Shown: in pieces, positions 1-64,000 of the stretch
Position numbering within the stretch: position 1 is the stretch's first letter
Layout: every line of letters begins with the position of its first letter
Assembly: GCA_965645245.1 (NCBI GenBank)
Contig: OZ287067.1
Span: forward strand, 3,286,001-3,350,000
Source of the DNA: Massalongia carnosa
Taxonomy: Eukaryota
DNA: 64,000 bases
Direction of reading: 5' to 3'
Position numbers and translations under genes: made by a program
The notes under the pieces: generated by a model
Databases searched by the model: none
What the model saw: only the letters and a program-made list of their open reading frames with translations
Told to the model about the DNA's origin: nothing

Positions 1-474
1 TTGTATATCCTTCTCTTGTGCAGCGGTGAATTGTATCATTGCTAATGGCTTAGTCTTGATCTTGTGTAGGTTATTCTTTTTCCACCATGTTCTGAACCAG
101 CGTAGAGTAGGTCCACTCGACTCAGGATTTTGCCCGCGTTTTAACCCGACAATTGCATTGAATACAACTCCGTGCGATGGTTGAATACCCTGTGCAAGTA
201 AGGATCGAATAAAGTGATGAATCGCTTTTACTTGATGCTCCTCAAGTATCTTGTTTTGTCCACCTCTTGCGCTTTTTGCACTGGAAGAAGATTTCTTGTT
301 AGAAGAAGATTTCATATCAGAAAAAGAAGATTTCTTATCAGTCGCAATAGAGCTGTACAACGTTGTAGGCCGAATTTTGAATATCTGAGCTGCGCATGCA
401 GTTCGTTCGTCAGGATTTTCCAACAAGAATGTTTTAGCATCACTAATACGTGTTTGTAAGGATACAGATTCCAT
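1..474 (-). mobile_element. N-terminal part of a pogo/Fot1-type (Tc1/mariner superfamily) transposase; continues beyond the left window edge
   Basis: Open minus-strand frame from ATG at 474 to base 1 (absent from the ORF track): MESVSLQTRISDAKTFLLENPDERTACAAQIFKIRPTTLYSSI...RGGQNKILEEHQVKAIHHFIRSLLAQGIQPSHGVVFNAIVGLK...GPTLRWFRTWWKKNNLHKIKTKPL. This is the HTH + CENP-B-like HTH layout of Fot1/pogo transposases. No TIR identified. Confidence 0.75.
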
Positions 475-773
475 TGTAGATATAGAGAGTAATGGTTTAT
501 GATGTGATAATAATATAATAATGTGATATTATTAAATTCATACTCGTTGTGACATCAGCTACAGCCGACCCATGCGAGAAAAGCTATCAAAGTTTCAAAG
601 AAAACCCTCATCGAGGGGAAAAAACCTTCATCTGTATACCTACACGTGATCGCTCGACCTCACTTCGCGAATGCTACGTTTCGCCAGCGCCACGTCTACG
701 ACACACATGCGTATCAAGAGACTACCTTCTGCCTCTGTTATAACTAGAGTTTGTGACTATCACTACGCGACAG

Positions 774-1118
774 TCAGGGGGAGGAAGAAAGACACTCTAC
801 AGCTAGCGAAAACTGTGTCAGTAGATTAGTCCGCATAAGCCAGCGAGCGGAGGCTCGTAAGCCCTTTTCGGTGGTCAGAAGGCGGCGATAATCCGTCGTT
901 CCGGCGTCTCTGCACATGTTGCTTCGGCCGTTAACAAACCTGGGGCAGCTGAGTAGCACATGCTTGAGCGTCTGGCGTGCCCATCCACAGCTACACGCCG
1001 GCGAAGCGAACGTGGGAACTCGACGAGAGAAGAGATAATCCGCCAAGCCAATACGCTCAGTACGCATTTGAATGATGAGGCTGCTTTCGGATTTGCTGAA
1101 GTTCTTATGTAATCCCAG
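774..1118 (-). mobile_element. 5'-truncated non-LTR retrotransposon (Tad1-like LINE) ORF2 C-terminal remnant
   Basis: LGLHKNFSKSESSLIIQMRTERIGLADYLF...ACSCGWARQTLKHVLLSCP...LLTTEKGLRASARWL carries the CCHC zinc knuckle and C-terminal motifs of fungal LINE ORF2. No RT domain recognisable upstream. Confidence 0.8.
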
Positions 1119-1940
1119 CTAAGAATGATAAAATAGAGTTGACATCTCTCTCCTTCGTGAAGTCTCTATCCCAGTTTTCGTTCATCTCACTGGTGCGTTT
1201 TACGGCCCAAGATTATTGATGAATTCTACGATTGGGGTGAACGACGTCCCTTTCGCCCAGGTCAAACCCAGTTTACTCCTTAAGCATATATCAAGGGCGA
1301 GGCTAGCCGTAGCCCATGCGCCGGCGAACCGACGGGGTCTCGTTACGAGCGAGATAGACATTCCCTGCTCTATATACACCGACATGCGCATACTGTCCTC
1401 TCGGGCTATGCAGACGGTCTCCGTACGGTGGCCGCCATTGCATACCACGCCTCACGGGTTTTTTACGCCCACTTCGCGTTATTCATAAAGGTCTCCCGTT
1501 TATGAACCGACCATGTCTCGCAGGGATTTCGACCACTATGCTCCTGACCAGGCAGTATAGTATCGATTTTCCGTCCCTACTAACCAAAACGAGTCGAGGA
1601 CAACTCGGAGGGGTGCTCGTTTCAAATTCGTCTATTAGCTCAGGGCCTAGACTGTTATCAATTAACGGGTTCCTCGTATATTGCCCTCTTCTTGTCCCAA
1701 GGGTGTCCTATTTGATGACTAGGTTGCCTCCACCATCCCCGGTACGACTCCGGTTCGGGCCGTGTTGCTCACGGTAGCCATCAATCGGATGGTTTTCATA
1801 ACCCAAATCCCTTGTATCGTGTAGGGTGTGACCCTACACTATGTGTCTATATGTTTTATTTCTTTCAGCCGGAGGGCTCCGTGTTGTAGACGAAGGAGAC
1901 CCGTGTGACAGACATAGCTGACCCGTGTCGTACGTCTTTA

Positions 1941-1985
1941 GCTCTCAGCCGATGACTGCATGAAAGGACTTGAACCTTTAAGAGT
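1941..1985. ncRNA. Copy 1 of candidate structured RNA motif (three-way junction)
   Basis: gctct-CAG-ccgatga-CTG-catg-aaagg-acttgaa-ccttt-a-agagt. Confidence 0.45.
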
Positions 1986-2135
1986 ATGACTGAACGTTGT
2001 TAACGAGGTCTATGAAAATCTTATTAACGAGGTCTTCGAGAACAATATTAACGAAGTTCCGCTGAACTCTTTTCATTCGTTTTGTGATCCATCGAGGTCT
2101 ACCCGTGTCAAATCCACACCATGCCCGTGTCAAAA

Positions 2136-2191
2136 TGCATCATTTTCAGCTGATGACTGCTAGAAAGGACTTGAACCTCTAAAAATATGTA
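2136..2191. ncRNA. Copy 2 of candidate structured RNA motif
   Basis: tgcat-c-atttt-CAG-ctgatga-CTG-ctag-aaagg-acttgaa-cctct-a-aaaat-atgta. Confidence 0.45.
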
Positions 2192-2265
2192 CGCCGATAT
2201 TAACGGGGTGCAGATCTGTCTTAACGAGCCCCCGCAGAACCCCCTTCACAGGGACGTGTTATTGA

Positions 2266-2567
2266 TTTGTGATTGTGTTTTTTGTGACTGTGTGTTTTGT
2301 GACTGTGTGTTTTGTGACTGTGTGTTTTGTGACTGTGTGTTTTGTGACTGTGTGTTTTGTGACTGTGTGTTTTGTGACTGTGTGTTTTGTGACTGTGTGT
2401 TTTGTGACTGTGTGTTTTGTGACTGTGTGTTTTGTGACTGTGTGTTTTGTGACTGTGTGTTTTGTGACTGTGTGTTTTTTGACTGTGTGTTTGTGACTGT
2501 ATGTTTGTGACTGTGTGCTTTGTACAACGTGTGATTGATGACTATGTGTTTTGTGACTCTGTGTTTT
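2266..2567. repeat. 15-bp minisatellite (GTGACTGTGTGTTTT)n
   Basis: About 13 perfect units (2284-2478) plus degenerate units on both sides. Explains the CDCVF/NTQSQ/VTVCF repeat ORFs. Confidence 0.97.
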
Positions 2568-2668
2568 CCTCGATTTTATTTAACAGGCCGGGCCTATTAA
2601 ATGGGATATTGTTATTCTGCTCCGAGATGGAGTTTTCTTGAGGTGACAGCATTCGCCCCGGTGCCTTT

Positions 2669-2735
2669 ACGCGTTCTGTTGATCCCAGCTGATGACTGCA
2701 TGGGGAGACTTGAACTCTCAGGAGCTAGAACGCGT
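2669..2735. ncRNA. Copy 3 of candidate structured RNA motif
   Basis: acgcgttct-gttga-tcc-CAG-ctgatga-CTG-catg-gggag-acttgaa-ctctc-a-gga-gct-agaacgcgt (9-bp perfect basal stem). Confidence 0.45.
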
Positions 2736-2785
2736 GTCGATTGTGCCCGGGTGGGGGATGATGCGGCTCCTTTGGTCCACATCTT

Positions 2786-2828
2786 CTTCCAGCTGATGAC
2801 TGCATGAAGGGACTTGAACCCTTAGAAG
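2786..2828. ncRNA. Copy 4 of candidate structured RNA motif
   Basis: cttc-CAG-ctgatga-CTG-catg-aaggg-acttgaa-ccctt-a-gaag; further pairing gtcc(2775)/ggac(2842). Confidence 0.45.
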
Positions 2829-3004
2829 CATGGTGCAGGGACGCGCGCATTCTACCCCCCGGCGGTTGGCCTTCGTATCCTCTTCCGTACGTACGTCTGT
2901 GACGCGTGTGAACGCGTTAAATTAGCATTGTTTTGATGCGAAAAGATAGGAGCAAATCTATGTTTGTCGGTCGCTCCACGGTGAGGCCTTTGGCGTCTCC
3001 GTGG

Positions 3005-3265
3005 TGAGGACCGATGGTGTAGAAGGAGGACCGATGGTGTAGAAGGAGGAGGACCGATGGTGTAGAAGGAGGAGGACCGATGGTGTAGAAGGAGGAGGAC
3101 CGATGGTGTAGAAGGAGGAGGACCGATGGTGTAGAAGGAGGAGGACCGATGGTGTAGAAGGAGGAGGACCGATGGTGTAGAAGGAGGAGGACCGATGGTG
3201 TAGAAGGAGGAGGACCGATGGTGTAGAAGGAGGAGGACCGATGGTGTAGAAGGAGGAGGACCGAT
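3005..3265. repeat. 23-bp minisatellite (GACCGATGGTGTAGAAGGAGGAG)n
   Basis: One 20-bp unit at 3009, ten perfect 23-bp units 3029-3258, partial unit to 3265. Confidence 0.97.
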
Positions 3266-4614
3266 ATATAATAATGTGATAGTAAATGTGATAGTAAATG
3301 TGATGGTGGAAGCTTGACTAGAAGCGAATGCTTCTTGGAGGGAGAGGATTAAGCGAGCGACTAGCCGACGATTATTATATTCCGCTTTTCAATAGTAAGA
3401 TATACGGAGTACACAGTAAGCTTTTGAGCCTCGTTAGAACTTCCGCCTGTAGCGTTATTGGATAGTTGAGGTATTGCCCTTGAAGTCAAGATATAAATTC
3501 AGCTAATAAAATTCTACTTCTTATCTTTACCCCTTTTAAAAATTCACTATCATTCACAAGCCTTTCTCATCTGACAATCTCTCTTTTATATATACATTTT
3601 TGCCCCAATTGAGTGCAGCAACTAGATTTGTTGCCGCAAGTTTAGGGGGTATCAAATGAACCTGTGGAAATTTGAGCGCTTCAAAGGCCATCTATCGGAT
3701 CTAACAAATAGATACTCGAAGAGAAAAGATAAAGTCAGGTTAGAAATTGAGTTCGGAGCGTATAGATGCTGGATGTTTCAAGATTATGTCCTCGAGGCAC
3801 GATACGTGACATTCTAGAAGCCACCAAGTCCATTGATTTCTTATATAATGAGTTTAGAAATCCGGCCTTGCAGGGCTCTTCAGTTTTTCTCTTGCATGTA
3901 CTGAGAGCCCTGCTCTAAAAAAGGGTTCGTATGTTTATTGATTCATTACGGGGAGGGTTGGAATGTGTTCACCTTGAAGCGCTGGACTTTGATTGGATGT
4001 ATTTTTCAATACAGGTACCTTTTAACCACCGCATTGATGGGAAATATAAAAATCAAGTAATCACGAAGAAAAAGGAGTATACACGAAAAAAGGAGTTGTC
4101 AAGACTAACACTTATGGGGGTGATTGAAAGATAGAAAGAGCCAACCAGGTTTAAGAAAAGAAATTATGTGGTTTCTGAAATACAACTTTAAAAGAATGCA
4201 GGAACTAGAATAACCATGATTTTCTTAAAAAAAAAAACCACAACCTCGATCAATCCCCCCTATATTCATTTAGATTATGCATGCCCCTTTTTAGAGATTT
4301 TTCTAACTCAGAACTTTTGTTTACTAGTTCTTCATCGATCTTTCCTACGACGAGTATTTGCGTTGTCGATTTCCCGCCTTGGACCGGGTCTTCAGGCTGG
4401 AATTTTCATGCCGCCATTGCTTCGGAGACGCGGCTATCCATTACGGGACCGATAAGAAAGGGAGGGTTTCCTTTAGGTTCGATGTTGTAAATTTGGCCAT
4501 CCGAATTCACAACACAATTGGTTGATTCGTTTTCATCATCTTCTCTACCCTCATCCTAGCATTTGCCTCTGTCGTCGTCTACATCTCTATGTCTGTGCTC
4601 CGATCCTCCTCCCC

Positions 4615-6577
4615 CTACTCAGCTTCATGCACATCGCCAAGTTCAAATGGATCCCCGTTCTCATTCACGTCTTTGTCCTCAAAAGCATCCGTATCCACAT
4701 CCTCAGTCCCAGTTTCGCCGCCTTCCTCATCCACTCCCCTTGCCCTCTTTTTCCCTGTAGGGTGGCTTCCCATGGTTTTTTCATCTAATTCCGACTTCCT
4801 CGACGCCGCTCGAACATAAGTAGCTAGCCTTATCTCGTTTGTACTTGCATTCCCTTTATCAAAATAAGTAAGGTGACGCGTAGTGTCATTAACGTTTTCG
4901 GGGAACTTTTTTACGACACGCATGTACTCTGTGTCATTAGGAGGGACCCCAGCTAAGAGGGAGGCGATTTTCGCCTTCATGATAATTTTGGCTTTCGACC
5001 AGGTGCCATTCAAGTACCAGCCATCGCCAAAAATCTGATGACGGAGTGAGTATTGCTCTGTAGTTCAAGTATAGCCAGAAAAGAGCTTACGTGGCATTCT
5101 TTACGAAGGTTAGTGGTTGAGAGAATGGATACCAATAAGGGGTCTGTAATGTCGCAAACCTGCCATACTTTACCATCAACTACGACGCTTTTTCCATCAA
5201 ACATATGATTCTCTTTTGGCGGATTCTTGGTGGAGCTAGGGGGATCACTCAACGCTCTATGCTCTTTCTGTTGTAGCCGTCCTAGGTCGACCATGAACAT
5301 CATAGTTTGATAAATCCGATAGCTCGGATCTTTTCGTGGATCAACGCCAAACTTTACCAAAGCATCTCGCCACGGCCCGGATGCCCACAGATAACCCACA
5401 TACTGGTAAATATATTTTGCGGCATTATTGCCTACAATCTTCCGGTCAGCTTCTGAGAGGTGACTGCGGATCGCCCGTCTGGTCCAGATTGGTCGTGCTT
5501 CGAGCAGAATCCTTGCGCTCTGGATAAGTCGTTGCATGGCCGGTTCAAGGGACGTGATAGGGGGTAAATCTTGCGCCGGACCACTGGGAACTTCGAGCAC
5601 GTCATAAGCAACGGCCTGGTTCTGCGCTGGTGGAGCTATTTGAAAGTTTTTTATGGTGATGTTGCCGTGGCTATCCAACGTTTGCTTTGCGGCAGGGTTT
5701 TGCAAATATCTTAGGGTTTGCGTCAATGATAATAAGATAAGCAAGCAAGGTATACTCACTGATAATTGAACGGGACAGTAATATGGCTCCACCGCGGAGG
5801 TGGGATAAGGTCAGCCTTTATCCGAGGTCCCTTACTCATATCCAACTTAAAGCTCTTCATCTTTTCATCTTCAAAGGGTAAGCGAATGAAGGAGGTCCTT
5901 AGAAGAGTATTTTACATTGGAAAGGCAAGATAGTCTCTCTCATCTTTGTCATAAACGGGCTGTTCGCAGTTGAGTATACAAAATCAGGCATGCCTACATC
6001 GTCAGCAATTGATTCCAGGAGTTAATCTAGATGAGATTGTATACTTCGAAAGCGGTGTGTCTGATAAATGGAGCCAATAGCGTGGATTTCGTAGTTTTTC
6101 ACGTTATCACGCAGCGAGCGAAGCATGTAGCGTGTATCCTTAGAGATTGGCACCGCAGATTGAGGCTCAATACTTGGAGCGAGGCCACCCATGTCTTTAC
6201 CTTGCTCATGATAGGGGCCAGATGATCCTCTGCGACGTTTTAAGCCAGTCCTCTTGGGAACTGTAATCTTAAGAACAACGTCATTTGTGATGACATTTTT
6301 TGATGTTACTGGTTTACACATAGGATCATGGGGCCATAGGTATAAGTTTGTGGATGCGCCTTGATTGTCATCCTCCACTAACTAAATCATTGTCATTATG
6401 ATGTTTCTTAAGTTCAACAAAGGTACACACAGATTTTAATTTAGGAAACCCTCCTAGCATATTGACTGCCTTGTCGACATTCTGAATGATGAATGGATGC
6501 TCAATACTAACAAGGACAGTCCTAGGGAGGTCGTACCATGGGGCATATTGGGAAGCCTCCCTCTCGTTAGCTTTCAT
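4615..6577 (-). CDS. tfc1: RNA polymerase III transcription factor TFIIIC subunit tau95 (Tfc1/Sfc1), multi-exon
   Basis: Exons encode SIEHPFIIQNVDKAVNMLGG, LYLWPHDPMCKP, LKITVPKRTG, IGSIYQTHRFR, LEARPIWTRRA, GPWRDALVKFGVDPRKDPSYRIYQT, DGKVWQVCDITDPL, NGTWSK and an acidic C-terminus. Exon joins read by eye. Confidence 0.9.
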
Positions 6578-7405
6578 AGTTCTTTCATCAATAGGACACG
6601 GTCAATAAGTTTGGATGGATCACACAACCATGGTATTCTAAAATGCCGTACTTTCGGAATGCGGATTTTACTTACCGCGGTCTTCTTACATTTAATATAC
6701 ACCGTGAAGAAAACCAAGTAGAGAGTACCGTATTCAGTACTAGTAGAGCAGACGAAATCCATTACTCCGCTAGATAGGTGTTCTAACGTTTGGCTCACAC
6801 GGTATTGTTTCATAGAGTATGACTGGTTGAATGTGCAACACTAATGCATACACGCCCCGCAGGCCTCTCGCTTGTTTACAGTTTAGCTCAGCCTTAGATT
6901 CAATTGTATACTCACGTGACTTTGTACGCTACGAAGCAGACGCCATATGGAACCTGCACAACTACCTAGGGTCAACGGGTTAAGGCAATGAGCTGATCGA
7001 AGTGGTAAATATCTAGTTCTTCCCTCAGACTGGCATTTTACTGGCAAATTTCCTTCGTCAAACCGCTGACATACTGTGCAAGAGAGTAGTTCAACCGCTT
7101 TTCCACGCCGCTGTAATCTCCAGCTAGTAGGGTACGCGGAGCTGTTCTGGGAGCCAGTCGACAGCTTCATGAGTATTGGCGTCTGATTAGCATGCTTGCA
7201 TAGCCATCCAACTCAGCAATAATATTGAGCGGGGTCTAATTCATTCCATGCGACCTGGCACGCCGGGAGCAAGGAACAAAGTCGTCATCACCACAAAGTG
7301 GCTCCTAAGTAAATGCGGGTTTCAACCTAAGACTAGACCTTACAAGACGCTTTAAGCCATCTTGCAAAACTCAAGGCCTGTTGTTGTGGGTTTGAATAAA
7401 TGATC

Positions 7406-10106
7406 ATGAAGGGTTTTCGGCAAAGAGTTGTATGTGACCCTAAGGCTGGCCAGCGCGTCAGGTTGCCTCATTCTCATTTACTTCCGGCTCGGCTCAGAAA
7501 TCGCTAACGTACTCAGCATGAGCAGCTTTCTCGAGCTAAGGATTCAAACAAAACCTCAAAGAGCAAGAAAGATAATGTTTCAGGAACTGCGTCGCCCTCG
7601 CAGAATTCAAGCCTAACTCTCAGCGCGAACTCTCATTCTCCCAGCTCATCCAATCATGGCACGCCTAGCTCTTCAACGACCGCGGTGAACGATATAAGGA
7701 ACAAACCCCTGCCACCAGGAGATAATGGCCCGAACAACTCTGGCATAGTTCATCCTTCCCCACAAGGCGCAAACAGTACTCAAGTCTCCGGTCAACCTTT
7801 TTTAGGGTCACAAGGTGGCATAGGAGTTATTTCTCAGGGTAATGCTGGACCGCTTGGTGCTTCAACGAGACTAGGAAACATTCCAACGCCGAGCGTCATT
7901 GTTAGCCAGAGTTCAGATGTTGGTCTACCTGTAAGTCCCTCGTTGCCCATACTCTATCAATCTTAAAGCCTAGCAATATTCTGTTACTAGCCAGCTTATT
8001 AGGGAGCGTCTCCAAAGCTAATTTTATTCTTAGCATATTCCTCGCCCGGGCAACGCTGAAACAATGCCGGGAGATCTTGCTCCTCCGCCCAGACCCGGAC
8101 ACAAGTCGAATGCATTCGACCGATTGTCTTCCACGCCCAAGGATGTACCCGAAGGTATCAAAACGCCAAAGAGGCAACATTCTTCCAGGTTCGATATTTC
8201 AGATCAGCGGCAAAGGGAGTTGGAGAAATTACCTGGCTTCCATGAAGTCCCGCCGAACCGACGCCAAGATCTTTTTATGCAAAAGATTGACCAGTGCAAT
8301 ATTATCTTTGATTTCAACGATGCGAGCGGAGATATGAAGTCAAAGGAAATCAAAAGGATGGCTCTTCACGAACTGCTGGATTACGTCGCAAATAATCGGC
8401 AGGTCATCACAGATCCCATGTACCCAAGGGTAGTCGATATGTTCAGCAAGAATCTTTTTCGGCCGATACCACCTCCAATAAATCCTCAGGGAGAAGCCTT
8501 TGACCCGGAAGAGGATGAGCCAGTCCTTGAAGTAGCGTGGCCCCACATCCAAGTTGTATATGAGTTTTTCCTGCGCTTCATCGAAAGCCAAGATTTCAAC
8601 ACGAACATTGCCAAAGGCTTTATAGATCACCAGTTTGTCCTCCAGGTACGTACTTTTCTTTGACGATGCATAGTCTTATTACTGAATGCAAATAGCTTCT
8701 GGAGCTTTTCGATTCGGAGGATCCTCGAGAGCGAGATTTCCTTAAGACTACGCTTCATCGGATTTACGGCAAGTTCTTGAATTTACGTTCGTATATAAGA
8801 AGGTCCATCAACAATGTATTTTTCCAGTTCATTTACGAAACCGAGAGATTTAACGGTATTGCTGAACTTCTAGAAATTCTTGGCTCAATTATCAATGGTT
8901 TTGCGCTTCCGCTGAAAGAAGAACACAAGCTCTTTCTCACAAGGGTTTTGATACCAATGCATAAGGTCAAGAGCTTGAGCATGTACCATCCTCAATTGGC
9001 GTATTGTATTGTACAGTTTCTGGAGAAGGATGCTGCTCTCACGGAAGAGGTTGTTAGTATATTTCATTCCGGGAAGATTTGCGCTAACTGGCCCCCATAG
9101 GTTGTCCTTGGACTTTTGAGATATTGGCCAAAAGTGAATAGTACAAAAGAAGTGATGTTTCTCAATGAGGTGGAGGATATATTCGAGGTGATGGATCCAG
9201 CAGAGTTTGCAAAGGTGCAGGAGCCATTGTTCAATCAATTAGCAAAGTCGGTTGCAAGCCCTCATTTCCAAGTAAGCATCGTGGTTTGCTAGCGGCTATC
9301 ATCTGGCTAAATGCTTTGCTCTAGGTCGCTGAACGTGCACTGTACTTTTGGAACAACGAATACTTTTGTAATCTCATTAGCGATAATGTTGAAGTCATCT
9401 TGCCAATAATGTTTGCTCCGCTATATGAAAATTCAAAGGGCCATTGGAACAGGTTGGTCTAATACGTTTTCCGCTCGCACAACCTACTAATCTTATCAGG
9501 ACCATACATGGAATGGTTTACAATGCAATGAAACTCTTCATGGAGATCAACCCCCAGCTTTTCGATGACTGCTCACATGATTATACGGAGCTGCAAAACA
9601 CTGCCGACGAAAGGCAGCAGCTACGCCAGAAAAAATGGGACCAGATCGCCCAACAGGCCATGTCAAGGCAACACAGTCAATCTGCTGTACCAGCGACAAC
9701 GAATCCTCGAGGCCAAAAGATCAATCCGCCGATGAGAATAGACGAGATAGATCCAATAACTCAGGATAGCCAGAAAAGATTACATGCTTTACGACTTCAA
9801 GATGAGAATAGCGGTGGAAGGGACCAACGAAAACCACAGGAATCGGATAGAAAAACTCAGGTTAGTTATTATGATCCCTCTGCTACTATTCGAATGCGCT
9901 ATTTTGTTGGCTGTTTATAGTAATAGCGTCAATCCTTTACGCTAACCGAACCCTTCACACAGCCATATCAACCGTCAGAAGATCTTTCCGCCCCTAGGAT
10001 AGTTCCCAGTAACGACTCCCGGCAGTCTCGCGGCGGATCTGGCATCACCACTCCTCCAATAATATCGCGACAAAACTCCAGCAGTAGCGTTCCACGTGTT
10101 GGCTAA
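7406..10106 (+). CDS. rts1: Protein phosphatase 2A regulatory B' (B56) subunit, multi-exon
   Basis: MKGFRQRV then intron. B56 motifs [95 protein letters not shown]. Last exon ends ...PRVG* at 10106. Confidence 0.96.
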
Positions 10107-11185
10107 CCCGTAACTTCAAGCTACAACCAGGGTTTTCGAGGGGCTGGATGGTTTGGTCGGGATCTAGGAATGGCATTGTATGTCATGACCGAGGAAGAAA
10201 AGCCTTTTCTTCGGGTGGACAAGATAAAATCGGGGCTTCCAATCATAGTTCGTTCGGCGCGAGTGCTCTACGCATCGGCAAAGGATAGGGGAGCCAGGAC
10301 GGGCATTTCGGGGCAGCGAGCACACTGCTTTCATTCTTCTCTACAAACTTCGACACCATGTTTCTATTATAGCCAGCAAATCCCCTCCCTTCCCCCCTAG
10401 ACCTAAAATTTCCCCCAGGATTTGTCATTTGAGAAGTGTGGTTGATGAATTGGTGCGCTGGTGGGGGGGAAGAACATGTGGGAGCCTTGTTTAGCTTTGT
10501 CCATCTGGTGGGATGGGAAAGCCCAGGAATGTCTTAGACTTTTTGATATTTTACGGTGTCTTTGGTGATTGATGTTGACTGTGCGTGGTATCGATCTTTT
10601 TCTTCTACTTTCTTGTTCGCGTCAAACGAAGCATATATGCAAGTGCGTGCCTGGGTGTGATTGTCTATATGTCAGTCAGTATGTGGGTGGATGAGCGAGT
10701 TCCTGGACCGAAGCCGAGCAAGCAACCAGTCAGTACGCGCCGCGATGGTGATGAGCCAGCCTACCCCCCATATTGTTGCCGTGGGAGAAGGGGATATCAG
10801 ACCAGCAGCCTCCTTCTCGGTAGGTGGCGAATACCAAGCGCTCTTTCCATCGAAAAGACATGCTCACCTACATACCGCAGGCAAGATTGGTTCCCAGTTC
10901 CGTAAAACCCCCTTTTCCCTTTGTATGAAGGAGGACGTAAGGTAGATCCACAAATCATCGAATGCTCCCACCTACCAACACCCTCTCTTAACCCCTCCTA
11001 TCCCTTCCCAAAACTTCATTTCCCAAGTATAATGACGCCAATCTGTCCCTTAGCGAACCTCTTGGGGAAATACCATAGGAATACCATCCTGCCTAGCGCT
11101 ATGCATTCAAAATGCTTAAATCCTTTTCAAGCTAAAAAAAAAACCAAAAAGCGCCGAGATACAAGGAAAAGGCGGGAAGGAGTGA

Positions 11186-12134
11186 TCAGACCAGCGTAGG
11201 TTTTTTCTTAATACCCAGCGCTGCGGCGAAATCCTTCTTTTTCTTCACCGTGCGCTGGAAAGTCGGTGGTGGCGGCGGAGGTGGCGGCGGCGGCATCATC
11301 AGGGCCGACCTGTTTCCCACCGTTTCGGCCCCTAACCCTACCGCCCCTCCATCCTCCCCAATATCTCCGTCATCGCCGATTCTCCGAACCCGCTCACCGC
11401 CCTCGGTCATAAACGCCTTCTTCGCCCTTTCCTCGTCTTCGCGCTCCATCCGCTCCCGTTCCCACTCCAGCGCATCCTTTTCCACAACCTCGACTTCCTT
11501 ACCCCTTGCGCGCTCGTTCCTCGCATTCCGCGTCCGAATCTCATCCAAGGCGTCTGCAATCTCCATTTCGCGCTTGGCATCCAGCACCTTCGCTTCCAGA
11601 TTCTCCATCGCGCCCCTTTCCTCCTCCTCCCGCTCCAGCCGCTCCAGCCGCTCCTCCTCCGTCTCATCGTCCCCATTGCCCTTCGGCTGCTGCCGCCATA
11701 CCTCAAAATTGCGCTTCGCCCCCTTCTCGCACGCGTAATCCATGTTCTTCGGGTCAGTCTTGAACGTGATCTCGCCCGCGCACCGCGTGCAACGGATGTA
11801 GAACCGGTAGATGGTGATGCTGAAATATTTCTCCTCAGTGGTTTCCTTGCGCGCGTTGAACTTGCGGCCTTTATAGATGAACTCGCCGCATGAGATGCAT
11901 TTCATGCTGAAGGGCGCCATTAGTCGCACGGTTTGCACTTTTGGGCCAGTAGCTTTAGGGCCTCGCGTGCGGGCTATGGCGGAGGGGTCGAAGTCGGGAG
12001 GATACTAAACCGTTGTGAATATTAGGGTTAGAAAGCATGTGGTTGGGTCCAGTGGAGGGGCAGGGAATTGGGTACTGAAATGGCGGAGCGGAAGGATGGC
12101 CTACATATTTGGTGAGGACTTTACGTTCGGACAT
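11186..12134 (-). CDS. yju2: Pre-mRNA splicing factor Yju2/Cwf16 (CCDC94 family)
   Basis: MSERKVLTK-intron-YYPPDFDP...VRLMAPFSMKCISCGEFIYKGRKFNARKE...YRFYIRCTRCAGEITFKTDPKNMDY. Confidence 0.96.
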
Positions 12135-12719
12135 TTTGTATTAGGATTGGAGAGTAAGTGAGACGTGAGAAGGGCGTCAGATTTGTTGGCTTTGCCTAAG
12201 CTTGAGGTTGCCTAGAATGGAGAGTGAGGATTGAAAACTGTAGGGAGGACTGGAGATATGAGAAAGGTTCAAATATATCCTGGTACTGTTATGTAACGTT
12301 ACTGCAAGCGTCATACCGATTCTCTAAGTTGTGTTTCATATACAACAAGATTACTCTTCTAATAGCTCAATACGAAGTAACGCTTTTAATCTTACTAACT
12401 AACCGAAAGTGCAAGCGGAGATTGATGATGAAGGTAGAATGACTGGTTATTAGTTGTAGCAAATGAAATTCAAACATCATCAAATGACTGAATAGACGTT
12501 ACAATAATGGATGAAGAGTCTGATGATTTTGGTGTGGTATAAAGTTTGGTGTAAATTTTATTTTGTCACCCGTGCATCTCATGGTGAGCGTCTCTGCCAA
12601 TACTAATTATTTTTCCTGTTTAGAGTATGTCCTATCGTCAGCTGCCTATACTAGAACTTCCTAATAATGGTTTCGATTACTCTGTACTCCGTACATAGTA
12701 AGGATGACTCATTTAAAAA

Positions 12720-15510
12720 GGGTCGGGATACGGGCACACCCTATTAGCTACCTTAACACCCTACTTTGCTACCTTCACACCCTACTTGGATAAATTCACA
12801 CCCCCGAAAAAGTAACCGCAAAAGGAAAAGTTTCCGCCCCCCTTTCCCGAGTAGGGTAAGCGGTGCGAAATTCTGTCGCCTGAGATGGGGAAGGAAGAAA
12901 TTCCATGTTTTCGAACCTCAGGAATCGGAGTCGATTGGCACCATGTTGGCCATTCGCACCTTGATTTCAAGCTACTAAACTTAAAGCAGACTAGCTACCT
13001 CATTTCCTGCCTGATCTATCGCTGCTTCATTCAACCCTCATTTTTGCCGTCTCCATCTCTGACATCTCCCTCACCTCCCTGATTCTCTCGCGCATTCCGA
13101 GCACTTCTTCGAATCCCTCGCGCACCTCGAGTCTCCTGCGCATCCTGCGTCCCCCGCGTCCCCCCGCGTCCCCCGCGTCCCCCGCGCATCTCCACCACCT
13201 CGATCAGCTCGATCAGCTCGAGCTCTTCTGCCTCGCGCCCTTGTCGGGGCTGGATCCGCCCGACGAATGACCCGTTCCACATCCGCTGACACCTCTTCAT
13301 CTTCTGCCGTCTCCATAATAACTCGCTCGAATTGAGAAGGTTGTCGACCCGTAGAGGCATTGAAAGCTTGAGTTCTTCTGTTTTCCGCTCCCGAAGGTCG
13401 TCCACGAGGTCGAATAATGTCTGGTTCTTCCACTATCAGCAGATTGAAATCATTGGCGGGAGCGTTTCTTTCAAATCTCCAATGTGGATGAACGTCTTCC
13501 AGCAATAAACTTCCTTCGCCATACAATCTTTCCTGAATTCTATGACTGCAAGGCAGTCCGGTGCTGGTTGTAAAAGAATTCGTACATGCTGGCAGAGCCG
13601 TCGGTCTCCCGGTCAGTAAATCGTACTGAGAATTAATTCTTCTGATTGCCTTAGTACTGATGAATGGAGATATTTGCTGAAAAATTGATTTCCGAAGATC
13701 TAGCGGATGTCGCGTTTTGTCCTCATTCAATTTGATCCAATAGTTATGATACTCGTTCAGCAATAAAAGACTGATTCCGTCCACCACCGTTTTCAGATCT
13801 CCGGTCGACGTTCCTAATTGACGTTTGATCACTGCATGCCCTCCCTCACCTCGAGAAGTAGTGGTGGTGTCAAAATGCAGTACTCGATTGGTAAAGCATC
13901 TTACGAAATGCTGAACATGAGTAATGTAGGTGGTAGCCAGATATTCCACTACCTCATACTCCTTGTATTTGATCGAAAACTGACCCCAGAGCTCCCATAG
14001 TATGACTCCCGATGAGGCGTAAGTTATCGCTTTCCATTCCGCAAAGAAGGTGTCCCATTCTTCCTTGCTGAATTGTCTTTTGCAATTGGCGACGACATTC
14101 TTATTGATATGCCAAATGCAAAGCAGATGATTGATACGAGGAAATTGCGCACGAAGAGCAAGCATCAGACTTCTTTCCATGTCGGTGACAATGACGGTCG
14201 GATCTGGAAGCTCCATTTGCAAATATAGAGCTTTGACTTGCCTCAAAACCCAGGTGTAGTCAAATTTTGTCTCACTGGCCATGAAGCAAAAAGCCACATA
14301 GAAATTGCTATGCAATGCGGTTTGACCGCTGATGATCAGAAGAGGCATTTTGTAGCGATTGGTTTTATAAGTGCAATCCATGATCAGAACCTCATAGTTG
14401 GACTTTAAAAAAGTTCGGGAACTTCCTTTTACAAAGAATAAATGAGTTATCTGATTGCGATCCTCCTCATTCTTTTGCATTTGATACAACCAATCGTCGC
14501 TCTGATCAAGCTCTCGAATCAATGCCTGTATGGGAGTCAACGGTCCCAAAGCCTCGCGACGAAGTTGAGCCTTGAGATTGTAGATGTCTCGAGGTTTGAT
14601 CATGGGATTGACGACTCGAGGATTGGCCGGATCGTCCCAATTGATTCCGGTGGTAAGATCAGGTATGCGCAGACTCGAAATCACTTTCGATGGAGCAGTC
14701 TGAACAGTTAGCTGACGCGATATCTCATCTTTTACCTCGGCGGTGATAGCCATCTTTCGATGCACTGGATGAGCCCCTGCCAAACTCGAGGCATGATTAT
14801 GTTCCGATTTGACCACTTCCAAAAACCAGATATCAGACTCTTTTTCCCGAATCGCAATCATTTAAAAGGGACAAGCAATGGCTCTGCTGGCAGTATGACG
14901 ACGACTTTGTCCGCGAGGTTCTCTCACTCTGCCTCCTCGATCGCAAATCAACCAAGCTTTGCGCGTATTTCCATCCTTATTCTTCTTCGTACGAGCGAGA
15001 ACAATTGCATAACCGCGCGGGCCAGCATGCTCATTGACTCGTTGAATCAAGTCTTCCAAAGACTCAAAGGATTGTCCTTCTTCCGGAGCAGCAAGAGGTG
15101 CTGAAGCTGACGAAGGGGGAGAAGCTGGCGGAGGGGGAGAAGCTGGCGGAGGGGGAGAAGCTGGCGGAGGGAAGGCAGATGCGACTCTTTCGAGGATGAT
15201 GAGATTGGGAGCGGAAGAATTGGATTCGGTATCAAAACCATTGAACGTGTCATCGGAAGATGACATTCTGCAGGAGTAAGAAGAAGGTTGCGGCGAAATT
15301 CCAAGATGCGACGAAATTTTGCGAAAGATGCAGCGAAATTTCAGGTGCGGCAAAATTTCGCGCCGCTTACCCTAATTGGGAAAGGGAAGGGGGCGGAAAC
15401 TTTCCCTTTTGCGGTTACTTTTTCGGGGGTGTGAATGTATCCAAGTAGGGTGTGAAGGTAGCAAAGTAGGGTGTTAAGGTAGCTAATAGGGTGTGCCCGT
15501 ATCCGCACCC
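12720..15510 (-). mobile_element. Mutator-like (MULE) DNA transposon, full length, ~150-bp TIRs
   Basis: TIR gggtcgggatacgggcacaccctattagctaccttaacaccc... (from 12720) is mirrored at ...gggtgttaaggtagctaatagggtgtgcccgtatccgcaccc (to 15510). Flanked by direct repeat tttaaaaa (12712-12719, 15511-15518). Confidence 0.95.
13071..15266 (-). pseudogene. MULE transposase (FAR1/WRKY-like zinc DNA-binding domain, MULE DDE domain, SWIM finger) interrupted by one in-frame TAA
   Basis: ORFs 14862-15353 and 13071-14861 are one frame split by TAA at 14862-14864 (WLICDRGG...IACPF*MIAIRE...SEHNH). Motifs LIMDCTYKTNRYKMPL, VTDMERSL, LCIWHINKN, TTSRGEGGHAVIK, CTNSFTTSTGLPCSH. Confidence 0.9.
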
Positions 15511-16550
15511 TTTAAAAAAGGTCGATTGCATCTTCCCGATAATGCAAAGATGTTTGTATCCATGTCAACCTCACTTCTGCTTTGTGCATAAACCAATACA
15601 GGATGCTCTGTACTTGGCTTCAGATGTAGTCTAGGGCAGTTTTCTATACCCCATGAGCAAACATAAGTCTTGTCTTTCGTGAATTTGTTAACCCAAAAAG
15701 ATGCAAGAGGCCCTTAAGAAATGATTTAGCTCGATGAAAGATCGCAGCAGCTCGAGAGTAAATCCCCGTTTGTTCAACTCTCCTCCCTTCTAAACATAGT
15801 AGAGTAGTCGACGAGGTATTTGACGATTCATCTTCGATCTCTTACCAGATGAATGACAACGGTTAACCTCCTGTGGATAAATTATTATCCCAGCGAAACA
15901 AAGTAACTAGTCGTTGGCTTATGACAAGCTACAAGATGGCAAGCCAAAGCTGGTTGAAGCCTTGAAACTATCACTTGAAGTGACTCTCCCATGCCGCCCG
16001 AGGCGACTACTAAAAAAATCTTCGATCGTTATCTCAGAAAACTAGCCAGAAATACTTAAGAAATAGTGGTAGTCATGTAATGAACTGGATAATCCAAACT
16101 AGTACGTAGATTTATTTTATATAGTAGAGGTAGCCGAAGCAATTTGGGGTATCGATATAAAGTACGGAGTACCTCGCTATCTCGACCTGTTGCATGCTGG
16201 ATTGCATGGGCACTTATAATCGTTTGGACTTCTCGCTCGGACCAATTTTCATTTTTCTGCGTAGTATTCATACTAGCTATACACGACGAAGATGTGGAAC
16301 TAAGAATGACGAGAAAAGTTATTCAGAGTTCTGAGCTTTGAATATGACTATAATTACAGGGTAGTCTTGGCAACGAATCACAAGTGAAGTTGGTTGGGTA
16401 GGAGATGGGGTAAGGTTGGGTTAATTACCTAAATGGAGAGGTGTATGAGATAGTCATGGCACAGCCTGCGTGGGGTTGTTTGCTCGAGTAACGGTATACA
16501 AAGTGACTGATGTAACCTCCGCGCTTGTGCGCGAGGAAATAAGGAAAGGA

Positions 16551-18198
16551 TTATAGGAGGCCTTGCTTTTGCAGACTACGGGGGGAGCAAAAGTCAGTGA
16601 TATCTCGAAAAAACAGGGAGAAAGAACGTACTCATAATACACCTTCTCGGGCATGACGTTTCCCTCCGCATCCTCCATCTGCACTACATTCTCCCCTCCC
16701 ACCTTCTCCCTCTTTCGATCCCGCTGAATCTTATCCCATAGCTTTAACGCATCCTCGATACCTGTAATCTCGCGAAACAGCGCCGTGTGTGCAATGCCCA
16801 GGCACTTGAGCCCATAAATGTGGCGAGCCTCGTTGAAATGCTTGTCGAAGGCGCGCCGGCCCATATAGACGAAGTTGCCGCAGATCTCACACGGGAATTC
16901 AACGCCTAGTCCGTGTAGTTTGTATAACCAGTAGGGGATGGGTTTGCCATCCCAAGCAAGGGGAAGTTTCAAGGGGTTATAGATTTTCTCGTCGTCTGAA
17001 TGGGAGTCGTCGTCGTCATTGTTGCCGTTGCCGTGGAGGTGATGGGTGGAGGGAGTTGGGTCCGTGGATTCGGCGAAGAAAGCGTCGAGCTCCATTTGGC
17101 GCTCGCGGTCCGTCATACCTTGCTTTCGCTCCACATTGACGCGCGTGTCGGTGCGTTGCGTCTCCATGGCCGCGGTGAGTTTGTGGATGCGGTACTCACG
17201 CTCAGCGATCGCGCGTTCTTTAAGTCTTTGCACCGTCGAGCCTCGGATATTGGGCTGGTGGCTGTTGGAGGTATCGCCGTTGGTGTCGCCATGGGATTTC
17301 CGCATTTCGGCAGCTTTAAGGTGTTTTTTACCGCTCAAGTGCGCCTTATAGACGTTGTCATTTTTGAATTCCTTCTCACAATCGGGGCACCAGATGCCTT
17401 CACCGGTACCTTCTGTTGTTGGAGCGGCTGGGCCTGCGGATATAGCTTCGGGACCCCAGCCGGGTACTTCGTTTACTTCCCAGGCCTTTTCAAACTCTTG
17501 ATCGAAGGTTGCGAACACCCTTTCCAAATCTTCCAGAGGCCGTGTGCGTCGAAGAAAAATTTCTAGATAATCTGCTAGCCGACCGACGTAGTTAAAGTAT
17601 TGATCTGTTGTTTTATCTGCTCGTTTGATGGGGCATTGAGGAGGGGTGAACGTGTCGAATAAGGTCAAATATTGCAGATACGATAATCTCTTCACACCAG
17701 GCAGATTTAGATAATCTTCATGCAAAGTCGTCAAATCTAGGAACCGGCCGAAAGCCTCTTCCCCAGTGAACATGTTGTCCACCTCTATCGTCGCTGATTC
17801 GCCCTCGCCCGGTACTTTCCGCTTATAGGCCCTTTCCAAGTTCTCTACTGGCTCATTAGGGTATCTGCGGTGGAAATCCTTGATTGCATTCAGCTGCTTA
17901 TAAAATTCATCGAATGGGTCACCGGTCGATATCGACTGGATTTCTCGCATCCGTAAGCCCTCGGTGTCATGGTAAATATCTAAAAGCCGTTTAGATTGTT
18001 CTTGAATACGGTTAAGGAAGCCGGAGATTTGATGATCACGATTTAATCGATCCCGGATCTGCAGCTGGGTTAGTTTGAGGGTTCAATGATTCTGTAGAGC
18101 GCATATACATGTCTTGGATCTTCTGCAACTCGATCGCTAATGCCCTGTTCTAGTCTTTCAAGATCTTCATGAAGAAATCTTTGCTCTTCAAGCAACAT
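16551..18198 (-). CDS. prp9: U2 snRNP splicing factor SF3a subunit 3 (Prp9/Sap61)
   Basis: MLLEEQRFLHEDLERLEQG..., FTGEEAFGRFLDL, zinc finger WCPDCEKEF...HLSGKKH, IYNPLKLPLAWDGKPIPYWLYKLHGLGVEFPCEICGN, EDAEGNVMPEKVYY-intron-LQKQGLL*. Confidence 0.96.
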
Positions 18199-18485
18199 CT
18201 TCTAAAGTTGGTGATTACAGAATTTGATTGGATATGGTGGGGAGGGGGTCTGAGGAATAGAAGATTTGTGTGGGTTTGGAAGACCTTTTAGTTAAGTTTT
18301 GTCAAAATAATCGCCTCGGCCTTAAAAAGCTTTGACCAATCCAACTCCGCTCCCAATTTAGCCGCGTCCATCCACTCGCGAACTTTTATCAAGCTAACTA
18401 ACTTTCGATATCTTACATACATCTTTCTTCATCAACCCACCCATCTTTCGACGAGTTCAAAGCTGCATCGCAGCCTATAAGCATC

Positions 18486-19842
18486 ATGGCGGAAGGCATC
18501 GACAGAAAAGCCGAGGGTCTGTACTGAACCAGATAACAAAATGTTCATAGACTAATAATGAGGCAGAGAAGATGGAGTTCGCTACGTCCAAGGAGGTCAC
18601 CGTTGCTCCGACTTTCGAAGCCATGCACCTGAAGGAGAACTTGCTACGTGGTATCTACGCATACGGCTACGAATCACCTTCTGCCGTGCAGTCACGGGCC
18701 ATAGTTCAGATTTGCAAGGGCCGTGATACAATCGCTCAGGCGCAATCTGGTACCGGTAAAACAGCTACATTTTCTATAAGTATGCTTCAAGTCATCGATA
18801 CAGCGGTCAGAGAGACTCAGGCTCTTGTGCTTTCCCCTACCCGTGAATTGGCGACGCAGATCCAGTCCGTCGTTATGGCGCTCGGAGATTACATGAATGT
18901 CCAATGTCATGCTTGCATTGGGGGTACCAACGTTGGAGAGGACATTCGCAAGTTAGATTATGGCCAGCATATCGTGTCTGGTACTCCTGGTCGTGTTGCT
19001 GATATGATTCGACGCCGTAATCTCCGAACCCGCCATATTAAGATCTTAGTTCTGGACGAAGCTGATGAGCTTCTCAATCGTGGATTCCGAGAGCAAATCT
19101 ATGATGTCTATCGTTATCTCCCACCTGCGACTCAGGTTGTGGTAGTTTCTGCCACTTTGCCATATGATGTGCTCGATATGACGACCAAATTTATGACTGA
19201 TCCGGTCCGCATCCTAGTCAAACGTGACGAGCTGACCTTGGAAGGCCTTAAACAATACTTCATTGCCGTAGAGAAAGAGGAGTGGAAATTCGACACCCTT
19301 TGTGATCTTTACGATACGCTTACAATCACTCAAGCGGTCATTTTCTGCAACACCCGTAGAAAGGTTGATTGGCTGACTGATAAAATGCGAGAGGCTAATT
19401 TTACTGTTTCGTCAATGCATGGCGAGATGCCTCAGAAAGAACGGGATAGCATTATGCAAGACTTCCGTCAGGGTAACTCACGTGTGCTTATTTCTACCGA
19501 TGTATGGGCTCGTGGTATCGATGTCCAGCAGGTATCCCTCGTTATCAATTACGATCTGCCTAGCAATCGTGAGAACTATATTCATAGGATTGGTCGAAGC
19601 GGAAGATTTGGACGAAAAGGTGTTGCAATTAATTTTGTGACGAGCGAAGACGTTCGTATTTTGCGTGACATCGAATGTATGCCGTTTGCACAAAGCCCTC
19701 TTCATCTAAGAATGCTGACGAGGTTATAGTGTATTATTCAACTCAGATTGATGAGATGCCAATGAACGGTACTTTCCAAAGCTCAGGGTGATCTGCGGAG
19801 CTTAAAGCTAACAGTTGAACAGTGGCGGACCTGCTCTCCTAA
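18486..19842 (+). CDS. fal1: DEAD-box RNA helicase Fal1 / eIF4A-III
   Basis: [10 protein letters not shown] then intron. [60 protein letters not shown]. Terminal small exons give [18 protein letters not shown]. Confidence 0.97.
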
Positions 19843-22088
19843 GATTGAACCAAACAACTACGGGAAATCTAAGCCTTGTTTTCACTATTTAGTATACAAT
19901 GCTAGAGGGCCAGGCATTATTGATGGTTGTAATGCTTGAGTCGAAGCGCCAAGCGATTTGGGATGGAGGAAAGGGGTATGCCATGTCAATGTATGTTCTC
20001 CACCATACCGCAAGCATATCGGTACTGAACATAAATATTCAGCAGTCTAAAGGGGTCTGATTCAAAAACCGTGTATGATCGCATAAATGCAAGGTCCTCA
20101 GTTAGATACGAACTTCCACCTCGTGTTATTGTATTGAGTCGTTTAGCGAGCAAAAGTCGAAGAGATCCAACCCATCCAGCTTGACTTTATTTAGCAACAT
20201 ATGGGACTGTCAAGCTGTTGTTCGTTGGTTACCTAACCACTCATTCACTTGTATTGGTTCCATCATACGCGGCTCTAGCTTGGAATATTTTCATCGGTTT
20301 CGAGTTTATGCGTTCATGAATCTTTTGAATGGTTTCTTGACCGCTTGATACGCAAGATCTATTACCTCAGACTTCTGTTTATGATAGCATAAATCTCCAC
20401 TAGAAAGTTAGTTGTCCTTTAGGCGTCTAGCGTCATCCATTGCTGGCTTAACTCATATTTTATTCTACGTTGAAGGCCTTACGTGATCGGATTTTTTTTC
20501 GCAGCTTCATGTTTTTACAAGAATAACCAACTCTTTTCTTTCTCAGTCGCGACCTCTCATTCATCTGGTTAATTACTGGTTACGCTGTAGTTATACAGGG
20601 AGGGGTTTCCGGTTCCGAGCCTGATATAAAATTACCAAGATCGGTTATCAACTGTCGCCCGCTATCCATTCCTGCCAAAACCTATATTTCGCTTAGTTCA
20701 AATCATTAGCACTCAGTTTTGTTGATTCCTTTATTACGAACTTTCTCTTGAGACGCTCTGGTTCTTTTAACATCATCTCGCAGAGTTCGGCAAGCAACGT
20801 TCAGCCAGCTACTACGGGGGCTGCCACATAATTTTTCCTTCCTATCTATTCACCACTCCCTTCAAGCCTCCAGTTTTACCGGCTATATCTACCTATCGTC
20901 CCCTACATTTCTTCTAACTATTTTCATGCTGGTGAAATTCTATTAACCGGCCCCCACCCCTTTTATCATTCGATCCATCTGCCGTAGGCGGCCAAAAGGA
21001 GAAAGAGCACACAAGTTCGAATCAGACTAGGCATTTTTGACGGATGGATGGATGGATGGAGCGCTGGGCTATGGATACCGATTGCCCCACAAATGTCCAC
21101 TCCGCAACCCTAGCCGCAGCTTCCTCTCCTTTTATATTTTTTTTATCGTATCTTATCATGCCACACCCTTGCGGCTAAATTCGGCTAGTTAGTTGGGCAG
21201 TTAGACCTTTTCCCCTCTCCAGGTTTCCGGGCGGCGGAATAGGGAGAAGTTGGAAGTTGATCCCTTATCTACCTACCCCAATCTGACCCTGTAGTAGCAA
21301 CAGGCGAACGAAAAACTGTCTTTCTCTTCCTTTGAATTGGTTCCTATCCGTGCTACCAAAACTTTCACGATAAATAACATAAACTCCACAGAAGGAAAGG
21401 ATGTGAACCAGAATCCCCCCCCGTCTCCTAAACAAAGGAGCCAGAACCCACTATCACGACAACGACAATGACTATTATAGATGCCCTATCTCAAATACAA
21501 AGGTTATCCTATCCCCATTCTCTGACAACCCCTCCCCCCCCCTTCACGCCCCTTTCCGTCTCTTACTTTTACCTCTATCAGCATGCACAGAGAGCTCAGC
21601 GAACCCCCAACCACATCCGAAAATAGAAAAAAATATCGTACATATCATACATATATCGCTGCTGATATAGGTCAGGTGGGTAGGTAGATACAGGATGAAT
21701 GGATGGAAAGATGTAGGAAGGGGACTCCTTCAAAATATTATTCTATCCTATCCTATCACTATCCCTATATTACAGCTATCCCCTGCCCTCTTCACCCATA
21801 AAAGCGAAAACCCCATCATTTGCATCATTCCCATCTCATGCCATGCAGTCGTCATTTCTTCAGAGGTGGGTCAGGGGGTGGTAAAAGCACCTCCACTGCA
21901 AAGGTCCTAAATCCCGAGTCCAGGCCGGCCCGGAGTTGAAGAAAAAAAAGAGACCCCAGCTGGTGCTCGCAATCCATTCACTTTTGGTCCCAATTTCATC
22001 ACCGAACCCAACTATCCATCCAACCGTAAACGCCCCCATATCCATGAAAGTCTTAAGGAATCATTGATCTGACGGAGTCTACTTGGTA

Positions 22089-24039
22089 TCACTCGTCCCC
22101 ATCGCTCATCACCATCATACTATCCTCTACCATCCCCTCACTCGCTCTCCCGTTCCCAAGCCCACCCTCCTCACTAATTATCTCCCTCGCTCGCCTCATT
22201 CTCCGCCCATCGCCCCGCATCACCACCTCCTCCTTATTGCGGCGAAGAATAATTTCAAGCTCGTCTTCTTCTTGCTCACCGTCCTCTTCATCCACACTCC
22301 ACCCTTGCCTTGCCGCATTCTCCTCGAGCGCGCGGCTAAGTAGATCCGTTGCAACGGGATCCTGCGGACCCACCGCTAGCGCCTCGTGTAGAGCGCACAC
22401 CGCTTGCCAACACTGGCCCATCTCCAGCAGTACAAGACCCTTGGCGCAAAAGATGCCCGCGTCGCGTCCTCCCTGCCGAAGCACCTCGTCGAACTCAGCA
22501 AGCGCGGGCACCCAGGCGCGCTGGCGACGGTAGGCGTGGCCGAGGTTAGCCCGCGTGGCGATCCAGGCACGGGGGTCGGAATCAATTTCAGCAGCGATGG
22601 CGAGGGCACGATTGAAGATCTGGACGGCGTCTGGGAGGTGGTCGAGGTGGTAAAAGACGACGCCGAGCTCGTTGAGAAGCAGCGGGTCTGTCTGGCAGAG
22701 CGCGTGCGCGGCATTAAGGTACTCGTTCGCGAGGTTCATATTGTTGAGCTGCAGATTCTGCATGCCGAGGAAGAGGTGTGGGAGATGAGTACCTTGGAAG
22801 AGGCGCGCGGCGGTGCTGTAGGCCGAAATTGCTTGGTCGTGCTCGCCTTCTGCGGCGAAGGTGTGGGCGAAGCCGATCCAAGCGGGGCCGAAGTGCGGGT
22901 CCATCATCGAGGCTTTAGAGAAGAAGCGGCGCGCCTCAGCGATTTGGGAGATGCTGAGGTAGTAAACGCCCACGGCAAGCCAGGTGCAGGGTTCCTCGGG
23001 GTGAAGGTCGGCGAGACGGTGCGAGAGAAGAAAGAGAGTGTTGGTCTGATTGAGTTCATGGAGGCAAGCAAGATGGAGTGGATAGATGGAAAAATTATAC
23101 TCGTCCGTGTCAAGGATCGAGGTTGTGATGGCGAGCGCTTGTTTGAAGCGGCACTGGGTGAACAAAAGCTCGGCTTTAGAAAGAAGAAGATCGGGGTTTG
23201 AGGCGAGGTTGTAGTGGGTTGAAAGGGTTTCGGCAGCGTTGTTGAAGTCAATGGGGTTTTTGTACTTGGAGAGTCGGGTCGTATAGAGCATCTTAGCGAA
23301 CTGGGCGGCTTCTTGAGAAACATCGTTGTCATCAGTAGTAATGGAGTCAAAATCGAGGGATTCCAGAAATGACCACTCTTCATCCGGTGACATAAGGGAG
23401 TTTTTCATAAGCTGGTCAAACGCCTCAAAACATTGTACGTCTATCCGCACCGCGTCTTTGTAACACTCTTTTGCTCGATCAAACGCATTCTGCTTGGCGT
23501 AGCAGATGCCCCGCAAGTAGCACATGGCCGCCTCATATTTGATATCCAATACATTCTCCCTATCTCTTTCCTCGCTCTTCTCTATTCGATCAGGCCTTCC
23601 CCCTCCCTTTCCGACCTTCAAACCTCCATTTCGGAGGTTGCCCGACGTATGCTGTAATTTTCGCCGAGCTTTGCTCGATGTCACGATGAGATGGCTTGGA
23701 TTTTTATCGCCTAGGATGTTTAAGGCCTCTTCATACCTAGACTGCTTAATTTGGCAATGAGCACTCAAATATCGACAAGCCGCGTTGTGATCGGTCAAAT
23801 TGTGCTTCGCCAAGAAGCTCTGAGCGCGGGTGTAATTTCCAGTCGCGAAGTGAATCTGGGCAAGGAAAAAGGCATCGTTAGCATTATCTTGTAAGATTGA
23901 TCAGCTTGAAATCTTAACAATGGAACAGAGAAGCTGGCCTACTTGTTAAGGCAAGCAGCTTGTCACCAATGTAGATGGCGGATTCATATTGATGCTTCTG
24001 CAATGCATCCTGCGTCCAGCCCTTGAGGAGTTTCTCCAT
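22089..24039 (-). CDS. cdc16: Anaphase-promoting complex TPR subunit Cdc16/Cut9 (APC6)
   Basis: MEKLLKGWTQDALQKHQYESAIYIGDKLLALT then intron. TPR motifs TWLAVGVYY, ARRFFSKASMMDPHFGPAWIGFAHTFAAEGEHDQAISAYSTAARLFQGTHLP, DPLLLNELGVVFY. Confidence 0.96.
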
Positions 24040-24578
24040 ATCAATTTGCTTATGCTTAACTGGTTTCCAAGAAGAACAATAACAAGTTTTATCTTGATAT
24101 GAGTTGTTCGTATGTTATTCTACAGTTTTCTTACGTACTTGCGCAATTACGAAACCTAATATTTTTGGATTGTATTCGGTATAATACAGAGTACACACAT
24201 GACTGACTTAGTTATAGCAGCTACAGCAATCTATTCGTACAATTTTATCTGTATGAATTCTCCCTTATTTGTCTGAACACGCACTATCTGACTGGTTCGT
24301 GGATCAACATAGATAATAAGGCATTTCGGATTTATGACATTTAATGTGTTCGGTTTTATCCCAACGATCGATCCATTTAAGTAATGAATATTGCAGAATG
24401 AAAAGGCAAACTATTGAGTTAACAAGAATCTAGAGGTTGTGATTTAATGTCGCCAGGAACGATAGATCATCTATTGCTTAGACTATATCAACTTTTAGTA
24501 CATCTATGCATCCTTTCCACTCGATACCATCTGTTTAGATTAACGTGTTGTATTCCATCACCTCCTACTAGACCGCTC

Positions 24579-25275
24579 TCATCTGAATTCATATATGGGG
24601 TTACCATATTTGTCATTTTTACAGTTTCCATCTGCATCAAGTTCGCAGTCTTGAAATTTGTCATTTAGCTGGTGTTCTAGATCAAGCAAATCAGAATCTA
24701 CGGGCAGATCACCCGTGTCTCGTATCGCACAGCATCCAACATTCTCGTAGTTACCGAAGCATGGATTATCGCTAATAGTTCTCAGTACTCATTTAAGAAG
24801 AATAATGGCAGGAGAGAGATACGGACCTGTGAAAGAAATCTTTTGGGCAGTCTTGATTCCCAGCGTTGGTACAAAATGATTTATCGTAGTACGGAATCCC
24901 GTTGTACTCGCCAATGCAGCCAACTCGGATGCAGCACCGGAATATACTCAGTGGGTTATCTTGAAGTTCAGTAAGCCAAAATTCCATAACTTAGACACAG
25001 CGCTGCAGAAAAACCAGCAATGCTTATTACCTTTATGAAAATAAAAGGGAACAGCAAGGCCACTGCTACAGAGAATCTCTGGTAACCAACGCCCAGTAAA
25101 CTAATCCTTCCAGTGAGAGGATTCACAACGAATAGAAAAGATAGCTGCCTACATCCCCAAACCAGCATTTGCTGCCAGCAAGCAATTCACGGGCCATCAT
25201 CGAGTCTGTAGGTGAGGGTATTGAGCAAACCAGACTACTGGTTACTGCCAGAATGGAGAGAAGATAGATCCACAT
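24579..25275 (-). CDS. Small secreted cysteine-rich protein (4 exons, ~170 aa), unknown function
   Basis: Three GT-AG introns join in frame: MWIYLLSILAVTSSLVCSIPSPTDSMMARELLAGSKCWFGD|FTGRWLPEILCSSGLAVPFYFHK|DNPLSIFRCCIRVGCIGEYNGIPYYDKSFCTNAGNQDCPKDFFH|SDNPCFGNYENVGCCAIRD...DCELDADGNCKNDKYGNPIYEFR*. Hydrophobic N-terminus. Confidence 0.75.
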
Positions 25276-26960
25276 GTCTTTGGATTACGAAAAGAGTTTA
25301 GCGAGTTGAAGAATATACAGAACAATGGGGCAACGTGCATATAAGAGCTTTCGCAAGGACTGGGACATATGCTAAAGGTCCCGTCATGGGCGAGATTACA
25401 CCCGTGTTCACGAAAGCCACGACGGGAAATATCGCTCTATATCTACTAAGTTACGGAATAATATGTTCTGCATTCCCGCATTCTTGCGACATGAGACAAT
25501 TCAAGCTCGGAGTTGTTATGATGATAGATATCTTGAAGAGCCTCCTTTTAAGCCATCAGACTTGCCACTAAATTCCGAAAGATAATAAAGCATTACATGA
25601 AAACTATTAAATGGATGAGTACAACTACTTGGTCTCGAGCGCGATGTAGATAGGGTGTATATTGATTTTTCTCTGAGGAGGACAAAAAAGTCCAGGCTTT
25701 TGAAGTCAAATATTACAGCCCTCGAGCCTGGATGAATATTGGAACGGGCCACACGGGATCGTTCTCAACGCCGGCATTGGTCTAGCGAGATGGATGATCA
25801 GCTACGCATCCTAAACCCTTGTTGATGAGAAACTACGAAGAATATCAGGGAGAAAGCGAGAAATCAGCTATTAAATATTGGATTGATGCTAATACTAACA
25901 GCAGTTAGCGATGTAACGAGGAGCCTGGAAAAGTATATATACCTGTATCGTTATTCTTTTCTTTGGCTTCTGCTCGAAAATTTCAGTGATTCGCCTTTTC
26001 AACAAGGTAAAAGAATCTATATCTTTCGCTAACAAAGCCGGGCTAAGAAAGTATTGTCTACACCTAATCTAATCATCTCCTGCGTCCGCTTCCGAAGGCT
26101 CTTTTATCCCGGGAAAGGCTGACCACAACGATATTACATCCTATGGATATCGACTAGACGCACCGACGAATGGACGGCGGCTGATATCTCCTGTTTCAAA
26201 CTCTGGCAGAAAAGCTCCGGATTACTCTTATGAGAAGTAAACCGTAAGTGGAGAATAAAATGTTGATGTTACGCTAAACATTAGCCTAACGGACAAGTGT
26301 CAGGCAGTTGGTGACTGCTTGGCTAGAATGGGCCTAGGATAGTTTAGCCGATGTGGGTGCTCAAAAGCACCCACGATAGAACTAATCAAAACTATTCCTT
26401 CTAAATATTCGTACATGCACTATAGTCATCAACAATTCACTTCAACATAAAAGGGTCACAGTCAGGACCGCAGCTTCGCCCTCGGCACAGATTACATTGC
26501 GGGGGAAAGGAAGAAATCAACATGCAAATGGCTGGCTGCTTTAAGTAGCTTTGTGTTTTACTACATTTGCTGGAAGCGACTACTCTTGTTGCATGATGCC
26601 CATTTTTTTTTGGCCGAGGAAGGAAGATCGCCGTTTAGAGTTTTATATGGGGGAAGAGGCATCGCGGCGCTGTTGTACTTGAGTATCCCTTAATGGAGCG
26701 CTGTTTGAGAACCAGATGGTAAAGTGAGCGGTAAAAGAATACGAAAGGCGTATTCTTGGAAGTAATTTCTGTGTGCAGGGAACCTGTATGGGGATCAATG
26801 ACTACCTATTCCCACCTTAACTCTCCTTTCTTTCCCATCTTCTCTCACTCCTACTCCACCTATTTTATGCACACCTACATTCTATGTATAAGTGTATACT
26901 CGTCACAAACTGACATGCCCCTTCTCTTAGAAGAAGAGCAAAAAGTTTAAAAAGGAAAAT

Positions 26961-27078
26961 CATACAACAATCGGAATTCGCTGGTGGTCACCCACCCAAC
27001 TACTAATCGATCGATCTGAAGCTTATTTGAGGCAGAGCGGACGGGATACCAAGTTCTCCTCAGTCTGTGGTCGTATGT
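26961..27078 (-). rRNA. 5S rRNA gene (copy A)
   Basis: ACATACGACCACAGACTGAGGAGAACTTGGTATCCCGTCCGCTCTGCC...TTAGTAGTTGGGTGGGTGACCACCAGCGAATTCCGATTGTTGTATG followed by a T-rich terminator. Confidence 0.93.
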
Positions 27079-27159
27079 GAAAGAAATGGCGACAACTACA
27101 ATAAATAAAGAGCCAAACTGTTCACCCTTAAGATGAAAGAATAAAAAGAAAGAAGAAAA

Positions 27160-27280
27160 ACATACAACAACCGGGATTCGCTGATGGTCACCCACCCAAC
27201 TACTAATCGATCGATCTGAAGCTTATCAAGATGGCAGAGCGGACGGGATACCGAGTTCTCCTCAGTCTATGGTCGTATGT
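27160..27280 (-). rRNA. 5S rRNA gene (copy B)
   Basis: ACATACGACCATAGACTGAGGAGAACTCGGTATCCCGTCCGCTCTGCC...TTAGTAGTTGGGTGGGTGACCATCAGCGAATCCCGGTTGTTGTATGT followed by a T-run. Confidence 0.95.
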
Positions 27281-28010
27281 GGAAGGTATGGTGAGAGCTT
27301 GGGTAAATGAAGGAGTGGATGGATGGTTGTTTGCCTGTTGTGTCGGACGAACCTCTGGACGAATTCGAGCGACAATAGGTAGATTGGGAAGGAGCACGAA
27401 GGAAAAGCAGATACCCAATTTTTTTTCTCTACGCTGGGCACAATTTACTTCGGCGAGTATGCGCATGCATGCATCCCTATCATCCTCCACAACCGTTTTT
27501 AAGCAGGCGAATGGGCGATTTATCTATTACGGGATTTCTACTCAGCTCACCCAGTCAATCAGTACCTCCATTCCCTTCTGCTCCTGAAGAATCTAGCCTA
27601 GTGCGGATCTCATGGATCGTGCCCCAATGCGGGTTTCGGATTCTTCGAGGATGGATGGGCTTGAATTATCTCCTAAAGAGGTTATAAGGGAGCAGAAAGT
27701 TTGGAAAAGGTTGATGGAGGGGAAGATTGTATTTCTGAATGGTTTAGGTATATTAGAGCGACAGTGGACCCTTTAGCTGCATTCCCCCCCCCTCCCCTCC
27801 AAGATTTCGATGGGCATATTATTAACACTTTCCCATTCTTTGAGGTAATCAATATGTCAAACACAAACCCTCATCCCAAGCATAGGAGATTATCATCTGC
27901 AATACCGTGTCCATCTAGGTTTTCGAATTCAGGAGATATCTTTGGATCCGCCATTCTCTGGCCTCGAACCCGGTCTACTCCCAAGACCACCCCTTTGGGG
28001 TTCCATCTCT

Positions 28011-28482
28011 CATTATGCTGTGGCGGCTAAACCCAGCACCCCGTTGACGCAGATCCCATAGCAGCCCTTGTGAATACGGCACGTGGTGTCGCTATACTTC
28101 GTTGTGTCTCAATTGTCACCAAGCTCACGCCTGCAAGCGCCCAGGTAGTCCTCGCATGGGTCAACGAACTCCATGCCGGTGAGGAGTCGGCGCTAGCCGC
28201 CCGCGACCTAGAGAGCCTCGGACGTGGTTGAAGCCAGATTGATGTTGAGCACGTCGCGGGTGCTCGCGCAACCGCGGTCGGACTGGGATTTGGCCTCGAA
28301 AGGATTGAAACTGCGGAGATGGCGGCACCCGGCCAAGTTTGAACTATACCGTTCTGGGTCGAGTGGCTTGCAGCTGTTGTCAAGGACGCGGGCGCTGAGG
28401 GTTGGATGCTGGGGGAGAGCAAAGATCGGGGTGGCGAGAAGGAGGAGTGAGAGGATCACGGCAGTAGGGAGAAGCACTTTAT
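28011..28482 (-). pseudogene. Probable pseudogene of a small secreted Cys-containing protein
   Basis: Signal-peptide-like LLPTAVILSLLLLATPIFALP with no in-frame ATG (ATAAAG where ATGAAG would be expected). The frame continues through three stops into DPCEDYLGACRRE...TTCRIHKGCYGICVNG. GC-rich, codon-like composition. Confidence 0.5.
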
Positions 28483-31400
28483 GTGGTGTTCTAGCCGGAT
28501 ATTTAGGATTGAGAATGGTAATAATGGGTCCGATGAGTTGAGAAGTCTTTTTATGATCTTAATAGAGATTACAAAAGTGGAAAGACTGAAAAGTCTCGTG
28601 ATGGTACTAAAAGAAAAGGCAAGAGAGTAAAGTGATCGTATATATATCTGAAGCACCCGCGGGATAACGACCAGCCGCGTTTCTTGGCTCACGTATTTGG
28701 CTTTTGAGTTGTAGATAAAATTCACCCTGTTGCTATTCCTTTCAGGGTCTTGCGAGGATCTAATATTGAGCTCGACGGAACGTTGCCCAGTTGAAGATTT
28801 GAAAGAAATAAAGATATTACGCAACATAGCATTCTCATGACACGACCGACGCTCGATTAAGCTTGAATGATGAAAGTGACTTCGAAGGTAGCTTTGTGCG
28901 ATAGTGGACAACTCTTCCTAATCAAGCTTTGCGGTCATGAACCCCACGGTCACTAATCTTACATGTCCTTTCCCTGGCGTCTAAAAGTCCTCTGCCAAAA
29001 GAATATCATAGAGAAAGATGCTTGCGTAATTGAGAGATGAGCGGTAGATCAGGTTTCAATGTGGGTTCTTGTTTGCAGATACAGTTCATGCCTCGTGATT
29101 AGAGTATGGTCTTCACGGCTCGAGTCCCGTAACTTTGTCTCAAACCTAGGTACAAGAAAATCTTCAAGACTATCAGCAGGGGCATAACCACCTCGGACCA
29201 GATGATGTATTAGTGCTGAAGGCCATGGTACGATATGCTTGATAGCTCATGGAAACCGGCTATTCACGTTCTAGACGTTTACATTACGACTTGCAAGAGT
29301 GTTTGCAACTTAAGCGAGAGAGATCCGAGGTAGATTCGTCACTGGAAAGCATGGGCGTCAAGGCCCCAGCATTCTCAAGGACCAGTTCTGCATTTTAAGT
29401 ATAACCATCATTGTCCACGGACTGATAAGTAGCCCGCTTATAATGTACCGAGTCATTTATTGACTTGATAGTCGGTCTTTTCCAACGACGTAAGTTTCTT
29501 AATCGTCGCGACTATAGAACTTTGAGTAGGGTGACAAATTCTAAATTCAATTTAGCGATAGTCTTTCTCAATTGATTTCGCAGATGAGAAAAAGACTTGA
29601 ATCTTTGTAAATGCGTAGAAATGCATTACGCTATTGTTATGCCAAAGTGGATAAGGCAGGTGATTGTCAAATACTACATTTCCTGAATGAGTCTCTCGTA
29701 CGAACTAATGACAACTATGTAAAAGAGTTCAGGAAGAGTACTAGCTTAGAATCAAAATGGAGCAGCCTGATAGGTGGTTTTTGAGAGAATTCATCATAAT
29801 TTGTGCTAGGGTCAAAAGCCGTTTTAGGAATCGACGACGGTAGGCAGTTCCACTATAGCAGTACAAAATGTATTTCTCCAGCAAAGGAAAGTCCTTCAGG
29901 AGGTAGTGGTTTATCTTAGATAGTAGTAATAAAGATCCATATAGGATGGTAAGATGCTTGAGCACAATAATAGCTATACAAACTTTTGACATGCCAAGTC
30001 AAACCTACTTTGCTAAATCCTGAGCTACGGTAAGTGCTTTATAATGCTACCGGTTTGATTGAGCTTAAAGGCTGTCGCTTCGTCGATCTTCAATTTGTAA
30101 TTGAGGCGTCATCATCATAAAAGTCTCGTGATGTCGCTCGCAAGGGAATGAAACAGCGTCCATATCCAAGCAACAAGTATTTTGTAAGCCCAACACAAGC
30201 AAGATCCCTAACCAAGGCGGTTGAGAGAATATCTCAATCGTAGCCAGTTTCTTGTACTAGGATATCTCCCGGCAGCAGTTATATCTTCCTTTTGGTACCC
30301 AACCTGGGGTGGTGTACGAGTTTGGAGCCAAAAATTTGTTATACTAATGAGACTATGCATGCTGAGGTGAAAGCTCAACAGGAACTTATAATAGTATTTG
30401 AGGTGGTACGAGAAGAAAGGATATCTTGGATGAAACAAGGTCTTCACATCTAAAAGAACATGACTTCCTTAACCACCGCATTGCTTAATGACACGTCCCG
30501 AGGTGCTCGTGGGCGCGGCTTGAAAACGTCATCGCCACAAAATAGCATAAGCATCGAGGTAAAGGACTTGATAAGAATCCACCCGAGATTTGAAGACAGA
30601 TGAAACTATTGCACAGATGGTGTCATCTCCACGAGATAAGAAGGAACTCAAGCACCAGAGACTTCATGAAAATAACCTAAGACCAACTCGCGGAAGATTC
30701 GCGATGCCTCAGGCGCCAAATTCAATTAACTAGGACAGGGCTTTCACCTTCGGGAAATTGTGGACAATAGTTATCCAAAGCCAGTAAAGTGTGCTTAGAT
30801 GAGACTCTTGTCGTCTCTAATCCCTAGGCAGGAACTACAGTCCCCATATCGTACGCATTAGATAATTCACTTGGGTGATAGAAGCAGATGTGAACACACC
30901 CAAGACTGTTAAATGACGATATTGTGCTCCTAGTTCGTTTCTTGTTTGAACATTTACAACCAATAAATGTTGGCGTAGCTGTGTGGGGAGGAGAGAAGCA
31001 CCAGAGCCAATGACATGTCATGATGAGCAATTACGCTAGGGGATCGAAAACGCGAATCTGGCGCGTATTCTTTTCTGTAACTCTGTACTCTGTACTTCGT
31101 ACTCTCTCTCTTCTGCAAGCCATCTTCAATTGTCCAATCTGCTTCAACAGTTCCTGTTACCAAGGCATCGATTCCCTGTCTCGGCCTTGGGCACAGCATC
31201 AGCTGCATTATCGCCTTGAGCTTCCTTTCCCACTCATAGGAAACACGCCTCAGGGAGCAGCAACACGCCTGTCTGCGCCCCTTCACATCAGAAGGAGCCT
31301 AACACGTTGTGCATGCTTGCATTAGTGCTGCTCTAGTCTCTACATCTTTCGTGGTTTCTAGGTACGGGTCCACTAGGAGGAACACTTAATTGACGTGTTG

Positions 31401-31737
31401 GACGTGTCTACTCTAACTTGTTAATGTCTAGGGTATTCACCCACCCCTCGCGCCTCCCCTTGTTTCGAGGCTTCCTTACTTCTCTTGGAAACATATTACT
31501 ACCTCGCTGATCTCGCCACTTCTTCTGTCCTTCTTTCTCCTTCAAGCTTTCTTCATCGTAGGAATCAACTATCATCTTGATCATTCCTTCGTTCATCATA
31601 CAAGAGGCTTCGCGACCTGTGCTATCGATTGCTTTGCTCCCCCAATACACCTAACATCCAAAAACCCAGCTTCCTTGCTGCTCCACCCTAGTATTCATAG
31701 ACTATATTTGAATCAATATTTACTTACATATCCCGCA

Positions 31738-33085
31738 ATGGCAACTCTTGCCCCATCATCCATTATGCCCCGGCAACCCTTTGCGTGTTTAGGGGAGGGG
31801 AGGCTGAGGAACTTGTCAAATATGAAGAATTCCCAGAATGGTATGAAAAGCCATTTGCTCATTCCAAACCTGCTCAATGATGCCAACGAAACTTGGCTGC
31901 TTGAGTTTTTTGCTAAATTTAAGTCTAGCACTTTCAAGTAATGTATCCTCATCGCTCAAGCGTCGCTACGAGCAAACTAGCTTTGACGATGTGGATTCGG
32001 AGAACATGGACCCGTCGCTTTTGTCATCAACCAACAAGAAGAACAAGACTGGACTTGAAGACTTCTCGCAGCCACGCAAGGGTTCTCAATATACCCTGAC
32101 TAACACGTTGAACAAACCGTCGGCAAGACCAATCAAACCACTTCGGTCAACAGCATCTCGAGCTGTAGGACCGCAGAAACGCCATCTACTATCGACTCCA
32201 ATTGGAAAATCAACCCTACCAACAGCGAGACACATTGAGTCAGCACCAGCCGCCGCTCGTCGATCCCCCAAGAGCAAGCGCTACGGTATTCTCTCTCGTC
32301 GTCGTACATCAATTCCGTATACTCGCGTCGACCCCCCAACTTCCTTGAGCAATGGAGCCCAGGATAGTTTATCTTTCGGGATTGATGCTGCCCTCAATGG
32401 TACTATCTCGTCATACAAGGTCGAATCAGCCAAGGTTCAAGAGACTCGTGCACTCGATGAGTCGATTCGTACGAGTTGGATGTTTGATATTCATGAGGAC
32501 ACCTTACAAGAAGAACTCGGCAATCTGATTCAACATTCGACATGTACCCTTGATATCTCCGATGATGAGAGTCGTTCTGCAGCCAAGGAGGATAGAGGAA
32601 AAGAAAATGTCCCTCCCATGGATAGCACCGCTGCTGCTATTACAATTCCGGTATCAATGCCTGCGTCCCGTAAAAATCTTATGACTGACGAACCGCGCAC
32701 TCCTCTTGGAGACCTGGAGGCGACTGAATTCTATGCGGAGGGTTGTGACGTCAACTCTTACATTATCATCCCAGCTGAGCAAGAGACCGAACGAAGCGCC
32801 GAGAATGCACAATGTGCAACAGAATCTTCAACTGAGCCCCAAACTACCCCTATCCTAGAGCCTGACTGCTACTGGAAGGATTTGCTAGCACAAGTTGCCG
32901 CTGCCAAAGGCTCCCACGCTACATTCTCATCAAGCCTTAGTTACATCCAGGAGGAGTCCGCTGACGTTGAGGCTCCCGGAATTGAGATATGGGAGAGCGA
33001 AAGTGCGAAAGCAGAAGACGCATCTGTTCGTGGGGATTCACCAGCTCCTATAGGGCCTTATGATGAGCACATTGGGCAGAACTGA
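31738..33085 (+). CDS. Acm1-like putative APC/C pseudosubstrate inhibitor (ABBA, KEN and D-box motifs), 2 exons
   Basis: MATLAPSSIMPRQPFACL...-intron(31841-31928)-...WMFDIHEDTLQEELGNLIQH...DRGKENVPP...EPRTPLGDL. Otherwise low-complexity S/P/T-rich. Confidence 0.7.
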
Positions 33086-36000
33086 TCTTTATGTTGAAGA
33101 CTACTCAACATTAAGTCAACTTCACTCGTTATATGGGCCAAGCCTCACCTTGCGCTGTTTAGCTTTGCACGTTGTTTCTTTTGTTATTACCCATGTCATT
33201 GGTCCTTGAAGTACCCTCAACTGGCCACCATCACCACCGACTAGCAGAATAATCGATGCTGGACTATCATGCTATTCCATCCGGCGAGGTCCGTAACTTA
33301 CTTTTACTCTGCCGGAATCACGCTATAGACCCGCCGATCCATCTGTTTTCACTACGTTGACCTTAATGTAGCCCCTTCACCAAAAGGACCTTACGCTGGA
33401 ATAACTTACAGCATAATTCGTGTTGCTCTTCCTGGCTGTAAACACTCTTCCATCAAACCTTTCAACCTTTCGACAGCACCTTGCATAGCTCACCATATTG
33501 ACTGACTCCGGTGTATGTCTATGGGTCTTGCTTCCTTTTCTTCTTCACTCCAACAGCAAATTATCTACAGAGCAAAGCGAGTGGCGGATCTTATCGTGTT
33601 TGACTGACTTCGGTGTATGTCCGCGAGTGGAGATCCGCTGCTTTATTTGCATGTTTACTTGCTTGCGTGGTGGGATGAGATTAGGTGTTTCTAGTTATGA
33701 AATGGGAGAAAGAAGTTGATAATTCCATGGGGGTGTTTAGGGCCAGTCGAGAAGTGTGCAATAATTTTCGCCAGTTCTAGCATGGTCACGCGCTGAATGG
33801 GGGAAACGGTATTTATGAGAACTGTCAACAAATGTGTACTTAGATGGATAGGTGGCATTTGGGGCGGAGAATAGCCAAAACATACTCCCTATTTCTGGAG
33901 TCTTAGTTCCTAGGCGGCGTTTTTGGATACAGCAGGTTTTTGGTTTTTAGGGAAGGTTCCTGGTGTATCTTATTCTCTCCTATGCATGTACCTACGTGTC
34001 CGCTGAATATAAGATGTGTTTTCGCATATCTCTGTTATGTGCGGTGTCAGCCTGACGGATTAACGTTATCAATGTTGATGTTTATTGTATGGCTACCAAG
34101 TCAGGATCTATACACTTAAGGGATGTGCAGTCAAAATCTGAGCTTCAACAAATCAAAACAACTAGGTGTACGGGTATTGAAATGGGTGTGCCAATATTTA
34201 TACCCTGATCATAGTTTCAACCTTCCTGCCGTTATTTCACTATATGTTCCAGGTTCAAACTCTCGGGTCTTGTTATCTACGGTCAACAACCAGTTTGGAA
34301 GGGCTTAAGAGCCCAAGGTTGATACTCTGATGGTTGAGGAAGCATCTCCTCATTCCTGAGCACTGGTGACACAGGGCTCAGTTGACTTGCGCTATCAAAA
34401 TCAACCGTAACTTTCTCTGTAGGGCAGCTTTGCCCGCTATTCAAGAGCTGGCGTGGAATGCTTGACAGTTGCGGTTCGGCCAAGTGCTGTTTGCTCGATC
34501 CAGTGTGTCTGTGGATGCTCAACGAAAAACTGGAACTTTCGGTCTCCAAGCTGAAGGCTTGTTTTTGTCGACCCTTAAAGGCTTCAAGCACCTGAGCAGG
34601 ACTGACGGAGACCGAGCAAGGAGCAAGCTTTGTCGCCGTTCCATCGTGCCTCAAGGTGTTGTACGATCGGGGGTTTCAGCGCCGTTGTGCTGAAGAAGCT
34701 CGGCGATATATATCTTCCATGCCGTAGAATCTAACACCTTCTATGTCACAATGGGCCGCTTTCGTCAACATGTGCACCGTAGCTACAACTACATCGCGTT
34801 TTCCAATTCTGGTTGGAGGGTTTAGTCGACTTCTGATGGGCAAGTCTAGAAGAATGGAGCCGCAGGATCTGTTGGCCACATCTCTGAACGAGATTGTCGT
34901 TCCACTTCTTGAGCTAGCTAGCTAAGCTTTCTGTAAAAAAGATTGCAAATGTTACTTTTGTGGGCAATGCTGATTGTGGATGGCTGGCAGCGCTAGCTGA
35001 GTGGCCTTTTTTTTGCTGCGAGTCGAGATAATTGAACATAGGGTGGCTTTTCTCTATCCATCCAAAAAAAAAGGGGGGGGGGTTCTGAGCGTAGCAGCGG
35101 CTTTCAAATTACCGTCATGCGCCTGGAAGATGATGAAAGAGACGTTCCTAATTGCTTGGTTTGAAGTCGGACCCACTTGGTACCTCCGGGATATCGTTTT
35201 TTCCGGCTCGAAACCGTGTCTTCATGTTACGTGTACCTATAAGGACGATCGGAATGGTCTATCATATTAGATGATGCACTCAGTCCGTCGATTTAGTGTC
35301 TTCTCGAGTCGGCGTGATTTTCTTATTTGGGCAAGTACTCTATTCCGGTGTACACCGCCGCAACTTTCGGCCCATTTCTCATAAGGCCCCCTGGAGTTTT
35401 TGAATTATCTTTCCGTGGACGATAGGATGGAACAACAACGCAGGTTCACGACAACATTACAGTTTGATGCTGCTCATTGACTTGAATTGGCTGCTGTGGG
35501 AGAGATATAGCAGAGATCTTGTCTCCGAGCTCGACGTTCTGGAGTTGAATCGACAGAGACCACTCCGGGGAGGACACCATCCTAGAGATTTCGTACATCG
35601 CCAAGGCCGTTCGATAAAAGTAACCACGCGAGCCGTGTTCGCCAATACATACAGCCTTAAGACATCTCCCTTGTCAGGAAAACCACCAACGCGCCGAACG
35701 AGGCCCTGTCTGGAGTACCCACAGCAATGGAGAGCCTTGGTCTGATTGCTGCTCAACTGTTGGAATTACCCTGGTGGACATGATGATCCAGGGACCTTGG
35801 GACATTTTCCATCCAATACAGAACCTAACGAATAGGTAATTGCCGTCCGTGATGATCGTAACACCTTGAAGCTCTTCCGCGGCTTCTCTGCACTTTCTCA
35901 ATTATACCATATATCATCTAAAAACCAGCAAACGGTCGGAACCCCCCCCCCCCCCCCCCCTGCCTTTAGTTCACTCACACTAACGTATAGTTCTACCCAG

Positions 36001-36524
36001 AAACGTACAATCTCCCAGAATCCATACGAACAATTCCCCTGTTCTAAACACCAAACCGTAGAAGCTCGGGTTTCCGGATTTATTACGAGGATAAGGCCTC
36101 TCTAGGCAACCTTTTTTGCAATGATACGATGCGAACAAAGTGCGAAATTAACAGGAAACTACCGGTACATTCATTATGCTGCAGCAGCAGCAGCCACACA
36201 ATCAATCTAGGTCAAGAAAGAAGTATCCACGGAAAACGGGTTTCATCCTCGCGCTGATGAAAGAAAGAAAAAAAAAACTTTCATGAACGTAACTAGAAAA
36301 TGGTTAGCGGCCACGAAAGGCAAGAAGGATAAAATGAATGGGGTATCCATGATGTGATGATAATGATTTCTTCCTTTCTTTCCCCTTCCCTCTCGGAAAA
36401 ATTTTTTTTTTTCCAGGTTCAACCCCATTTCCGCCTCCCTCGGAAAAGTCAACAATCCGTTCATTCTGTTTTGTTTTTTGTTTTTGTTCGATTCCGCTGC
36501 TCGAACTACGGCGATCTGTGTGTG

Positions 36525-36526
<2 letters not shown>

Positions 36527-36555
<29 letters not shown>
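36527..36555. repeat. (GA)n microsatellite
   Basis: About 14 GA units. Confidence 0.95.
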
Positions 36556-36559
<4 letters not shown>

Positions 36560-37426
36560 ATAGACATATTCAGGGGGAAGATTCGGCGCGTGCGGGAGCG
36601 AGAGTGTGGATGGTAGTTAGTGTAGAGAGAAGTAGAAGAATACAGCAAAAGATAACATCGGGATATTGTTACTCTCCACCACTCCCCTGAAGTCCGCTCT
36701 CTCCCTCTGTTGGAAAGAAAGAAGAGAAACATCCCATGAGATATTCGTCTTCTTTGTACTTCTTCTGGTTAACTTTTCTTATATGATAACGGACAACGAG
36801 GTAGTAAACGACCGGGTTTCCTTCCCCCTCCCCCTCAAATAAGGCCCCCTCGTCAATTCGCATCGATGGAACTTAAAGGAGAGGGGAGAAAGAAGCAAAA
36901 GGAAAGGAACAGGGAAGGAAGAGAAAAACCTATCAGAAATCAACACTTGGGGAATAGACCGGAAACCCAAGGCGAAAAAAGAAACATTCATTGTTTCAAT
37001 TCCTCTTCTTGCCCCTCCTTTTCCCCCGCACACAATCACCAAATAACAATCACCCAACCGATCCCGACCCTGTCCGATCCCTTCCTTCCCGGAAACCCCT
37101 CCTCCCCTCATCCAAACCCCAAAGACATGAAATCCTAAATGAAACAAATCGAAAGACCCCCGCCTTGCATCTACTCGTAAGAACCCCCCAATTACGAAAT
37201 CTGCGACGTGCAATCTGGAATTAACCACGACAACCCCCTTTTTTTCTCTTCTTCGGTTTTGTCCTTCTGCGTAGACAAAAAGCGCGAGTGCTTCAGGCGA
37301 AAAGATGCGCAAGATGAGGAACACAAAAGAAATATAGGGAAAGACGATTCGCCAAGTCATCACACATTTCACACCTCCCGATGCAAGTCACTCCGGCTTC
37401 GGGACCGAGATGCTGAACCAATCTCA

Positions 37427-39420
37427 TCAGGACTCTTCTGTCCCCGTCTCCTTGTCCGCCTCAACGTCCGCGTCCTCGTCAGCATCCGCATCGGTGCCGA
37501 GCCCTTCCAACTTTCGCTTCTCCTTGTCCGTCAGCGCCTTGTCCCCGCTGCGCACGGCACGGTCGCTGGCCAGAGTCTGCGCGAACTGGGAGCGTTCGCG
37601 AATGGCGGGCCCGAACCAGTAGAAGATGTAGATGGGGATGGTGATGAGGAAGGCGATGCCGCCAAGGATGGTGGTGGGCCATTCGAGGTGGTACTTGTGG
37701 CCGACATGCTCGTAGACTGTAGGAGTGGGGTTTAACGGTGGGGGTGAAGATTAGGGGTGGGGAACGGCGAGATGGGGAAGAAAGGGGGAGAAACGTACAA
37801 GGCGAGGCGTACATGGCGGCGATGCCGGCAAGGAAATCACGAGCGAGGGCGTTGCCACCGGTGGCGGATGCGGAGTAAGGGCCGTAGCTGGCGATCATGT
37901 AGTCGATGGTGGCCATGTAGATGGCGTACTGGAATCGAGACGATTAGCCATTGCCCTTCCATCCCGCGCCCACGCGATAAAGGAGGATTTTACATTCGCG
38001 ATGCCAATGAGCGTGGCGAAAATCAACGGCGCGATCCACGGAACATGGGGAGGTCCCAAGCTGGTCCATGCAAAGCCCAACAGTCCAATCGTTTCCAGTG
38101 GAGCCACTAGCGATGACGTCAGCATCCTCGACTCCACGCTCTCGGTGGGCATCCTTACCGTACAATAGCCAATAGAGGCGAGCCTCGGGCTGGAGAGCGT
38201 TGGGGTTCTTGCTCCGGATGGCTCGGTGGCGGCGGATAAAGGGGAAGAAGGAAAAGTAGGCGATGAAGTAGCCAATCAACAGGCTGTCCCACATCGTTAG
38301 CCTTCACCCGCCATCCGGCCATGCACAAAACGCACCATATAAACGACAACCCAACCTCGATGGTGTTGAAGTTCCATTGCTTCAGCACGGGTTGAAAGGA
38401 TTCTAAAAAGGTAAAGATCAGGGCGTCGCTGAAACCGCTGAGTAACGACAGACAGAGCACGATCGGCTCTTTGACGAACATCTCAAACGGTCGCACCCAT
38501 GTGATCCAAATGTCCTCCTTGGACATGCGATGTTCTTTGAGCTCGTTGGGCCCCCAGATGTTGGCCTCTCCGGCTTTGCGTCGGCGCCGGGCTTCTCGAT
38601 CCAAGATGATGGTGGATCTTGTCTCGGGCACGAGGAAAAAATGCAAGGCTTGCACGGCGGCGCCGAAGAGCAGTTGGATCCAGAAATTCCAGCGCCATGC
38701 CAGATATTGCTGCATAAACCCACCGGCAATGGGGCCGATGACCGATCCACCCACGGAGGAGAACACCACAAAGGCCACGGCGTACTGCTGGTCATCCGAC
38801 TCCCACATGTCGGCGACCATGCCCAAGGTCACGGAGCCGCCCGCCGAGGAGATGCCGCCGAGGAAGCGACCCACGATGATGGTGGCAAAGTTGGGTGCCA
38901 ACGCACACGGGATTTGCCAGATATTCACCAACATCAAACTGAGCTGCAACACCGGCCATCGCCCCAGCTCCTCGCTCCACGGGGCCCAGAGTTCACTGCC
39001 AAAGGCGTAGGCGATGAGGAAGATCATCTGGCCGACGCGGGCATATTGCAAGCTGATGTCGAAGTGCTTGGACAGCGGCGCAATGGCGTTGGCGTAGACG
39101 CTGGCGTTGAAGTTCATGGAGCACTGCACGGCGAAGATGACGCTCAGGATGGACCATTTCTTCCAGCGGGAATAGCTGAAGCCGAGCTTCTCGTAGCAAT
39201 CGTCGTCTCGAAGCTCAATCTTCCCGTCGGCCCTCTCACGTTTGGGTGGGTTGGCTCCCTCCGCGTCAGGATCGTCCCCGTTCGGCTGGTCGACGCCGGG
39301 TATGGCGGTGTCGCTTGAACTGGTCGCCGCCGAGTAGGTGATCTCATCTTCATCGCTGTTGGGAGGGGAACGGGTGATTTGGTTACGCAAGCCCGAGGAC
39401 ATCATGGCTGCGGCCGACAT
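37427..39420 (-). CDS. MFS multidrug transporter (DHA1-like), multi-exon
   Basis: FSYSRWKKWSILSVIFAVQCSMNFN, WAPWSEELGRWPVL, GRFLGGISSAGGSVTLGMVADMW, WRWNFWIQL, VPETR, VRPFEMFVKEPIVL, YMIASYGPYSASATGGNALARDFLAG. Stop at 37427. Confidence 0.92.
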
Positions 39421-39930
39421 GCTGCTGATGATCACACGAGGAAACCAATACTCTCTAAAGTGCTATCTAGGCTTTTGCCGGATAAGGATGGAGCAGAGAG
39501 GATGTGGGGTAAAGGCTATGTTTTTAAACCGGTTGTAGGAGAAAGGAGATTGTGGGGGAGCGAAGGGAGCGCTCCTGTCACGGACTCATGCTGGGGGGAA
39601 TCTGGCCCAAAGTGAAAATGCACCGGGAAACGTAAAAGCTCATGCAAATCTTCCCAATGCCAACTGCGAAATGCCAAAATGCCAAATGCGAAATGCTCAT
39701 CGACGCCAATGAAAGCAGTTCAACGACGAGCCACGGTCCATGAAGCTCCCGAGCGTGGAGGAAGAATTCCTAGTTCCGAGTTAAAGAGGGTTTAAAAAAG
39801 GTCATCCGAGGTAAAAGAGCTCTCTCTCTCCCCCCTTGGCCTCGGGGATATGCATGTCGTCATAGGCGTTGGGTGTAACTCACTCGGCCTTAGCGCAAGC
39901 GTTCGTTATCATCCAGAGAAGGAAGGGAGC

Positions 39931-40003
39931 AGTCAACAATCAACAGTCAACAATCAACAGTCCACACTCAACAGGCAACAGGCAACAGGCAACAGGCAAC
40001 AGG
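39931..40003. repeat. Degenerate 7-bp tandem repeat (CAACAGG/CAACAGT/CAACAAT)
   Basis: About 10 units between the divergent MFS and ligase genes. Confidence 0.85.
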
Positions 40004-40823
40004 CGGCAGTCAGCCTCAGTCAACACCTTCTTCACCTTCTTCCTTTCCCGTTGACCTCTCGTTGCTAAGACAGATCCTGTAGGGCCAACTCCACATGCTA
40101 GTTGTCGTATTACATAACATGACGTTGCCAATTCATCGACTTTCATCAACTCGATTCAAAATCCAATGGACTTCACTGACCACCTCGCTCTTCCTTGTCT
40201 TTCATCCTTCATCCTTCATCCCCACCCCTACTGCCCCATCACGAGGCATGAGAAAATCCTTTCATTGCCAGCCAATCACAACGAACCAACCAGGGAGAAA
40301 GCTTATCGATCAATTAAACGTACCAAGCTTTCTGCCCCTCGGCTCAATGCTTATCATGATGGTCTAACCCGATCCTGTCGTACTTAAAAAGCCTTTCCAC
40401 CGATCAAACGCTTCGATCAACGAGAGGCGAAAGCGCAAGGGTCATCACGCACAAAGCCCCTGTCGCTCCACGTGACACCAGTGATCTTCTGCATCTACAG
40501 AGTACAGAGTACTCCGTACTCTGCAGGATTGTACAGGATTGTCGGGATTGGGTTAAGAACTAGACCGAAGAGGCTAAATCATCCCCGTCGAAACGCGCTT
40601 GGATGACGACTACAACCTTCCACTTCTCCGTGAACATAGACCGGAGATGATTTTCAAGGTATTAGCAGCGTCGAGTGTCGCGCTATTTAGCGTGATTAAC
40701 GAGTAAATACAACGACCCATAGAATTCGGATCTTTAAATCACAACATGCCACTCGTCAGCGTGTGGCAACCGTTCCATTCGGTGCGGTGCGGTCCTGGTT
40801 CGTGAGATTATCGTCAGATCCCG

Positions 40824-43800
40824 ATGCCTCTCCTGTTCGTCCACTTCTGCAATCTCCTGGCTGACCTGGAAGCATATTCGTCCAGCGAGCCATCGTTCCC
40901 GACTGCGGAGCGCAACCAGCTCTATCGGCAAACCATCATCCGATGGATTCGCGCTCACCAGGTTTCCATCAACTCCCCCACCGTGGATGCTGTCGTCGTG
41001 CTGTCGTCGTTGTTTCCCGCACGACGGACGGATCGTGTCTATAGCATTCAAGTCCGATGGCTATCAAAAGCGCTTAGGCGCTGCTTGAGTTTGGGGGAGG
41101 GCCGATGGCAGCTGTTGGATCAGTGGATGAAACCCGGCCGAGGAGATCTTGGGGACTGTGTGGAGCGCGTTCAACGCCAGGCCGAGAATGCGGTTCCGAT
41201 CCCGGGGTGCGAGGTGACGCTGGAAGAGATCGATGCGACGCTGCGAGGGATTGCCAAAGCATGCCGCTTCTCTGCCCCCAGCGTGAATGCCACTGGGCTG
41301 AGCAACGACATGACCAAAGCGGACGCGTTGAAGCGTGTCTATGTCCGGTTGCAGTCGAGGGAGGCCAAATGGTTCACCAGGTTGATCCTCAAAGACTACG
41401 GAAGTTTAGAGCTAAACGAGCCAATGGTGCTGAGCATGCTTGATTTTCGCTTGCCCACGATGATCAAAAGGCAGGACAGTTTTGAGTCTGCGGTGCACTC
41501 GCTGCGAGGGTGGAAAGAAACCGAAACCTTATCGCTAGAAGAGACGGCCCCCGGCGATGGGAGTAGTCCGAGAACACTAATGCCCAAAACCGGCATCAAG
41601 GTGGGCCGGACGACGTACATGAAAGGACGTAGCATCAGGCATGCGGTGGGCATGATCCATGGCCGGACGATGAGCGTAGAGCGAAAGTATGACGGAGAGT
41701 ACTGTCAAATCCACATCGATCGATCAAAGGGCGAGTGTTGTATCCAGATATTCTCGAAAAGCGGCAAAGACTCAACTAATGACAAGGAAGCTATGCATCA
41801 ACCAATCAAGGATGCTCTTCGGATCGGGCAAGAAAACTGTGGCGTTTCCAAGAATTGCATCTTGGAGGGGGAAATGGTTCTGTGGAGCGATCGCGAAAAT
41901 AAAATTCTACCTTTCCACAAAATCCGAAAGCATGTGAGTCGCTCGGGATCGTTTTTGGGAACACGGTTGGACTCACAGTACGCTTCTTTCCCCATCGAGT
42001 GTGTCTAGCTGACTTTGGCAAGACCCCATCCTCATGAACATCTGATGATCTATTTTTACGATATTATGCTCATCGACGATGCTCCTGTCCTTGACCTCCC
42101 TCACGCGGCTAGAAGGTGTGAACTGAAGCGACTGGTAACGCTGAGAAAGGGAAGAGCGCAGTTGGTCGAACGACAGGAGGTGCAGTTCGATTCACCCCGC
42201 GGCCCCAAACGACTGCAGGAAATACTTGCCCACGCATTTGTCAATGATTGGGAGGGCCTGGTCCTAAAACCTTCTCATGAGCCGTACTTTCGGGCCTTCG
42301 GTCAGCCGACCGACTCTTTTGCGAGTTGCTGGATCAAGCTAAAGAAAGACTACATTGCTGGTTTGGGGGATACTGCAGATTTGGCCATCGTGGGTGCCGG
42401 TTACAGTGCTTCTGAATCGGCCAAGCGGGGAAAGAAGACTCTCAGTTGGACCCATTTTCATATTGGATGCCTCACGAACAAGAAGGCTGTCATAAGTTTG
42501 GGAGCCAAGCCTCATTTTGTCGTTGTCGATGCCTTGAACGCTTGTATCACGCTGGCCGATATCGTGACTCTGAACCAATATGGCCAATTTCGGGCAATGC
42601 CGTTATTGTCTGATGAAGCCATCGAAGCATTCACCCTGGATGTTTTACCTGGGGTGTCGAAACCATCCGTGGCGTTCAGGGAACCGTTTGTTTTTGAAGT
42701 GATGGGAAGCGGGTTTGACAAGCAGCCGAATCAAAAGATCTACACCCTTCGCTTTCCAAGGGTTCTGAAAATTCACTGGGATCGAAGCTGGAAGGAAGCG
42801 GTCAGTTTGGACGAGTTGCAAGATCTAGCCAGCAAGGCCATCGCGCTTTCTTCACAGGACGATGCTCCTGTCGTCTGGGTTGAGCGTTTGGAACAAGTCG
42901 ATAAGCGTTCGAATGGGGATATGACTCCTTGGTATGACTCCCAGGACGAAGCGGAGCTGGAGCCACCAGTGGTCGGCATGAATTCAAGAGCCATTCAGCG
43001 GACTGCAAACTTGGTGGCCCCGCCGATGGTCCGAATAGATACAAAAGAAATGACGGCTACGGAGCAACTCATGGCGTTTGACGACGCGGGCGAATCTTCC
43101 CTTTCTAACTTTCCGACCATCCTTCCAGAATGTTTCCAAGCTGTTAGGAACTCCAGGCAGCAGTCAGCCACGGTGGCCTTGGAGTCCCAGAGTACCTCTC
43201 GGAAGCGAGCTGCAGCATCTAGAAACGAATCAAAGGCAGACGTGGCGGTGAAGAAGGCAAGATTTCGTTCACCTTCGATTCATTTACCAGAGAAACATAC
43301 CTCCCCAGCGGTTCCCTCCTCACTCACACATCATGAGCCTTTACAACCCATCGCCAACGTTCCCGCTGGCCCTCGAATAACTCCGTCCATCAAGCCAGCC
43401 AAGTCAAGAAACTTGACGGAACTGCTATTCGTACGCAAAATGGCAGCTGGCAGCCAGCGCGGACCCACACGATTCAAAAAAATCGTCGATGCTTCCTCGC
43501 CGGAAAGAGAGACCACAGCCTCCGAATGCTCGACTGGCGGACCTTCCCAGCTCACCGAATGTTCCCCAACATCGAGCTCCATCAAGGCGAAATCGCCTGA
43601 ACATATCGCACCTGCCATCTCCCCGGCCTCCCACTCGAAGCGACCGTCGAGCTCAGAATCTCGCAATTCACCCGGGCAACCCACTATCCGCATCCCTAGC
43701 CTGGCCCGTTCGAAGTTCATCCTGAGCCCTTGCCTGGAGGGGTTGAGCGACCTCCGCCAAACCCTCCTCCAGTCCGCTCCCGGCAACGTCCTGCCTTTTC

Positions 43801-44186
43801 CATCCCTCACCAGCACCTCTCCCCCGCTTGAAAACACCCATCCCAGAGATATCGTCCTCCTCGTCGAGTCTGGCCGCGAGCTCAACACTGCCAACCAGCT
43901 GAATCGGCTCGTGGTAGCCATACCCCGAGGGAAGCCTGCGGCCATTGCGGTATGGGACTGGAGGCTGGTGAAGGATTTGACGAGATGGGGTAGCGGGGAT
44001 CGTGAAGGGCGCGAGGTCGGGAAGGCGGAGGCGAAGCGTCGTTTTTTTTGCAGGATGGAATGGTTGGCTGCTGGGGGGATCGAGGTCCGGTGGCAGGATG
44101 GGAGGGTTACAAGGGTACCGGAGGGGTCCCGAGGAGGGGCGATTGAGGAGGAAGGGGACGAGGATGGTAGAAGGGCGCGTGCATGA
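40824..44186 (+). CDS. ATP-dependent DNA ligase-family protein (divergent, ligase IV-like core, no evident BRCT), 2 exons
   Basis: Motif I VERKYDGEY, IQIFSKSG, motif III ILEGEMV, IIIa IYFYDIM, IV WEGLVLK, V WIKLKKDYI, VI TLRFPRV. Intron 41978-42022. Confidence 0.9.
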
Positions 44187-47100
44187 GGAAGGGGGAGTTA
44201 ACGATGGAGAGGGATGAAGCGCCAGTTCGTCTTATAATTAGTTAATCTAGGTGCGAATGCGGGCTCCCGAAGGCGGCAAACCGATGGGCCAAGTACCTTT
44301 CTATCTGCCCACGTCGTTACGTCAGAGCATGCTTGTTGTATACATATAAGGGCAACTCTGTCGAGAAAGCCTTTAGGATACACAGATTTGGTTTTCTTTT
44401 CTTTTCCCGCTCCTTTTTTCTTCTCTTATCACTTCCATCATACCCCTCACTTAACCTCTGAAGAAAATCGACTGTTCAGGAATGGGTGCTGTTATTCTGT
44501 TCGTTTGACGATTCTTTAATCGATCGATGGATTCTATTCTGTCGAATGTGTTTGTTTTTATGGAGGGTGGTGGGAGGGTGAGACGAATCGTCTTTCTTTT
44601 CCTGAATTTTTCTTTTCTTTCTTCTGGATAGATAGGTGGGCGGATAGGTACATATATACACATACAACAAGAACGATGATAACAAGTTCATCCACATCCC
44701 CGAAGGGACTACCGCCTATTTATTTTAATTTAGTTAATTAAATTCCTACCAAAGCCATACCAACCTAAAATATATATATCTTTAAGATATATAATTACGT
44801 TAAGAGCGATATAAATCTTGACATCTGCTATCTTAGCATGCGAGTGAAGTTAGTGACTCTACGGGGTTTGGATTTAGTGCTACGATACAGAATGTGTGTA
44901 AGGGAAAAAGGCACTTCCCATGAAAGCATCAGGTAATAAATAGGAAACAGGCGCGGTAGAATTTTTTGCATTTTATGTAGAATCTCCAGAGTGGAAATAA
45001 TCGTTATAAAAATGACATGTCATAACCTAAGGTTGGATCGAGGGCAAATCTGTATCTACTAAGGGTGATTGACTGGTGGATGGGTTGTGAGGAAGTTGGA
45101 TCACAGCAACAAGATTACCAAGCAACTGCGGCACTGAGATAAATACTCCGCAAACCCAACTGCAGTTTACCCCTATTGCATCAGACATGACTGACTAGCA
45201 TCGCTTCAATCCATTCCAGCTTCAGGTTGCACACCCACTCTTCTCATAGCTGATCTAATCAGCTCTCGACACAGATCCATGAAACTCGAAAGCTTCCTGT
45301 ATCGGGCTTGGCCGCCGATAGGTGCAAGGCAACTTGTTTCTCTAAACACGCTGATATACGATTGACTTAATAGTACAAGTAATCGAACACGTGAAATAGA
45401 GTGCGAGATAGCCCCCCCCACGAGACTCTATACTGATAGGCCTCGTTAAGATGGAGTTCCTGTAGTAGTTTGGGGGTAGGATTGAGCAATTAATGGAGAG
45501 AAGTTATTACGGTCGATCTAATGCAATAAATAAATGGGATGGATAGGGCGATAGATGAAGGAGTAGTCTAGAACGATGATAGATAGAATTCTAAACGGAG
45601 TGGTTGAAGATGGAAAAGAGAAGGTTTAGTCATACGGGTCAGGCTGAACCCGTTATTCCCCATCTTACCTGCTCTGTACCTACTCTTACATTGTAAAATC
45701 TCCCAGACATAAGGGTTCTATGCAGCCGGTCAACCAGCAAACGCATATCATAGTTTCTGTAATCCTAACTACCTGCTTGAAGCTTTGACGGTACTGAGGA
45801 GGTTAACCGGGTACTGAGAGTAAGTAGATACGAATAAGGGTTGGAAGAAGGTAGACTTCTGCTCACGAAAAAAGAAAGAGGGAGATAGCAAGATGCTCAG
45901 ATATTCTAGGCAACGGCTTAGGGTACTAGAAATGCTTCTCGCACGGTGCTGGGATGGCCATGAAAATCGTGGTGGAGGACCATTGCCGGTTGCTCTCGCT
46001 TCTTTCCTATCTCCCAATGACAGGGAGTCTTTTATTTTGACTTGAATGTTCACAAATCTGGGACCAACTGTTTTGGTTAATTTTTCTGTTAGCTGGAGGC
46101 TGATAACCCATTTCGATAGTATATACAGGCAATCTGGAAGTAGGCATTGCTAACAAAAAGGTTAGGGGCACCTAAGGTTGAACTTCCTCCTTTTCTTTTT
46201 TACGGTATGTCGAAGATGTATGGGGAGTTAGATAGGTAAGGGATATTGTGCACCGTTGGTATTTTAAATCATCTCTTCCTTCTCCTTTCCAAACCTGTTT
46301 CAAGAAGCACCTAGTCACCATTGCTAAATTTGTAGAATAAGATAGGTAAACACGAGCTTGTTCATAACTTCATTAGCTCGAGCAAGACCTTTTAGAACAA
46401 TAATCTTAGTCAAGAAGGATAGACTTCTTCTGACGATACGAAAATCGGAGAACAGGTTTTTATATGATTAAGCCCACCCAGTTGTTAGCTTATTTGGTAG
46501 TAGAAAGAAGCTAGCCTAGACTTTGAAAGAAATCTACAGCGTAGAAGATTACCATGGAGGCCACCTCATAAAGTCGTCAAATTAGAGTCATTTTGACAGT
46601 CTAAGAAATCATAGCCTGAGGAAGGAAAGTAGAGCCTCTATGGTTGGTTCTCAGGCGCTAGATTATTTTCGAGGGAATGAGGATCTGACTTTGAATTGGG
46701 CAGGATATGCGACGCTAATATGAGTGGATGATGTAGGATGGGGTGGATATAACCTCGGGGTTTGATTGTGGCACATTTAATAATAATAGAGTGTTTGGGA
46801 AAATCGACGAGGCATTCAGGGAACTGAGCGGTCGAGAAAGAGGAACATGAAGTGCAGAACAAAAACAAAAGCTAGAAGCAAAAAGAACCCCAAACACCCG
46901 GAAAGAAGGAAAACGCCTGACTTCCAAGGATACATCCTATCCTGATAGAGAATACGCTCTCCATAGCTCAACAACCCAGCCCCGACTCTCAAACCCTCGA
47001 AAGCCGAAAACCAACAATCCCTCTCGCTTAAGAAAACAAGAAAAACAGGTTGAAAAAACCCGCATCTACTCGCCCCTCAAAAAAAACTAGCCAGTCAGTT

Positions 47101-47656
47101 ACATTGAGATAACGTATCACAAACCAAGCTGAGAGAGCTAGCTTAGTTAACTTAGATCTTGAAGTACATAGTAGGTGGGTAGGTATGGAAACATAGGCGA
47201 TCAGGTATTGGTTGATGGCGCACCTACTTACTCAAGCCTGAGGCGAGGATTGTTGAGGACGGACGGTGGGTGGATGAATGGAGGGAAGGAAGAATTGTAT
47301 TCAGACATGTTGGCAAGGGTAGGGTAACTAGGATATTCGGGATGTCGGTTTTGCCGAAAGGCGGTTTAGTTGTAGGGTTTCCTTGGCGATGAAGGTGTTT
47401 AAACGAGAAAACGCAATTTTTCATTGAACACCTTGGTTAATCACAAGAAAGTGCTAAACAGTGACTAAAAAGAGTAAGACGAGACCCTTGCAGTCAAATT
47501 TTTGGCCTTGATTAATAAAAAGCTAAGGTTTCCTTAGTCAAGAAGGATCGCACGACTGTCTCCATCCGCAGCTCATTGCTAAGCTTCTACCCCTCTCTTA
47601 ACTTGTCATCCACCACCATGAACAATGCGAGCGGAGTTTTAGCCCAGATCCAGCCC

Positions 47657-48511
47657 CTAGCCACGCCGTTCCAGTTCTCCCAGCATCACCCAGTTCTCGT
47701 CTTCCGCATGCTTCCCGACCACCATCCAATCGTTGTTGTCGTTGCGAGTGAGAGCTTTCGGATTGTGCACCGTCACAGCTGATTCAACAGACTTCACCGG
47801 GAGTGTCGGCTGAGTTACATTCCCTGGGAACGGTGTTCCGGTGAATTGAAGTGGACGGTTCCACCCGGGAGGATTCATCTCGCGGACCTTTGTGAATGGC
47901 TCTCCACGGAGATTCTGGTAGGTTAGATATTGACGCAGGCGTGGGGTATTTAGAAACGTCTGAGCCTTGAGAATTCTTACAGTCAGTCTTGAAGCACTGG
48001 AGAGAAGATCTTGGGAGTTCCTACAGCTTTGGATGCAACCCAGAACGCAAAGTGCGAATCCTTAGCGTGGGTCTTCGATGTATATTCCTGTATGCCACCA
48101 GAACCAATCAGCAACCCGAGACCCCTCAGAAGAGACAGAGCCTACCCTTGTCCCCAGGAGCCAAGTTGTTCCCTCAGAATCCGTACCCATAAACTTGACG
48201 GAAAAGGGGCCTTCTTTGTAGTAGATTTCACGCTGAGGAATGGCACCTTAGTTTTAGCATTGACGAGAGATTTGGACGGCATATATATTTACCAGAACCT
48301 CAGTCATTCTATGCCGATCTTCAGTCGGCAGTTCTCGTACGGTCAACTGAGAAATGAAGCCAGCAAACGCTCGACCACGCTCAACAGAATTGTATGCGAT
48401 AATTTTGGTGAGAACCGCGCCTGTCTTGACAAGCCACTCGATCCATTCCTCATTTGTTGCAATGCTCACAGGCGTGGACAGATCCCATTTAATATTTGAG
48501 GATGCAGACAT
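47657..48511 (-). pseudogene. Hypothetical intron-containing gene, probably degenerate
   Basis: ATG 48511 MSASSNIKWDLSTP...; apparent GT..AG introns with branch sites; last exon ...MNPPGWNRPLQF...ELERRG*. I could not join the exons without a frameshift or stop. Confidence 0.35.
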
Positions 48512-50238
48512 GTTGTATCGAATGAAACAGTCCGACGAGAGTATTTGAAAATCCTAATGAGCTGCAAACGGGTGATTCTTGAGAAAGATAGAATGAGAAG
48601 AAGCACGATGCGATCACCAAATTAAATATAAGCCGCTGGATGAGGGTGATGGGCAGTTTCTGAGTGTTGCAAGACCATTCCTAATTGATTCACTCGACTT
48701 GTCCGGATATCTAGATGATCCATGCCGGAAAAGAAGATTTTCCTAGTAGCTGGTTGGATGAATTTCTTCCTAAACACGTTTTGCCTAGATCTGGCGGACG
48801 CACGGTAGCATATGCGAAAATGCCATATAGTTGAAGCGAAGGCCGCCATTCGCATATTGGATCGGGTTTCCATTGCCATATGACTGATTGGAGTATTGAT
48901 GGATCTTCTTCTTCTTCTTCTATCTCCTATTTTCGATTAGGTTCAAGCGTATATGTTGCAACCGTTTCGAATTCTCATATTTTCTGACATCATGCTAGCC
49001 CTAAATCGGTTTTCGTCATGGCTGCCCCATGGCTTTTCCTGCAAATCTCAAGGCAGAAAACTTGCTGCCAGTTTCAGAACTAAGGTATCCATACTGCATG
49101 CAACTCCTCCAATCTTTGTATTAATTTCAGGACCAAACAATCAAACCTCCTTTCTTGCACAATCCAACTTTTTCGTGTTGCCTTGCTCGTTTTCTATCAA
49201 TCACAGAGAACCTTTCATCGCGATAGTTTAAGCGCTTACGAGAGAGCATGGCTTAGAACAAGTAATTGTGTCATCTCTTTAGGTACAACGGTTTTTTCTT
49301 CTGATAGGACATTCATGATCGACTAATAGTATTTTCAGATCAAACCGCTAATCATATACTAGTCCTTGCTGCTCGCATATATAGCCTAACTACATCCGTT
49401 GTCTTTATTCCCAGGCCCGAGATTATACGCCATCTCCAGCATTCTTCTCACCTTGAATCAACTTCGGGGCACCAGGAATACAGCCACTAAGACGGCTCCT
49501 GATAGTATGGTAGTATCCGGATATCACCCCACAAGTTTTCCCTCATTATAGCATCCTCATGGAACGCTATTTTACCCGTAAAAATGGGCAACAACCTTTC
49601 CGGAAGAACACATACTATTCCGATGACATAGCGGTGTAGCCCGAGAGTCTGGCAGTTGTGAACGATTATAATCGTGACCGTGCTCGGTGGGCACTTGCCT
49701 TTGCCTTTTCGCCAAAGTCGATACTGGAGCAAGAGCTGATATCCCAAAGGCTCGGTGATTTCCTCATAGATAATATCAAGGGCGAGGCCCATGAGGAGAG
49801 GAGCCCTGATATATGAGACGTTGGTATGACTTCGCTATATTTGACTGCTTGATCAATTCGACCCATCAGGCGTGGGTTCACTTCGCGATCGATTATCTCT
49901 ATATGGTAATGGTGCTGCAGGTGTGCTGTAAGTTCTATCCTATCACAGGCTTCTGATCTTCCTGGCTCTCAGCTCGTTAACGAAGGTAAAGGTACGCAAC
50001 ACCACGTTATCAAAAGAAATGGTAAGCCGCCGGATCGAGATGCGCACTGATAGACCAGATTTCACTTCACACTTGCTCAGAAATGCTAACAACGAAGAGC
50101 TCACTATTCATGAGATCGCGGCGCAAGCGAGCAACTCGATTTTAGCTCGGAGCGAAACCACTTGAACAGCACTATCGCGGCCACGCACCATATTACAAAA
50201 TATCTCGAAGTCTTATAACAAGGCTCGGAACGCATTTA

Positions 50239-51577
50239 TAGTCTCGTGCCAAAAGTCTGCGGCCCAACCCGTAATTTTCGTGATTTCGCGTTTTCAACTC
50301 ATCAACCCCCCATCTTCCACCTCATCATTTCACCATGCTTCGTGCTTCTTTGACCCCCATAAGTGGTAATCGGCCTCGTAACACTGAATTGACGCCATAT
50401 CAACGTGGTATGATTGTTGGGGCCCAGGCATTGGGGCACACACCGACCGAGATTGGGAAGACTCTTAATTTCACTAAATCGACCGTGCAGAGCACCATTC
50501 AGAAGCACTCAATTCGCAACGACGGCGTGTCTAAATCACGTTCTGGACGGCCTGAAGTGCTGTCAGAACGCGATCGACGTTATATCATCAAGCATGCACG
50601 AATCAATCCACGAATCACTTATGCACAAATCAAACTAGAAGTGGGGCTCGGCTGCAGTCGTACGAATATTTATCGGGCACTTAAACTGTATGGTTTAACT
50701 AACTGGGTGGCTAAAAAACGACCTTTATTGACGCCTGAGGTGGCCAAGAAATGATTGGATTGGTGCTTGCTGCGGCGTGAGTGGACTTTTGAGCAGTGGT
50801 CAAGAGTTATATGGTCAGATGAGTGCTCGGTGGAAAAGGGGTCAGGAAAACAGCGTCAGTGGGTGTTCAGATTGCCGAAAGAAAAATGAAATAAAGAGAT
50901 GATACAACCTGTCCCCAAAGGCAAAGGAGTCAGTGTCATGGTCTGGGCAGCTTTTTGGGGAGATGACAGGTCAGATCTTTACAAATTGGCTCGTGATTTT
51001 GCTGCGAAGAAGATGGGGTACTCGGCGAACTCATATATGGAATTATTGAACGATAATCTGCTTGGAATTTGGCAACCGGGCCTCATTTTCATGCAGGATA
51101 ACGCACCTATACATAAGGCTAAAAAGGTGATGGAATGGTTCAATGAGAACGGCATAGAGGTCATCGATTGGCCCCCCTATTCACCTGATTTAAATCCCAT
51201 CGAGCACGTTTGGTATGTGCTCAAAAAGCTCGTCTATCAAGTCAACCCGAACATAGATTTGGTGATCGGCAGTGATGAAACTGTTCGTGAGGTACTTTGG
51301 AAAGCGTTAGAAGAAGCCTGGACGTTGATAGATGTGAAAATGATGAGGAGGTTAATAGAGAGCATGAATAGGAGGATAAAAGCGTGTATAGCGTCGGAAG
51401 GATGGTATACTAAATATTAAAAATCAATTTTTTGGGGGAATTCTTGTTTAGTATGTATGTAATCATTATGTAAAGTTTCAAGACATTTCAGCAATCGTGA
51501 CGTGGTTGATTGTTGATTGAATAGAATGATTGAAATGTTGGTGGGGTGCGGGGCCGCAGACTTTTGGCCTAGTACTG
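50239..51577 (+). mobile_element. Tc1-family DNA transposon (DD34E), full length, decayed
   Basis: TA|tagtctcgtgccaaaagtctgcggccc ... gggccgcagacttttggcctagtactg|TA: imperfect ~27-bp TIRs and TA target duplication. Confidence 0.93.
50335..51420 (+). pseudogene. Tc1 transposase with two in-frame TGA stops
   Basis: Single frame: HTH (ELTPYQRGMIVG...RSGRP), WSDECSV, FMQDNAPIH, SPDLNPIEHVW (34 aa between second D and E). Stops at 50752-50754 and 50887-50889. Confidence 0.92.
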
Positions 51578-51793
51578 TATCAGTAATGCTGATATAACTT
51601 TCTTGCCGTTAACATCTTCCGTACCTCGATGCCATGATACAGAAGACAATCCGAGTGAATCCACTGATCGTCAATGGCCTTGCTTGAGAAGTGCCATAGC
51701 CAGGAGCAATCATTGCTGGTTATTGGGTCGCCCCAAAGAGTGGGGTGTTCTCTTCGCCCCCATTGGAATATATCTTTGCTTATCCTTAAATAG

Positions 51794-54700
51794 CGAGGTG
51801 CTTAGGGACAGTCCCCCCCTGTGTAAATCTTTGCTAAGCCATTTCACAGCTCATCCAGGGTGCGTACAAGCTAGTATTGCAACTGCCAACAGCACATTAA
51901 ACTCTTTTCGGTTTAAATCGTATGACGTGTTATTGCTACTAATAATTACCCTACTCGGTCTGATAAAGCATACCCTCACCCCACCCTCACCCTCACCCTC
52001 ACTTATCATTTGCCCTTGCCCTTGTCCTAACCCTTTGCCCTCCCTAAATCTCCCCTTCCACTTATGCTATACCTCATATTATATATTTTACTACTCCTCA
52101 TCGCGATGGATTTCGATCCCACTTCTTTGGATGCACGGAAGCAACATGCCATTGCCCTTCTACCCCCACCTCACCTCCTCCCTCCGCAAGAGAATGAGTT
52201 ATTTTCGTCTTGGGAGGAGGCAAAGACTCGTCTTCAAGACTATGCCTTCACCCAAGGCTTCGCGTTGGTCACAGAAACTCACGATAAGAAAAACCATTTA
52301 ATCGTATTAGACTGCACACGCCACCACAAAAGAGTTAGAAACACTAGAAAAGTAGAGGAGGAAGACCGGGTGCGAGCCAATACCAAACTTTCGTTCAATC
52401 AGTGCCCTTATCGCCTCCGTCTCAAAAAAAAACAAAGACAATGCATGGAGACCAATAGTCACTAACTCCGAGCACAATCATGAGATGGCCACTGATCCCT
52501 TTGCATTCAGAGAACATCATAGTAGGGACCCTGATCGAACAGATGCCCTAGATCAAGGGAAGATTCTCCGTGCATCGTCAACCCAATATGGCCAAGCAGC
52601 GAGAATATTAGGAATCCAAGGACTCCGTCTGTCGAGGAGCGATTATTATAATTTCGCTCATTCGGAGGGAGCTCACACGCCTGAAGAAGAGCTTCTTTTT
52701 GCCTTGGGCTCGTTGAAAGACAGGGGCTTTCATGTACGGTGTAAGGAAAAATATATTGTTAAGAATAATGTGCGTGAGAGACTGGTGATAGAACAATTTT
52801 TTTTTTGCGATGCAGAGCAAATTAGGCTGGCTCGACGTTTCGTGGGTGGGTTTTTATTAGAAATGGATGCAACGTTCAATACTAATAAATTGAACTTGCC
52901 TTTATCCGTTTTGGTTGGAATCACTAACACCGACCTTTCATTTCCCGTCGCTTATTGCTATATAACTTCCGAATCGGCCGAATGTCTCACTTTTATTTTC
53001 GAATGTATGAAAGAGTTGATTTTTCATGATGATTGCCCCGGGCCTGGGGTGATTCTCGGGGATTTTGCAGCTGGGTTGACTGTAGCCATGCAAAGAAAAG
53101 CTAAAGCTCCGGCAATTGATCTCGATGCTGCATTGACCATTGCAAGAGAGGTCGCTGAAAATCTAAACCAATCAACGATGAAAGCGGGCGAGGAGAGATG
53201 CGTTTTGTAGCTGTGCACGTGGCATGCGGCCGAGGCAATAAAAAAACGACTGATCAAGGCAGGAAAATATCCCCAAGAAGTGCGCAAAAAGCTGGAGACT
53301 CTGATTTGGGATTATATAAAATCCCTCACTATTGATGAGTTGGATGAGAGACGAAGAAAGTTGCTAAATGAACTTCATCCCGCAGAAAAGGTTAGTAGTG
53401 ATATATCAAATTAAATTTCAAGCGAGTTAGGGCTACTGCTAACGCTACCTCTTTCGCAAGATTATCTCATGAATTTCTATCAACGTCAAGCAATTCAATT
53501 CGTGCATGCATATACTACTAAACTCCCTAATTTAGGCGCACACAGCACACAGCGTTCAGAAGGTCTACATTCATTGGTTAAAAATGTGACCAATAGAAAT
53601 ACTCCTATAAGACAATCGGTGCAGAAAATATGTGATGAGGTGCGGAAAAAACAATTAGATCAGGAGATTTTGTGCAATCAACAGCGAATACGCAATCCTA
53701 GATATTGATCGATAGAAATGCTTTTACGCTACTCATTGGGAAAATTACGCATCATGCCATTGGCCTCGTTTCAAGAGAACTCGATGCCGCCAAATCATTA
53801 GCTGAACGAATCCTTTCTATTGTCCCTGATGGTGGAAGCTGTGTTTAAGATTGTGGATTTCCTTTAAGGTACGGTCTCCCATGCAAATGCTGGTTGTATA
53901 AATGCATCATCGACTCGGTCCCTATTCCCGTTTCCCTCATCCACCCCCGCTGGTTTTTATGGCCCACCTTATGCGGTCTCTTGGCAAATGACCTTCGATT
54001 TCGCTCGCGGCTCGGAGCCCGAGGTCGAAAAGATCGTCGATGAGGTCGAATGGACGGGAGAGTTTGAGGTGGATAAGGATGAGGTCGAGCTCGAAGAAGG
54101 CGTGTTGAGTAAGGATAGATTTCGCCGCGGGGGCCTTGATTTGCTACATTCTGTGGCATATCAATCTATTGACCTGCATCAATCAATAGAAAATTCTCAT
54201 CGAAGGGAGGAGTACGCTCGCGAGCATGCTCACATCGTTGAAAAGTTCAATAAGAAATGGCAAAAGAAGGAGCTGGTAAGACCTCTCATCCCCACCACAT
54301 TCCCCGACGAAATTCGGCCCAAAGAAAACCTCATGTATAAGAAAGGAGGGAGTCGTCGACGTGCCTACACTGCTCGCGAGGCAGCTGAGGCTAGAGAAAC
54401 TGAACAGCGACGTACTAGGCGAAGGGACTCTATTGAACAAGGGAGGAGGCTCAGATATAATAGATTGCGTGCTGGGGGCGACGATGAGGTTGAAGGTGAA
54501 ACAGAAGGTAAAATTCACGATGTTGCAAAGTTATTGCGCTCGGGTCGGCTATTATTGGGTACAATAGGTTTAGGAGAAAACTTAGTTATGGAGAGAATCG
54601 AAAACGCGTCTATCGTCTCCGACGACGATGACGAGGTGCAGTATATAAGCACTCAGCCCATTCTCGGTCGTTCTATGGATCCTATGCTTCCTTCGGATGA

Positions 54701-55204
54701 CGATAATGATGTTATTCTTACATCAGAAGCCTCGTCGGATTCGCTCGAAGATATTGACGATGTGCTTGCCAAGCATAGTCAAAAAGCCCTACCTCAGGCA
54801 GCGCCGGCTCCATCTCTTTATAGTCTTAGCTAAAACGTGCGCGCCAGTCAACTTCTCCCTACTTCCTCTGCAACAACGCGAAGGTCTCGGGGTGTGGCGA
54901 AGAAATCAAAGGCTCAGTTGGAGCTGGAATCTCAGCAAAGAGTCGAGAAATCAGTCAAACAGGCTAGGGCTCAAGCGAGAAAGGAAACGGCGATGAGAAA
55001 GGTGGCTAAAACCATGAAGCCTAGAAAAGATGATGTATCGCAATAGGTAGATTTGTAGGTGTTGAATACACTTAGTCAGTAACAGCAACATTATTAATAC
55101 GTAGTGTAACTGCTAGCTTGTACATACGCACCCTGGATGAGTAGTAAAATGGCTGTTTACTAGTAAAGATTTACACAGGGGGGGAACTGTCCCTAAGCAT
55201 CTCG
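51794..55204 (+). mobile_element. Second Mutator-like (MULE) transposon, full length, decayed
   Basis: TIR cgaggtgcttagggacagtccccccctgtgtaaatcttt...catccagggtgcgta is mirrored at ...aaagatttacacagggggggaactgtccctaagcatctcg. Perfect 9-bp TSD cttaaatag (51785-51793, 55205-55213). Confidence 0.95.
52106..55046 (+). pseudogene. MULE transposase pseudogene (frameshifts, stops, one intron)
   Basis: FSSWEEAKTRLQDYAFTQGF...LDCTRH...QCPYRL, frameshift at an A-run (~52430), LEMDATFNTNKLNLPL, ILGDFAAGL, CVL*LCTWHA, intron 53391-53460, STQRSEGLH, CV*DCGFPLRYGLPCKC. Confidence 0.88.
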
Positions 55205-55744
55205 CTTAAATAGACCATCGTCTCAATCAACCACTACTGTACATTCCACTCATTTACCAGCTTCCTGCACCTAGACGTCTCCATCCTTTAAATGATGGCT
55301 CAGAGTCTCCCGATTCAGCGGTCGAAAGACAGTTGTAATCCCTTCTCCAAAGGATCAAGAGATTGTGCCGACAAGTAGCGGGTGCATTGGAGGGAGGATT
55401 GAAACAATCAAGATTGCCAGCTTAGTCTAGATTCGGTAGAGTACGAGTACTTTGTACAATACTGATATTATGAAACTGGATCTTGCCAAATTGGTTTACT
55501 TACAAACTTGACAAGAAGATCTCCCTAGAATGTAGTACCTGGGGCCAACTTCCTCTGTGAACGATGCGATGTTCGCTATTATTTCCGTGGGTGGCCTCTT
55601 TCACTGGATTGGGGCTTTGTGTAGATACCAAAATTTGCTGTGTTAATAACTAGCAAACCGTCGATTTAGCTAAGGCTGAAAGGCTATCAAACAAATTCTA
55701 GGTTGTAAATATCGCTTTGAGTTACCACATCTTTCAATACCTCT

Positions 55745-56675
55745 TCACTTAGGAATCTCCAGCACCATAGACAGAAGGTCGCTTGCAAACGATCCACCGC
55801 CTTCAACCAATAGGAGAAATTGCTTAGATCCTGCTATCTGCCTAGCTTTCATTGCTACATACCGAGTCACTAGTCCCCACAAGCCATCCATCTCTTTACG
55901 GGATGGAGTGTTCTCGTACGTATATCTGGCTAGCTCTATAATATCCCCGTAGCGCGCCTGGAAAGAGTGTATTGACATAACGTGCTGTGTAGTTTGTGAA
56001 GTGCAAGAGTTCTGAGTTTTTTAATGTCATATTTTTCAGCGAAAACGTAGAGGCGGGCATGATCTAATAAGACAGGTGTGAAGTCCTCAGCTGCGTATGA
56101 GTTCGGGCGTGGCTTGCAAATTTCGGTCATGTTGAACGATGTTGGGGGTGGATAAACGAGATCATGGAATTCACAATGGTCCTCGATTTGTCGACTTTTC
56201 TTTTTGTCCTTCTTAATCTTGATATTTTTGCCATTCCAGTATTCAGAATAGGCCGCTAGTTCCGGTTCAACGTGCACCTCTGGCTCCTTTGCAATAGTTG
56301 CTTCAGTGGGCTCATTGTGTGGCGCTGTCTGAGAATCTTTCGCGACTTTGGAAGCAGTTTGGGAATCCTTTACGATTATGCAAGATAGCGGAGTATAATC
56401 CCCAGTGTACACAAACTGCTCGAAGAGCGCAAAGGTATCCTCGTCCACATCGTCCCACGTTACCGTTCCTGTCTGAGCTTTTTTCATGAAGCCATCAACC
56501 AAACTGCGTAAGGGAAAAGATTGCTCCGCCACAAGGGCAGTGTGGATGGTCATAGGCTTTAGGTCCTTGCCAATGAGAAATCGGAATGGGGCGCTTTGCA
56601 CGATTCTTCGCCTGTCGTTAGAAAGAGCTATATGAGTCAGAGGCACGACACACTTTTGTCATACGTGATGGGCAT
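55745..56675 (-). pseudogene. BTB/POZ-domain protein gene with a frameshift near the 3' end
   Basis: MPITYDK-intron-IVQSAPFRFLIG...IHTALVAEQS...WDDVDEDTFALFEQFVYTGDY...LLDHARLYVFAEKYDIKKLRTLALHKL. The continuation QARYGDIIELARYTYENT...GGSFASDLL is in another frame (shift at ~55962). Confidence 0.8.
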
Positions 56676-59600
56676 CTTTGTTTGGTGGCTTCGAGCGGTC
56701 TCGGGTACGACTGTCTGGTGAGGATAGAAGAGAGAAGACGAACTGAAAGCCACAATGGGGTGGTTCTCGTGGGGTGTAAAAGGTTAATGAGCAGGGAAGA
56801 ATCAAACAGGAGACTGCTCATTAGAAATAATGATTAGGTTTTGATAGCAAACTTTGCTCAGAGTCTCACCTGCTGCAGCTTCCCTTCCATCGTGTATGGA
56901 AGGAATGGAGATACCGGTTCCATCACCTGCGCAGGCATTTGGGTCCAATGATAGGACTTCATTTCATACTGGCTTAGTCACCTTGAGCACCCATCGGATG
57001 ACCAGAATGCAATGTCAAGAGATCTTGAACTCACACCCACCTGAGCGATAATTTCATGTCTCTCGAAAACCAAATTTCAAGTCACAATTTGTCGGTCTAC
57101 CACCTATCCCGCCCGATTTCCTCTTGCGAGGCTATTCGAGGTATGTATCTCAAAAAGGAACTTGTCATGAAGATATCCCGATACACACTCTTTGCTGCTG
57201 CTACTTCTAGCCCACTTATCCCTCTCAGGATATTTCTCCTAATACCCTACCTAGTGCTTTCGTACTCCTTTTTTTACTTTCTTCCTCACCTGTTTGCTCA
57301 CTTGCCTGCTTAAATCCTTAATAGCTCTAGCGAAACGCAGCCACCTTATGTATATTACTATTATAGTGTTTGGGCAAAGTCCTGGTCCTAGGGTGTGACA
57401 TGACACCGTTCGTGCACCGTCCGCGCATAGGTAGGCTACGTGGTCCATAGACGCTGTAGATGCGAACCCTGGGGCCAAGACATACTCCATCTATCTAAGC
57501 GACAAACTACGTAGGAGAGAATGGGTGGGAGAAAAAGCGAAACACGATGTATACTCAGTATTGATGAGGGAGAGAGAGGTAGATAAGCGAGAGGAGTGAA
57601 GAGTTTTCACTTTCTTGCTAGCGTCCGGCCCTATCCCGCTCACACGTCGGGTGCCGGCCGTCACGGTGACGACATTACTAGCCTCCAGCAAATCTAAAAA
57701 GCAGATAGTTCTGTCTATCACGAAGCGAGTAGCTAACTACCCCATCAACTAACCAAATATCCCCCTCCTGATTGTTTAGGAGCCGTAAGTGAGTGGGTAT
57801 CTGGGGCTGGGCTTGGGGCAGGGAGTTAAGTTGAGGGCTCTGATCTCTTGGTCTTGCTTCTTTCAGCCTTTTCTAGCGAACTGTTTTTTCTTCTTTTCCT
57901 TTGGGGGTTCCGCGTTCACTCTCCTCGTCTTCTTCCTTGTCTTAATCGGGTCGGCATCCACTGTCTATTACTCACTGAGGCAACTCTCGAAGGGATTCTT
58001 AAGATCTCAGGAACAGTTTCCCGCTTCGTTAGCAAACACATCTTTCCTTGATACAGTTACGTAAACGGCGGCGGAGTGTGTTTGGGGATTCAGGAATGCC
58101 TGTTCTGTGTGTGAACGGAAATTTGAATACTGGCGCGGGGGGTGGTATATATAAGTTAGGGTAGGATAGAAGAAGCAGGTAAACGAAAAGGTCATAATTA
58201 TATATATTTGTAAAAAGCTAGAATGATCTCGTGGCTAAACCTATGCACAAGCCCCTTCTGGAACCTTGACTGATCTATCTACCGCAGTATTTTATTACCT
58301 TCCTCCACCCACCCGCAAAAGCGGCACCAAGCCAATCCTGCCAATCATCCGCGTCAACCACCACCTCCTCCTCCTCCTCTTCCTCAGGTCCGTCCCACAA
58401 CACCGGTTCTGGCGATGGTACAATCCTCTCGTCGCCAGCATCCAAATTCATGCTAGTGATCACCTTCGTCGCCTTCTCCCGAGCCGTTCTCCTGCGGTAT
58501 TGATGTATTGATGTCATACCGTGTCTGATGATCCACTCAACTTTCTGTAAACACAAATTTAGCATCATCAATGCCCAGCTCATCCGCAATGTCAAAGCGA
58601 GTCTCACACCGTTGAGGGGCACGCAGACGAGAAACGACAAGACTGAACGACGCTTAGATTTGCCGACTCACTTCTCCTGCTCACAGAAGCCGCCATCAGC
58701 CATCGAGATCCATGATTGAGGGCTAGTTTAATATAAACACGAATCTGAAAGAAGACTTACCGAGGTCAATGTCATCCACATGACAAGATCCCCATCACGC
58801 CAGGCAAGTTCTAGTCCAATCGGGCCATAACTGCGATAAAGCGCTTCTCTTTTTTTAGAAAACAAAAAACCATCAACATCTCGTCATAAGCGAGGTTCGG
58901 GCTAAAAAAGTGCTCCTTACTAGGATTTCGCCTAAGCCCTTGACGCTCGTTGAGCGGAAGTCGGCGTTCCTCCACAAAGGCCGGATTGGACGGTAGCCGT
59001 GACAACGGGGTGTTTCTTGAAGAGAGTCGTAAGTAGATCAGATTCAAACTCTATCAGCACGCGCGGAGAAAGCGACTTTATCGGATTTCGATAGGGAGGG
59101 GGGGAGGGGGGAGGAGGCTTGAACCGGTGTGATGGGTGAGTTTTGGTGACGAGGTGCTTGATGATAGGATATGATATAGCTATGTCGTTCTACTAGTATA
59201 TATACTTGTAGATAATATATTAGTAGGGTGGCGGAAACAGGAAGGGGGTGGATTTTGGTGAAGCTTTAGTGAATGAGACGACGTATTTATTATATTGGCT
59301 TAGGGTGAGCGGTAAGAGGCGGTTGGTACTGAAATTTTCTGGTCTGAGTGTCTGATGGAGAGAACGATAGGTAGCTGGGTGATCCGATATGCTCGTATCC
59401 CAGTACCTATATGGATATAGGATATTGGCTAGGTAGGTATGTATAGGAAGTACGATAGTGAATTGAGAACAAGGAGAAGGCCTTTTGCATAGGTAGGAAA
59501 TAATGAGATACTTATGGCAAACGGGGTTTGATGGATGTTTTTTTATAAAATGTGGAGACGTAGTTCGCGGCTTCATAGTGTCGGCTGAATATATATGTAA

Positions 59601-60857
59601 TTACTATCTATGCTTGGGCAACTCCTCTCTCGCTGCTGCCCGGCTGGCGCTCAGTTTTACTAACCCTATGCTGATTAGTCTTAGAAAAACTAATGCTATG
59701 GCTTGCAGTTTAGAAACCAAAGAGGCAGAAACTCACTTTCGGCATAATTCATCTAGTAATGAAAACAATAGTTCTTCAACTTTTCTTAGCCGATCGGCCG
59801 TTTTGGAAAACATGTAGAATGCCAATACTTGTGTCATCAGAAGGGTTACAAACCTGTGTAATGCAACACACGACATAGTTATTCACCCAAGGATCGAAAC
59901 AATTGCATTAATCCACATTACACTTGGCCATGGTTGAATGTTGGGTGGCTCCAGCATGACAATAATCCTGGAGACACTTAGCAAAAAGATTGGTAGAAAT
60001 TTCTAATATCAAGTATAAACAAGACATTCGGCTGTAAATTTGACGACAGTAGCACGTATGAGACGTGCGAGCCATGATAAGATAAATCCAACGTAAATAA
60101 ACAGCATGAGGACGAAGAGAAGAACTATAAGAATCTTACAGCGGAGGCTGGTGTATCAACAAGGGTTTTATCAACCATGTTGCTTCAGTTCTGTACCGGG
60201 TAGCGAAGAGTAGACGTAAACGACCTGATTTAAATGTGCATGAAATAATCAATGGTGTAAGAAACAAGGTCCTTGCGCATCGAGAGCGAGACTTCTCTCA
60301 TCATTCATCTCATAGCTTGATGGACCGGTATAATATCAACTAAGCAACTCCTTCTTGGTTGGATATCCGAAGCAATAATCCATAAGTCTATCGGAATCTT
60401 GCACAACTCTCAAGATCGAAGGGAGAGACACACCAGTTGATAGGACATAACCGTAACGGCGTGATGTTTGGAGTTTTCAAGTGAGGCGATCTCCAAGGGC
60501 TATTCGCCAGGGTTGCTACAATCAATGCATGAATCCGTATTTCAGTAACACAAACGGAAGGGATTCATCTTCGTCTCTCGATGATATGCGCCCAGAGACT
60601 GGAAAGCGACATATGGCTGATGAAAAATAACTGAAGATGAGAAAATAACAATGATGACGAAGACAGAGCAGGCCGTCGACGAGGTACCTTTTGAATGGGC
60701 TGAATGTAGCGATTCTCATGCTGGGAAAGACCCCACCTGTCAAAAATGCCTTGCAATGGGATATAATCCAGCTTGGTTAAACGATATGAATCTTGAGATG
60801 CGTACCAAATGCTTTATCCATATATCAAGTTTTACTTCTAAGTGTAATAAAAATATA

Positions 60858-61883
60858 TTATGGCAACTCCGCTACGTGAAATCCAGGACTCGCTGCAAGT
60901 TCTCTCAAATACGGCCGGACTCCCTCTCCATGAAATTCGGCTACCTGCAGCCCAGGGCTACCTGGGAGCTCAGAAAGCCTGTTCTTGTTTTCCACGGATC
61001 CAGCCATTCCGCTTTCCTTTGTAGAAGTATTATTGTTAAATATAGAAGAAGAATCCTTCCCTTGCTCTGCTCCGGTTACTGGACCGCACTCCACTATTGT
61101 TTCTGGTTCGGTAGACTTCACGCGCTTGTTTCTTTGCCGACGATATAATAGATACGCCAATGCTCCGATAAGGATTGAGCCTAGGGGGAGACCAATTCCA
61201 ACTCCAACACCAAGCCTGAGCGAGGTGTTGGACCCAGGGTGAGAATTTCTTTCGAATGGTTGCAAGATTGTCGAAGACGTTGGTAGCTGGGAGGTTCGTG
61301 AAGATGCGGGGATTAAAGTAATAGAGGACACTTGGATGGTTGCAACCGAACTCGAGCTTTGAATTCCAGGCACGAGTATCAGGGTCGAGGTCACTGTATG
61401 TCTTACTTGGCCTGCGCAGCCAATGTTTGAACCGAGATGCGTACCCACCCTAAGAAGCTAGATAGTAAGTCAAACATTGCAGAGCGGGTTATCCGTGGGT
61501 AAACCAAGGACGCCTTACCTTGCGCATTCACTGACGAGCAGGTTGAGGGCACCTTGTCCCTGTTAATATGCAGAGAATCTATAGGCTTTATTGATGATCA
61601 CACCTAGGGAGGATTCTATGCAAGCGTCTGCAAAGCAACAGATTGTAGAGTTCAGATAATCCTGGTCAGCACAGAAGCATTCATTGAACGAAGTGCCACT
61701 GCAGCCACCAATGTTCAGAAAGCCCTCTCGAGTACAGCCCTGCTTTGAGGGGTTAGCTTGCATAACTGAGGACAATTGAGCAATCGAACTACTCACAAAA
61801 CAGTCGGTCAGATCGAGGGCATTGGCTTGAGCAGCTAGAATTACGCCCAAGATCACATAGGTGGAACCACGAAAAACACCCAT
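60858..61883 (-). CDS. CFEM-like cysteine-rich secreted/membrane protein with S/T stalk and single TM helix, multi-exon
   Basis: Signal peptide MGVFRGSTYVILGVILAAQANA; DC..GCTRE..GGCSGTSFNECFCADQDYLNSTICCFADAC; S/T-rich stalk; TM LGVGVGIGLPLGSILIGALAYLLYRRQR; tail with repeated AEL/ELP motifs. Confidence 0.75.
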
Positions 61884-63094
61884 TGTGAATCGAGAGATGT
61901 AGAAACAGAACTGTATTTAGCATGTGTCAAGTACAGCTTGAATGAGTGCTCGAAACCTTCTGGCCGATGAAACAGGTTTGCTCCTAAGTCTTGGCAGTAC
62001 CTAGATGATCATGGTGACCTGAGGGTGCCAATAAGCCCATTTAAGTGAAGCAGCGGTCGCGTCATTCCTTTCATGCGTAAACCCTTATTTCAACCCTATA
62101 ACATGTACCAGCTGCTAACGGGTACTCCAATACCGCGGGTGAATTCTCGGAGCGGAGGCCCGTAGCAGCCTGATGTGAAGTGTCTCTAGACCCAATTCAC
62201 TTCAATTCAGCCCGAATCTTTGGACAGGTACTTTTTCATGCATAAGTGCAGGATCCGAGAACGCATCGGCCTTCAGAATCATCTTTTACCATTTTGAGTT
62301 CTGGTTTCAACGAGTGCAATTGCTTGGTGGGAGGTCATAACTCAAAGAACAGGCTATAGCCCCCACCAGTCGAGAATGACAGAGGAACCTTACCCGGCCT
62401 AACTGTCGACATATCAATGATGGGCAGCGAGGGCGTAATAAGCATCAATATGACACTGTAAATCATAAAGAGATGGCCACAAAAGGGTTTGAATCGCTGA
62501 AGGTGAATAATGAGAATGCTAGACAGATATCAAGAGTGTGGCGAAACTATTATTACAGAACCCATTTTGGAAATAACCTATTTATGAAAATCCTCATACT
62601 ATTAGACACTTGTGAGCCGGCTACCCCTGGCTCTCTGGATTGTGTAGTCCTAAGAGCCTTAATGCGATGGTTTTGGGCACGATTGAATGAGACGGTGTTG
62701 GTTGCCGTAGATTATCTTAGAGAAACCACCGTCCAGAAACCTTGAAAGATGGCATTCTCTACTATAGCCAGCGAAATCAATACCTGTGTGACCTTAAGTT
62801 TACTAGCCGATGACTTTCTCCGCAACAACTAACATGATCCAAGGTCTGGTTTAAATGTAAGTAGCCTCGGTTAGGACCGAAGCGTTCAGGAGCTTGCATG
62901 AGACTTGAAAGCTGCTTCGATACTGGGTTTCCGAGGCGATTTTACTAACATAAGAAAGGTTGCTACTTGTTCTTGCGTTAGGGCTATCAACAAGCTTTAC
63001 TTGATTTATCTAAGCGTGTTAATTAGGCGCGATATCCGCAGACCTATTAAACTTGTAACAATCCTAAAGTTCCGATTCTATGATCCTCGGAATT

Positions 63095-64000
63095 ATGTCC
63101 CCTCCCTTAATTACAGTGATTGGATCCCTCAATAAGGACTTAGTCACTCGTACTTCTCGACTGCCTGCTGCAGGAGAAACCTTGATATCTACATCTTTTA
63201 CCACGGGCTCTGGAGGCAAAGGAGCTAACCAGGCTGTAGCATGTGCAAGATTGTCCCGCCGCCAAGATGGCACAGGTCACAGATACGCCTATGTGCAGCT
63301 AATGGGAGCAGTTGGTGATGACCATTTTGGCCGTGAACTTCTCGAAGCTCTCACTCGGAACGGCGTTGACACCACCGAAGTCCGGGTGCGAGAACACGAG
63401 CAAACGGGAGTAGCTGTTGTCATTGTGGATGAGACCACAGGTGAGAATCGCATTTTGGTCGCCTCGAATGCAAATGCTACCTTGTCGGCTGAAAACTTTA
63501 CATTTATGCCAACACCGCTACCGGATTTAATTGTGCTTCAGCTGGAGATACCAGTCGATACGGTGTTGGGGATTATACAGGTTGCGAATTGGAGAGGCGT
63601 GCAAGTCTTGCTGAATCCGGCTCCCGCTATGGATCTACCTACCGAGATTTATAAGGGTATCGCACATCTTATCCTGAATGAGACAGAAGCGAGTTCGCTC
63701 TCCAAAGCAAGTGGAGACCTTGAACTTGGTCTGATTGCGCAAAATTTTCTCGATCTTGGTGTCCACAATGTCGTCATCACCCTTGGTGCTCAAGGGGCTT
63801 TCTACTTTTCACAGGAGGCAGAGAAGGGTGAGATTGTCACTGCTGAGAAGGTGAACGTGGTAGACACTACAGCGGCAGGTGATACTTTCGTTGGTGCATA
63901 CGCTGTCAAAGTAGTTCGAGCTGAAGAGGAGGGTGTTTCTTTCAATCTTAAAGAGGCGGTGGAATGGGCAAACCTGGCAGCCTCAAAGACAGTGGAGAAG
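63095..64000 (+). CDS. rbk1: Ribokinase (PfkB family); truncated by the right window edge
   Basis: MSPPLITVIGSLNKDLV...PAAGETL...GGKGANQAVACARL...GAVGDDHFG...LQLEIP...LLNPAPA...LILNETEA...VITLGAQG...VVDTTAAGDTFVG. Not in the ORF track (no stop in window). Confidence 0.95.
   Translation, partial: MSPPLITVIGSLNKDLVTRTSRLPAAGETLISTSFTTGSGGKGANQAVACARLSRRQDGTGHRYAYVQLMGAVGDDHFGRELLEALTRNGVDTTEVRVREHEQTGVAVVIVDETTGENRILVASNANATLSAENFTFMPTPLPDLIVLQLEIPVDTVLGIIQVANWRGVQVLLNPAPAMDLPTEIYKGIAHLILNETEASSLSKASGDLELGLIAQNFLDLGVHNVVITLGAQGAFYFSQEAEKGEIVTAEKVNVVDTTAAGDTFVGAYAVKVVRAEEEGVSFNLKEAVEWANLAASKTVEK

Follow-up and report, generated by a model that had tools for sequence, protein, structure and literature searches.

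Organization of the element at the locus

Within the window (the whole stretch of 64,000 nucleotides that was analyzed), a unit of 2737 bp (529-3265) was found between 16-bp target-site duplications. It contains a non-coding leader of about 2.1 kb, which runs on the minus strand from 3265 to 1119 and whose fixed 3′ end (...CUUAGC) is fused to the 5′-truncated tail of a LINE ORF2 (1118-777), followed by the LINE 3′ UTR. The features are, by position in the window:

513-528, no strand assigned: left target-site duplication, ATATAATAATGTGATA (exact 16-mer; 0.01 expected)
529-776, minus strand: LINE 3′ UTR, between the ORF2 stop and the left target-site duplication
777-1118, minus strand: 5′-truncated LINE ORF2, last 114 residues (protein search)
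1119-1300, minus strand: 3′-terminal region of the leader with covarying helices (RNAalifold, compensatory changes in 12 of 24 pairs)
1355-1590, minus strand: conserved leader block A (blastn, 66-77% identity, colinear in many loci)
1696-1835, minus strand: conserved leader block B (blastn, 71-79% identity, colinear)
1924-2002, minus strand: three-way-junction unit 1 (copy 1, P3 loop UCAUCGG; covariance model R1, 64.2 bits, E 3.6e-17)
2125-2202, minus strand: three-way-junction unit 2 (copy 2; R1, 67.3 bits, E 3.9e-18)
2266-2567, no strand assigned: 15-bp minisatellite that separates units 2 and 3, with about 20 copies (TRF)
2664-2742, minus strand: three-way-junction unit 3 (copy 3, long outer helix; R1, 59.4 bits, E 1.2e-15)
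2768-2847, minus strand: three-way-junction unit 4 (copy 4; R1, 61.4 bits, E 2.6e-16)
2850-3005, minus strand: 5′ region of the leader with CCUCACC-containing inverted repeats (blastn, loci L058 and L013; by eye, L063)
3006-3265, minus strand: 23-bp tandem repeat (TRF, 11 copies) that forms the outermost 5′ part of the inserted element
3266-3281, no strand assigned: right target-site duplication (same 16-mer, its only other occurrence in the window)

Read in sense direction, the order is 23-mer repeats, 5′ region, units 4 and 3, minisatellite, units 2 and 1, block B, block A, 3′-terminal region and LINE. The identity of the LINE was derived from the protein search, in which the ORF2 tail (777-1118) showed 99% identity to P0001 (523 aa, RVT_1) and 58% identity to P0004 (1126 aa, Exo_endo_phos_2 and RVT_1), where it corresponds to residues 1013-1118. 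A Pfam search of the short ORFs across 1-2821 returned nothing.

The 3′-terminal region of the leader ends with ...UCUUAGC at position 1119 and with ...CCUUGGC in its relatives. Contigs of the sequencing runs X5 and X6 cover 577-1118 as a single piece. The length of the minisatellite differs among leader copies, with contigs of X5, X6 and X7 skipping 180-269 bp. Another genomic copy of the leader stops at position 3018, as seen from a contig of X7 that departs from the window sequence there. No empty-site contig bridging 528/3266 was reported among the contigs of four sequencing runs.

In the original prediction, the four copies of the motif were described as dispersed. They are not a free-standing element but a repeated module within the non-coding 5′ leader of a leader-LINE chimera, and the suggestion that the motif is carried by a repeat was borne out by this context. 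The four copies are likely to be units of the leader of a composite non-LTR retroelement on the minus strand, which was probably inserted as one piece by target-primed reverse transcription of the LINE type.

Structure and covariation of the three-way-junction units

The predicted motif of about 45 nt, placed at 1941, 2136, 2669 and 2786, could be confirmed in all four copies. They are the same as the four matches of the pattern GATGACTGCNNGNNNNNACTTGAA in the 64-kb window (starts at 1951, 2152, 2691 and 2795, all on the plus strand), with 0 matches expected by chance and none found in 100 dinucleotide shuffles of the window. A covariance model search of the window returned only these four copies. 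On re-reading, the described plus-strand layout P1 - CAG[CYGATGA]CTG - CNNG - 5-bp stem[ACTTGAA] - A - P1′ was recovered together with the listed stem sequences, the near-invariant loops (CCGATGA in copy 1) and the long outer helix acgcgttct/agaacgcgt of copy 3. The identity among the four copies is 27-47% over 59-60 variable columns, whereas the 20 columns that make up the T-loop and the CAG/CTG hairpin are 95-100% identical.

The stems in the window change in a compensatory manner as predicted, with the exception of the CAG/CTG stem, which shows no variation at all, so that the window lends no covariation support to it. Single-sequence folding energies of the window copies were no different from those of shuffled sequences (z between −1.70 and +1.15), and thermodynamics alone therefore supports nothing.

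Most of the evidence for the fold comes from the larger family. A total of 45 distinct 79-nt copies from the window and from metagenome loci fit the motif when pairing was not required. The covariance model R1 gave 92 matches (67 distinct rows) with 35.9-89 bits in 38 sources, and the best of 100 control loci matching the loop pattern alone reached 24.9 bits. A scan of prokaryote genomes yielded 49 pattern matches compared to about 70 expected by chance (2 x 596e9 / 4^17); all 49 are within the 100 control loci and none exceeded 24.9 bits. The metagenome copies were collected with a pattern that fixes both loops, so that the loop invariance is partly by construction and only the copies added by R1 test loop conservation. 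Among 56 distinct variants, the T-loop is kept in 51 and the P3 loop in 36. Many of the copies are related, and the counts are not to be read as independent events.

In the sense-strand alignment A3 (36 sequences), 81.9% of the cells are paired compared to 70.2% in shuffles. The covariation score of A3 is 0.496 compared to 0.277, a value of 0.496 being reached by none of 500 shuffles; with slid partners the score was at most 0.280. P2 is paired in 96.7% and both sides change in four of its five pairs. In P1, the four junction-proximal pairs alternate (e.g., UA in 23 and CG in 11 sequences). Covariation of P3 is almost nil, with one GAG/CTC and one TAG/CTA variant among the 56. The same three-way junction was predicted by RNAalifold without guidance. 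The earlier statement that pairing is kept while the sequence diverges is thus upheld by a clear three-way-junction covariation in the larger alignment, and conserved pairing in divergent sequence indicates that the structure is under selection. Positional orthology of the units between genomes is not claimed, the best identity over variable columns being only 0.45-0.61. For pseudoknots between the loops or between loop and flank, the invariant loops permit no covariation test, and no obvious complement was seen by eye.

A G-U count in the window copies had been taken to favor the plus strand, which is reversed in the larger sample. P1 and P2 of the 56 distinct variants contain 46 G·U pairs on the minus strand and 14 on the plus strand (about 3:1), and the corresponding numbers in 34 stem combinations are 33 and 7. 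Judged from the larger alignment, the functional strand of the motif is probably the minus strand, on which CUGAUGA reads UCAUCAG and the loop of the 5-bp hairpin reads UUCAAGU, a tRNA-type T-loop. For genome annotation it should be considered that covarying RNA motifs in repeat-rich intergenic DNA can sit on the antisense strand of a retroelement.

The unit is likely a structured RNA three-way junction encoded on the minus strand. Its order in sense direction is outer helix P1, an invariant U, P2, a CNNG linker, P3 and P1′. P2 is a 5-bp hairpin with the T-loop UUCAAGU and a G-C closing pair (G-UUCAAGU-C), the latter present in 35 of the 36 sequences of A3, and P3 is a small invariant hairpin, CAG-UCAUCAG-CUG. 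The T-loop consensus is a 7-nt loop UUCRANY closed by a G-C pair on a 5-bp stem; in three dimensions, such a loop contains a U54-A58 reverse-Hoogsteen pair and an intercalated base. The predicted likeness to a T-arm in minus-strand reading holds for loop, closing pair and stem length, and T-loop and stem fit GUUCNANNC, the recognition motif of Pus4/TruB-type enzymes.

With the tRNA T-arm and the Pol III B-box, the unit shares the 5-bp stem, the 7-nt loop and the closing G-C pair. In contrast to a tRNA, the T-arm-like hairpin is accompanied by neither D nor anticodon arm, it comes after the 5′ strand of the outer helix, which is the mirror of the tRNA topology, and the hairpin paired with it in the junction is only 3 bp long and does not resemble an anticodon arm. 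That the motif is not a tRNA, as already stated in the original prediction, agrees with ARAGORN, which found 0 tRNA genes in the window, and with the lack of a cloverleaf. A tRNA-derived SINE, which is a short Pol III unit with A and B boxes and free of internal T-run terminators, does not fit either: a B-box-like sequence is present, no A-box was seen by eye and the leader is about 2.1 kb long. T5 runs occur in the leader in sense orientation, including one inside unit 2.

In Rfam, no family matched 1700-3000 at E<=10, only chance-level hits to SpR10 (E 0.012) and a viral pseudoknot (E 7.4) were obtained for 500-3400, and six related loci gave no match at E<=1. As expected for an undescribed family, neither an Rfam nor a tRNA-SINE match could be found. 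Several other identities were rejected. Telomerase RNA is likewise long and conserved and contains a three-way junction, but its AACCCTAA template is missing from 1-3500. An intron or introner (UACUAAC on the plus strand at about 1575) was set aside in view of the LINE-sense orientation and the target-site duplications. For a C/D box snoRNA (UGAUGA), no D box adjoining P1′ was seen by eye. A hammerhead in the 3′-terminal region of the leader (CUGAAGAG and GAAAC, by eye) lacks the arrangement of helix II and GAAA.

Leader-LINE junctions and comparison with MINE

The leader blocks are colinear in about 40 loci, and leaders with the same domain order were found in at least 18 metagenome assemblies (contigs). 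The number of units per leader ranges from 2 to 5. In 11 of the 14 loci with at least 300 nt beyond the leader, a LINE ORF2 follows in the same orientation, starting at residues 1, 312, 485, 691, 723, 837, 963, 1003, 1013 and 1014 and at one other point. The remaining three loci (L009, L017 and L036) showed no clear LINE ORF2 past the leader; in L036, the leader joins an ORF1-like CCHC zinc-knuckle stretch (by eye), which makes it the twelfth LINE-joined locus. The leader always ends with ...TTGGC or ...TTAGC, and homology is lost exactly past this end in alignments of 8 and of 16 loci. Contigs of the runs X2, X6 and X7 match from 1118 on and differ before, representing three other junction partners in related genomes. 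Target-site duplications were checked for the window copy alone.

The architecture of the element is that published for MINE of Magnaporthe, which consists of the non-coding RNA WEIRD fused to a 5′-truncated MGL LINE (Gogvadze et al., 2007; PMC2104539). In both systems, a non-coding 5′ module, complete and with an unvarying end, is attached to LINEs truncated at many points, both are multi-copy with no solo 5′ module seen, and the MINE chimera lies between direct repeats of 10-20 bp, compared to 16 bp here (PMC2104539). The likeness to WEIRD and MGL is one of architecture. The leader is longer, at about 2.1 kb or, when the two minisatellites are not counted, about 1.6 kb, compared to 1.1 kb given for WEIRD, and the switch-site motif GCC|A/T given for MGL is absent at the window junction GAGAC|TGGG (both from PMC2104539). 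Furthermore, the fungi are different, comprising a run labelled as lichen metagenome and many other metagenome assemblies.

WEIRD was reported without similar sequence in other genomes and without known function (PMC2104539). Unlike for the leader analyzed here, no internal RNA structure was described for WEIRD. A literature search found neither this motif nor MINE-like elements outside Magnaporthe. The 5′ partner of leader-LINE chimeras, which were previously described in Magnaporthe alone, is here given an internal anatomy for the first time. The question of what WEIRD is becomes a testable one on RNA structure, template switching and tRNA mimicry in retrotransposition. Structured RNA modules with such covariation are rare outside known families, and for the present one Rfam contains no match.

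Mammalian U6 snRNA-L1 retrocopies are chimeras in which template switching joined a full-length non-LINE RNA to a 5′-truncated LINE. The composition of the element is similar, with the difference that its 5′ partner is long and known only from chimeras, whereas U6 is a small nuclear RNA that has genes of its own. Non-LTR elements can also carry structured or repeated modules in their 5′ non-coding part, namely HDV-like ribozymes at the LINE 5′ ends of R2, RTE and L1Tc and the tandem promoter monomers in the 5′ UTR of mouse L1. The units differ from the former in being internal and present in several copies, not at a processed 5′ end, and from the latter in conserving base pairing and not sequence alone.

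Possible function of the units and alternative explanations

The observations are probably best explained by a repeated structured RNA module in the leader of a leader-LINE composite retroelement, and the motif is most likely a cis-acting module of this leader. The chimeras could be products of a template switch, in which the LINE reverse transcriptase leaves the LINE RNA and continues at the 3′ end of the leader RNA; the same was proposed for MINE and WEIRD in Magnaporthe (PMC2104539). The units may serve as repeated recognition or architectural modules, in which the T-loop would mimic the tRNA elbow and bind a protein or dock RNA. They would keep the leader RNA stable, nuclear or near the LINE RNP and would not be catalysts. 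Protein binding or tRNA-elbow mimicry is therefore a candidate role.

It is unlikely that the leader and its units are a cellular housekeeping non-coding RNA that is captured by the LINE reverse transcriptase by chance, as in U6-L1, with the module in the service of the host and the retro-copies as by-products. The authors of MINE made the same proposal for WEIRD (PMC2104539), and the leader is never truncated, has a fixed 3′ end, is structured throughout and has no clear LINE past it in L017 and L009. However, no solo gene was seen here, nor a solo WEIRD copy in Magnaporthe (PMC2104539), LINE ORF2 or the zinc knuckle follows in 12 of the 14 loci, and the leader is multi-copy with differing partners within related genomes. 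A unit number varying from 2 to 5 and minisatellites expanding in the leader would also be unusual for such an RNA. Distinctly unlikely is an action of the conserved parts as double-stranded DNA, with GGTTCAAGTCC being a B-box for TFIIIC that stems from a tRNA gene and acts in promotion, as a boundary or in targeting, with CAGCTG/TGACTG being transcription-factor sites of an internal promoter, and with the pairing as a relic. Such a promoter must be carried by a retroelement leader, the repetition of the units recalls the promoter monomers of mouse L1, and the minus-strand T-loop with its closing pairs fits the B-box consensus GGTTCRANNCC. This leaves unexplained the compensatory changes in P1 and in four of five P2 pairs as well as the excess of G·U pairs on one strand. 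In addition, the second stem pair is changed from G-C to A-U in many copies (AGTTCAAGTCT), which weakens the B-box and keeps the pairing, neither a tRNA gene nor an A-box was found by ARAGORN and by eye, respectively, and T-runs inside units, like T5 in unit 2, would stop Pol III. The DNA and the RNA readings are compatible, as both apply to tRNA genes.

A new self-cleaving or processing RNA, as proposed in the original prediction, either hammerhead-like on the plus strand or of a new class on either strand, has become very improbable. In a hammerhead, the CUGANGA and GAAA strands are located at a three-helix junction with helix II between them, and retrozymes and Penelope-like elements contain such ribozymes in tandem. 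The motif resembles this in its three-way junction, in its tandem copies in a retroelement and in the presence of CUGAUGA and GAA on the plus strand, LINE 5′ ends can carry HDV-like ribozymes, and the fixed 3′ end of the leader needs some maker. The core bases are, however, in hairpin loops and not at the junction: CYGAUGA forms the loop of the invariant 3-bp hairpin, GAA is part of the loop on the covarying 5-bp stem, and both a helix II between the two and a GAAA are missing. Hammerhead geometry is absent on both strands, in agreement with the misfit to a canonical hammerhead noted earlier, and the strand bias favors the strand opposite to the hammerhead-like bases. In Rfam, neither the searched parts of the window nor the six related loci matched a ribozyme family, and no HDV-like match or fold (a nested double pseudoknot at the 5′ end of the element) was found, the units being internal plain three-way junctions. 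All four units and a further 420 nt on their 5′ side are kept in the inserted copy, so that the RNA template cannot have been cleaved there, and their survival through retrotransposition argues against efficient self-cleavage. The units are located 800-1700 nt from the 3′ end of the leader and thus do not explain this end. Folding in the single-stranded first-strand cDNA (plus-strand DNA) during integration, for example for priming of the second strand, is extremely improbable. The 5′ end of the leader is copied last, its complement is the 3′ end of this cDNA, and the stems pair on both strands; but the wobble ratio of 46:14 for the RNA-sense strand is opposite to the prediction for a plus-strand DNA fold, and the units have an internal position, with 150-1300 nt between them and the 5′ end of the element.

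Within the preferred reading of a structured module in a retroelement leader, it is a speculative and rather doubtful extension that the leader represents a separate kind of selfish RNA that is common among ascomycetes and partnered with LINEs, with its own promoter and a defined 3′ end. If so, the LINE reverse transcriptase would jump onto the leader with its LINE copy still incomplete, an otherwise dead 5′-truncated LINE would be re-armed with a transcribed head and the leader would gain a LINE tail that enables mobility. The T-loop junctions would be tRNA-elbow mimics that recruit a T-loop-binding host factor or the LINE RNP and in this way bring the leader RNA to where reverse transcription takes place. 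The nature of the WEIRD RNA of the rice blast fungus would be explained as well.

Structure and distribution of the motif

The two-loop pattern GATGACTGCNNGNNNNNACTTGAA was found four times in the 64-kb window (starts at 1951, 2152, 2691 and 2795, all on the + strand) and in none of 100 shuffled sequences. These are the four copies named in the original prediction, with the layout and stem sequences described there. The region 1500-3400 was also inspected directly as sequence. The copies (units) span:

1924-2002, minus strand, unit 1
2125-2202, minus strand, unit 2
2664-2742, minus strand, unit 3
2768-2847, minus strand, unit 4

In the 59-60 variable columns the four units are 27-47% identical to one another, and in the 20 columns covering the two loops and the small hairpin 95-100%. 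No tRNA gene was detected in the window by ARAGORN and no Rfam family in the motif region, even at E<=10. The folding energies of single unit sequences were no better than those of shuffles.

Public collections of prokaryote genomes and metagenome contigs were scanned for the loop pattern. The prokaryote genomes contained 49 matches, compared to about 70 expected by chance (own arithmetic), none of which had the motif stems. In the metagenome contigs 113 stretches match the pattern, about 40 of them having the full motif with pairing stems. A regular expression without pairing requirement yielded 45 different copies of 79 nt, the four of the window among them, and 36 of the 45 were used to build a covariance model. 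The model search, proposed together with the original prediction, revealed a family beyond the window: 92 matches (67 distinct rows) from 38 sources scored between 35.9 and 89 bits, whereas the top score among 100 control loci matching the loop pattern alone was 24.9 bits. Within the window only the four known copies were matched.

Read on the minus strand, a unit has the order P1 (outer helix), U, a 5-bp stem with the G-C closed loop UUCAAGU (P2), CNNG, the small hairpin CAG UCAUCAG CUG (P3) and P1'. The U after P1 is present in all 56 variants and the loop UUCAAGU in 51 of 56, the invariance of the loops being partly by construction since the collection scan fixed both of them. The sequence of P2 is that of a tRNA-type T-arm, as judged from the T-arm consensus.

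The predicted three-way junction covaries on the alignments of both strands, many of the aligned copies being mutually related. For the + strand (45 sequences) the covariation score was 0.394 compared to 0.234 in shuffles, and did not exceed 0.176 with slid partners. For the minus strand (36 sequences) the score was 0.496 compared to 0.277, with at most 0.280 for slid partners, and 81.9% of the cells were paired (70.2% in shuffles). None of 500 shuffles reached the observed score in either case. An identical junction was predicted by RNAalifold without guidance. P2 is paired in 96.7% of the minus-strand alignment and four of its five pairs have changes on both sides, and the four junction-proximal pairs of P1 switch between U-A and C-G types. 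P3 is nearly invariant, its pairing being backed by just one GAG/CTC and one TAG/CTA variant.

The strand was settled by the wobble pairs. In P1 and P2 of 56 distinct variants, a count that omits four rows not fitting the parsing expression, the number of G.U pairs was 46 when read on the minus strand and 14 when read on the plus strand; the remainder were 428 Watson-Crick pairs and 16 mismatches of other kinds. For the first set, with 34 stem combinations, the numbers were 33 and 7, respectively. Strand-symmetric mutation would yield equal numbers, and the selected RNA (or single strand) is therefore the minus strand. The + strand preference originally read from the four copies is thus reversed in the larger sample.

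The leader and its LINE partner

In a blastn comparison of window positions 1-6000 with the metagenome loci, the motif copies were always accompanied by block A (1355-1590), block B (1696-1835) and the region 1119-1300 in conserved order. In 18 loci the domain order is 5' region, two to four units, block B, zero or one unit, block A and 3' region. Compensatory changes were found in 12 of 24 predicted pairs of the 3'-terminal region of this non-coding leader (1119-1286, minus strand, and its equivalent in 10 loci), where a 6-bp stem GUAAGG/CCUUAC is replaced by AUAGAG/CUCUAU in the window. The whole leader therefore looks like a multi-domain structured RNA.

Downstream of the leader, positions 777-1118 (minus strand) encode the final 114 residues of an ORF2 from a non-LTR retrotransposon. 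Their identity is 99% to an RVT_1 protein of 523 aa and 58% to a protein of 1126 aa that has endonuclease and RT domains; a Pfam search alone missed this tail. Of the 14 loci with at least 300 nt beyond the leader, 11 have the same LINE protein there by tblastn, with side and orientation unchanged. The match in L017 was weak (E 0.027), and L009 had none.

Start of the LINE ORF2 beyond the leader in the window and in metagenome loci
L013: residue 1, after 346 nt
L028: residue 312
L037: residue 485
L066: residue 691
L026: residue 723
L003: residue 837
L064: residue 963
L062: residue 1003
Window: residue 1013
L001: residue 1014
L042: one further, different point

In locus L036 (1-620, minus strand) a CCHC zinc knuckle, CFNCHGYGHFAREC, was recognised by eye in the sequence joined to the leader, as is typical for ORF1 of LINEs. 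This indicates two ORFs in the LINE partner, with junctions falling in ORF1 too.

The leader itself has a fixed 3' end, which lies at the identical nucleotide in every alignable locus (...CCTTGGC; ...TCTTAGC at 1119 in the window). Contigs of the sequencing runs X2, X6 and X7 match the leader from 1118 onward and carry three differing sequences before it, and LINE contigs of X5 and X6 continue through 1118 into intact ORF2 sequence. In the LINE 3'UTR of L001 (~2960-2985) and L062 (~3160-3185) the stretch UUUUUAUCCCUUAGCUGGG resembles the leader 3' end and junction of the window, UUUUAUCAUUCUUAGC|UGGG. This may be mimicry of a LINE 3'UTR element by the leader end, or a coincidence.

The composite was inserted as a unit. 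The exact 16-mer ATATAATAATGTGATA occurs in the window only at 513-528 and 3266-3281 (0.01 expected), which identifies 529-3265 (2737 bp) as a single insertion with target-site duplications. Its order in the sense direction (minus strand) is 23-mer repeats (3265-3006), 5' region, units 4 and 3, 15-mer minisatellite, units 2 and 1, block B, block A, structured 3' region to 1119, LINE ORF2 tail and 3'UTR. The repeats at the sense start (3006-3265) are 11 tandem copies of the element's own first 23 nt; another genomic leader copy (X7 contig) stops at 3018 and has roughly half a repeat. They look like the result of reverse-transcriptase stuttering or of repeated jumps at the template 5' end. Leader copies differ in the length of the 15-bp minisatellite (2266-2567): three runs have contigs that omit 180-269 bp of it, and one 15-bp insertion was found at 2503. 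In one lineage (L003, L036, L042, L062, L064, L090, L091 and L108) a unit lies within near-identical 183-bp tandem repeats, up to three in a row, which points to recent tandem amplification of the unit inside the leader.

Identity and possible function of the motif

The architecture, a non-coding leader and a truncated LINE tail between direct repeats, is shared with MINE of Magnaporthe. In MINE, the full-length 1.1-kb non-coding RNA WEIRD, of unknown function, is fused to copies of the MGL LINE truncated at 28 different sites, the flanks are 10-20-bp repeats, no solo WEIRD copy exists and the origin is ascribed to template switching by the LINE reverse transcriptase (PMC2104539). The MGL switch-site motif GCC|A/T given there (PMC2104539) is absent at the window junction. 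The motif is a structured cis-element of a retrotransposon in a MINE-type chimera, and its identification as a repeated RNA module in the leader of such a leader-LINE chimera is very probably correct. No description of the motif, nor of MINE-like elements outside Magnaporthe, was found in the literature, and no Rfam family matches it. At least 18 metagenome assemblies have contigs with leaders of this kind, and the motif is a first structural entry point to the leader partner in LINE chimeras.

A leader RNA whose 3' end is defined could serve as acceptor once the LINE reverse transcriptase quits its template early, and the resulting chimera would have both a head that is transcribed and the tail of a LINE. 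Within the RNA, the units would most likely be repeated modules for recognition or architecture. Sequence-specific contacts are suggested by the invariance of the loops, and the T-loop may mimic the tRNA elbow, a feature read by many proteins and RNAs; this functional reading is tentative.

The self-cleaving ribozyme originally considered is very unlikely, as the motif has no hammerhead geometry, matches no Rfam ribozyme and was read on the wrong strand. Catalysis at the units is also opposed by the inserted copy, which retains all four units and 420 nt upstream, so that the template RNA was uncut at the units. The motif is very probably not a new ribozyme. A purely DNA-level role, with the units as TFIIIC B-boxes or promoter monomers, is opposed by the compensatory changes in the stems and by the one-sided wobble excess. 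RNA-level and DNA-level roles could be combined, as is the case in tRNA genes.

Further observations in the window

The sense strand has the sequence GUAGCUGAUGUCAC at 549-562, about 25 nt away from the 3' end of the LINE. It is nearly complementary, with 8 contiguous pairs, to GUCAUCAGCU, the invariant P3 hairpin of the units in the leader; the probability of this by chance was roughly estimated at ~0.02 for the whole UTR. Such a complement is absent from the partial 3'UTRs of L001 and L062, which may end before the 3' end of the element. The composite lies just upstream of an open frame (1-528, minus strand, 176 codons) without Pfam match, whose N-terminus recalls pogo/Fot1-type transposases (by eye); the locus (1-528 and 3282-3400) may thus be a nest of mobile elements.

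A TFIIIC tau95 HTH domain is encoded by an ORF at 5010-5792 (minus strand), at a distance of 2 kb from the B-box-like motifs. A connection between the two was not found, and the proximity looks coincidental since the motifs sit in an insertion with target-site duplications. The window is eukaryotic, as indicated by SF3a60, TFIIIC tau95, DEAD-box helicase, DNA ligase and MULE transposase. It probably belongs to an ascomycete fungus, since a sequencing run containing this DNA carries the label lichen metagenome. The window also contains:

26959-27078, minus strand, 5S rRNA gene (Rfam, 63.4 bits)
27159-27280, minus strand, 5S rRNA gene (Rfam, 69.2 bits), 200 bp apart from the former
13071-14861, minus strand, intact-looking MULE transposase ORF of 596 aa
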